Assembly (NCBI RefSeq): GCF_002571385.2
Contig: NW_019217784.1
Location: 977,218-1,041,217 of the forward strand
Direction: 5' to 3'
Length of the DNA stretch: 64,000 nucleotides
Source of the DNA: Stylophora pistillata
Taxonomy: Eukaryota
Shown: positions 1-64,000 of the stretch, one piece after another
Position numbering within the stretch: position 1 is the stretch's first letter
Layout: every line of letters begins with the position of its first letter
Translations under genes and position numbers: made by a program
Notes under the pieces: generated by a model
Database searches by the model: none
Told to the model about the DNA's origin: nothing
What the model saw: the letters and a program-made list of their open reading frames with translations, nothing else

Positions 1-246
1 AATGTAGTACCCACTTGTCATAATTGTCCTTTCTCTCTGGTGATGTAATTGACGATGAACCATCCAAACGATCGTTAAATTCATCAACCTCAAATATGAA
101 TTTGAAATCAAATTACTTAAATCAACGTATTGCAAACTATGTTTTGATCAAGGAAAAGCAATGAATTACTGTCTTGTAAATATAGTGTGAGATCAGACCA
201 CGTTAACATCAAATTTACAGTAAACATCGCATCTTCTCAAGCTTAC

Positions 247-330
247 CCTTCGAGAAATAGAATTCACCCTATTCTGCACCGATCCAAATCCGCCTGTCTT
301 CGACGATTTATTCACTTTATTTCGAGACAT
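247..330 (-). CDS. Probable first coding exon of an unidentified gene continuing beyond the left edge (MSRNKVNKSSKTGGFGSVQNRVNSISRR)
   Basis: ATG at 330, 28 open codons, ending at a strong donor AGG|GTAAGC (246-241). No recognisable homology. Confidence 0.35.
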
Positions 331-1958
331 TTGGGTAAATTGTTCTTAATTAATCAAAAACACAGTGATTCAAACATAATTAAAGGAATATAAGATCAGC
401 AAAATAAAAGTCAATTGTTACTCCACTAAGTCGAAGTTTCCGCCATTTTTAATCACACTCGAACCCAGGCATCTCGCTTTATAAGGATACGAAGGAGCAC
501 CCAGGCCTTCTGTTGGCTTGCTCTTCAATGTACTCATGCAGACATGCAAATGCATCACAGAAAAAACTTCCACGAACTTTAAACCCACGTAAACTTTTCG
601 AGACCCATTTAAAAAATAGGGACTAAATAAGTAGTGATCCCCTTGGGAGTCTAACAAAAAGTTAAACAGTTATGATGTCAAAAACAGTCTAATTTCAAAA
701 ATGGCAGTGATAAATTTTTACACAACAGTTAAAATCTAACATTAGACATCATTAACCATAATTAACCATAATTAACTCGACTTACGGGATTTTCCCTAAA
801 AGAAATTCTCCCTAAAAGAAATTCTCCCTAAAAACTTGGGCGTTTATATTCTTTTGTCATATGTTCAAACACAGAACAAACGGGATTGTTGGAGGAAAAC
901 AAACAATCATATCGCTCTGCTGGTATGAACAATGTTAAATGTGTTAAAGAATATATTTTTTTAACCAGATACTTAATGCTCGTGATGACCGCTATTTGAC
1001 TTGCAACGCATGCAGGAGTCACTCGTCTGGTAAGTTCTACTTCGAGGAAAATGGGACCTCAGTGCGTTACGGGAGATTTATGGACATGGCCAACGTTTAC
1101 AGTAACGCTGTCAACGAGTTGCGCGTTACCATAAAAAAGAGGAAATCTGAAATAAGCTGTCAGAAAAACTTGTAAAATTGAAAAAAAAATCCCGCAAATG
1201 TGACATAATCAAAAGCGGTCATTTGTGAACATGAACTGCGAGTCTCTGAATAAAATCTTGTGAATACCTCATGATAATCTTCCATTTATATAACAATGGT
1301 TTAATAACTGGCAACGCAGCTATCGATAAAACATGATATAATGCGGTTATCTGTGCTAAAGATAACATGTCTTGGTGAAAATTAAGACACCCTAATCTTT
1401 CAAAAAAAAAAAAATTCTCTCGGATCACCGTATATCAGTGTAAACCCTTTACTAGCTGTAGCACAGTGTTCCTATACTCCTGGGATTTTCTGTCCCATTC
1501 ACAAGCATTATTAACTCTTGCTCAACCTTTTCTTCCGAAGGTTCACCCTCTCCTTTCTGGGTGTCGTTTAATTTAAAACTGTTGGGTCTGCTGCCCAGAG
1601 CATATAGTACCCAAATACTCGTCGTTATCCATGGGGTGCAGTTTTGCACCCCCAGGGATAAAAAATTAGTGTAGCCTAAAAGTTTTTCAACTTTACCTCA
1701 GAGGGCAAGGAAACCAATACCTCAAGAGCACGCCTTATCATATCCTAATTATAAAATTTGATTGCTAATGTGATCCTACATCCGACGCATTAAAGAAGTT
1801 TTACACAAAGCTCATTAACTGGGTTTGATTAACAAGTACTTCGTATACAAAGTTGCTCGCTGTCATTCTCTATGACAACAGGGTGCAAAACTTTATTCGT
1901 AAATATCGTTTGTAAATCTCTTGGCGTGACAGTTGTTAAACTCTTCAAATTATACGCA

Positions 1959-4900
1959 TCAGAGTTCGTCCTGGTCCGCAAACGGTCTACTGTCGTCAAA
2001 ATTAATTCCATCTTGACTGTGATTGTAGTACAGATTTGCGGAGTGGTTCTTTCCCATGGCATTCTTGACCCGTGAGCGGAGAGATGGTTTCAGAGTTCTA
2101 CTGTTCACTGAAAACTTGAAGGTCTGATCATGTGATCGACAGTAGCGATACAACACGATACCAACAATGACAGCAATAATGACAACGAGAATCACCACAA
2201 TAGCCACTATTTTCCCAGTTGAGATCGGTTGCTTGGACGCCACAGACGACGACACGGTTTCTGGTTGAAAAGAAAAAAGAGACTGAGTAAACCAAGAAGG
2301 AAATCCAGTCTTTTCGAGATTCTTACGACCGTACAAAAAATCGTTAAAGGAACATATTTTCATTGTCACCATAGTATCTACTGTCCACGGTTACCAAAGC
2401 AAACCCAACTTACTTTTCTGTGCCCCACCTTACTCTAACATTCTCTATCCCATCCTATTTCATTCCGTCTTTTCTACTTTCCCATTTCCATCCCATCATA
2501 TCCTAATAATTTGGATATATCAACAAAGTTGAAATGGTAAATTGACCACGGTTAAGATTAGAAAAGCTGACGTTTCGAGCGTTAGCCCTTCGTCGCTGCC
2601 TCGACGAAGGGCTAACGACGAAGGGCTAACGACGAAGGTCTCCGACGAAGGGCTCCTACGAAGGGCTAACGCTCAAATGTCAGCTTTTGTAATCATTACG
2701 GTGGCCAATTTACCATTTCAACTTTGTTGATATATCCAAATTATTTCGTTACTCCCACCGACGCAGCCCCAAACAGTTTCTTTCGAAACTACCAGCCTCC
2801 ATCCTATCCTACTCTGTTCCATCTTTTCTACTTTCCCATTTCCAAACTCTACTTCGACTCGATTAATTTCCCACCCACAAATCTAACCCTTACTCCAATT
2901 CACCCAGTTCATTCCATCCCTCAAGTTGTAGACTTACGTTTTCCTGGCGCAATACCATCCACATAAAGGGAAGCTGATTCGCTCACTTCGCCATATTTAT
3001 TTTTATACACGCAGGTGTACATTCCAACATCATCGACAGTAGCACTAAGTACCCAGAGTGCATTGTCGTCTGTGCTAAAAATTCTCGTGGATTGCTGAAT
3101 GGGTTTAGAATCCTTGACCCACGTCATCGAAGGATTTGGATAACCCATGCCAACACAGAAGAAAGAAGCGTTGGCATTTGATAGAATATGAACGTCCTTT
3201 GGAGGAATAGTGATAATTGGTGGACCTAAGAATCAGATACAGGGCAAAGGTACATAAATAAAAAAAAAACTAACAAACAAATAACATTACTGACACGCTT
3301 CCAGCATTGTTTGTGAATATAGCGATAAACAAGAGTGCATTCTATATCATAACCAACAACAAGTGGTATAACCCCGGTTAAGTACTTTTGAGGCAATAGC
3401 AGCCGTCACTGAATTTCACAAATTTGAACACCCTTGCCCAAATCATAGAGTATTTATAAAATACTCTAACCTTAACTTACCTCTGGTTACTAATTCTCTC
3501 CTTAAAGAGAGAGGGGTTAAATGCTTAATAGTTTACAGTCTCTCTCTTTGATGTATGTGCTGATCCAAGATAACAAATTTTGTACAAGCTTAAGATACTT
3601 ACCACGTAACAAAAGTGACGTCTCTTTGAGTCCAATACCGCCACGATTCCATGATATACAATAATAAATCCCAATGTCTTCTTTGCTCAAGTCCTTTATT
3701 AATAACCGGCTTGTAACAGTATTTTTAGCCGAGATATTTGTAGTGATGGTGTGTTTACTGGCATTCATTAACAATTCACCATCCTTCTTCCAAGCTACTT
3801 TAGGTGTGGGAATTCCAGTCACTTTACACTCTAATTTTTCTGTGGCCCCTTTTTTCCCGACAGTATTTGTGGGAAATACTTCGAACATGACAGTCACTAT
3901 AAAGGAATGAAAATGGACTTAAATCTTCACATCTGTTCAAACAGTCCGTTGAACACCACACAATCTCTTGGTGAGTGTTCTCAGACGGGTACATGTGAGG
4001 CTCTACCTACCAGAAAAAAATTCAACTTTCTTGTATGATACCTGCTTCTAGTACGTTTCAAAATAAAACTATTAAAAGATTACAAAAGGTTGCAAACCAC
4101 TTTGTAATTCGGTGGATTTTTCAAACAATACCCACCCCATCGAAAGTAAATGACACTATACCAGGCTTCCCCATGTTGCCTAAATGCCATGTGTACTTGG
4201 AAACTACGACTAGGCTAAGGTCGTATGCCTATATTAAATCTGTACTCGCGAGTTAGTTTTAAAGAGAAGGATTTCTACCCGCTGGTGTACTTGTTTACTT
4301 CTGCTGACGGTTAAAGAGAATAAAATCCAGCGGAAAAATACATAGTGAAAACAAATATTATACTTACGTCCCACAGTGAGGGTAGCATTAGCACGGGCCT
4401 CTCCTAGTTCATTAGTAAGAGAGCATTCGTAAGAACCCGCCTCTTCAAACGTCACTTTCTTCACTTTAAGAGTATAGGTGTCGTCTAAAAACTCCAAACG
4501 ATCTGAGAATTTCAGAGTCTTTCCTTTGAACTTCCACGTTATATTGCTCGGAGGAAAACTGGACACTACACAGCTCAACACTGCATCATCACCCCTTCTG
4601 ACATTCGTAGACACGACTCCAAGTATTCGTGGCGCCTCTGTAAAGGAAGAACAATGTACGAGTTGAAACAAAGGGGTTTCTTGCTGGATGACGAATTTTA
4701 ACTCCAAACGAGAAGCTGATCACATGACATCTTTATTTTAGGGCTACGAGGGAGAATGCATTCTTTGATTTTACCGCTGCATCCTTTCCAAAAAACTGTT
4801 TAATATTGTTCATACAGCACCAAGTCATCATTGGGCACAACAGATACGTTCGTAAAAAATCTCGATCCACAGCAAAAAGAACAAAGAATAATGTTGCATT

Positions 4901-7900
4901 TATTGCCCGTTACGAAAATAAAAACCTAAACCGTTAACAAACAATATCAGCCATGAGAGAAAGACTTACCTTTGACTATGACTTGAGAGCTGTTACTAGT
5001 AACATTCCCTGCGCAGTTAACAAGACTGCATGTGTAATTTCCACTATCTTCCCTTGTGGCTGATTTTATCAGCAGCTGCCCACCACGTGAGGTGATACGA
5101 TTGGAGGTTATATCCTTCTCCAGAAGGGGTTTCCCGTCTTTCCGCCAGTCCCGCACGGTTGGGTAAACCCGAGGAGGTTTAGAACGACACGGTAAGCTTA
5201 TCACGTCCTCTGCATTGACTTCTTTCCTACTCGGTGGAAAATCCTCGAATATGGGAGGACTGGAAGCGACAGCTAAATGACAAAGAGTTTCAGACAAACA
5301 CCCCACTTACTATTTGCTTGTGCTATTAATAAAAATAGAGGCGGAAGGATGAGGGAATGAATGAAAGGACAGAGACAAGGGTCACGGAGGGTGATATGGG
5401 TAATAAAAGACATAACAAAGGGTCACAGAGGGAGATATGGGGAATAAAGGACAAAGAAAAGCGTCACAGAGGGAGATAAGGGAAATAAAGGACAGAGATG
5501 GGGGTCACAGAGAGAGATATGGGGAATGGAGGACAGAGATAAAGGTCGCAAGGGGAGATATGGGGATTAAAGGAAAGGACAAGAGATAAGGGTCAGAGGG
5601 AGATATGGGGAATAAAGGACAGAAATAAGGGTTACAGAGGAAGATATGGGAAATAGAGGACAGAGAGAAGGGTCACAGAGGGAGATATGAGAAATAAAGG
5701 ACAAAGAAAAGGGTCACAGAGGGAGATTTGGGGAATAAAGGACAAAGAAAAGGGTCACAGAGGGAGATTTGGGGAAGAAAAGACAAAGACAAGGGTAACA
5801 GAGGGAGATATGGGCAATAGAGGACAGAGACAAGGGTCACAGAGGGAGATATGGGAAATAAAGGACAGAGATGAGGGTCACAGAGAGAGATATGGGGAAT
5901 AGAGGACAGCAACAAGAGTCACAGGGTGAGATATGGGGAAAAAAAGGATAGAAATAAGGGTTACAGAGGGAGATATGAGAAATAAAGGACAAAGAAAAGG
6001 GTCACAGAGGTAGATATGGGAAATAAAGGACAAAGAAAAGGGTCACAGAGGGAGATTTGGGGAATGAAGGACAGAAATAGGGGTCACAGGGAGATGTGGG
6101 AAATAAAAGACAGAAATAAGGGTCACAGAGGGAGATATGGGAAATAATGGACAGAAATAAGGGTCACAGAGGCAGATATGGGGAATCAAGGACAGAAATA
6201 AGGGTCACAGAGGGAGATGTGGGGAATAAAGGACAGAAATAAGGGTCACAAAGGGAGATAAGGGAAATAAAGGATAGAAATAAGGGTCATAGAGGGAGAT
6301 ATGAGAAATAAAAGACAGAAATATGGGTCACAGAGGGAGATACGGGGAATAATGGACAGAAATAAGGGTCACAGAGGGAGATATGGGGAATAAAGGACAG
6401 AAATAATGGTCACAGAGGGAGATATGAGGAATAAAGGACAGAAATAAGGGTCACAAAGGGAGATATGGGAAATAAAGGATAGAAATAAGGGTTACAGAAG
6501 GAGATATGAGAAATAAAAGACAAATATGGGTCACAGAGGGAGATTTGGGGAATAATGGAGAGAAATAAGGGTCACAGAGGGAGATAAGGGAAATAAAAGA
6601 GAGAAATAAGGGTCACAAAGGGAGATATGGGAAATAAAGGATAGAAATAAGGCTTACAGAGGGAGATATGAGAAAGGACAGATATATGGGTCACAGAGGG
6701 AGATTTGGGGAATGGACAGAAATACGGGTCACAGAAGGACATATGGGAAATAAAGGACAGTAATATGGGTTGCAGAGGGAGATATGGGGAATAGAGAAAG
6801 AGAATAAAGAGAAATTAAGGGAAGGGGTAAGAAAGGAGGGAGAAAGGGATGAGGGTAGATAAGTACGGATGGATGAAGAAGGGATGAAGGGAGGAGGTAG
6901 AAAGGGAAGACAAGACGAGGGAGATGGCAGGAAGAAATGAAGGAAGAGTGGCAAAGACAGAGGGAGGGATGGTGGGATGGAGAGATGGGTAGGGAATGAA
7001 GGGAGATTGCCAGGAATGGAGGGGGAAGGGATGGAAGAATGAGAGAGGAAGGGATGGAGGAGAGGGATGGAGAAGAGGGATAAAAAGGAGGGATGAAAAG
7101 GAGGGATGGAGGAGAGGAATTAGGGAATACTATCTACCTCGACATTCTCTTCCATCACCAGCGGTACCATCAGGGCATTGTAGACAAACTGACTCCTCTA
7201 CACCGTTCTGATCAAGGAAATTAAGATTCACGCAAGTAACACCGTTGATCAAATCACACTCCTGGAAGGGAAGACAGAAAAAATGGACGTTAGGATCACA
7301 AACATGAAAAGGTTTACCCACAGAAAAGATTTATTGAAAAAATTAAGAACAAACAAAATGTCCTGTACCTTTTTATCTTCGCACTTTCCATCGTTGACCC
7401 TTCTACAGTAGTTGTTGCTGATTTCCTCTACTGTTGTGTTATCACAAACTACTCCGGCATCTTCTCCGTGTAATGGGTCACAATTGGTCAGACCCCAGCC
7501 AATTTGTCTACACTGGGTAAGAGAGGTCTCATAACCAAGACAATTCACGTTATCCATCCAGATAATGCCGCTTCCTAACAACACAAAATTAGTTATTTTG
7601 ATTTTCTTAAGTATAAGCAAGCACTGTTTAAGTACGTAATGCATAAAAGGTATGTGTCATTTCCATTTGAACCAATTTGAATCCTTTTATAATTTTCCTC
7701 CAGCGAAGGGTTTCGCGGTTCTGTTCCAGAACAGGAGTGGCACAAAACCTCCCCCTCCCCCTCCCCCTTACCAAATTGATGTTATGTATCATAATGAAGA
7801 AAAGAGTCTTGCTGGATCTTAAACCAACCTTGTCCAAATTTCGAGTGCTTAGGAGCCTCTATTGCTTTTCCAAAGCCGAGTTCTTTGCAAACAATGGACG

Positions 7901-10900
7901 CCTCTTTTAGATCCCAGTCATCATCGCAAACTGTTCCCCACATGCCGGCGTAAAAAACTTCAACTCTTCCTTCTTGTTTACTATTGCCATCCACCAAACG
8001 AACCAAAGGTTTTTTCAGCTTTGATGGAAACAGGGAAGACACGGGTTTCATTTCACCACAATCCTCCACACATTTCATTCCCTCTGACGAAAAAGGGGAC
8101 ATTATTTTCGTGAACATAACGTTAATAAGACATTTCTGCGAATGAAAGAGGTCAGTAAACGGCTTCTTGCCATACGAGAGGAAAGTCAGTTCAACCCTCT
8201 ATGGAGATTATTTCCGTGTCCCTAACTTAAATCCTCCAACAGCTTTTTGCTTTTCTTTCTTTTCTTTCCTAAACACATCAAGAATAAAGTAGCCCGCGTT
8301 TTTTTTCTTTTTTTATATAGTAAAGCAGTGATGTTACTAAAAGTTCTGTTTCAATACTCACTAAGAAAAAGACCCTCACGGCAAGACTTGCACAAATTGT
8401 TCGTTTCCCCATTGTAGCACGATTGACACTGTTTGTCGCAAGGCTCACACTTCCGATTCTTGGTGTTCCCAAATTTACGAAACGGACATTCCTTTACGCA
8501 ATCCGAAAACTCCAAGAAATAGGGAGGATTACAGCTTGAGCACCGCTCTGCCTTACCAAGACACTCTTTGCACTGAGGCAGACAACGCTTGCACGTGTTT
8601 TTGGTGTCGTAGAAACCTGGTTCACAGTTGGACACACACCTTGTGGACAAATCAGGACCGGAGCATTTCACTCCGGCGTCTTCACTGTGGTGACAGTTGT
8701 GAGACCCAAATCCACCTTAAAAACAGTTTTGGAAGCGCGTTTACAACAACAAGCACTGTTAACAAATACCTGGGCTATTATGATAATCATGGCAAGATGA
8801 ATCTGAATCTTCAGGTGGAAAGCATGACATTCTGTTGGAGACCCGCAAGAGGAGGGGAAAGGAGTTGACAAAGTTGAGGTGAATGTCCATTGGATGGGGA
8901 TCTTATGAAAGCTAATTGTCGTAACTGTTTCGGTTGCAAATAAACTGGAAAACCTTCTATCCTTAGAGGTTTGCTACTCCAATGCGTATTAACCTTCAAA
9001 TGCTTCATTTGACCGGCGTAGTAACATCTCTCAGATACATAAACAAATCGTGAAATTTTGTTGATTCGGAAGGCAAGTGAAATATTTCGCTTATTTTTAA
9101 CGTTTCAAAAAGACATTAATCGATTTACTAAATTAGAAGTAAATTTTAAATTATAAGAACCACAAAAGAACGTCCGCTGTTCATACTTTTATACGGAAGC
9201 TGATATTTAACCGACTATTCGGGTAGTCAACTCTTGTAAATATATGCAAGTCATATATTTGAACTGCGGTTAAAGAACGAGTATGAGAGCGATCTTCGCA
9301 GTAATGAACACTACTTAAGCAGTAGTGAAAACGAAGCCTGAAAAAAATTCAGGCCTATACGGGACTCGAACCCATAACCTTTGCGAAACCGGTGTAGTGC
9401 TCTACAAACTGAGCTAACAAGCCAACTGGGAGCTGGTCATTATGTGGTGCATAATAAACCCGTGAAGTGATGAGTCAACGTTTGTGTATATGTATGCGAA
9501 TCCCGTGCAGGCCTGAATTTTTTTCAGGCCTCATTTTCACTACTGCTTAAGTAGTGTTCGTTACTACAAAGATCGTTCTCATACTTATTCGAGTAGTGAC
9601 ATGGTTCTCGAGCTCTCCCATTCATCTGTGCCGACTGATTCAACCTACCTGTATGAAAAGGACAATCTTGAAGTCTCCGTTCGTTACCAGTGCACTGAAT
9701 GTCATCCATCAATATTTTCCCAGTTCCCTGTCCGTATTTTGCAGAGTTGTAGGCGTAAATGGCTCCTCCCAATTTGAGCTGACGACATATCACCATTGCT
9801 TCTTTCATGTCGAAGCTATCATCGCATACTGTTCCCCATTCTCCCTGATAAAACAATTCAACGCGCCCTTCTGTCGAGGAGTTGACACCGACAAGTCTTA
9901 TGTTGGGGACACCGCTGACAATTTTATTTGCCTGGCGTGTGCAGTTCTCCACGCATGAATTTTCCAGGAGATGTTTACCGACTGGGCATTCGGTGCATTT
10001 GTTCCGTTTTTCGATGCAGTCCGAACAGGCAGGAGAGCAATCCAAACATATCCTAGTAGTGGGGTCTCCAAACTGTCCTCTTCTGCAATCAAAGACACAC
10101 GAACTGTAGTTTCCAGTTCTATTGAGGAACCTGTCCTTATCGCAGAGTGTGCAGTTTTCTGGCGTTCCAAGGCATTCGTTGCAGTTCGGACTACATCGAC
10201 CGCAGCTTCCATCCAGTGGATTTGTAAAATAACCTGAGGAACAGCTATCTAAGCAATCACGTGAGTGATCAGGACCCTTACAGACCACACCAGCGTCCTC
10301 GGTGTGGTCACAGTTTTCCTGTCCCCAGCCGAGGTGCTTGCATGCAAGTAACGATGACTCATTCCCTAAAATAGATATAAAGGTCCAAAGCCAGGTAATT
10401 ACCGGCAAACTGACGAACGATGAAAAGCCAGAGAGATCGACAGAAGGGGTTCACTAAACAACAGAAGAAAGGAATAGACCTGTACGTCTTGATTTAAGAC
10501 CTGAGCACCGGAACTAAAGGCCATTAAAGAGAAATTCAATGGCAGAAGGTAACTTACCAAAGCACTGAACTTCATCCAGCCAAATAGGCCCTTTTCCTGC
10601 TCCAAATCCGGCTCGGATGACCGATCGAGAAGCATTGCCCATGTTCAACATCCTACAAACAACTTGAGCATTCTGAATGTCCCAGGCGTCATCACACACT
10701 GTGCCGTATTTCCCATCATGAAGTAGCTGTCACGAAAATCACGCACACGAGTTAAAAAACAAAAACAACAACAACAACAACCACTAAAACAATACCTCCC
10801 CCTCCACCTAACTGTTCTTGGATTGTTTTGAATAGACATTGTCTGCTTTGGGCACAGTTTTTCCACATCGAAGCTCGAGAAAACTGCATGCTTCGCACAT

Positions 10901-13900
10901 ACACACACACACTCTTATGTTCCCTTTTCTTCCACAATTTTCCAGCGTACGGAAAAAAACATCAAGTATCAAAGGAAAACAAACATTGCACCTAACATAT
11001 AACAAAATCCTTACGACATGACTGAGCACTTTTAATGATGATTAATCATGACAGAATGTTAGCGCCCTTACTTCAATTCTACCCTCTAAGGGTGTTTTGC
11101 CACCAGCAAGGCGGATCAGAGGCACTGATGAGGGCCTGTAGCCATTGGTGCAATTTTCAACACAAGATGAGCCCTTCCTAAATAATGGGGGCGGACACGA
11201 GATGCAGTTGTCTGCTTTTCCTTCGCAGTCAGCACAATTCATGCTGCATTTTTTACAAAAACCGTCCAAGTAATAACCAGTGCCACATTCCTTCACGCAG
11301 GAGTCGTTCCTTTTGAAGAAACCCGGTACACAGGTGAGACATTTATCAGCAGTCTCGTTGCACGTTTTGCACGAGGCATTGCACTGCAAGCACTCGCTTC
11401 CCATCGGAAAGAAGCCATCTGGGCAACTGTCTTTGCACGTACGCACTCCTGGGCCCTTGCAGCGCAAAACGGTGTCCTCGTTATGTTGACAGTTTGTTTG
11501 TCCCCACGGACGATGGCGACAGTCATTTAACGATCTCTCCTCTCCATTACAGAAAACATCGTCCAGCCACATCTTACCTGTTCCCTTTAGAATATGGCGT
11601 AAAGACACAGAGGTATCGACGCCTCCAAGATACAACTCTCTGCAGATGACAGTCGACTCAGAAGCGTCCCAACCATCATCACAAACAGTTCCCCATACAC
11701 CCATGTGATAAACTTCCAACAAACCCTCCAAGTAATCTCTGCCGTTGGACAGCCTTACTGTTGGTGTGGTTTTTAGCGTGAAATTGACGGCAGGTACAGC
11801 GATCCCAGAAGTGCAGTTCGCCAAGCACGCTCCCTTTTTTTCGTCGAGGACAAGTGGAGGATGACAGATTGTGCAAACTGCTTTATCTAACCTGAATTCA
11901 CAAGTGATGCAGTCTTTGGGACAAGGAAGACACGAATAGTTACTCGGATTTTTGAACATGGAAATTCCACAATCCTCGACGCAGCGACCACTTTTCTTGT
12001 ACATATTTGGTCCACAGTCGTCTTCACACTTGCCATTTTTTAGCGCTTTTGGCTCCTTGCAAGAGGTACAATTCTTGTCATCAGATCCATCACTACACGT
12101 GACACAGATATGAGTGTTACACTTTTGGCACTCACGTGTCGGTGTGTATCCGAACTCATCATCGGCACACTTACCTACACAAGTATTTTCTCTTAAAAAC
12201 TTGGGTGCTGCACACTTCGTGCAGCGCACATTTGTTCCTGTGCATTCCAAGCATTGAGCTGCACACATTGTGCAAACATCCAGGTCATTTTTGAACCAAC
12301 CTGCGTAACAGGTTTTTTGGCACCGATTTGTAAGATGTTTTCCTATAGGCCCCGCACACCGCACTCCGACATCATTGCTATGGTAACAACGAGAACTAAA
12401 ACTTCGCTTGACCAGCGGACAATCAAAAATTGTGCTTTCTCGTCCTGTACAATTCAGAATATCCGTCCATATTCGTCCGTATCCACGACCATACGCTGAC
12501 CTTTTCACAGCTTTTAGGGCCGGACCCAGGCCGAGCTCACGACATACAACCGTCGCCTCCCTGAAATCAAAAGTTTGGTCACAAACTGTTGTCCAGGCTT
12601 CCGCGCGATATACTTCGACGCGACCTTCCAGGTCAGTCGGTCTCTTTCCCGCCAAACGCACTCGTCGTTTTTGCCCAACGTGGAGCTCCGCACAACTTTC
12701 TACGCAGTCACTTCCATTAAGGTATCGGTCGTCGTGACAACTGGTGCAAACGTCGTGAGGCGTTACGCCTGCACTTGTGCAAACGCCGGGATAAGTTCCA
12801 TCTGCGCATGTGCGGCAATTGGAGCTGCATGATTTGCACTTTCGGTCAGCGGGATCTCCATAGAAACCATCTCCACAATACGTTGTACAAGTGTTTCCTA
12901 AAACAGAGATAAAAATAATCGTTTTATGTGCTCTGGTCAGAATAAACTTTCTTAAAAATAATATACAAGTTTCTTACGTAGCGCTACGTTTAAAGCGATT
13001 GAAACAGTTAATTATAATCTGATTTGACCCGTAGTTTCCCAAAGAAACGAACGTTATCACCAAGAAAGCGAGTTCAAACGTTTCCATGTCAACACGTTCA
13101 ATTCAAAGATAAAATTCAAATATTAAGGTCAGCCGTTGAGGTAAATTTAGCATTTTTTTAATCAACTTCTTTTTGCTGGTGATCTTAAAACTTTCTTGAA
13201 GGGTTTTCACTCGATGCCAAAACGTGTTCTTTCACCGACAAAAAATGTCGCCTTAATTTTCTTATTAAAAGATTCCGTACCTTTCAAAAAGTGGGGCTTA
13301 TCACAAGATGTACAATTTCTTGCAGATTTGTTACAAGTTAAACAAGAAGCCATGCACACTTTGCAATTATCTCGATCACTAAAGTAACCGTCTCCACACT
13401 GATCCGTACATTCCCGTGTAGTATCAGGTCCCGCGCAGCGTACACCAGCATCTTCAAAGTGACCACAGGAGTGCTCACCCCACCCGGGATGCGCACAATT
13501 GTGCAGTCTCGTCTCGTTACCAAGGCAATCGACCTTGAATGTAGAAAGAACGTGAAATATAAAATCTATTCTTGAGAGAGAACAAGGACAATACAATGAA
13601 ATAGAAGTGAAGTATTCCCAACAACGAGAGAAAACGCTCTCTCAACCAAATAATATTAAACAATCGACTCCAATGCAGTGAATGATGTCAGCTTCTGTGT
13701 TTGGGAATTTATCAACTTCGTTTTTATCCATAAAAGATGAACAACCTTTTTGCGTTTGACTCTATTTTCATGTGATCCTCATGCTCCTGTGTATCAATAA
13801 GTGCAGTGATGCGCCTAAAACTTTCTCGCTGGAATTATAATCCGTAAATTCGTCAATCCATGCCGATAACAAAGAAAAAAACGTGAGTTTAGTTTTTATG

Positions 13901-26470: not shown

Positions 26471-27669
26471 TGAAGTCCTGCTGACGTTATTAAAAACAGC
26501 TATTACAAACAACAACAAGTGTAATCTTGCATGATTTCACTCCATTTTTCCGCATTGCTTTAATCTTTCCGCTGCACAGCCAATATAATATATGCCACAG
26601 TTCTCTAATTCACTTAGAAAACTTCTATCAACTAATCTTTGGATCACCAAACAACGCAGCTCTCAGAGAAACAGCACCACTCGTCGCTATATTGCTTTAA
26701 GAATGCTATAGATATAAATATTGGGGTGTCTTTACAATCAGTATATCAAGATGCGTACGAGTAACTGAACCAAATACGTGACCCGCGACTGACGCGCGGA
26801 ATAAATTAACATACATTTTTATCAGCCAGAAATAAGCTTTTCTAGTTCTGTCCCCATTTCAAAAACTGTTTTATCTCAGCAGTGAAAAGTGTTATCATCA
26901 TTTCGCCACGGACATTTCTCTACTAAGTCTTGTATCTTAAATCAGTTTGTTCTCTTCACAAGACGCGTCCGAAGTTATTCATACATATTAAAATGCCTAA
27001 GGAGAAAGAGGGCAAACGGTAAAATATTTGGCTCGACGTCAAAAAGAAGGAAAAGCGTGACTCATTTTCTCATTTCTTTTAAACTTTTTAAATTTAAAAT
27101 TGAAGTCCACAATTTTGATTCAAGTTCCCAAGAGCCGTGTGAGTGCAGGACCGAACGGCTTTTTCCGGCGCAGCTCACCAGCGACCTGTCCGACCCTACA
27201 CACGCTAGCTTTCACTATGGTTTTCTATGGGGCTGAGCGCGCGGGGCCGTGTGAAAAGCTGGCGAATCATGTGTTACAATCCCAATTTTTCCTTCATTGG
27301 TTTTGTGTCTACGACTTGGTTTTGAACATGACAACATGGGTACTAAATAAAATTTACTAAATAGTTACTTCTCAATAGATTAACTTCACTGAAACTACTT
27401 TAAACCTTTATTTATGAACATACTTACAAATTCTTATCAATAAAGATTTGGAAATGCAAAGACTGGCAAAAACCAACGATAAAGACCGACATTTCGGTGT
27501 CATCATGGCGCCATTGTCAAGGAGAAATAAAAAAATTACAGAGTTTGTGGCAAGGTGTAACACTAAATTACCATAAGTATGTTAGGAGCTAATTAAACAA
27601 ATACTTTTGCGCGAATTGAATCGCTTTGCACGTTCAGAGTGGGTTTTACTTACAAATTATTCACTATAT

Positions 27670-28380
27670 TTAACAATTATTCACTGAAGTGGAGGTAAAT
27701 ATCCATCACTTTTACCGAAACTGAGGTGAGTAATTCTAGTACATACCACACAGATACCAAAATTTTGTTAATTTCTTTCAATAACAGTACCGAAAAATGG
27801 TCGGTAATCAAACTCTCGACGCGCGATTTTGTTTCTTAACCGGCTCGGAAGTGGGTGGTCGTTCTTTTTTTTTTGTTACCTAATAATATACATGAACAAA
27901 TTTCTCAGTTCTGATTGGTTAAGATGAATGCAGTTTTCAGTTAACTCAGTGCAGAAGAGAGTTAATTCAGTGCAGAAGAGGGTTAATTCAGTGCAAAGAA
28001 AGAAACAAACCAGACATTCTGATTGGTCAGAATGATTGGTCAATGTTAATGTCAAGGTCAATGTCACTTGCACGGTTTGAATAAATTATTTTTGCACGTG
28101 ATGCGCGCGCTTTTCTTCTGCGTAGTTATGAGAAGCTACCTCGTATTTTTTCATGTATATTATTAATAGATAATCACATGATTTTCTACGGGCTTATGCA
28201 ATTTTGTTAGTCTTTGAAAAAATTTACTAGTGCTCATTTATTCCAAATTGCACTCGAAATCATGTGATTACCTATACTAATAATTATTTTAGGTCACAGT
28301 GCTTCTTTACAGAGATTTTGAAAATAAACAAAATAATTATTCAAGCAACGAATATTTAACAATTATTCCACGAGCGCGCA

Positions 28381-28433
<53 letters not shown>

Positions 28434-28434
28434 A

Positions 28435-28471
<37 letters not shown>

Positions 28472-28594
28472 TTTTATTAAAAACGTTAAATTAAATTATT
28501 AAATTTTATTAAATTCTTAGCTCCCTTTTAATTTTAAGCTGACACGTACGCTTACCATATTTGTAGATTATGGTATAGTGGCTGATATACCATG

Positions 28595-28639
<45 letters not shown>

Positions 28640-28655
28640 TAGTTTTTAATAATTT
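27670..28655. repeat. Cluster of short interspersed repeats/MITEs, including a ~115-bp palindrome at 28358-28472
   Basis: AACAATTATTCCACGAGCGCG...CGCGAGTGGAATAATTGTT foldback; 21-bp tandem GTTAATTCAGTGCAGAAGAGA at ~27940-27998. Confidence 0.6.
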
Positions 28656-28835
28656 ATAATACATCATAATACATTAAATGAATCACCAGAAATTGTTGTG
28701 TAGTTCAGACTAAGCGATTTTCTCGGATACATAAGCTCTGTTCTTTATCCTGGTAAGTTTACCAGGTTAGTAGCTTAAGAACCACACGCAAGGAAAGAAC
28801 TGTTTTTCACTGGTGATAATTTTTACTCCCTCACC

Positions 28836-31800
28836 TCAGCTGTGATAGAGTTTCAAAGCCACAATGACCAAAATGAAAGCAACATTGAAGTAGAGGTTAA
28901 GCTGTAGTGAGAATATCGCCATGGACAGGGCTGTGTTCACACTCATTGCACAAGCTATAATGAGCAAGCGGATCAGGTTACTGGAGTGTTTCATAACCGC
29001 TGATAAAATTAGTCCATTCATGGCCTGGAAGTTAACAAAGGAAAAAGTATTCTGTCATGAACCTCTCTTTGGTGTAATACTAAGGTACCATCCCCCCTCC
29101 CCCCCCCTCCAAACACACATACAGGGGGCTGTCCTAGAGGTAAAAAAAATTCTCCTATGTAGATTTTCAGCCAGAAAGAGGAACCCTTTTCATTCCTACA
29201 AGAAGACTGAGTATTTCCTGAGGTCTAGTCATTCATGCATTTTAAGGGTCAACCTGTTTTAGAGGATTAGTCAAGACAAAAGTGAGTACAAATCACTGTT
29301 TTCAATGAAACATGTCTTTTCATCCCTGCTTTTTATCCATCACAAGGTTGTTTCTTTCTTCTCTCGTGGTCCCACGCATTGATGTGATGATGCATGAACG
29401 GGAAGAGCCTGAGTCATGATTGCAAAAAATGAATTTCTTTGCCTCAACAAACCCAGCCTGTCTAGCCTTCATCCCCCACCATCAAAATCTGTTCTAGCCT
29501 AAAAAGTTCTCTCCATATCGTGACAAAAATTAACTGTTAATGGTATGAACATTTTCTATGAAAGGTATATTTTGGGGAAGGAGTGAGTAACGAGCTTGTG
29601 GCATGTCATTCTTGTAGAAACGCTTGTTGAGTGCACCCTGGTTTGACTTATATATCCATTTATTGTTTGCTTTTATCTCGTCATGTGAAAGCTTACACAT
29701 TTTACCTGGCAGAAAACGATCACCACAGTCCACTTTGAATAGCCATGAAAAAATCCTAAAACACGAAAAGACAACAAAAATGTTTATGAGCAGCTTGGAA
29801 GACAAAAAGTTGAGAAGGAAATAACTTACTACATTAATTGACAAATCACTTCAACACTTTCAATGGTTTTCTAAATGCTTCTTAACTGTTTTGAACAAAA
29901 ATGTACATCATGAAGTAATTATCCAGTTTTGACTCCTGCAACCAACAAATACCTTCCAGAAATTCGGATTCCACTACTTGTTCCCCCTAAACCTGGAGAA
30001 CATTGAATCAAGAAATCTTTCTAATATTTTCTCTAGGTTACGATGACTTCCTTAGACTGCATCAAACTGACCTGTAGATGTGTCATGGATGGTTCCCACT
30101 GAGTGATTTGTTGAAGTGTAAGCCCAAAGGTTGAAAATAATTCCATACGAATACATCAAAGTGTTTTGCAAGTGAAGGGAAAGCTGGTAAATGAAGAAAT
30201 TGTACTTACTTCATATTGAAAATCACAGTCATTTCCATGTATGCCAACTCAATAGACTTATATTACCTGGGAGTCTCACAGATACAAAACAAATCTCCTT
30301 CTCAGGCATACAATTTTCTTAATTCCCAGATCATTAAAGAACAATATAAAATGTTGTCACTAAAAGAGAGGAAATAAAGTTAAATACATTCTCATTATAA
30401 ATATTTGGGTTTCAATTTTGTTTGATGCTTTTAAGTGATATTTTTTCTTTTGTGGTTTCTTTCTATTTGATAACATGATTTTCAGTTTGAGGGGGAAAAG
30501 TAGCCAATCTTCAATTTTCTTATGGAAGGGGGGGGGGCCCTCTGCTGTGAAACATAATCCAAAATCACCAACCTTGTGGTTTCAGATTTTCCCAGGCTGA
30601 TGAGTAAAATGTTCCAAGACCATCCTTATATTTTTTCTTAATTCATGAAATACAAAAATGGAAAAGACGACTGACCAAGAAACACAGGTGATTTCATTTT
30701 TTTTTCCTCTTTGTTTTGGTTTGACCTACATCCATTCCCTTAATTAGTTATGACTGGTAATTTGACTTATTAATATTCTGGTATAACAAACTTGTAATGT
30801 ATTACTAAATGACTAATGCATCAAAGTTACCTTATACTGCCTCTTCAATATGTATTCTAATAAATAAAGAAAAAATTTGCAATAAGATGTTCACACTAAC
30901 ATATAAAAATCTACACAAACCCACTCACAATGACTGGCCATGATCAGTGAGGTTCATAGACATTACAGTTCTCTTTGGGAAAAGGAAACACATGTTGAAG
31001 ACTCATGGTTAATGAACAACAGTCTATGGTACCATTGCTTAAAAAAAAACACAAATATCCATAGAATGAAGGGAATCAATTAGATATTATATGGTAACAA
31101 TACAATGCCTCAAATAACTCATAAATTAATTAAAAATAACCTGTTGAAATTCCAGCCAGTCCTGACATTGTGCAGTAAAATATCATCAAAAGGATTCCAG
31201 TAATAGTGACATAAATCTGCCTTCCCCTGTTAGTAGCATTATTACGCACTTGTATTATATCTTGAGTATTTTTCAGTCCACCATAACTATATGAGAAAAA
31301 GATCACAAGTTTTCACCTCTTCTCTTGTAATGGTTGATTAACTCAAATTAAATGGGCTACAAGATGAAAGCCATGCTAAAAATAAGATTAAGTTAGGGTT
31401 CAGGGTTAGTAAAGTATAACTAAGTCTCAAGTAACTAACCTGTTAAAACATCCAGCTAAAGTTATCAGTCCAAGTGCAATCCATTGCTTCTCTGAAATAC
31501 TCCTGATTACAAGTTTCAAGTAAATTTCAGCGTTACTTTAGATTTTTTTTCATCTGCTAATAATGAGGATAAATGAGAATTACGCTGTGATAAAATTAAA
31601 ATTTTCTTTAAAAGTTACCTTCTGATGACAAGCCAGTACAGAATGCCTGTTATCCCTATCTTAAAATTACACAGGACCTAAATCATAAAAAAAAAAAATA
31701 AAAAAAAAAATAAAAAAAAAATTATGGAATTTAGAGGATGTTTTTAAAATTTTCCAAAAGACAAAAATTTCTACAATTTATAAACTTGGGCAATTAGGAA

Positions 31801-33370
31801 TTATTGTATATACTATTACATACTTCACCGATACTTCAATGAAGAATTTGATAATCATACTTAAATTATACCTGAAAGCTTGCTGGATCAAGATACTCTT
31901 GGACATGCACTGCTGTGTTGTTACTCATGCAGTAGAGAAAAGCAGGGATGGAAAACAACAAAAGGGTTTTTATTGGTGGAAAGTGAACTACACCACACAA
32001 CATCTCTGGAATCAGGAAGGCAACAGAGAAGACAAACTAGAAAGAGAAAATTTCAGACAATCAGTGCTAAAATAATTAGCGGTGAACATGATGGCAAAAA
32101 CATTCATGAATAAAATAAGAAAGAAAAAGGCTTCTTCAACCATAACATACACTGTGCAATAAATTACCAATAATACCTTTATAACTTCACTCAACAAGAC
32201 CACAGATGCAGAACTGAATGGAATTTTCCCATTTTCATTTTTACACAAGTTGATTAATATGGCATGAGATCCATAAATCAATACTCTGTTAAAACACAAA
32301 TAAGTTGACACAAAGATGTTATCAATATTGTCACGTACCCAGTGCAGTGAACGTGGGGCGTGGTGCACTGGAGTTCAGGAAGTGCCAACCACAGTGCAAA
32401 AATAGACAACACAAGTTGATTCAACAACATTTAATCTGATCATCAAATTGTTTGAATGAATATTGTACACTTGCAGTGAAAACTAAGCGGGGAAAATTAC
32501 AATGTACAAGATAAGGAAAAGTGCTATGACTAATTACAAAAGAAAAGGAATCGGAAGGAAAATGAAATAGAATACAATAGGCTGTAACTTACATCTGATC
32601 CTGCCTTAAAGGCGAAAAGAAACTCCAACGTTGTGTAACTCAGACAGGCAAACCTTTAGTAAAAAACTCCGATCTGACCCCTTCGATCTCCTAACTCCAA
32701 CTCCAAATTATTAAGGGGAGCGTTCTCTAATAAGGGTATAATTGTAAACCAGTTCAAAGAGGAACGACTGGCTACATTTAGCAATTCAAACTGTGAACAA
32801 TATCTTACGAAAAACATGAGGGTAAACTTGATAATGAAACAAAACAGACCTCCAGCTACTTAAAATAGAATGAAGATAATTATGTAATCAAAGTCCTTTC
32901 TTACAAATTTCATTCAATTTTGTAAATATTCATGAAAGATTATAAACCATTCACTTTTTTGACTATCAAAAAAGGACACAATAAAATGAATATAATCATT
33001 TTGCCACTTTTACTGCATTTACAAAGCCTAAAAAAATGACTCCCGTCTAGTTTTCTTCAGCAACCACGATTTTTTTCTCTGCTATAGCTTTGTAAATTAT
33101 TAGTAAAACTTAGAATCAGGGATGAGAGACATAACAAAAGAAAGGGAAAAAATAAGGAGAATTATTTAGTCAAAATTGAAGGCTGCCCAGAATTTCATAT
33201 TGCGAATAATACTGTGATCATACTCAGAAATTTAAATCAATTTCACTGTTTGATAAAACACACCCTGAAACAATCATGATTTTCCATAAGACTTTCATAA
33301 GAGGACCAGAGAACTGCTCTGAGGTAGATGTTTGAGGGAGTCTGTACAAAAGTGACCTTGATAACATCAT
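28836..33370 (-). CDS. SLC35A4: Nucleotide-sugar transporter, SLC35A4-like, multi-exon
   Basis: GCCATG at 33370; exon 33264-33370 (..VLWKIMIVSG) joins 32178-32285 (VLIYGSHAILINLCK..GKIPFSSASVVLLSEVIK), then FSIPAFLYCMSNN..VHVQEYLDPASFQ; last exon NGLILSAVMKHSSNLIRLLII..LKLYHS*. Probable 5' UTR exon ends at donor 34667. Confidence 0.85.
32329..32800 (-). mobile_element. Possible LTR or solo-LTR remnant in an SLC35A4 intron
   Basis: Abrupt TGTCACG terminus (minus strand ends ..GTGACA) with ATTAAA ~100 nt upstream on minus. The other end and a TSD were not found. Confidence 0.3.
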
Positions 33371-34666
33371 GGCCAAAAGAAGTTGTAGTAATCTAAGAAT
33401 AATAATAGCATTCACCAAAATTAAACTGTGTTTATAGCAAATTAGCTTCTCAGGAAGGTTTCCTTTTAATCTTCCAATACTAAAGCTCACCCTAACTCCC
33501 CCAGCAACCTTCCTGTATGACTGCCCCAGATCCAAACACTTTTGCTTGATTTGAAGTATAGTACACTACCTATTAAGGACAAGTTGCTCAAAACCCATTG
33601 AAGAATAACCCTCAGATAAATGCTTATATTAATCACAGATTACCATGTCAATTAAATCTGGGTAAACTGCTATTTGTGCTTCAAATGGCTTGTCCTTCAA
33701 TTAGCTTAAATCTGGGTAACTGCTATTTGTGCCTCATACACCTTGGCCCAAGTCATGTCAATTATAATATGATCAATGAATATACTCATCAAAGGTCAAC
33801 ATCTCAAATATGGGGTAACTATATACTCTCAGCTGAGGGAGACATGGCAAATGATCAGATAAAACACTGGAGTCAGCCAAATCAAGAGAACTTGATGTAA
33901 ACTCTAGCCTAGATCATTGTGCTTATTCATTATAAGCAAAGATCCCTTGCTCTGAGGGTGCCACCCTGAATGGTTTGTAACTTATGGAGTACTAATGACA
34001 ACCTGTAGAAGTAGCAGAGTGCTTATGACAATGTGTCAAAGTGTGTGAATAAAGCTGTGTCAGGTGCATGGCTGTAGATTAAGTGTCATTGAAACTAACC
34101 ATGGAGTACTATGGTTGAGTGGAGTAATGTCTGGTGGGTAACCTGCCATGCGAGCTAGCATTTCCACCGGGGGGGTATGAGGCATGTCCCCTTTTGCTTC
34201 ATGCTAAAGAAACTGAGAAAAGGCAACGGAAGTTACTGCAAACTAGTCTGTAAGACTTAATCATATTCGTCAGTCGCCAGCGAGGAATTCTCCTAAATGC
34301 AGTGATGATAAAATGAATCGTTGGAAGAAAGGGTGATTTCATATTTTGGTATTTAACCATTAGGGAAAATTGCATTATTTCAACACTTTTCATCGTCGAC
34401 ATGACAATTTACGTAAAGCATCTAGTTAGAAATTCCTGAGGAATGGGAGAGGCCTTTTATGCATTCTCGAGCTCACATAATCCTCTGTCTACTATGTAAT
34501 GCAATTTTCTCGTGAGACATACACAAACCATGCAGGATTTCTGCAAGTTACGCTTTTGCAAGTATCAATCGAGCGATGGTCGTATCATTGAGGCGCTTTG
34601 GAAACTCGTTTTGTCTCAATTTCCCGTTCTAGAGGGCAGATGAGAGTAAAAACACTGATAACTTAC

Positions 34667-34953
34667 TTATGCAGTTTCCTGTAGCGTAGTTGTTGCTCAG
34701 GTAAACGTTCGTGATCTAAAGAAGAGCTAAACACGCGCACAAAAAATAGGAAACCACCTCCATCTTTGACAACAACTTTCTTTCTCCTTCCGGTAAACCA
34801 CTCGTTCCAGATCTTCCTTATCTTTTTAGACTGGAACTGACCTCGGTCATTTTACGCGCCAGGAGCTCGCGCCTGGTGGATTTCTGCCTTTAAGGGGTCA
34901 ACGATCAAAACTGCAGCTTTCATTCGATTTTTGGAGGTGATAAATTATTTACA
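34667..34953. promoter_or_regulatory. Compact bidirectional promoter between SLC35A4-like (-) and DOLK (+)
   Basis: Under 300 bp between the minus-strand exon-1 donor (34667) and the DOLK ATG (34954); locally CpG-rich; ETS-type CCGGAAG on minus at ~34787-34793. Confidence 0.6.
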
Positions 34954-37900
34954 ATGATCGGAGAGTCTGCAGTAGTGGTTGGGTGTAGTTTATACCTGAT
35001 TTGCAGTCAGTTTGAGTTGAAACAAAGCGCTGGTTACATCTTATTCCATATAACAGGTAGCCGCCACAGCCAATGGAAGATGCATTCCATGATCATATGA
35101 GTGAATATTTCTGGGGAATTATGATAATCGCAAATCTCGTTGTTTTGCTGGTCAATCTATGTAACATTTTAATCGCCTCTCGCTAACTTGGAAGAATGTT
35201 AACATCTAGTTTGCTCTCCATGGTTTTTGCTTTAGTATTATTGGTCGCTTGTATTCCTTCAGTGAAGTGGACTGCAGGGATAAGAAAATGGTTTCATTTA
35301 AGGTGAGTGACACTCGTGGTGTTTCCGTCCAGTACATGTTCGCCTGCGTTGATCAAACTGAATGGTTAGATCTTATTGAAACTGAGTATTTTAAGAAGCC
35401 TTTGTACAATAATTATTTAGGCCAATTGCTGGAGATGGCATGGAAATTGGTTCACTTCTAGTCCCCATGGTGATCACAAGTCAAATGGCATTTGTGGAGA
35501 AATGGGACAGTAAATATGTGTTTCTCAAAGTCACAGGTAACACCCAAGTTCATCACACTTACTCTAGGAGAGTCTTGTTTGTATTTGCAAAGCTGCTGAT
35601 AAACAGTTTTCCCAATTTTCTTCCTTAGAGGTAGAAAGATCCTATCTGTTAGCTTCTCAGTTGATGAGCATGTTCACTGCCTCCATTCTGCTGATTACAA
35701 ATCATGTAAAACCAGTGATGTCATCAGTCTTCTTTTTTATGGTCACGACCTGCATAGCAGCTACAATAAGCATTCATTTGGGTATGCACAGTTCATATTT
35801 TTAGATTATCCAAATTGAACATTGATGTTTTAGTTGTGATGGTTATATATAATTTTTTTTTTTTAACATAAACATGATAAATTATGGAAAAACTTTGTTG
35901 TTGGTGTTTCAAATTGCTCATGAGAGTATGATACATGATTCTCCGTTGTGCAAGGTAAATTAGCAGGATCAAAATGCCAGTTGTAGTGTTTGGTTGGTTA
36001 GAGGGATAAACCCAAAGAATGAACGATCAAGTGAGTAACTATGTATTGAGGCTATATTTTACATAGGTAACCCATGACAGTGACTGCATTTATATTGTAA
36101 TATGGAGTATACAATCTTTTTTATTACAGATGTTGATATTATGTGGGTGTCAGTAAGTGTTTCCCTATACTTTGTTGCTCTCTTTGCCATCTTGTGGTGG
36201 ATACCAGGATGTTTTACTATTGGTGAAGCCATGATTGTGACGCAAGCAGTTGTTTTTGTGACTATTGATTCATTTGCAAACTTAGGAATAAAGGTAAACA
36301 TGCATTTTTAGTTGAACATAGTTACAAGACAAGGATTAAGTGTCATTAGAAACAGGTTAAGGAATGCTAATCAAATTTTCAAGGAGTTATGTCTTGACTT
36401 TTTTCATAACCATTTTAGGCATGTACTGAAATTCAGAATGATCTGTTTTCAGTTAGCCTATCTTTCTCCTACCTTCTATAATTTGTTTGGAATTCATGCT
36501 GAAGCTACACGAGGAACTCTCACTTTGTGGATGCAGGTAACCCATAGCTTATTCATGTGATGTCTCTTTTATATGGCCCCTCATCTTTCTACCAATCAAT
36601 CTTCACTGGTCAAATTCAATCTAGCCCAACATAAAATTTGGTTCTGGAGAATACATGATCATGGGTTGTGTAAATGTCAGATATCCACTTATTACTTCTT
36701 AAGTCTATTAATTTTAATGTGTTGATTGTGTAGTCAAGGGATGCCTCATGCTGAAATATTTATGATTTTACATCCAGCTTTTGGTGGTTGGATCACTTAC
36801 AACAGGTCTTCTCCTTCTGCCAGTATTTTACTATCTTACATTAGTAAGGTGAGTCTTAATTTAGGAGATAACTTATAAGATAATCAACTTTTCAGGTCTG
36901 ATTTCCACTATTGCTCAAATAGTGCTTTACTGCGAAGGATCGTTCTCATATACGTCTCATAACCGCAGTTCACACATATGTTTCATATGTTTGTTGTTGT
37001 TATAAGATAATATTATATACTAGATAATTTATAACTTGATGTAAAGAAAAAGTGTTGTAAAAAACAACACAGGTTTGGTTAGTTACTCAAGTACATCAAG
37101 TTAGCCTTCTTGGTGAACAAAAATCTGTTTCATCTGTAAGTATTGTTTCTAGTACTGGATGGTGTGATAGTCTATCCCAGGTTATTTTAACCCTTTACAC
37201 CCTAACATTGGTATTTATGTTCTCCACACTGTTTGCTCCCTTTACCTTTTGTATGGTACTAAAAAGAAGAATTTGTGTGATAATCAGGAGCAATTCTTAA
37301 TTTGGTTATCATTGCCTTTATTCTCGTAACCTTTACATTTGAGTTTAAGGGTCATACTGTAGGGAGAAATGAGAAGTCAGACACTGTCAGGGGGGGGTTA
37401 AGGGGTTAAACATCATCTTTGTGTGGTTCATTAATAATAATAGTTTGTTAATTTATAGTTTTGAGTTTGCTTCTAAATTGTAAGAGTTGGGAGAGAAAAA
37501 AGCATCTTTCAGAACAGAGAATTGTGTCACTGGTGGTAACTGTCAGATGTAGGTGATTGTCTTTGTGTTATCTTACTTAGCTGTCAGAGTAGATAATCAT
37601 CCTTATGGTAGTGCAAAACTTCTGTTCTGGGGTGAACCTAATTTTTAATCAGTTATTCACAGATTGTGTTTGGTTTTTAGGGACTATTGGGAGAGAGTAA
37701 CTGGTTACATGGCATTCTATGCTGTGTTGTTCTTTACATTCTTTGCTCTGCTGTTGCCATGGTCTGTGCTCATTTTGGGGGGCATTAATCCATTTGTGTG
37801 GCTGTGGGACTATTTAGACTTTGGGGACATTAGGGTAAGCTGCCCATGAACCATGAAACATCTACAAATTGTTAAAGTACCGTTTTGTATCCAGCAGTCA

Positions 37901-40254
37901 TTGTATGCAAACTTCAATGACAAAGCTTACAAAGTATGTGCTGTTTGGGACAAGCAAAGCATTTCAAATATGAATTTTTTGTTGAACTCTAAATTATGAA
38001 CAGTATCTAATGTGGTCTTAATCGAATCGCTGAATGATTAAAATGTGAAGTAAAATGTCTCGGAAGATATTAGTGTTCATATGCCTAGGGGAATATATTA
38101 ATTAGCCCTTGTGGGGGAGGGGTTACTCCTTGCCATTTCTTATAAGATGCCCAAACAGATTCACTGTCTCGTTTGTTCACTGTGTTGTAAGTGAGTGCTT
38201 CGGCAGGGGAACTTTTAATTCGCTTTTGTTGTTTTTGTATTTTACTTTTTATTACAAAGTCTCTCCCAGTACTAACCTTTCAAACAGTCACAGAACAAGA
38301 GGTTATCCTCAAACCGTTTTTGCTAAGCCGCATATACCAAAGTACACGTAGTTGTTCCCCGCGATCTTACACATTTCCATTTTTTAATATTAAATTGGTG
38401 TTTATATTTCTTGCAGATGCCACTAGTACGTTACTGGTTCTGTGTTGTTCTTGTAGCTGTAGGGTTTGTAGCGTGGAAAAGTCTGCGCTTGCAATCATCG
38501 CCAACAGCCCCCAGCACAATAACTCGTAAAGTTTTCCACTTGTTGGCGTTAGCGGTCTTCATACCAGGCGTGGTTTACGAACCAAACGTAACACATTTAG
38601 CTTCATCAGTTGCTGTAGCAGCTTTTATATTTATAGAGGTAAGTCAAGGTGAATGTTGGTTTGTTGTGCCTTCCTTGACCACCTTTTTCGTGGTTTATCC
38701 TCGGCGTGCAAACCTGTGACATTCACTTTTGACGTATAACAAAGAAAAACTAAGAAATGAAGAGAGCACAGCTCAGGCAGATAATAGTTACAAAGCGGAG
38801 AAAAATCTTACGGGTCTTACACGGTAGTAAATCCATTTTTTCCGATTATTGAGATACGCCCTCTTAATTCTTCTTCAAGTAATCTAAGCGTCACAGAAAT
38901 AAGGATAGTTGTTCGACTTACTCGTAATCTTGTAAAATTATTTTCACCAACTTTGTCTAACGCTAGGTTTTATCCCAAATACCGGTACATATAGTGACTC
39001 ACGAGTATTGTTATTCCCGGGGGTGGGTATGTCAGTCTTCGAGGCTACCATCCCTCCCCCCCCTCTTCAAAGTAAACTCGAAACAATGTGTGTCAATGCC
39101 AATGCGTCATATGCATGCAGACGTGAAAACCAGAACATAAACCTGAAAAAGAAACACATGCATTTTGTAACCATGTTTTAAATATTGTTTCCCAGTATAT
39201 CCGATTGTACAGAATAGGACCGTTTGGTGAATCCATTCACTCAGCGCTTGAGGTGTTCTTAGATGAGAAAGATTCTGGTCCCCTCATTTTAACCCACGTG
39301 TATTTGTTGCTGGGCTTTGCAGTACCTTTGTGGCTATATCCTGTTGATTACATGATCGGTGATTCCATTGGTAAGTTCAGTCTCTCGATGATATATATTC
39401 CGATAGAAGAAAAAAGGAATAGAGGTAGCATTGATGCTTATTAGGAACGCAGTTGGGCTGGGATCTATTCCTGTCAGGTTACTGTGAATTTTTTTTTTCC
39501 AACCACAGGCTGCAACCTTGCTCTGTATTCTGGGATCCTTTCACTTGGTATTGGCGACACGATGGCATCCGTTGTTGGGAAAAGATTTGGACGCTGTCGC
39601 TGGCCAGGTGTGTACCTTAAAACTTTTCTAAAGAATAGAAGATTTTGTTCAAATGCGTGTTTGCTTCTGTATAAAGGCTGAAATTTTTTTTTATTTTACT
39701 CAAGGTGGAGTGAAAACTGTGGAAGGAACATTGGCCGGTGTCGCATCGCAACTGTTGTTTCTTTGGAGTCTACATTACAAAGGTTAAACACAGTGACTTT
39801 CTATTTCGTATAATATTTAAAAAGTTGGATTCTTGTCCTTTGTTTAACATTAGCTGTTAGGTCGTTTGCGAGGCCTGTCAACTTCTTTTTCCCGGCCAAT
39901 CTTAATCCCCTATCAGACAAGCAGTGTAAACCTATTAAGCTCTCAGCAACAATAAGAAAGCAAAGCTGAGATTTCTCGACTAATCCCCTCGCATTTTTAT
40001 CGAAAGAAAATGCTAGTGAGGTTACTGAAGTTCCCTCCTCCCCCGCCCTCAGGACGAAATCAATTTTTTTCTCTTCTGTATTGCAAAGTTTGTTGCTGTG
40101 TTTTCCAGGTTTTCTATTTTTACCAGAAGAAAGATGGTGGTCAGTATCCATGGCGGTAATTTGCGGATCACTGCTGGAGGGGTGGACGACACAGATCGAT
40201 AATATCGTACTCTCGCCTTTCTTGTGCTCACTTCTATTGTTCAAATGTAGGTAG
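34954..40254 (+). CDS. DOLK: Dolichol kinase, multi-exon
   Basis: Exons encode PGCFTIGEAMIVTQ, RKVFHLLALAVFIPG, FLDEKDSGPLILTHVYLLLGFAVPLWL, SGILSLGIGDTMASVVGKRFG..WPG, KTVEGT and LLEGWTTQIDN; stop TAG at 40252-40254. The start codon is less certain. Confidence 0.92.
36889..36999 (+). mobile_element. 5'-truncated copy of the 247-bp tRNA-like element with a 12-bp TSD
   Basis: Nearly identical to the 3' part of the array unit, ending in (TTG)n; TTATAAGATAAT at 36873-36884 and 37000-37011. Confidence 0.85.
37187..37410. mobile_element. MITE with TTAACCC(T/C)TTA termini; a related degenerate copy lies at ~48763-48970
   Basis: TTAACCCTTTACACCC ... GGGGTTAAGGGGTTAA terminal inverted repeats. Confidence 0.55.
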
Positions 40255-40617
40255 GACATAGTTGAACAATGCTGCAGAGAACAGAACGTCGTATGATAAT
40301 ATTTTGTAACAAACAGTCGCGTTTATTATGTATGCATACTTCCCCAACCATCCCCGTACCTCGTTCTCGTGAAATATTCGCTGTCATTTTCGACAGGTAA
40401 TACTGACATGCTGCTAACATTCTGATGGTAAGATTTAAATCAGTTTTCTTTTCATGTTGATTAGCGCTTTCATTTTATGTAACCTAAATAGAGTAGTACG
40501 TTTTGACAAAGTGTCCAATAATATAGAGACTTCATCGATCGATGATGACGATGGCTTGTTTATCGTGCGTCAGGGAAACGTTATATCAGATAGAGTGACG
40601 TCAGCCCTCTTCATTAG

Positions 40618-40738
40618 ACCATGTACAGAAATTGATGGAATAGAGAATTAGCTCTGAAGCGTAAATTAAAGTGCTATAAAGTGCACGTTAATTTACGCTT
40701 CAGAGTTAATTCTCTGTTCCATCATTTTTATTCATGGT
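40618..40738. repeat. Foldback/MITE-like palindrome with ~50-bp arms downstream of DOLK
   Basis: GATGGAATAGAGAATTAGCTCTGAAGCGTAAATTAA ... TTAATTTACGCTTCAGAGTTAATTCTCTGTTCCATC. Confidence 0.75.
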
Positions 40739-41505
40739 GCTCCGCAGCACAACATTTACATGTACAGAAATTGTTTGTACCCTGATTAGTTTGTGGTCAC
40801 TACATGAAAGTAAAAACAAGTCACAGTGAGTAACCATTCAGTGTAATATGAAAAAATAAAAGACTCAAACGTTGTTTTTTGTATTAGTTTCCACCAAATG
40901 CAGTTTATTTTTAATCTGTACCATTGAGCAAATAAAGACGATTGAAACCAAATCCCCAGTTGAAACTCCATTAAGGTACCATTCGACCCCAAGTGAAACT
41001 GGCCATCCACCACTAATTTATGAAAGTCACGAAATTGATCGCTAAGAGGAACAGCGAAACAAACAAATCACGATGACTCAGAATCCGAAACCTCTATAAA
41101 TTTTTCCTTATTAGGGTTAATTTACTGAAACTGCAAATTTAAATTTCATAAGCGTAAAGAGAGACAAGTTGTCTTTCAGTGGAACACTCATTACTGGCTC
41201 CTTTTTGTCTAAGAATGAACCTGAAATTGAACGATTCTAGAAAACTTTCTTAGAGGACCAGCTATTTTATCCTTCTGAAAACTACGAAAATAATTCGACC
41301 GTTGCTCGCTCAATGACGACCTTTTTCTTTTGACATTGTATAGCGGTGCAAATTTTAAAGATACCTTTCCTTTTATAGATGTAGCATTATTTCAACGGTT
41401 CGTTAACCGGAAGTTAGCGAGAAAGTCACGTGGGACAAGGCAGCTTTCGAGCTTGTGTCGTCACATCCTCTAACAGCCATTATGATCACGGAGCTCGGGT
41501 GAAAC

Positions 41506-44500
41506 ATGTCTAATATTGGAAAACTATTCAAAATTAAAGGAACTAAACCTCCTAAGCCACCAAGGAGGGATTATGATGAGAATAGGAGCTCTAGTGATTT
41601 ATCTGAAGAAGATGAAAGCTATTTAGACCCGGCCACTGTCCATCCAACTTCTTCGCCGAATGAGAGTCCTGTTATGCCTAGCTACCCTCCTCCGAGACCA
41701 AATCATTCGCCAGCTAATCGCCGCGTTCACGATGCCGGAAAAAGGGCTTCAGTGCCTGTTACGTTTGGCCAGTCGACTAAAGCGGCCAGATCACAGAGAC
41801 CACAAAGTGCAGAGCATTTACAGCAGGGAAAAATGCTTGTACCTGGGCAAAGATCCGGCTTTAAGGTAGGAAATTATTTTCCGAGTTGATATATTGATGT
41901 CTGCCCGCAGCTTTATGCGAGCTTGTTCGTATCATTTTAATTATTTAACACTTGTGGAGTATCTTGACTTCCTAGATCTAAACCTTGTTCGCATTCAAAT
42001 GTGCATGATTTCCCAGCGAGATTTAAAAGTAAACTTTGAACGACTAATTTTAAAGAATTGACTTCTCCTGGTGAAAGTTAATTTGCTGATTGAATAGCAA
42101 TGATGAAGCAGTTGCGAAATCTTTACCCCTTCACAGATTTCAGCATGCACACATTCACTTCATTGAAAAGTTAACCCATTAACTTTTGTTGATGGTACGA
42201 CGTGGGGGTAAATATCAGTGTTAAATGTGTAAAATTACCAATGATGATTTCCTGCACGATATGCTGTAGCTACCAATGGAACATTCTACACAACGCAATG
42301 TCACATGTCTTCTTGATGTATTTCTGTTCTTGTGTCTATTTATGAGTTTCAGACAAGTTTGATTTTCCATTATTTGATATGATATCATTATTATAATCTG
42401 TTAAACACGATAACGAGTCTCAGACGGATGTGACAATTCCTACGATATAAAGGAATTTCTAATGACACATTTAGTCATTTAGAAAGCGTACATTTATCAT
42501 CTAAAAATGTGTCTTTCAGTTTTTGTCATCTTATTTTAAAGCTTGCCAGACTATGTGTAGTAAATATAAATATTAATAATTTTAGTGTCATTGTATCATC
42601 CTTGACCCTAGAATATATCATTTTAGGTGTTGATCAGGAATATGGTAAACTTCCTTTTTCCTCCTAGCTGCAGCACATGAGCTATGTCAGCTGAGCTGGT
42701 TTGCTCTACAATTTCCCATCTGACATCTCATGTACATGTGAGAGGGGTTGCTTGCCCAGTTTCAAAGGTCTCTCTTTACAACCATGCTTAAAATTCTTCC
42801 ATGTGAAAACTGAAGTCCATGTGGCAAAACAACACTGCAAAGGTTTTTCTCTCTGTTCATCTCAGTCATTGTCCCAACATTTCAGTTGTGGACAGTTATA
42901 ATACTGAAATCTCCCACTTGGACAAAGTTATCAATATTAGGAGTGATAAAAGGGGAATGTCTCCTTAAGGTGTCAACATATTCCCCAATAGTAATTGATC
43001 AGAATAAAGAAAAATACCAACTAGGGGATGCTGTGTGAATGAACATAAGTTCTCAAGAATGAAAGTGTACAGAGAGTGCACAGAATAATTGTGGTGTTGG
43101 AAAAGAAAGAATCTAAGTCTGATGCTTTAACCAAGCCAGCATATTTGCTATAAACATCTTGTGACTGGGTGAGAGGGAACCAAATCAGAAAAAAAACCTT
43201 GGAATTTCCCTTATTAATTTCCAAGAACACATCTTAATTGATTAGTAAATAAGGCTTATTTCCTGCTAGGGATAATTATTTACTGCTAGGAAATAATTAT
43301 ATTTTCATTGGCGGAGATAGATTGCACAAACCTTTATTACAAATAAAAGAACATTTTATGATATCGAGGTTTGTTTCCATGCTTTTGATTTGTTTTGTTT
43401 TGAGTTTCTTTTTTAGCTATCCATCTTCTTTTGATTTAATATTGAAACTGCCCCAGGCTGTTGAAAGCACTACTTTTCACAATACTGCTTTGCTATTGTC
43501 TTTGTAGGAGACGTTAATTTCCCACACACGAGATTACTGTGTGACGGATGTCCTCCCATGGGGGGGGGGGGATTGGTGGGTTTATTGGGCCCGCAGTAAT
43601 CGGCACTAGCTGTTGCGGTGTCCCTGCCGGTTGGCAAAGCTAAATAAAATAAAACAAGATAAAATAAAGTGCATGATGTACATGAAAGACCATCATATTT
43701 TACAGTATTTCAGGGCTCAAAAATATTAGTATTTAGGCAAGAAGCATAAGACTATCAAAAATACTGATACATGCAGATATTAAGTTCAGGTTGAAACTGT
43801 GTAACTGGTAATCATCTCGTTCAAGTTTCTTAGCATAGTAAGAATCAATTGATGAGGAAAGTATTTGAAAAATTTAGTAGTTGCCAGACAACTGTGTGAA
43901 TGGAAACCTTTTTTATTAATTATAGTTAGAAATGTATTTGGTTGCCAGAAGAGAAATTTATAAGGTGACAGTTTGCATATTTAGTACTTCTGTAAAGTGA
44001 TCTTTACTTATCTTTTTTTTTGATCAGAATGAATAAGTGGGAAATTTACCTTCATTTTCTTTGTTTGCTTTTTTCAAACCCAAACCACATTTAAATATTT
44101 GACTTATAAAAACAAGATGTGTATATTTGGGTATTTAGTTTATGTTTCATGTTCTCGAATTTTGATATAAAAAGTTGCTTTCAGTTGATTATTAATACAA
44201 TTGAGTGAAAAAGTTGTCAATTTTTGTGGCATAGTGTGGAGATAAATACAGAGATAAAAATTGCATTATCGTGTGCACAGATAATGGTTTATTTATTCCT
44301 GTCAGGCTCCCTAGAGAAATAAATTTATTTTAACAGGAAACATTTCTATTGTAATATGAGAGAAATTGATGATAAATGTCTGTATGCACAATATTTTTTT
44401 CATTTTTACCCAACATAGGCAAAACTATGAAAGGATTAATGAATTATACTGAATGCATAAGGTTATCTGAATAGGCTGTGATAAGTCTTTTACACGTTGT

Positions 44501-47500
44501 ATAATGTATCATTCATTCATTGTGTCTACATGTGTTGCTTTTTCATAAACATGTGCTTCACAACAGGCCAGCAACATTATATATGCACATACATTATATT
44601 GTACAGCTGTATGTAGTTTGACAATGGACTCATATTGAATATTTGAATTAAGCATTTTATGGTTGTTTACCATAGTAACAAAAAACAGTTCCAGTAAGTA
44701 GCTTGTTTTACCAACAGAAAGTTTACTTCAATTTTTTTATTAATCTTTTTCCTTTGATAAAACTATAACAAATATTCAGAGAAAGCCATCATAATCCATC
44801 AAGTAAAGAAAAGAAGAATAACTTGAATTTAGGGGAAACCATTAGTTTTAAATTCACTTCTAAACCTGTGCTAAAAATTCTTTGATCATATAGTTTTTTT
44901 ACTGAAGCAAGACTTACAAAGTAAACCTGATGCATCCTGTAGATTTCTTTCTCCTTCTTGCTTCCTCTGAACTGTATTGACTACATTATTGACTAAGATC
45001 ATTTGAATGTGACTTCCAGTTTTCGCTAATAATTTTTTTCGCTAAAAATGTTTTACTGAAGCAAGACTTACAAAGTAAACCTGATGCATCCTGTAGATTT
45101 CTTTCTCCTTCTTGCTTCCTCTGAACTGTATTGACTACATTATTGACTAAGATCATTTGAATGTGACTTCCAGTTTTCGCAAAAAATTTGCATATTGAAA
45201 TCCATGTTTTGTTAAATTTGTCCTTTCAGGTGGCACAATTTTATTTTTAATTACATATTACGTCAAGCAGTCAGTCATTCAGTTAGACATTCCCAGACCA
45301 TTTTGTGGTTAAAAGAAATACTTAAGTGCCCGTAGGTTTTTGTATTTAGATATGAAACATACTTGTGTTAAAATTCACCAGAGAAAGCTGCAAGCGAGCT
45401 TCCGTTGTTAGTAATTGGAATTCAGTTTGAAACCACAACCCTATGTAAATAGACTGTTATTTAATTGATGGACATGCTCTCAAAAGAGACAATACAACTT
45501 GCCCCCTGACTGAAAGACAATTGATTCTCGGCTTCTTCATCAGCATGTTCCTTCAAAAATGTAACTGTGTGCGAAGTTGTACGTCAGACAGAAATTTCAA
45601 GAAAAAGGTAAAAGAAATTCTTTGTTTAGGTTCCGTGTATAAAAATTCTGGTAAAGTTGTTTGGATATTCTGGTTGGTTATATGGTGATTCAAAAGCGTT
45701 TTTGCAGACATTTTTATTGAAGTTGTAATTTATAATCACAGATATTTTGTATTCAACCACTGTTAAAAGTATAGGACTACGTGGCACAATGATAATTATT
45801 TGGCAAAATTTTCAGGGGTTAATGTGATTGAACATTTTTCAGAATTATTTTTTTTTTTTAATAAACCTTTCAATGACAAACAAAATACTTACAGCTTCAT
45901 GAAATTTTAGTGTTAGTTGGCTACATTTATATTACTTGTATATGATACACTTTTTATCTCTTACAATGAAATCTCATTCATAAATGTTTCAATTGAGTCT
46001 GAGATTTCAATATAATTTTTTTTATACATTTGTCTGATAAATTATGTTCCCACAGAAGTCTCAAAGGAGTGAAAAGTTAAGGAGCAAAGAAATAAATTGT
46101 TTTTCTTTTCATTTGTACATGTTTTGTATTATCATTCCAGTTCATGAAGGGGTTCAGCTTTCAGTTGAACTCAGGGTTTGGCAATATTCTGTATAATGAT
46201 TCAAGTAAAGACAGTGCATGTAGTATAAGCACGCATACATGTTTTGTCAGTCATAGTTCAAATTGTACAATCATATATTTTGTACATTATATCATTTTAC
46301 TAATTTATCTTCTCTTTGACATATCCATACTCCATAGCCAAAGGCTACATTTTGCTTTGTTAGAATATCTCAAGCTAAATTTGATTTATCATGCTAGTGT
46401 AATATTTTTTTTCCATCAAGCCAGACTTTGTTGATCTCAAATATTTGTTTGACTTTTTCCATAATTTTATATCAAAGAGCTTTATTCATAATTTGCATAC
46501 AACATGTGGCATTTTTCAATGATTACTCCTTCTACTCTGCCTCCCTTTTAAAAATTCAAACCTCGTGGACATTGCTGATTTATTTTGAATTTAGGAAATA
46601 TTTACTGTAGAATAGAATTATTGGTTGGAAGCAAAGGAAGCTTGTAGCAACAATTTTTTTCTCATAGGATAACATTGTTTCAGCTATGCAGGTGTCACTG
46701 GCTTTCACTGTAATGTTAAGAATGAATAATTTGCTACTGACAACAGAATATGTTGTGTGATGCTGCTCTTGTGTGTTGTAAAATGATGTATGGAAACATT
46801 GACTCCATTGGTCATCTTTTATTTTCCTCACTATCTTTCTTCTCATATATTTGTTCGATGAAGATAGGAAAATCCTAAGTGCCTTTAAGTTATTGAATCA
46901 CCTGCCATATCAAAAAATCTCCTGTGGCATGTTCAAAAGAATCTTTGGGCAGGATGTTTTTAATTACATGCAGGCACCATAAATCAGAAAATTATCCAGC
47001 CAAATGTTTATGGCCTTAGTAATAATATTTTGTCCAGATGAGTAGCTGTTGTGTAGTATAGTGTATGTTCTCCTCTTACTCTGACTAATCTATTCCTGTG
47101 CTACAACAGTTTTAAAAGGAAACGTTTTTTTAAAGAAGGCCTTGTATCCTGTGAAATGGAAGAACTGCTCTCCTGACTGATAATATTTGTTTCAACACTT
47201 AGGTAAGTTTCTTTCTTTAGTGATAAACCTTCCCCTTTTTTAATCAAATATTGGTTTTTCTCAGATGCCCGATGACTACTCAGATCCTTGGGATGCCAAA
47301 GAAGCGAAGTCCCCTGGGGGAGACTATTCTGACCCCTGGGATGCTACAAACACCCAACCAGGGGCAGTCACTGACCCCACCGTAGCTGGGAGAAAGAGTT
47401 CAAAAGATGATTACATGGACCCTTGGGATGCTAAACAGGATGGGGAATCACAGGTACAAAGGGTAACAGTTGAGAAAGTCAAGCATCAGAGTAATGAAGA

Positions 47501-50500
47501 TTCAGATGAAGAAAGTTATTCTGAACCTTATGACCTTGGCAAAGTCACATTGTTAGATGAGCAAGCTAAGAGAATGTCTCTGAGGGGAATGCGTCCATCT
47601 GTAGATGAACAGGAGGAAGACAGATTCAGGAAGCACAGTGAAACTGGTGTCAAAAAGTAAACATTTTGATCTGTAATTAGTTGTCTTTTTTTGCTATCAG
47701 ATTATGGTATCTTAAATTTGTAATCCAATGAATTTAACCAAGATCACTCTGCATTTATGCCCAATCACCAGACAAGTTCAAAACAAAATAATCACTTTTG
47801 TCGAGTCCATTCTTGAATAACAAAAGTACATACCAAAGGGGCCATTATGATACTGTGATTGGACCAAAAAACTAAACTTAAATTATTTCTTAACATTATT
47901 TTTTCATTTGTGTTCTTATCAGTTGTATTGCTTGACAACTTGCATTTGTACTCTTGATGACAAACCATGTGACAATCAGCCATGTTCATTTGATTTTGTC
48001 ACTCAGTGCTTGTTGCAAATTTTCTTTTGCCTTAGTGAACTATAACATTCAGTGTCCTTTATTACATGTAGTTAAATTGAGTAGTTGAAAGAAAAGACGT
48101 ATTGTCTTTTTTTTTAACTCAAAAACACATTGTGTATATAATTATACTTTGTCTTACCCTTTAATGTCCATTTTTTTAATAGACAGCAGTCTCCCAGCAG
48201 GGATCAGAGACCAGCAGATGATTATGACTCACCTTGGGAAAGTAAATCTTTTCTAGGAATGCAGCATAAATCTCCAAACTTACCCCAAGAGAGACCTCAA
48301 GCTCCTGTGACTGACATGCGCCCATCTGATGATTATGACAAACCCTGGGAGTGGAACAAGAATATTAATCTGAATGGCCATACACAAGTTCCAAGACAAC
48401 AGGAACCTGTTCAGTCACCTAAAATAGATGCACGACCCCCAGATGACTATGATGCTCCTTGGGAGTGGTCAAAATCTGGTGTTGCATCAAGGGTCAAGGT
48501 TCCAAGGGAAGGAGAAGCACAGGTAACAGGGTGCTCTGTTGCCCCTTCTAAGCCACCAAGAACATTTGGTGGAGATGGATCCCCTATTGATCCCGCTTTG
48601 CCACTGGCGCAACAGGGGTAAGTTGTATGAATGAATTGTTATTCCCTGTGGAAAAGGTGTCCTAGATTGTGAATGTTGTACTTGCTATGGCAAGTAGAAT
48701 AAAGTTTTTTCATTAAATTTTTGGGTGACCATTTTATGATTTTAGGTCTCCAAATTTTGACTCAACCCTTTAATTTCTAATAGTGACTTGCTTCTAATTT
48801 CTCCTTACAATTTTATGATCCTTGAATCACACATAGAGGTGACAAGAATAAAGGAAATGATCACCCAGTGAAGAAGCTCCTGATGGTTAAATGAATTCTC
48901 CTTGTCAGCTCCATAGGAAATGTAAAGAAAACAGTCTGGAGAATGTGCATACTGATGTTGGGGTGTAAACTTGAGCTTTGAGCCCAGGAGTAAGTTTGAG
49001 TGTTGTTTGTATTGTCTTTGTCCTGATCATTAATTTTTATGTTTCAATCTTAAAATACAGCTGGTATCATGGACCTTTAAAGCGACTGGAAGCAGAGAGA
49101 CTCCTACAATCTGCTGAAGACTGCAGCTTCCTACTGCGACAATCAGAGAGTAGTAAAAATGACTTCTCTCTGTCTGTCAAGTAAGGATTTGTTTATATTA
49201 GTTATTGTCTCTTTACTGTTTTTTCAATAGTAATAGTAATAGTAATAAGTTTATAAGAACGATCCTTCGCAGTAAAGCACTATTTGAGCAATAGTGGAAA
49301 TCAGACCTGAAAAAAATTTCAGGCCTGTACGGGATTCGAACCACTGACCTCTGCGATACTAGTGCAGCGCTCTACCAATTGAGCTAACAAGCCAACTGGG
49401 AGCAGGCCATCAAATTAATTCGATATAAACCCGTAGATGATAAATCGAACAACAACAAACATATGAAACATATGAGTGAACTGCGGTTATGAGACGTATA
49501 TAAGAACGATCCTTCGCAGTAAAGCACTATTTGAGCAATAGTGGAAATCAGACCTGAAAAAAATTTCAGGCCTGTACGGGATTCGAACCACTGACCTCTG
49601 CGATACTAGTGCAGCGCTCTACCAATTGAGCTAACAAGCCAACTGGGAGCAGGCCATCAAATTAATTCGATATAAACCCGTAGATGATAAATCGAACAAC
49701 AACAAACATATGAAACATATGAGTGAACTGCGGTTATGAGACGTATATAAGAACGATCCTTCGCAGTAAAGCACTATTTGAGCAATAGTGGAAATCAGAC
49801 CTGAAAAAAATTTCAGGCCTGTACGGGATTCGAACCACTGACCTCTGCGATACTAGTGCAGCGCTCTACCAATTGAGCTAACAAGCCAACTGGGAGCAGG
49901 CCAGTTGGCTTGTTAGCTTGTTAGTTGTTAGCTTGTTGGCTTGTTAGTTGACTATCCAAGAATTATGGATAGTGGAGAAAACTTATAGCGTTTCTTCGAC
50001 CAACTTCTCTTCTAAAGGGCTCTGAAAAATATTGACTTTGTCAAAATCTAAACACTAACCAGGGGTTTTCGGAATGTTGATGAAGTATTTTTTCGTTATG
50101 ATTGTAGCCCTGGTTTGCCGAGCCTTTCCGTCCTTGCAGTTTGATCTCATGTGTTCGACCGCCTGCCAGAACATGAGAGGAGCCTCGCTTTGTTTGTCGG
50201 ATAAGTAACGTTTGAACCATATAATNTGTTTGTTGTTGTTCGATTTATCATCTACGGGTTTATATCGAATTAATTTGATGGCCTGCTCCCAGTTGGCTTG
50301 TTAGCTCAATTGGTAGAGCGCTGCACTAGTATCGCAGAGGTCAGTGGTTCGAATCCCGTACAGGCCTGAAATTTTTTTCAGGTCTGATTTCCACTATTGC
50401 TCAAATAGTGCTTTACTGCGAAGGATCGTTCTTATATACGTCTCATAACCGCAGTTCACTCATATGTTTCATATGTTTGTTGTTGTTCGATTTATCATCT

Positions 50501-53326
50501 ACGGGTTTATATCGAATTAATTTGATGGCCTGCTCCCAGTTGGCTTGTTAGCTCAATTGGTAGAGCGCTGCACTAGTATCGCAGAGGTCAGTGGTTCGAA
50601 TCCCGTACAGGCCTGAAATTTTTTTCAGGTCTGATTTCCACTATTGCTCAAATAGTGCTTTACTGCGAAGGATCGTTCTTATATACGTCTCATAACCGCA
50701 GTTCACTCATATGTTTCATATGTTTGTTGTTGTTCGATTTATCATCTACGGGTTTATATCGAATTAATTTGATGGCCTGCTCCCAGTTGGCTTGTTAGCT
50801 CAATTGGTAGAGCGCTGCACTAGTATCGCAGAGGTCAGTGGTTCGAATCCCGTACAGGCCTGAAATTTTTTTCAGGTCTGATTTCCACTATTGCTCAAAT
50901 AGTGCTTTACTGCGAAGGATCGTTCTTATATACGTCTCATAACCGCAGTTCACTCATATGTTTCATATGTTTGTTGTTGTTCGATTTATCATCTACGGGT
51001 TTATATCGAATTAATTTGATGGCCTGCTCCCAGTTGGCTTGTTAGCTCAATTGGTAGAGCGCTGCACTAGTATCGCAGAGGTCAGTGGTTCGAATCCCGT
51101 ACAGGCCTGAAATTTTTTTCAGGTCTGATTTCCACTATTGCTCAAATAGTGCTTTACTGCGAAGGATCGTTCTTATATACGTCTCATAACCGCAGTTCAC
51201 TCATATGTTTCATATGTTTGTTGTTGTTCGATTTATCATCTACGGGTTTATATCGAATTAATTTGATGGCCTGCTCCCAGTTGGCTTGTTAGCTCAATTG
51301 GTAGAGCGCTGCACTAGTATCGCAGAGGTCAGTGGTTCGAATCCCGTACAGGCCTGAAATTTTTTTCAGGTCTGATTTCCACTATTGCTCAAATAGTGCT
51401 TTACTGCGAAGGATCGTTCTTATATACGTCTCATAACCGCAGTTCACTCATATGTTTCATATGTTTGTTGTTGTTCGATTTATCATCTACGGGTTTATAT
51501 CGAATTAATTTGATGGCCTGCTCCCAGTTGGCTTGTTAGCTCAATTGGTAGAGCGCTGCACTAGTATCGCAGAGGTCAGTGGTTCGAATCCCGTACAGGC
51601 CTGAAATTTTTTTCAGGTCTGATTTCCACTATTGCTCAAATAGTGCTTTACTGCGAAGGATCGTTCTTATATACGTCTCATAACCGCAGTTCACTCATAT
51701 GTTTCATATGTTTGTTGTTGTTCGAGTAATAAGTTTATTGAACACTCCCTGAAAGGGTTTTTCAGTGAACAGTACAATACAATAACAATAAAAGATATAC
51801 ATGTATAGTAAAAAATATAAAACTATATGTTAAAAACTATTTTGTTGTAAGAAACTCATTCAACATTCTTGATTTTAAAGTTTTCTTAAAGTTAGTGAGG
51901 TGACTTTACACAGTTTCAAATCACTGTCTAACGAGTTCCATAATTTTACCATCCTATAGTGAAACGATCCCTGACCAGCAGGGGTTTTAAAGAAAGGAAT
52001 ATTAAGTTGTTAAGAGTTTCTTGTTATTCGGTCAGATATCTGTCTTCTTGTGGCAAACTGTGACATCAGATAGGTCGGGGCACGGTCCATCATGCACCTG
52101 AATGCAAGAATAGCATCTCAGAAGTCAGAAGTTAACCTGCTTTTTTATGAGGAGCCACTCCAATTTCTTAAGTGATGGAGTTATATGTTCAAATTTCTTT
52201 ACACCACTAACTATCTGAGCTGCGAAGTTCTGAACAATTTGTAATTTTTGCATATTACTGGCAGAGATGTTAGACCAGACTGAAGAGCAATAGTATAATT
52301 TGCTGAAAACAAGCATTTGCCTGACTGATCTGAGCCAATATACTCATGCAAGATGAGACTGTCACTGAGATGTGATTGTTGAATAACCGCCACCCAGTTA
52401 GCCCAATGGATAGTGGGCTGTACTGTTGTGCGGGAGGGTTCGAGCTAGACCAACACTAAGATCTTAAAATAATTGAGAAGAACTTGCTACCTTTCTTTTA
52501 CATCAAGAAATGGTTAGATATTCTAGTCTTCTCGGATAGGGACGAATAAATGGAGGTCCCGTCTCCTGCAGGGTTGGGGTAGAAAACGTTAATTTCCCAC
52601 AGACGAGATTACTGTGTGATGGATGTCCTCCCCTGGGGTGATGGGGTGGGGTGGGTACAAAAGGGGTTAGGTGTCAATTGGGAAGAAAGTTCTGTTCCTT
52701 TCTCCTGCCATTCCCATGGCAAATGAATTAAATTCTTAATTCTTAAAATTCTTAATTCGTAAATGACAAAGTAGGGTCGAATGTTAACTCAAGAGCCTTG
52801 ACAGACTCAATGCAAGTTAAGAATTTACTTTGCCTTGAACTTACTGAGAATTTTTGTTTTTTTTTAATTAATATGTTTTACATTCTGAAATCATTATTTC
52901 ATGAGGAACATTAGGGAATTCCAAACAAAGTTCTCAAATAGTGTTTTGGTTTCATTTTGTTGTCACTCTGATAAGTACAGGTAAGTTGAGCACAACTTTA
53001 CAACAACCAACCCTTGTTTTGGCTCTGAGTTTGAGTTACCTTAAGTGAAAGCTCATTGCCCACTTCATCAATGTAAATTTTTTTCCATTTTATTTCCACT
53101 TAGAAATAACAACTCCTTCATGCATCTAAAGATTGTTTGCCAAGGCAACAAATACATCTTGGGACAATTTAGTAAGCCATTCAATACTGTGCCAGAAATG
53201 ATTCACTACTATTCCCTAAACAAGCTTAACATTCGAGGAGCTGAACACAAAAAACTGTTACATCCAGTGGTGCCCCCCCCTGAATATTTTACACTGGAGC
53301 CTGGTGGATATTCCACAGCAAGCTGA
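41506..53326 (+). CDS. SH2-domain adaptor of the SHB/SHD/SHE/SHF family
   Basis: Exons 41506-41865, 47265-47656, 48183-48617, 49061-49180, 53104-53326. N-terminal PPKPPRRDY; repeated YxxPW(D/E); IDPALPLAQQG-WYHGPLKRLEAERLL..FLLRQSES..FSLSV..FMHLKI..YILGQFSKPF.TVPEMIHYY..KLNIRGAEH..LLHPV. Confidence 0.92.
43503..43650 (+). mobile_element. 3' fragment related to the tRNA-SINE at 55352
   Basis: GTAGGAGACGTTAATTTCCCACACACGAGATTACTGTG..TGTCCTCCC shared with 55563-55620; A-rich tail. Confidence 0.7.
44897..45180 (+). repeat. Recent direct duplication of ~130 bp (offset 154 bp)
   Basis: 44897-45026 identical to 45051-45180. Confidence 0.9.
50060..50225 (-). pseudogene. Stray RGS-domain-like exon fragment with splice donor and intron sequence
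   Basis: 55 open codons IIWFKRYLSDKQSEAPLMFWQAVEHMRSNCKDGKARQTRATIITKKYFINIPKTP, then G|GTTAGT; matches the RGS pattern F..FL..E.SE..L.FW.AVE....A..I..KY. Confidence 0.65.
50295..50366 (+). tRNA. tRNA-Thr(AGT)-like pseudo-tRNA module. Also at 50542, 50789, 51036, 51283, 51530 (+) and 49322-49393, 49569-49640, 49816-49887 (-).
   Basis: 72 nt; 7-bp acceptor stem GGCTTGT/ACAGGCC; D arm GCTC/GAGC; loop CTAGTAT; A box TAGCTCAATTGG; B box GGTTCGAATCC; T7 run just downstream. The T stem has two mismatches, so it is unlikely to be a translational tRNA. Confidence 0.55.
51725..52320 (-). mobile_element. 5'-truncated LINE (L2/CR1-like) 3' fragment; its (ATTACT)n tail continues at 49227-49254 on the other side of the array
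   Basis: LVFSKLYYCSSVWSN..KLQIVQNFAAQIVSG.KKFEHITPSLKKLEWL is a typical ORF2 C-terminus; AATAAA before the tail. Confidence 0.85.
52385..52650 (+). mobile_element. Degenerate copy of the tRNA-SINE at 55352
   Basis: AACCGCC.CCC.GTTAGC.CA.TGG head and body (CTAGTCTTCTCGGATA.GGACGAATAAA..CCCGTCTCCTGCAG) shared with 55352-55690. Confidence 0.8.
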
Positions 53327-55351
53327 GAGTCACATTCCATGCTTCATATCATGAAGGCCCTTATGAATGGAAAGGCTTCCTTGTCAAGGCTTGGAAAGTC
53401 AAAGTGCAGAAGTTACTGTAATGAAATAGTGAATTTAAAATAATCTAATAAATTTTGACTTTTTTTGTAATCATCAGGGAGAGACCTTAGGGAAATAGTA
53501 TTTTTATCTTCATTTAAATTCTGTTATATGAATAGTTTGCATTAAAAAAAAAAAAAAGACTAAATTGGAACTAGAAGTACAATGAGTAGAATTAGTGTTT
53601 TATACAAGTATTATATTCTCCAGTGTCTGCAAACACAGGTGGAATCATTGTTCAATTTTATTTCAGTGGACTTTAAAGAAAATCTTGATAACAGTGTTGA
53701 AAATAAAACAATCTTCAATTATAGTGAGCACATTCTGATCTAAATTTTCTTAAGACTTCATTATTATCTTGATTGATGTTTTACCTTTTGAAGGAGTAGT
53801 AATTTGATCAGCTGTGTTTGTTGTTGTTGTTAGTTTCATATCACCCTTTCTGGGTGAAGGATAATTTGGATTGACATATATTTAGTAAAAATTCTGTTTT
53901 GCCATAAGGGAGAATGTACAAAAGAGCAAGGTCTGTATCATAATAATGTCGATAGAATCAGACTTAAATTAACATTATTAACATTAATAGGATTAGTCCT
54001 AAAGCTCCTTGTAGATTTGGAGAAATAATTAGGTATTGAAACTGTCACTTTTAACCTTTAAGTTTTTTTTTCAATGAATGAAATTTACCAATTTAAAGAA
54101 AGAGCTACATGCAATTGGGTTAGAAATGATTGAAATGAATGGCCTTGAACGGAATCACCTGAGCTGTTGTCTCTGTATCGCATTACACTGTGGGTTGGTT
54201 CGTTTGTAATTTAAATGAATATTTTCAATGTAGGATTGTTTCTCAAGTCAAGGATTAAGTAACAGAGGCAACAATTTTTACATTGACTCTGTGAATGTTA
54301 TAATTTAGCAATTACTAAAGGTCATTTTTAATAGTTAATGATAATAATACAATTTACCCCTTGAAAGTCATCTTAAACACACCAGATTCAGGAATTTCAA
54401 TAGCATTCCAGAATTCTCAAATACAATTAATGTAATATGGTCTCTATATGATATTATGCTGCATACAGAAATAAGTATTAATGTAAAAATCATGATAGAA
54501 ATAATGAAAAGCTTTTAAACACAGTGTTTGAGATAGCTATGGAGATTTATTTACATGTAACCATTACTATTTAGATTTCTCACCACATCACACCTTGATT
54601 TCCAGTTAGGATTTCATTCTAGAGATAATTTCATCAGTCCGGCTTGTCGTCTTCGAACGTGCCGAATTCAGTAAGTATTAGAAAACCTAGATAAGTATAT
54701 TTTGAAACTTGGAATATTAAAATTTGAGCTAAATGTTGGACTTGGTGGAGCTCTTGATGTTTATGTAATTCAAATTCTAGAGATACCATTATATCAATCC
54801 GGCTAGAAAATCAACCCAGATTTTCCCAATGAAAACTACTCTCATCAGTACGGGAAAGATCACGAAGACTGAGACTCAATGCAAATGGAAGACAGATGCT
54901 CTGGATAACTGGAGTTGCACTTGATTCTAAGAGATCCTTTAAAACAGGATCTACCTATCGAGTGGCTTTTATTCCATATCTGACGCATCTATTAAACTCT
55001 GCCTTGTAGCACAGGTGGCCCAAGCTCTGTCACAGGCTCTTTCACAGTGAATAATTAAAGAGTTTGTATAGTGGTTTAGTTGGACTTGCTTTTGAGCTCC
55101 GTAAATGTAAAGTTGTGTGAAATAATCAAACAAATAAAGTCTTACCTTCTTAGAGAGTAGTCTGTGTTGTTCTCGCGATTTGAGGCCGTTTTGATGTGAT
55201 TTAGCTTGACGCCCTAAATTACCGTACTTTATGGACGGTAATTTAGGGCAGATCTTGGGTCACCCGTACCTGGTAGGTGTTCCTTTGTTATCTAGCTATG
55301 AGGTCGAAATAAGGTTAAAGCAGTAATGATCGGTTTTGTGGAACTATTCTC

Positions 55352-55691
55352 TAACCGCCTCCCGGTTAGCTCAGTTGGTTAGAGCGCCGGATTGTGATGT
55401 GCGGGAGGTCGAGGGTTCGAGCTCCGGCCGGACCGATACTCATGGTCTTAAAATAAGTGAGGATAATCTGCTACCTTTCTATAATCAAGAAATGGATAGA
55501 TATTCTAGTCTTCTCGGATAAGGACGAATAAACCGTACGCCCCGTCTCCTGCAGTGTTAGGGGTAGGAGACGTTAATTTCCCACGCACGAGATTACTGTG
55601 TCGTGGTTGTCCTCCCCTGGGGTGGGATGGGTGGAAATTGGCCCTGAAAAGCCCCCATGGGGAGTGGTCAACTAACGTATGTATGTATGTT
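55352..55691 (+). mobile_element. Full-length tRNA-derived SINE with (TATG)n tail
   Basis: A box TAGCTCAGTTGG, B box GGTTCGAGCTCC, body shared with two other copies in the window, 3' GTATGTATGTATGT. Confidence 0.85.
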
Positions 55692-57166
55692 AGTGTAAAA
55701 ATTATTGTCTGTGCCAATTTGATTTCTTACGCAGCTTGCATAAAAAAGCATATGGGATTGACTCAGCTTTGTTTCAAGAGGAATTGATTTCCAGTTGGCT
55801 TTGAAATTGAAAACAAACTTATTGTCTTATGAGTTTCTTAGAGATATTTTCAATACTGGACTTGAGTAACGAAGAATAACAAAGAATATTTTCATTACAT
55901 GCTGAACGCTCTTCAGTTAGCATGGTTTCAAGAAAAACTTTAACGAATAAATTTTTAACAGTTGTTTTTGAGATAATTTCCCACATTCCGTATAATTTCA
56001 GGGTGGCTCGAAATGGTTTCGTTATCTTTTAACAGTAATTCTTCGATGGATCATGGCTTTCACACATTTAGCACTGAACTGCATCAGCATATCACGTATC
56101 AGAATCTATCCAGTCTTTATGTACTGACAAGTCAGAGCCACCTTCATGTTTTGATAAATTCAAGGTGGCTCTGAACGTGGCTCATAACAGATTTGTTCAA
56201 AATTTGACAAAACGATGAGAATTGATGATAAGCCGATACAATTCAATGACAAAAGATGAGTTAACTAAATAAGGTGTGTTTTTAAGAGACTGTAGTGCTA
56301 CCGAGGTAACTAGGTATTTCATACACAGTGGCATCCGAAGTGACCACATCTTGACAGAAATGATTTAAAGTTCTCTTCAATTGAGGATCTTGTTCCTGCA
56401 GACCAGCAAGATGTAAGAGTTTGAAGATTGTAATCATTCTTGTTCAAACATGAGTCAGCGAAATTTCTCTGGTAATGGTTTGTTTTAATGTCTACCTTGG
56501 AATGGGAAAAGTCCATTAAACAATGAACTTCATTCTTAAGATGATGCCTTGTTTTGTTTGCTGCGAATAAACGAGATGTGAAATGTCCAAAGATGAAAAG
56601 GCAGCTTGCTGAATCAAAGAGAGCCAGCTAAACGCTCATGGCTGTCAGTTTACTACTTCTTCCGTCCGTTCATTAGCTCAGAAATTTGTTAAGAAGCACA
56701 TTTCTGTTTTTATTTATTTAATTTTTGAGGCACACAGGCACCCAGCACGGTTAAAAAAATTGCTCGACAAACTACTCTGAATTACTAGCCGAATTAAACA
56801 CAACGATAGACGTTGTTTTAAGAAAAGTACGAATGTTCCGGGCTCAGTGAAAACCTTCTATTAATTTTACTAGAATTCTACTTAACTACTGTACTGCGTA
56901 ACTAAGGCCTGGAAATATGTAAAAGTGAACAGTATATCTTTTTTTCAAACTTGCCTATTCTTCTAAGAACGACTATTTTTTTATTTATCACCCGCCGGGC
57001 CTCCGTAACAAGGCAGGAGAAAAAAAAAAAAAACAATTGTTTATTTTTAATTTTTTATAGTACCTCCGACCCGTGACAGGTTGTCAAGTTTGTAACACGA
57101 ACACTAATAGCAAACAGTTTTATTAAACCCTCAAGTCCTCCATACTCCAGTTTACTTTTCATCATC

Positions 57167-60100
57167 ATGTTAAGCAAGTTGACGTTGTTCTTCATTTTGG
57201 TGGCCCCTACAAAAACTTCTAATACCGCCGATTTAGGACACAAAGGAGCTCTCAAAAACTCAGGTAAGAAGAGGCTAGGATTTTTTTCTTAATTCCTGTT
57301 AAACATGCGAATGAAATTTTATACTTAGTTACACTAATGAAGCCAACTCCGAGGACACAACGATCTTGGATGATGAATTATAGTTTTTAGGAAGAGTCAA
57401 ACAAAACGTGCTACTTCGCTTTTGTAATTCATCTTATTGCATAATGCCTCGTGCCCAAAACCCATTTCACCCATTTCTACTTGCTTGTTCTCCAGTCATT
57501 CAGTGAATGGCTCAAATTGAAGCTATCATCTCTGAAAGCCGGCAGACCTTGTCACACTGGGTTATCACTGATCTTATTTAACTCGAACATATTCTCGAAA
57601 ACTCGGCTACTTTTGGTCGCTTTTCAAGATGTCAAGTACAAATCGTTCATCGCGTGTATCACCAGTTTTCAGGAGCGGGTTTAATGTTGGTGTTCACGGT
57701 AGGGGGGGAATAAACGCAAACTGAACAGGGTCTTCACAGACCGCGGGTGAGTTTTCCTCGATAACATTCAAGACAAGTCAAAGAAATTTTAGGTGCATCA
57801 GGCAGGGGTCGAGCCTATGGCCCTCTAGAAAAGTTGTAGCTATTTACGACTCAGTTATTGAAGACTCGAGATACCTCAGCAATCAAACCTGCCGTTTTCA
57901 TTCATATACTTGCGAAAAACATAACTGATTGTTTTTCTTTACAACGCTGCTAAGCGCCAATGAGTCGCCGCTATTCAATTGAAACATAGAAACTAACAAG
58001 GAAAGTTATCAGGAGGCTTCTTTAACACGTTGATTTTTGTAAGGTCGCAAGAATTTCTTTTTTTAGTAATTATTTCAGTAAAAACACTGACTTTGTCTCT
58101 GTCTGAGATTGTTTGCTTTTTCACTGGTCTAGAAATAACAGTTGGCCAAAGAAAACCGAGAGATGACATTTAGTTAGATTAGTTTATGTCGAGTGCATCT
58201 GTTCCCTGTAAATTTTATTCCTTGAGTAAATGGCTACCATAACTACAATCCATGTGGCCTTTTATGTCCTCATTTTCACCCTCAGTTTGAAAGACACTTG
58301 TTTCAAATTTTCGTGACCTTCTCCAAGGCCACCTGCAATCGTATGAAAAGAACATGCAACGATAGCCCGCTGAAGATTTTAATGAATTTTACCATGGCAG
58401 AAAGATCAATTACTAAGGCGAGTATTCCTAACAAAAAAATATTACATTTTTATCAAAATTTGTAGAAAAATTGAAAAACAAACACAACATGTTTTTACCC
58501 AGTTTACTTGGAGTTTTTCATTCAAGGTTCCTCTTGTAAGATCCATACGTTTTCGCTATCCGTGCAAAGTTTTGGTGTCTAGGTGGAGATTCGACAAGAA
58601 TACATGTTTTTTTTTTATTTTTTTTTTATAAACATCAGTCACCTGTTCTCTGGCATGATGAGCCATGTTACATTATCTATCCGAGTGTTACTGGTTGCCA
58701 CGTGGACATTACTGAAACAGTTCTTCACAGTGGCTGTGGGTGTACATTGTCTTCTTCGTGAAGAAGGTTCAACAGTGACTCAGAGAGAATTGACACATCA
58801 CCTGGGAATGCAAATATAATTTGAACCAGACCTTACTCTTCTTGTTGGGGAAAATTCTGCGTGTCATCTTAAACTCAGGTCATGAATGTTTCGGAAGTGA
58901 CCTTTTTTATGTTCATAATTTCGCCTGGACACCAAAATCAGAATTAGTTTTACCCAGTTGTAAACTTTTGGGTAGGGCCACTCTACCCTTGTTAGGGAGT
59001 TTAAGGAAACCAAGAATGCAACAGCAACGGGAACGTCATTAAACAAAAGGTTCGTTACAAATGTTTGTTAATTTCGTTGCGTTCTCAACAACAACGAAAA
59101 TTACCAAACTTTGCGTTATTTAGACGGAAAGTGAACAACGACGACTATTTGTTTTTTTTTAATTTCCATATATAATTTAACGCTGTGTTCCATATTCAGT
59201 TTTGTAATAGTTTTGACAGTGAGAAACAAACTAAATGACTTAAGAGTATCACGATATTCGAAGGTAAAATAGAAGTTGGTTTTTTAACTGACGTTGTCCA
59301 CGGCGTCGCTGTTGTAGTTTCTTGAGGTCCCTGTTATCAGACTTGACTACCGATTCATTGTTCCGTCAGCGGACTGAACTTTTGAGTCATCAAAATATTA
59401 ATCCGGCAGATGCGAAACGGCGTCTGTAATTAGTAGACGACACTTGTGTATGAAAATAAGTAGGAGCTCTCAAGCATAATTGTATCCGGTTATTTTTGGT
59501 GAAATTCAATAGCTCTTTTCACCATCTTAAATCAGTTTTTCAAAAGGCACTATTTTATACTTGGAAGGTTAAATGGCCGAGGTTTTCCTTTTTTTGAAGC
59601 TCTTTAGGCCAAAAATGGCGATTGCACTTGATTGAAAATGGTGGTTAAACTGAGTGGAGTGCAATTTGGTCCGAATTCATACAAGTGATTTCGAAATTGG
59701 ACGAGCGTGCAGCGCGAGTTTGATTTGAAATCGCAAGCACGATTTCATACCAAAATTGCACGATGCAAAGTTTAATTACTAATTTTTTACATGCATTTCG
59801 AAATCGCAAAATTCAGCATATCATGGATCCGGAGCTGAGCTGGTTTGAAAAAGTTGTTTAAACAAGCCTTGGAATAAGATTAGTCGTTGTGTTTTAATAA
59901 AGATCTCTCGCAGGTTGAGGAAAAGATGCGATTTAGGGCCAAAACCGGTGCGATTCGTGAATAAATCGCATCAAAAAGAGCCAATCAGATTGCGAGGATC
60001 ACCATTGGTTTCAAAATTGATGTAAAAAAGCCCGTACTTTCCTATGTTTTCACCTTTCATGTAGCAGATCGTGTCTCCTCACCAATAATGCAAAGTGATA

Positions 60101-61189
60101 GAAGAGGGAATTGTAAGTTACTGGCCCTGGATAATTGTACATTGATACTGGGCTGTCAAGGATTAAAACAGTCAAAACAGTAGCTTAAACTTCCGTTAAC
60201 AAACAGAAACTCTTTTCCGTTTAATTTAGATCCACAGTTATACCAAAGTGAAGGATGCTACGAAGCAAAGTCAATGCAAGATGCTGGTGTTAATCTCGGA
60301 TACCTTGGTAATTTTGCTATCAGCGAATGCGCTGAGCTTGCCTTAAAAAGAGGTTTCTCCGAGTTTGGTCTTTTTCAAGGAGGCTTGTGTAAAGGTGGAA
60401 GCAATCTGCAAGGAATGGTTTCTGAAACTTCTGTTACCTGCAGAAATGGTGTGGGAGGAGAGGATTCTGTGGAACTGTACTCGCTTAAGCTGTCAGGTCA
60501 GATATCAGTTTGTATTCCTACGCGAAGTTAAAGGTGCCTTCTGATCGGTTGTCAGTAAACAAAACCAAAGGAAGCGCAATCATGGGTCCAATAATCACGC
60601 TGTTTTAACAAAGATAAATCACAGAGGAGACCAATAAGAACTCAAAGTGCTCCTACGTAATGGGCTAAAGCGTGAGAAAACGCGCGAGTGCAAATCGCGA
60701 TCGCTTTAAGTTGGCATTTGATTTGTTAAGGTGATGCTAGTTATCTAAATCTACCGCCAGGAGAACTTAAGTCAAACCGATGTGATTCGACTCACAATTA
60801 GAAATTGCTGTAAGGAAAAAAGTTAAGTTATTGTGTTGAAACGACTCTGTTCGAGCCTTTTCTCTCACTGAAGGTTCCTGTTCAAAATAGAATTTATGAA
60901 TACACCGAGATATGTCCATTTGAATATTAACAGGAAGATAGTCTAAGTGAAACGTTAAAGCTAAACTTACCTTAGTTAACTTAAGTACGTAAATCTGCGG
61001 AAAATGGCTTCTCAATCAATGGAAAACCAAAGTTAAGATAGATTCTCTCCTACTTATCATTGCTAGACCAGAGATATACAAACAATATATTGAAAGTGAA
61101 AAGGGTTCAACGCAGGGTTGGCGTAGTGGTGAGTGCGCTCGCCTTCCCCCAATGTGTCCCGGGTTTGATTCCCGGACCCGGCGTCATAT

Positions 61190-61221
<32 letters not shown>

Positions 61222-63938
61222 CCGAGAGGTTTTTCTCCGGGTACTCCGGCTTTCCCCTCTCCTCAAAAACCATCATCATTTGAATTTATTTAATTCAGAG
61301 TTAATTTGGATTTACACACGACCCCACAAGCTGTTCAGCTTTAAACATTATCGTGTCTAAATAAAGGTGTTATTATTATTATTATTATTATTATTATCAT
61401 TATTATTAAACAACGAAATTTTAACAACAACTGAAACACATTCCTCCCTTTAACATTCTCGAAATTGATATTTTATCTTTCTCACTGACAGCCATTGCCT
61501 GTCCAATTGAGTCTTCGGACAAAGCCAGTAAATCATGCCAGACACAGAGACAACATGAAACAGCTAAAACCAGAGAGGATTACGAACTCAGCAAAGGCGA
61601 TGACTACTTAAAAATTCCACGCATTAACAAGAACACAGCGGAAGTGTTCCTCATGCTGAAAAAAGACCCCTTGGATAATCACTGGATCTCATTGTACAAC
61701 CAAACTATTTACAAAAACTTTGGTCTTTTCTTTTTACTTAATAATTTAACGGGAGGAAAAGATATTGATTACAATAAAGTATACAAGTTCTTCGTTGATC
61801 GTCAACGACATCAACACTTTGTCCGTCCGGTATGGATTACTCTTAGCGATATTTACATGAATTAGCTAATGCTTCTCTAATGAAATCTCGAGTTTTGATA
61901 GTTTTAAACTACCCGGAGATACCTGTGTATAGGGCTTCAAGTAGCTGACTATAAAATATATCTAAAGGAAGCAGGTTATATTATGGTTTTTTAGAATTAC
62001 ATCGTTTCCTTAAATTTGTTGTCACCTATGACCGTCATAGTTGACTGCATTAATTAGGTCTGCATGACCTTTCTTAAACAGTTTGTCGTAGAGTTTAATG
62101 AGCTTATTTCTTTTTTCGTAGGAAGACCAAAAGTTTTTTCGTTTTGCTTTTCAAGACACGAGCAACCCATTTAAAGATGTATCTGATCTGTCTCTTTGGA
62201 GAGATGATGACATCTTTACTGATCAGCGATTGGCTGGTATGAACCCAATGGCCATTCAGAGGGTTTCGAGTCCAGGTGATCAGGCCATCATTTGGATGAT
62301 AACTTACAAAGCGCACTCATAGAGATCATGACATAAATCACTTCACTTTAAAGGCTTTTCATCCTTCTAGATATTTCTTTTCATTTGAACCTTTCAGGCA
62401 AGCGAGGAGGAGTGAGCTGGAAAAAATTGTGTGGAAAGTTAAACCCAAGATTCGACTGGCAAGGAGCGATACAAGACGTGCTTGGAAAGAGTATATCAGT
62501 TAATCGGGTGCGTGTGCCATTTGGGGACATTATTTATGGGTTCTGATGTCACATTCTTTCTTTATAACACTTCTAGCTTGTTGCGTTTGAAGTAGTAGCA
62601 TGGTTCTGTTTCGAGGGGGATGGGGAGAGGGTGGGTTTGGAAGTGGTTTGTAAAAGATTTCTGTTTCGCAGTTTACATTTCCTTGGTGCCACCCAGACTC
62701 GACCCTAAGGCGCTTTTCCCTTGAATGTGCCTTTCTCTCTAAAATCTAGTGCTTGGGACGAGGTTGAGTACGCAAGATGATGTATTCGTCTCGACCGAAG
62801 CTTGTTTAAGAATTAGATGCCTCCAATTTGTAACTACCTAAGTTGAAGAATGTCTTCCTAGTCATTCATTCAATTGAAAGCGGCTGTGTTTAATTCCGAA
62901 ATAGGAGCGTTAATCGTCCCCCTTCCCCACCCCGCATGGAAAAGAGAACACAACGCACAAAGTATGAATCTAAGGAAATGCGTGCTCAAATTTGTACAAA
63001 GACGTCTCAAATACGCAAGCGGCAAAGGTTAATTCAAAGCTCTTGCACCTGTAACAGGCAATACGCGGAGGTTATATCTTCGTGGTACACTATCCCTTAT
63101 ATGACGGACTAAATACGGTGAAGGATCCTCTTGGAGAACTGATGGAAGCAAACTCACCAATCGCCATATTTGCATCTAAACCCAGTCATCAAAAGCTCCC
63201 AAACAGGCTAAAACCAGTGGCCATTCAGATAAACAGTTCCCCAGGTAACATATCCACAAAGTTATACGTTTGCATATTTACCACAGTACCACGAAATTAT
63301 ACTGGAAAACTCTCTACCAACAAATCACGACATAAATGCTGGATGGATTTCACACTTTGCGAAAACATATCAATAAAACCTCGTATCTTATTCTTTGTTC
63401 CAATTAATGATAGATTCCAGTTGTACATCCAACACCACTGAATTTGTTGCTTTGTTGATTTCTTATGATGCCAAAGAATGCAGAGACAGGGAAAACCCTC
63501 AGCAAGCGGTATTCTGTTGCATTAATCAGATCTAACATGTAAAAACTTCCCATCTTACTTCTATTCCCTCTAGATTCTCCAGTTTATACCCCAGAAAATA
63601 GCCAGTTATGGCAGATGGCTAAACATGTGCTCCAAGTTGCAGACTTCGCTCAAACTCAAATTGTGGAACATCTTTACAAAATCCATTTGTATATGGAGCC
63701 TATCTGTGTCTGCATGCATCGGCGCCTGTCAAAATTGCATCCTCTTCACCAGCTACTAAAGCACCATTGTAGGGGTCTGCTTGGAACAAACGCGCTTGGA
63801 TATCCATTTCTGATGGCACCGGGTAATGGATCCATCGAAAAGCTCATGTCAGTTGGTCTACAAGGTGCTTTGACAATGATGAAAAGAGCCTATAAAGACC
63901 TTTCCTGGGAAGAAACGGATTTTTTAGCCAACATTGAG
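57167..63938 (+). CDS. Lipoxygenase with N-terminal signal peptide and WSC-like domain (5' part; continues past the window)
   Basis: Exons 57167-57263, 60230-60496, 61492-61829, 62122-62275, 62398-62507, 63058-63244, 63574-63938, all GT-AG and phase-consistent. LOX motifs WRDDDIFTDQRLAGMNP, LKPVAIQI, WQMAK, QIVEHLYKIHLYMEP, LHPLHQLLKHH. Confidence 0.85.
58993..59333. mobile_element. MITE with AGGGAG/CTTTAAG-type termini
   Basis: AGGGAGTTTAAGGAAAC at left, GTTTCTTGAGGTCCCT at right (imperfect inverted repeat). Confidence 0.5.
61113..61407 (+). mobile_element. tRNA-derived SINE with V-domain-like core and (ATT)n tail
   Basis: A box TGGCGTAGTGG, B box GGTTTGATTCC, core GAGTTTG..GGTTTTTCTCCGGGTACTCCGGCTTTCCCC resembling V-SINE cores, AATAAA followed by (ATT)n. 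Confidence 0.8.
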
Positions 63939-64000
63939 GTTGGTGCTGAATTATCTATTAAATTTTTTATATAAATCGTGTTCCTTAAAACATAATGGAC

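What the first reader, a model, noticed from the sequence alone, without database searches (positions are those of the whole stretch)
49241..51738. Multimeric, inverted tRNA-module retroelement inserted as one event: a possible ribozyme-free retrozyme-like system
Seen: nine apparently identical tRNA-like modules in 247-bp units, with the tRNA in mid-unit (not at the 5' end as in a SINE). Each is followed by CCTGAAA-T7-CAGG and further hairpins. The left ~2.6 units are inverted. One 14-bp TSD (AGTAATAAGTTTAT) brackets the whole array, and removing it restores the tail of the adjacent LINE. I found no hammerhead core in either strand. Known: retrozymes and Penelope-dependent elements insert as tandem or inverted multimers, proposed to arise by rolling-circle reverse transcription of small circular RNAs that are monomerised by ribozymes. 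Inference: this may be an analogous non-autonomous element in which the tRNA-like fold supplies a Pol III promoter and/or an RNase P/Z cleavage site instead of a ribozyme. Caveat: an N at 50226 makes the copy number and centre uncertain.
Basis: partly seen in the sequence, partly recalled or inferred. Interest (0 to 1): 0.8.

Follow-up and report, generated by a model that had tools for sequence, protein, structure and literature searches.

The report
tRNA-bearing repeat inserted Penelope-style
A 247-bp coral repeat built around a degenerate tRNA-like gene was copied into a gene intron as one block with two opposed arms, in the manner of Penelope-like retrotransposons but without their ribozyme; its helper enzyme and RNA form are unknown.

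Summary
Window 49241-51738 (Stylophora pistillata) is one insertion between two copies of a 14-bp target duplication. It has a minus arm (49252-49903) and a plus arm (50227-51725) of identical 247-bp units, nine tRNA-Thr(AGT)-like modules, and no hammerhead or other Rfam ribozyme.

The unit count, the 100% identity and the centre are not reliable. The assembly is Illumina-only and gap-filled. Window 49792-50225 is identical to another locus (C332), and that identity stops at the N.

It is a mobile family: at least 282 units in at least 32 contigs. Outer ends fall at two fixed unit positions, B (about 212) and A (about 14, which is B plus a 49-nt "tail"). All 8 complete two-armed insertions here, and 6 of 6 in an independent metagenome of a coral of unknown species, have one A end and one B end. 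TSDs are 9-14 bp where readable. Tandem copies, an inverted 5'-truncated arm and a tail at one end only are the published signature of Penelope-like elements.

Best reading: a hammerhead-free, tRNA-module-bearing passenger of Penelope-type reverse transcription. The helper was not found. RNase P/Z monomerisation is not supported, and circular RNA is untested. Other agents of this scan reached the same reading on other arrays of this family.

The parts
49241..49254 (.). Left copy of the 14-bp target-site duplication (AGTAATAAGTTTAT). Its last 3 nt (TAT) are also readable as unit sequence.
49252..49903 (-). Inverted arm, 2.64 units as assembled. Its outer (sense-3') end is at unit pos 210-212, a B-type end. 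Only the flank-proximal part is firmly anchored.
49321..49393 (-). tRNA-Thr(AGT)-like module 1
49568..49640 (-). tRNA-like module 2
49815..49887 (-). tRNA-like module 3
49792..50225 (.). Centre: last 112 nt of the minus arm, an 18-nt snap-back (49901-49918), stuttered GTTAGCTT-like filler (49904-49947) and 278 nt of non-unit DNA. It is 100% identical to locus C332, so it is probably a gap-filling mis-extension and not part of this insertion.
50226..50226 (.). Single N (assembly join). Not filled.
50227..51725 (+). Direct arm, 6.07 units as assembled. Its outer (sense-3') end is at unit pos 16/17, an A-type end that includes the 49-nt tail.
   Evidence: a contig of run X12 crosses the right junction with 28 + 43 nt, short of the tool's 31-nt bridging rule
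50295..50367 (+). tRNA-like module 4
50542..50614 (+). tRNA-like module 5 (in the reference unit). A box TAGCTCAATTGG and B box GGTTCGAATCC. Two T-stem pairs and one anticodon-stem pair are non-standard.
50789..50861 (+). tRNA-like module 6
51036..51108 (+). tRNA-like module 7
51283..51355 (+). tRNA-like module 8
51530..51602 (+). tRNA-like module 9
50527..50541 (+). Reference unit: 15-nt leader. Unit pos 54 (window 50527) is the recurrent sense-5' end of arrays.
   Evidence: broader cluster 9-15 nt upstream of the module in the metagenome coral
50612..50629 (+). Hairpin CCTGAAA/TTTCAGG enclosing a T7 run (50619-50625), which looks like a Pol III terminator. It is conserved in all subfamilies.
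50639..50657 (+). 7-bp stem-loop (unit pos 166-184). Two pairs changed on both sides in older subfamilies, and 100% of cells are paired.
50686..50734 (+). 49-nt 'tail' (unit pos 213-247 plus 1-14) between site B (50685|50686) and site A (50734|50735). It is present at only one outer end of every complete two-armed insertion.
50735..50773 (+). 39-nt linker (unit pos 15-53), seen only inside multimers or in arms longer than one unit.
51725..51738 (.). Right copy of the 14-bp TSD
36889..37001 (+). Separate older insertion of the same family. It is a 113-nt 5'-truncated monomer (unit pos 149 to 14, A end) with 2 substitutions, 4 nt of filler, and the TSD ATAAGATAAT at 36875-36884 and 37002-37011.
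9238..9583 (.). Separate old two-armed insertion of a 79-83% identical subfamily. The minus arm is one unit long and tail-bearing (its A-type outer end, with the subfamily's own tail, reaches to about 9228). The plus arm is B-ended. The TSD is about 13 bp with 2 mismatches.

Best explanation
This is one insertion of a non-coding, non-autonomous retroelement family of corals.

Unit anatomy. The unit is about 247-250 bp. In order it holds a 15-nt leader, a degenerate tRNA-derived module with intact A and B boxes, a hairpin holding a T7 run, a conserved stem-loop, priming site B, a 49-nt tail, priming site A and a 39-nt linker.

How it inserts. A multimeric (or circular) RNA of tRNA sense is copied into DNA at a staggered chromosomal break by target-primed reverse transcription. 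This leaves a 9-14-bp target duplication. Both exposed target 3' ends prime. One starts at site A and the other at site B, which lies 49 nt upstream of A. The result is two head-to-head arms with sense-3' ends pointing outward and the tail at one end only. This geometry is the one described for Penelope-like elements (PLEs), which are abundant in this genome. The reverse transcriptase/endonuclease is therefore most likely borrowed from a PLE.

Role of the tRNA module. The element has no hammerhead. The module most likely serves as a Pol III promoter or as a structural/5'-end-defining element, not as a working tRNA.

Shown:
- the insertion, its TSD and its arm polarity;
- fixed A and B ends, and the rule that a two-armed insertion has one of each;
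- family mobility and 5' truncation;
- absence of known ribozymes;
- presence of the same family and the same rules in a second coral assembly.

Inferred:
- an RNA intermediate;
- a PLE helper;
- two-site priming on one RNA;
- promoter function.

The assembled copy number (nine) and the centre of this array are not reliable.
For: 1. One event. A 14-bp TSD brackets arms of opposite polarity.

2. Family. At least 282 full units in at least 32 contigs among the listed matches.

3. Ends in 20 further S. pistillata arrays:
- Outer ends fall at unit pos 8-19 (mostly 14) or 206-214 (mostly 212/213).
- Every complete two-armed insertion has one of each. With 12-14-bp TSDs these are the window array, L033, L035, L036, L045, L046 and L034. 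The old pair at window 9238-9583 also fits.
- L037 fits too, but its TSD is hidden by an N.

4. Independent replication in JGI coral metagenome contigs (species unknown). These carry a 250-bp relative that is 73-93% identical to the young unit.
- 3' ends peak at the B homologue (37) and at B + about 51 nt (26).
- All 6 complete two-armed insertions have one A end and one B end. Five have 9-13-bp TSDs; the sixth lies in microsatellite.

5. Reverse-transcription hallmarks:
- 5'-truncated copies with TSD and filler;
- snap-back and stuttered template-switch fillers at inner junctions;
- a tail-only inverted arm in L050, and a 30-nt tail fragment in L097.

6. Literature. [quoted passage not shown] Non-autonomous PLE derivatives give multicopy head-to-tail insertions. 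Naiad and Chlamys PLEs lack hammerheads (PMC8557442).

7. PLEs are present. There are 149 matches, all over the GIY-YIG cut-off, several as close inverted pairs and several groups with identical scores. PLE RT fragments were found in my own loci.

8. No ribozyme found.

9. The module is not a working tRNA. It has three non-standard stem pairs. The anticodon is AGT in the young subfamily but reads CGG (by eye) in old and metagenome copies, while the A/B boxes and T-run are kept.

10. Selection on RNA structure. Two compensatory pair changes in the stem-loop at pos 166-184.
Against: - No helper was identified. No PLE with a 3' end matching the unit was found, and the HHR-bearing PLE 3' regions I could read (L123, L087, L173) share nothing with it.
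- The conserved T7 run should stop Pol III before sites B and A. A Pol III transcript from pos 54 cannot easily be the multimeric template.
- No RNA evidence. RNA-seq contigs cover the unit no more, relative to the flank, than DNA runs do.
- One array (L031) has its 5' end fused to the 5' half of an APE-type LINE ORF2, which hints at a LINE ribonucleoprotein.
- Inner junctions and arm lengths come from a gap-filled short-read assembly and may be wrong, as the window's centre is.
- The other agents' notes in this scan that reach the same reading are not independent evidence.
Confidence: 0.7

Rival explanations
1. A retrozyme analogue with a circular or unit-length RNA. Array transcripts are cut at fixed sites (14|15 and 212|213) by an unrecognised self-cleaving fold or a host nuclease. 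Unit-length RNAs are then ligated into circles, and a PLE reverse transcriptase copies them by rolling circle, giving the multimers. This shares the PLE helper with the best explanation and differs in the form of the template.
For: - Sites A and B serve as sense-5' ends as well as sense-3' ends.
- Some arms are whole numbers of units: exactly 2.0 units from 15 to 14 (L046), 1.0 unit (window 9238-9480) and 16.03 units (L042).
- Some arms start at 213: L037, and the tail-only arm in L050.
- Arrays are perfectly periodic, up to about 16 units as assembled.
- The unit RNA folds far better than shuffles, z = -5.3.
- Hammerhead retrozymes of corals work this way (PMC7229834).
Against: - No ribozyme at E<=10 and no hammerhead core.
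- The N^CG context of both sites in S. pistillata is not kept in the metagenome coral.
- A circle has no 5' end, yet 5' ends recur at pos 53/54 with snap-backs.
- There are only a handful of integer-length arms, and arm lengths are assembly-dependent.
- No RNA data.
Confidence: 0.12
2. An ordinary tRNA-derived SINE moved by a stringent-type LINE. The enzyme recognises the 3' stem-loop and the (GTT)n tail, and the inversions come from twin priming.
For: - tRNA-derived head with A/B boxes.
- 5' ends cluster just upstream of the module.
- The 3' end at a (GTT)3-4 microsatellite varies by slippage (pos 8-19).
- 5'-truncated monomers with TSDs exist.
- L031 is a chimera with an APE-LINE ORF2.
- This insertion sits in what looks like the tail of a LINE.
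Against: - Twin priming picks the second site by microhomology, so it would vary. Here the second end is site B or A in 14 of 14 insertions, with little or no microhomology to the target.
- Multicopy tandem blocks and a one-sided tail are reported as PLE-specific.
- The L031 LINE family has no near-identical copies. The next best are 87-92% at the amino-acid level, so it is not recently active.
- An internal T7 run is atypical for a SINE.
Confidence: 0.12
3. DNA-level origin. Rolling-circle or extrachromosomal circular DNA copies of a tRNA-gene repeat were captured at staggered breaks, or local tandem amplification was followed by inversion.
For: - Tandem plus inverted structure.
- Palindromic inner junctions, as in L037.
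Against: - Dozens of dispersed insertions share the same two fixed termini and have variable 9-14-bp TSDs.
- 5'-truncated copies carry filler.
- Polarity is strict: sense-3' ends always point outward.
- No transposase-type fixed TSD and no terminal inverted repeats.
Confidence: 0.04
4. A cluster of genuine tRNA-Thr genes, or purely an assembly artefact of a high-copy repeat.
For: - Each unit has a tRNA call followed by a terminator-like T7 run.
- The assembly is short-read and gap-filled, and the centre is demonstrably borrowed from another locus.
Against: - Three non-standard stem pairs, and an anticodon that changes between subfamilies.
- The TSD and both flank-anchored junctions are unique sequence.
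- A contig of run X12, possibly the genome's own source sample, reaches 28 nt into the unit across the right junction. This is short of the tool's 31-nt bridging rule.
- The same architecture appears in an unrelated metagenome assembly.
Confidence: 0.03

Closest known systems
Non-autonomous derivatives of Penelope-like elements, e.g. non-autonomous Chlamys/MRC1 of Chlamydomonas (Craig et al. 2021, PMC8557442)
   Same: - No ORF.
- Multicopy head-to-tail insertions.
- Inverted 5'-truncated partner.
- Tail at one end only.
- Variable TSD.
- No hammerhead in the Naiad/Chlamys lineages.
   Different: - Those elements share their 3' ends with identified autonomous PLEs. Here no helper is known.
- None is described with a tRNA-derived Pol III-type module.
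- The host is an animal (a coral).
Metazoan non-LTR retrozymes (Cervera & de la Pena 2020, PMC7229834; Li et al. 2026 preprint 10.64898/2026.07.22.740005)
   Same: - Tandem units of 170-400 bp and low GC.
- TSDs, when present, are longer than the 4 bp of plant retrozymes.
- Abundant in corals.
- Thought to be PLE passengers.
   Different: - The defining type I hammerhead is absent.
- A tRNA-like module and a T-run stand in the unit instead.
- Circular RNA has not been shown.
Sm-alpha / Sj-alpha SINE-like elements of schistosomes (Ferbeyre et al. 1998, cited in PMC2770079)
   Same: - A tRNA-derived, Pol III-type head in a short, high-copy element. The cited paper reports them being scored as thousands of tRNA pseudogenes and bearing a hammerhead.
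- From my own knowledge, not checked here: they are partly tandem.
   Different: - Sm-alpha carries an active hammerhead. This element has none.
- The insertion geometry of Sm-alpha was not compared here.
TRIMp3: Helenus and Cassandra (Kojima 2024, PMC10886601)
   Same: - Non-autonomous retroelements whose repeated part carries a small-RNA-gene-derived Pol III promoter and terminator.
- Tandem arrays occur.
- The small-RNA part is judged not to encode a functional RNA.
   Different: - They are LTR elements with a primer-binding site and polypurine tract and integrase-type 4-5-bp TSDs.
- Here TSDs are 9-14 bp, arms are inverted, and there are no LTR termini.
tRNA-derived SINEs with LINE partners
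   Same: - tRNA-derived head, body, and a microsatellite-like 3' end.
- 5' truncation and TSDs.
   Different: - Inserts as multimers.
- Has two fixed alternative 3' ends used one per arm.
- Has an internal T7 run.
- No LINE partner was found.

Membership tests
PLE-mobilised non-autonomous element | Partial or multiple head-to-tail tandem copies made at insertion | tested here: met
   Arrays of 0.5 to about 16 units lie between TSDs. Unit numbers depend on the assembly.
PLE-mobilised non-autonomous element | Adjacent inverted 5'-truncated copy | tested here: met
   Head-to-head arms in the window and in L033-L037, L045-L047 and L050, and in metagenome loci.
PLE-mobilised non-autonomous element | 30-40-bp 'tail' extension at only one end of the insertion | tested here: met
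   The tail is 49 nt in S. pistillata and about 51 nt in the metagenome coral. All 14 complete two-armed insertions (8 + 6) have it on one side only.
PLE-mobilised non-autonomous element | Variable-length TSD from staggered nicks | tested here: met
   TSDs of 9-14 bp.
PLE-mobilised non-autonomous element | 3' end or pLTR similarity to an autonomous PLE of the same genome | not testable with these tools
   PLE loci of this genome were located but could not be fetched. The three PLE 3' regions from other assemblies show no similarity.
Non-LTR retrozyme | Type I hammerhead ribozyme in each unit | tested here: not met
   No CUGANGA core on either strand. No Rfam ribozyme at E<=10.
Non-LTR retrozyme | Abundant unit-length circular RNA | not testable with these tools
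   Only assembled contigs of runs were available.
tRNA-derived SINE (LINE-dependent) | tRNA-derived head with A and B boxes near the 5' end | tested here: met
   Rfam tRNA at 48.9 bits. 5' ends lie 15 nt upstream of the module, or 9-15 nt upstream in the second coral.
tRNA-derived SINE (LINE-dependent) | 3' end shared with a partner LINE, and monomeric insertion | tested here: inconclusive
   No LINE with a matching 3' end was seen. The only LINE physically joined to an array belongs to an old family. Most insertions are multimers.
TRIMp3 / Helenus | LTRs with PBS/PPT and 4-5-bp TSDs | tested here: not met
   TSDs are 9-14 bp, arms are inverted, and there are no TG..CA termini.
Functional tRNA-Thr gene array | Canonical cloverleaf and conserved anticodon | tested here: not met
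   Three non-standard stem pairs. The anticodon differs between subfamilies.

The most novel reading that the evidence does not exclude
The two fixed sites 49 nt apart are a built-in pair of start points. The two halves of a Penelope-type integration complex use them on one and the same RNA, one target DNA end at each site. This would explain the long-puzzling tail and inverted copy of all PLE insertions. In addition, unit-length RNAs bounded by these sites would arise without any ribozyme and could circularise. The family would then be a ribozyme-free counterpart of retrozymes, and a 250-nt model substrate for PLE integration.
Probability: 0.15. Interest if true: 0.85.

Novelty: new variant of a known kind. 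Interest (0 to 1): 0.6.

Why it matters
How Penelope-like elements integrate is unsolved. The published literature calls for an in vitro system and cannot explain their tandem and inverted copies or the one-sided tail.

This family reduces that puzzle to a roughly 250-nt non-coding unit. It has two sharply defined priming sites and a strict rule of one A end and one B end per two-armed insertion, seen 14 times out of 14 in two assemblies. That gives a small, testable substrate.

It also shows that retrozyme-like amplification in animals does not need a hammerhead. A tRNA-derived Pol III-type module can ride on this machinery, which matters for tRNA gene annotation in corals: thousands of false tRNA-Thr or tRNA-Pro calls are likely.

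For this locus, the practical points are these:
- The insertion sits in the intron that splits the SH2 domain of a host gene.
- It may be polymorphic.
- Its assembled interior should not be trusted.

Tried and rejected
- Hammerhead and other ribozymes: regex search and Rfam at E<=10 found none.
- RNase P/Z ends at the cloverleaf: no end at pos 69 or 141/142 in S. pistillata. An alternative acceptor-like helix (54-59 with 135-140) that could put RNase P at 53|54 is not kept in the old subfamily (by eye), so I dropped it.
- 'N^CG' as a shared cut-site motif: it holds in S. pistillata but not in the metagenome coral, so I dropped it.
- The centre as a 5' transduction from C332: rejected. The C332 copy is a diverged 0.8-unit remnant, whereas the window arm is the young consensus, and the identity stops at the N.
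- The L031 LINE as helper: its family is old.
- PLE fragments near arrays in L044 and L050 as helper 5' regions: the DNA between array and fragment is unrelated in the two loci, and the ORFs are decayed.
- PLE 3' regions in L123, L087, L077 and L173 show no similarity to the unit. Those of L123 and L087 carry hammerhead-like motifs.
- First metagenome scan, with a tail word: 0 hits.
I did not try to get them another way.
- Read laying returned only short assembled contigs. They gave no RNA starts or ends and no expression signal above the DNA level.
- The third protein search, both atlas searches, and the structure and complex tools were not used. They would not bear on a non-coding element.
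Full report
**1. What is in the window**

ARAGORN finds nine tRNA-Thr(AGT) calls. Three are on the minus strand (49321-49887) and six on the plus strand (50295-51602). Rfam scores each at 48.9 bits and marks one anticodon-stem pair and two T-stem pairs as non-standard. TRF gives a 247-bp period, 2.6 copies at 49252-49903 and 6.1 copies at 50227-51725, with 100% matches. The two blocks are perfect inverted repeats. The word AGTAATAAGTTTAT occurs at 49241-49254 and at 51725-51738, directly outside the two blocks. Each module is followed after 5 nt by a T7 run inside a CCTGAAA/TTTCAGG hairpin. There is no CUGANGA core on either strand. Rfam reports nothing but tRNA at E<=1 over 3 kb, and at E<=10 over two units.

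**2. How far the assembled sequence can be trusted**

A protein search identified the genome. A gene model on contig C519 is 'AWC38_SpisGene18968 [Stylophora pistillata]'. That assembly is Illumina-only: ALLPATHS-LG followed by SSPACE and three rounds of GapFiller (PMC5730576). A 247-bp repeat present in hundreds of copies cannot be resolved by such data. Single Ns sit in or beside many arrays.

In the window, 49792-50225 is 100% identical to contig C332 (L051 1345-1778). This stretch comprises the last 112 nt of the minus arm, an 18-nt snap-back, a stuttered filler and 278 nt of non-unit DNA. At C332 an older, diverged 0.8-unit copy has the same end and then continues into unique flank. In the window the identity stops exactly at the N at 50226.

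I read the centre as a gap-filling extension that followed the wrong path. Consequently, 'nine modules', '100% identical' and the arm lengths are estimates. The two outer junctions, the polarity of the arms and the TSD are anchored in unique flank and stand. A contig of DNA run X12 crosses the right junction with 28 nt on the unit side and 43 on the flank, just short of the tool's 31-nt bridging rule. X12 may be the genome's own source sample. I did not fill the N.

**3. It is a mobile family with fixed ends**

One unit finds at least 282 full-length 100% matches in at least 32 contigs among the listed rows. I fetched 20 arrays and mapped each base to a unit coordinate, taking window 50474 as pos 1.

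Outer ends are always sense-3' ends. They fall in two places:
- **Site A**, after the (GTT)n run. It lies at pos 8-19, mostly at pos 14.
- **Site B**, after CGTTCTTATATA. It lies at pos 206-214, mostly at 212/213.

A equals B plus 49 nt.

Every complete two-armed insertion has one A end and one B end. The window array, L033, L035, L036, L045, L046 and L034 do so with exact 12-14-bp TSDs. An old two-armed insertion of a 79-83% identical subfamily at window 9238-9583 does so as well, with a roughly 13-bp TSD carrying 2 mismatches. L037 also fits, but an N hides its TSD. If the two ends were chosen independently, eight out of eight would have a probability of at most 0.004.

One-armed arrays end at A or B on one side and are 5'-truncated on the other. 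Window 36889-37001 is such a copy: 113 nt, pos 149 to 14, with 4 nt of filler and a 10-bp TSD. There is little or no microhomology between the target and the unit at A or B. The start points are therefore set by the element, not by chance annealing.

**4. Sense-5' ends**

Six independent 5' ends lie at pos 53/54, 15 nt upstream of the module:
- L031 and L041;
- two old copies in L034;
- L035 and the C332/window copy, both with snap-back hairpins.

Others lie exactly next to the priming sites:
- At pos 15: L046, an arm of exactly 2.0 units, and the old window copy, exactly 1.0 unit.
- At pos 213: L037, and L050, whose inverted arm is the 49-nt tail alone.
- L042 is 16.03 units long.

Inner junctions carry stuttered, strand-switching fillers (L047, L034, L036). 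These are typical of reverse-transcriptase template switching. Their placement is less secure than that of the outer ends.

**5. Independent replication**

A 23-nt word spanning the leader and the start of the module hit more than 120 contigs of JGI coral metagenomes, mostly Ga0126336. The coral species is not known. The contigs carry a 250-bp relative, 73-93% identical to the young S. pistillata unit over the module region. It has the same order of parts, and its anticodon reads CGG instead of AGT.

Mapped onto that unit:
- 3' ends peak at the B homologue (37 ends) and at B + about 51 nt (26 ends).
- 5' ends are spread out, with an excess 9-15 nt upstream of the module.
- All six complete two-armed insertions (L067, L086, L107, L116, L112, L118) have one A end and one B end. 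Five have TSDs of 9-13 bp. The sixth lies in microsatellite.
- Several one-armed copies have 9-11-bp TSDs.

The geometry is therefore not an artefact of the S. pistillata assembly. The family is older than the species.

**6. What it is**

Variable TSDs, 5' truncation, filler, snap-backs and strict 3'-outward polarity point to target-primed reverse transcription of a tRNA-sense RNA.

The published description of PLE insertions fits point by point (PMC8557442). It lists partial tandems, an inverted 5'-truncated copy next to them, and a 30-40-bp tail at only one end. It states that this is not seen with LINE-type TPRT. [quoted passage not shown]

Corals carry Hydra, Naiad, Neptune and Poseidon PLEs (preprint 10.64898/2026.07.22.740005). 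This genome has 149 GIY-YIG matches, all over the cut-off, many in close inverted pairs and in groups with identical scores. I also found PLE RT fragments in my own loci.

I therefore read the element as a passenger of a PLE. It resembles a retrozyme in life style but has a tRNA-derived module where retrozymes have a hammerhead.

**7. How it may work (inferred)**

The simplest account of the A/B rule, and of tail-only arms, is as follows. The two 3' ends of the staggered target break prime on the same RNA, at two built-in start sites 49 nt apart. The A-primed cDNA either stops after 49 nt, where the B-primed complex sits, or gets past it or switches template. The first outcome gives the tail. 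The second gives the inverted 5'-truncated arm. This is a hypothesis, not a result.

The template must be multimeric or circular, because the arrays include the 39-nt linker that lies beyond site A.

The module is not a working tRNA. Its stems are imperfect and its anticodon drifts, while the A/B boxes, the leader and the T-run are conserved. A promoter or 5'-end-defining role fits the 5'-end cluster. However, the conserved T7 run should terminate Pol III before B and A. That contradiction is unresolved.

A stem-loop at pos 166-184 shows two compensatory pair changes. This suggests selection on the structure of the longer RNA.

**8. Rivals**

- **LINE-dependent SINE with twin priming.** It explains the head, the microsatellite-like A end and one LINE chimera (L031). 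It does not explain the fixed second site, the multimers or the one-sided tail. That LINE family is also old.
- **DNA-based spread.** It does not fit the polarity, the truncations or the variable TSDs.
- **A true tRNA gene cluster, or a pure artefact.** Sections 2 to 5 exclude both.
It remains open. The integer-length arms speak for unit-length molecules, and the recurrent 5' end at pos 54 speaks against a pure circle. No RNA-level data were available.

**9. Helper search**

PLE copies that I could read from other assemblies share nothing with the unit. These were L123, L087 and L077 in the metagenome and L173 from ENA. L123 and L087 carry hammerhead-like motifs (by eye). Old PLE fragments about 0.7-1 kb from two S. 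pistillata arrays (L044, L050) proved unrelated to each other in the intervening DNA. The helper is unknown.

**10. Context**

The insertion lies in the intron that splits an SH2 domain. The exon at 49062-49181 matches SH2 positions 1-41. The ORF at 53045-53326 holds positions 40-77, though below Pfam's cut-off (E 0.044, 14.3 bits). The insertion sits in what looks like the 3' tail of a minus-strand LINE remnant.

A 194-nt contig of RNA-seq run X4 aligns from 51725 (the first TSD base) rightward and then continues into unlike sequence. An empty allele would look like this. The evidence is suggestive only.

**11. Relation to earlier work of this scan**

Several first-stage notes and four or five follow-up reports on other arrays of this family reached the same 'Penelope-style, hammerhead-free, helper unknown' reading. 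I had formed that reading before seeing the follow-ups. They are not independent evidence.

This report adds the following:
- the one-A-one-B rule and its replication in a second assembly;
- the use of the same sites as 5' ends;
- the artefactual centre of this array;
- the assembly caveat;
- the negative tests of RNase P/Z and of the LINE as helper.

Noticed in passing
window 36875-37011: A 113-nt 5'-truncated monomer of the same family (unit pos 149 to 14). It has 2 substitutions, 4 nt of filler (CAAC) and a 10-bp TSD, ATAAGATAAT.
   Followed up: yes
window 9238-9583: An old two-armed insertion of a 79-83% identical subfamily. Its anticodon loop reads CGG instead of AGT and its T stem pairs better. 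Its minus arm is exactly one unit long.
   Followed up: partly
L031 1067-2739 (G000 C519): The 5' end of an 8.84-unit array (unit pos 54) is joined directly to the EN plus 5'-RT half of an APE-type LINE ORF2. No TSD is visible and the LINE does not continue on the other side. This could be a template-switch chimera or a deletion.
   Followed up: partly
L036 4010-4076 (G000 C322): In one unit the leader plus tRNA module (pos 54-134) is replaced by 67 nt of unrelated sequence, with a break again at 53|54.
   Followed up: no
L047 5489-5557 (G000 C145): An inner junction is filled by five stuttered repeats of a roughly 15-nt chimera of minus- and plus-strand unit sequence. This looks like repeated strand switching.
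   Followed up: no
L123 780-2400 and L087 5798-6490 (metagenome Ga0126336): Decayed PLE copies with a C-terminal EN and a hammerhead-like CUGACGA...GAAA motif in the 3' region. In L087 the PLE 3' end abuts an inverted unit broken inside its tRNA module.
   Followed up: partly
L173 278-6941 (ENA ERZ25071797): A bona fide PLE as a head-to-head inverted pair (98% identical arms) with ORFs carrying Pfam DUF8422 and HTH_animal. It would be useful for comparing end geometry.
   Followed up: no
window 49062-49181 and 53045-53326: Two exons encoding the two halves of an SH2 domain. The intron between them holds the array and a LINE remnant (ORF 52125-52316, minus strand).
   Followed up: partly
L079 7743-9230 (metagenome Ga0126336): A 496-aa ORF with Helitron_like_N and DUF6570 domains in the same coral metagenome contig set.
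   Followed up: no
G000 C762:117330-120266, C174:197137-198668, C129:251795-252719, C491:76349-77207, C136:534437-535250: GIY-YIG matches in close pairs or triplets of opposite strand with identical scores. These are probably young PLE insertions with inverted arms and are candidates for the helper.
   Followed up: no

Follow-up and report, generated by a model that had tools for sequence, protein, structure and literature searches.

A stony-coral lipoxygenase gene with a leader exon and a WSC-like exon in the place of PLAT

In the usual view, animal lipoxygenases work in the cytosol and attach to membranes via a PLAT domain. The locus described here, which lies in a 64,000-nt stretch of Stylophora pistillata DNA (hereafter the window), raises the question whether a single gene joins a signal-peptide-like leader and a WSC-like module to a lipoxygenase devoid of PLAT, and where such an enzyme would work. 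An earlier note on this DNA had proposed a secreted lipoxygenase of this kind, and every sequence quoted in it was found at the position given there. The enzyme family is known and the domain arrangement appears to be new; no description of a leader-WSC-lipoxygenase architecture was found in the literature searched.

Gene model and transcript

The whole gene consists of 11 exons (2157 nt, 719 codons) with AG/GT borders throughout and consistent phases. Features are listed below in window coordinates; for exons outside the window, coordinates of L013 are used (window coordinate minus 63000).

57145..57166, + strand: 5' untranslated part of the transcript, at least this long (start of X4 contig)
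57167..57263, + strand: exon 1, start codon (ATG 57167) and signal-peptide-like leader; donor GT, ends in phase 1
60230..60496, + strand: exon 2, one predicted WSC domain with four Cys; AG/GT, 267 nt, phase 1-1
61068..61455, strand not given: interspersed repeat within intron 2, outside the mRNA (RNA word depth)
61492..61829, + strand: exon 3, Cys-pair linker, then predicted helices that open the lipoxygenase catalytic domain; AG/GT
62122..62275, + strand: exon 4, lipoxygenase W..D..F..QRLAG.NP motif; AG/GT, PF00305, RNA joints
62398..62507, + strand: exon 5; AG/GT, RNA joint 62275/62398
63058..63244, + strand: exon 6, includes ..PVAIQINSSP; AG/GT, orthologs 65-73% identical
63574..63938, + strand: exon 7, catalytic core with putative H-x4-H metal ligands; AG/GT, PF00305
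L013 1128-1234: exon 8, outside the window; orthology
L013 1828-1909: exon 9, outside the window; orthology
L013 3104-3322: exon 10 (AQHSAIN), outside the window; orthology, PF00305
L013 4080-4310, then stop 4311-4313: exon 11, outside the window; orthology

The gene had previously been taken to end at 63938. It has four further exons outside the window, and with its stop codon at +3311 to +3313 beyond base 64000 it extends about 3.3 kb past the window. Exons 8 to 11 come solely from orthology; RNA joints cover exons 1 to 5.

Leader, WSC-like exon and lipoxygenase are parts of one transcript. Contigs from two polyA RNA-seq runs of different studies, X4 (746 nt, depth 31.5) and X11 (702 nt, depth 8.3), span exons 1-2-3. 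Both contain exactly the predicted junctions 57263/60230 and 60496/61492, and raw reads of run X24 agree, three of them crossing the joint of exons 1 and 2 and one that of exons 2 and 3. Joints of exons 3-4 and 4-5 are also seen in RNA; the basis of the former is short contig overlaps (28 letters), and a contig retaining intron 3 exists too. A loose contig end after 62507/62508 reads into the first letters of exon 6. At the 5' side, the X4 contig begins at 57145, immediately behind Illumina adapter letters; the transcript starts at least 22 nt ahead of the ATG of exon 1. No joint entering exon 1 from upstream is present in RNA contigs or reads, and no ATG occurs in the sequence between 57100 and 57167. 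The repeat within intron 2 displays RNA word depth of 268 to 3905 and many short contigs with loose ends into other sequence; a search with ARAGORN called no tRNA in it.

The 5' coding part comprises leader and WSC exon only, and a catalase-like allene oxide synthase domain (as in AOS-LOX fusions) is absent from it. PLAT (PF01477) has 118 matches in the genome, none of them near the gene on contig C1. PLAT exons adjoin lipoxygenase genes on C92, C378 and C14; in all, a PLAT exon is present at eight or more of the genome's other lipoxygenase loci. Since the transcript runs from leader through WSC to exon 3 and no PLAT exon is found in or near the gene, the postulated absence of PLAT is confirmed. 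The gene thus departs from animal PLAT-lipoxygenase architecture, and WSC occupies the usual place of PLAT. The earlier note had itself named observations that would count against it, among them mRNAs that begin at exon 3, presence of a PLAT exon, or an exon 2 that is part of another gene; none of these three was found.

Leader, WSC exon and lipoxygenase part

The leader displays an n-h-c layout: MLSK with K4 in the n-part, a 9-residue hydrophobic core LTLFFILVA, then PTKTS. Its best Kyte-Doolittle 9-mer scores 2.98; the core is short (9-10 residues) and positions -3/-1 are only moderately good. Exon 1 ends with a phase-1 donor, TCAG/GTAAG. Leader exons of equal hydrophobic shape, likewise with phase-1 donor, occur in L031, L032, L035 and L036, and in L030 leader and WSC exon are fused in a single open frame. 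The n-h-c shape is conserved in five divergent orthologs despite sequence drift, which is typical of signal peptides. Taken with the conserved Cys pairs and with the fact that WSC domains are extracellular modules, this conserved leader suggests that the protein may be secreted.

Exon 2 reaches 20.8 bits (E 4.4e-4) against Pfam WSC (PF01822), under the gathering cut-off of 27.8 bits; 14 of its 17 aligned homologs match the same family, with best E 1e-13. In this genome the WSC exon is single copy. An AF2 model of exon 2 (pLDDT 89.4) predicts the WSC fold, and its top structural matches are WSC domains only. Foldseek retrieves Wsc1 7pz2 (E 2e-5, TM 0.75), and VIA-align gives Z 11.9 for Wsc1, 9.9 for Kremen and 9.4 for the WSC domain of Fusarium glyoxal oxidase, with rmsd 2.0-2.6 across 81-84 of 88 residues. 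PAN/apple domains score well under WSC domains (Z 6-6.7). The model bears out the WSC-like four-Cys domain that had been read from the letters. WSC domains usually have eight Cys and four disulfides, whereas exon 2 has four Cys: C53 and C70, which are invariant, C33, present in at least 90% of aligned homologs, and C9. The module may bind glycans but need not do so, as WSC domains may serve contacts between proteins as well, for example in Kremen.

Profile searches and structure models were done exon by exon. Exon 7 (59.3 bits, E 3.4e-16) and exon 10 (24.7 bits, E 1e-5) exceed the PF00305 cut-off of 23.6 bits, exon 4 matches PF00305 at positions 186-214 (E 0.0018), and a whole-genome PF00305 scan also matches C1:1040805-1041119. 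Both His of the H-x4-H motif in exon 7 (EHLYKIHL) align with ligand His of 3vf1 and 3fg1, AQHSAIN in exon 10 represents the H-x3-N ligand motif, and the protein ends with ..WIANSIHT (..NSIxx). A Thr stands at the C-terminus, where Ile is usual; the C-terminal Thr is also found in two orthologs and in the C31 paralog described below. Exons 3 to 11 together represent a lipoxygenase of cnidarian type in which no metal-ligand motif is missing. The Gly of GTNALGY in exon 7 aligns with the R/S-determining residue, a position reported by Coffa and Brash 2004 to control stereochemistry. Because of Gly at this aligned position, the hydroperoxide products are probably of R configuration.

Exon 3 opens with a C-x11-C linker, followed by QRQHE..REDYEL. 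The gene model includes all sequons pointed out before, NQT and NLT in exon 3 and NSS in exon 6. In alignment A2 (four orthologs and the C31 paralog), both Cys, R19, R27, Y30 and L32 of exon 3 are invariant. The exon has no Pfam match, and its low-confidence AF2 model (pLDDT 59.9) contains helices only and no strands.

In L031, L032/L037 and L034/L038 the WSC exon is followed on one strand by lipoxygenase exons 3 onward. As to the wider architecture search that had been suggested, at least three further assemblies have leader, WSC and lipoxygenase exons arranged in this succession. Orthologs are 40-47% identical in the WSC exon and 50-75% in lipoxygenase exons (67-73% in exon 4, 50-59% in exon 5, 65-73% in exon 6). 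Across homologs, the six Cys (four of WSC, two of the linker) vary little or not at all. The closest paralog, on contig C31 of the same genome (65% in exons 7 and 8), shares with this gene the C-terminal Thr (..PNSICT) and, where exon 3 begins, the Cys pair. It contains no PLAT, and no WSC exon is present within 12 kb upstream of it. Open frames just upstream carry an EMI-like CCPGW, for which Pfam EMI reaches only E 0.15; EMI is another extracellular module.

Proposed working and its alternatives

The best overall explanation, which we regard as likely, is a conserved, expressed stony-coral lipoxygenase in which PLAT is replaced by a putative signal peptide that looks cleavable and by WSC, and which is exported by or retained in the secretory pathway and held by glycans. 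The leader would direct the protein into the ER, where the four WSC Cys and the linker Cys pair would form disulfides, and the enzyme would then be exported or kept in a secretory compartment. The WSC module would anchor it on a glycan-rich surface (mucus, extracellular matrix, microbial or symbiont wall), standing in for Ca2+/membrane docking by PLAT of cytosolic lipoxygenases. There, the catalytic domain would oxygenate polyunsaturated fatty acids locally to hydroperoxides. Leader and WSC in PLAT's place suggest that this enzyme produces oxidised-lipid signals in the extracellular space.

We wondered if the same data could be explained otherwise. The protein might enter the secretory pathway and stay unreleased in a lumen (secretory or venom granule, symbiosome, calcifying vesicle, skeletal matrix), with WSC serving as a protein-contact module. 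Kremen WSC is indeed among the best structural matches, WSC-domain proteins have been reported in sea-anemone venom (PMC6627431), and a preprint on the coral skeletal-matrix proteome lists eight lipoxygenases in the occluded matrix (10.64898/2026.03.24.713908). However, nothing of leader-WSC-lipoxygenase type was found in the searched supplement of that proteome. The best match is a cell-wall sensor, Wsc1, and a fungal oxidase that is secreted has a WSC domain with as good a match as Kremen's. Neither a transmembrane segment nor a retention signal was seen, and the protein ends like an ordinary lipoxygenase. We consider lumenal retention of this kind unlikely.

A still less probable possibility is that the leader is non-functional and the protein cytosolic, the WSC-like module being a degenerate structural cap that substitutes for PLAT. 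The short hydrophobic core, four Cys instead of eight and the score below the Pfam cut-off would agree with this; conservation of the n-h-c layout in five divergent orthologs and of all six Cys argues against it, as does the nature of the modules, since WSC and EMI are not known outside extracellular or lumenal proteins. Exon 2 is also of the 1-1 class, and phase 1-1 exons are typical of shuffled extracellular modules. Even more improbable is a split into two genes, one (exons 1-2) for a short, secreted WSC protein and the other for a lipoxygenase without PLAT that starts in exon 3, with joints due to read-through or chimeras. Database ORFs, among them P0006 and P0004, do end shortly past the WSC exon, reading into intron 2, and an unspliced contig of run X1 crosses the exon 2 donor; such ORFs are, however, prokaryote-style calls on genomic contigs, and the X1 library is random-primed with intronic cover throughout. 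Of the contigs, the joined form has the greatest depth in each polyA run. Its exon phases fit, and no start codon precedes the conserved Cys pair within exon 3. Three other assemblies have kept the arrangement, the phases and the Cys-pair linker.

If the lipoxygenase is secreted with its WSC module, oxylipins could arise extracellularly, on a defined surface rich in glycans. More tentatively, and at somewhat less than even chance, the gene may belong to a small stony-coral clade of extracellular lipoxygenases in which PLAT was exchanged for matrix- or glycan-binding modules, WSC here and EMI-like in C31. The exchange would have proceeded by phase 1-1 exon shuffling, and oxylipins would be made on mucus, extracellular matrix, skeleton-forming matrix, or microbial or symbiont surfaces. 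With such a clade, an animal would have an oxylipin system outside its cells that serves defence or signalling between host and microbes or between host and symbiont. A secreted WSC-bearing lipoxygenase would bear on lipid-signal exchange among coral host, dinoflagellate symbiont and microbes, on the share of mucus chemistry in coral defence, and on why skeletal-matrix proteomes contain lipoxygenases.

Comparison with known systems

The closest solved sequence to the exon 7 core is Gersemia fruticosa 11R-LOX (3vf1, E 4e-17); Plexaura homomalla AOS-LOX is also close in its 8R-LOX domain (3fg1, 2fnq, 3dy5; E 1e-12). The likeness consists of the aligned H-x4-H and of Gly at the stereo-control position, as in R-lipoxygenases. 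11R-LOX and AOS-LOX have an N-terminal PLAT beta-barrel and no signal peptide, whereas the coral gene has leader and WSC and no PLAT; AOS-LOX carries, in addition, a catalase-like allene oxide synthase ahead of PLAT that the coral gene lacks. Cnidarian 11R- and 8R-LOX end in Ile, the coral gene in Thr.

Fungal manganese lipoxygenases are secreted and lack PLAT. The coral gene resembles them, as well as Pseudomonas aeruginosa LoxA (4g32), a lipoxygenase acting on lipids outside its producer (PMC5764228, PMC6702342), in its putative secretion leader and absence of PLAT. LoxA and the fungal enzymes lie much further away in sequence (LoxA E 7e-10 versus 4e-17 for 11R-LOX) and are not known to carry a WSC or other carbohydrate-type module, while the coral gene has animal introns and a cnidarian-type core.

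Yeast Wsc1 and vertebrate Kremen have the same WSC fold, and their extracellular location fits the coral leader. Both are membrane receptors with eight Cys; the coral protein has four Cys and the linker Cys pair, and no membrane span. The design proposed for the coral protein, signal peptide, WSC and an O2-using redox enzyme, is seen in Fusarium graminearum glyoxal oxidase 9n3u and copper radical oxidases 6ryx (WSC/PAN). Their catalytic domain is, however, a copper radical oxidase, unrelated to non-haem iron lipoxygenase, and they belong to another kingdom. Glyoxal-oxidase WSC superposes on exon 2 (Z 9.4, rmsd 2.2 over 84 residues). The identity in this domain is only 17%, so that the coral and fungal proteins represent a parallel assembly and do not descend from a common fusion. 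The coral gene would also show cleanly how exon shuffling can give an old enzyme a new target, in parallel with WSC-tethered secreted fungal oxidases.

Exon structure and transcription of the lipoxygenase gene

The window (C1:977218-1041217) belongs to a eukaryotic assembly of 398 Mb in 5513 contigs. The earlier note had proposed, from sequence alone, a gene whose first three exons join a signal-peptide-like leader, a WSC-like module and the start of a lipoxygenase; all three exons were found where it had placed them. The gene extends past the end of the window, and its last four exons lie within the next 10 kb (L013, in which a coordinate equals the window coordinate minus 63000). These exons were found by tblastx against orthologous loci and their borders were placed by eye. 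In total, the 11 exons comprise 2157 coding nucleotides, that is 719 codons.

Exons of the lipoxygenase gene (exons 1-7 in window coordinates, exons 8-11 in L013 coordinates)
57167-57263, +: exon 1, codes MLSKLTLFFILVAPTKTSNTADLGHKGALKNS, phase-1 donor TCAG|GTAAG at its end
60230-60496, +: exon 2, 267 nt, phase 1 to 1, four Cys
61492-61829, +: exon 3, Cys pair at its start (IACPIESSDKASKSC), then QRQHETAKTREDYEL
62122-62275, +: exon 4, AG/GT borders, phase fits
62398-62507, +: exon 5, AG/GT borders, phase fits
63058-63244, +: exon 6, AG/GT borders, phase fits
63574-63938, +: exon 7, AG/GT borders, phase fits
L013 1128-1234: exon 8
L013 1828-1909: exon 9
L013 3104-3322: exon 10, contains AQHSAIN
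L013 4080-4310: exon 11, ends ..LPYPYLLPAWIANSIHT; stop codon at 4311-4313

Four RNA-seq runs were mapped to positions 56800-62600. Exons 1, 2 and 3 are parts of one transcript. Both junctions predicted between them (57263/60230 and 60496/61492) occur exactly in polyA contigs from two different studies, one of 746 nt in run X4 (depth 31.5) and one of 702 nt in run X11 (depth 8.3). Raw reads of a further run, X24, span the first junction three times and the second once. The joints of exons 3-4 (61829/62122, resting on 28-letter overlaps) and 4-5 (62275/62398) were seen as well, and an X4 contig of 1691 nt runs from exon 4 towards the 3' side, its loose end past exon 5 being the first letters of exon 6. 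Since the X4 contig opens at 57145, immediately behind adapter letters, and no splice into exon 1 from upstream was detected in the mapped region, exon 1 is taken to be the first exon. A contig retaining intron 3 is also present, along with unspliced pieces in the random-primed run X1.

Within intron 1, the stretch 58790-59047 is linked to the exon 2 acceptor by another X4 polyA contig (depth 2.7, 20 letters on the exon side), and it is possibly a minor alternative 5' exon. The longest open frame listed there (58821-59042) meets a stop just ahead of the donor. Intron 2 harbours an interspersed repeat (61068-61455; RNA word depth 268-3905), from which many contigs continue into other sequence. 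It appears tRNA-like by eye, but ARAGORN finds no tRNA in it. Upstream of the gene, 50408-51539 is a tandem repeat with five identical 47-codon open frames at 247-base spacing, and 53045-53326 (+) is an open frame resembling an SH2-domain exon (..FNTVPEMIHYYSLNKL..), probably part of the next gene upstream.

The WSC exon and its orthologs

All protein searches and folds of this gene were performed with single exons as queries. Taken alone, exon 2 scores 20.8 bits against Pfam WSC (E 4.4e-4), short of the 27.8-bit cut-off. Among 1.84 billion representative proteins it has 54 matches at E up to 0.001. These are multi-WSC proteins and short ORFs, the latter ortholog fragments 42-61% identical over a matched stretch that in most covers nearly all of exon 2. 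Among 17 aligned relatives, 14 match Pfam WSC, with a best E of 1e-13. AlphaFold2, supplied with the family alignment, folds exon 2 with pLDDT 89.4, and Foldseek ranks yeast Wsc1 first for this model (7pz2, E 2e-5, TM 0.75), followed by Kremen and the WSC domain of Fusarium glyoxal oxidase. VIA-align Z scores keep this order (11.9, 9.9 and 9.4) and give PAN/apple domains only 6-6.7. The WSC-like character proposed for exon 2 is supported by these matches of its model, and exon 2 codes for a WSC domain. It has four cysteines instead of the usual eight. The genome contains this exon once; its match to other WSC exons is partial, with 28-41% identity.

Exon 2 retrieved no full-length WSC-lipoxygenase among the 1.84 billion representatives, and none of the seven long matches that were scanned contains the lipoxygenase profile PF00305. 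Since eukaryotic gene models are sparse in that library, this is weak evidence of absence. Contigs of other assemblies were reached through the short ORFs, and on three of them the WSC exon is followed by lipoxygenase exons on the same strand and in the same order.

Contigs with a WSC exon followed by lipoxygenase exons
L031, NCBI GCA_044670265.1: exons 3-7, to contig end
L032/L037, ENA ERZ25071802: exons 3-11 (L037)
L034/L038, ENA ERZ25071792: exons 3-8, 10 and 11 (L038)

Compared with the window gene, their WSC exons are 40-47% and their lipoxygenase exons 50-75% identical, and L037 and L038 have the identical C-terminus ..WIANSIHT. On four ortholog contigs (L031, L032, L035 and L036), the WSC exon is preceded at a distance of 1.5-2.5 kb by a leader exon that shares layout and donor phase. 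On a further one (L030:1911-2300, JGI sample 3300008014), leader and WSC form one uninterrupted frame (database ORF P0006); either that organism lacks intron 1 or the contig represents partly spliced RNA. This frame is preceded by 1.9 kb of other sequence. Downstream of the lipoxygenase on L038, a weak S-methyltransferase (BHMT-type) match is found at 19729-19956 (-).

Lipoxygenase core, PLAT and the closest paralog

Exon 7, at 59.3 bits, and exon 10, at 24.7 bits, both exceed the cut-off of PF00305. The nearest solved structures are Gersemia 11R-lipoxygenase (3vf1, E 4e-17) and then coral 8R-lipoxygenase (3fg1), with which both ligand histidines of the H-x4-H motif align. The glycine of GTNALGY is aligned to a glycine of coral 8R-lipoxygenase, which we take to be that enzyme's residue of R-stereocontrol, a role reported by Coffa and Brash. 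The gene also contains H-x3-N and the ..NSIxx C-terminus, its last residue being Thr. No PDB sequence matched exon 10 at E 1e-3 or exon 11 at E 1e-2; exon 10 is nevertheless assigned to the lipoxygenase profile by Pfam.

The earlier note had the WSC module in place of PLAT. A genome-wide scan agrees with it, as none of 118 PLAT matches lies near this gene. Several of the 118 adjoin lipoxygenase genes on contigs C92, C378 and C14, where a PLAT exon adjoins every lipoxygenase locus (five on C92, two on C378). Lipoxygenase matches with no PLAT nearby also occur at C16:1422837-1423817, C1257:21953-22973 and C26:90447-92350 and on C2925, C123 and C715; for some of them the open frame is unusually long, such as 354 aa on C16.

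A degenerate PLAT domain within exon 3 was considered and rejected. This exon matches neither PLAT nor any other Pfam family, a five-sequence profile of it finds no PDB sequence, and its poor model (pLDDT 59.9) consists of helices only. An ESM Atlas search gave no usable match. The stretch QRQHE..REDYEL presumably corresponds to the helix after PLAT in human 5-lipoxygenase.

The sole other genomic match of exon 3 is on contig C31. The gene there (C31:594390-600090, -) is the closest paralog: its exons 7 and 8 are 65% identical, compared with 33-44% in the other lipoxygenases. In the same PLAT scan it proved to be a lipoxygenase without PLAT. It ends in ..WIPNSICT, and its exon 3 opens with the same Cys pair. 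No WSC exon was found within 12 kb upstream: an HMM built from the exon 2 family alignment matches only the window's own exon, and a weak tblastn match (L028 5946-6056), once inspected, did not resemble WSC. Open frames directly before exon 3 of the paralog (C31:598889-598533 and 600090-599884) display an EMI-like pattern (..VCAFEK.., ..CCPGW..GC) and match Pfam EMI at E 0.15 only. A genome scan with Pfam EMI was too insensitive, giving one match, elsewhere.

Predicted location and relation to known systems

The leader contains a single Lys, a hydrophobic core of 9 residues (mean Kyte-Doolittle 2.98) and a polar stretch with small residues at 13, 15 and 17; this shape is constant across orthologs while the sequence drifts. 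All six cysteines, four in the WSC domain and two in the linker, are conserved. The WSC exon belongs to class 1-1. Two of three orthologs retain the NxT sequon of exon 3, and all three retain NSS/NCS, though the asparagine of the latter is presumably common across the lipoxygenase family. Cysteine-bearing modules of the WSC type are known from extracellular or lumenal proteins. Judged from the sequence, leader shape, Cys-bearing module, conserved cysteines, exon class and conserved sequons together speak in favour of secretion.

The best-supported reading is a predicted secretory-pathway lipoxygenase, in which the WSC module would tether an enzyme core of cnidarian R-type. A rival reading is a protein retained in the lumen, with WSC serving as a protein-contact module. 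If the leader were non-functional, or if leader-WSC and lipoxygenase were two separate genes, the single spliced transcript and the conservation among orthologs would be poorly accounted for.

In full-text searches, lipoxygenase and WSC were paired only in polycystin-type proteins (WSC and PLAT) and unrelated lists. Matches for secreted lipoxygenases concern mainly the Pseudomonas enzyme or citations of it, with no animal one among the matches listed. Neither a review of stony-coral eicosanoids (PMC5793058) nor a recent cnidarian oxylipin paper mentions signal peptides, WSC or PLAT loss. WSC proteins are contained in sea-anemone venom (PMC6627431), and eight lipoxygenases were reported from coral skeletal matrix in a preprint (10.64898/2026.03.24.713908).

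WSC-lipoxygenase adds a new domain architecture to a known family of enzymes and is not a novel type of system. Fungal secreted oxidases bearing WSC domains represent a parallel design, built here on a lipoxygenase core of cnidarian R-type.
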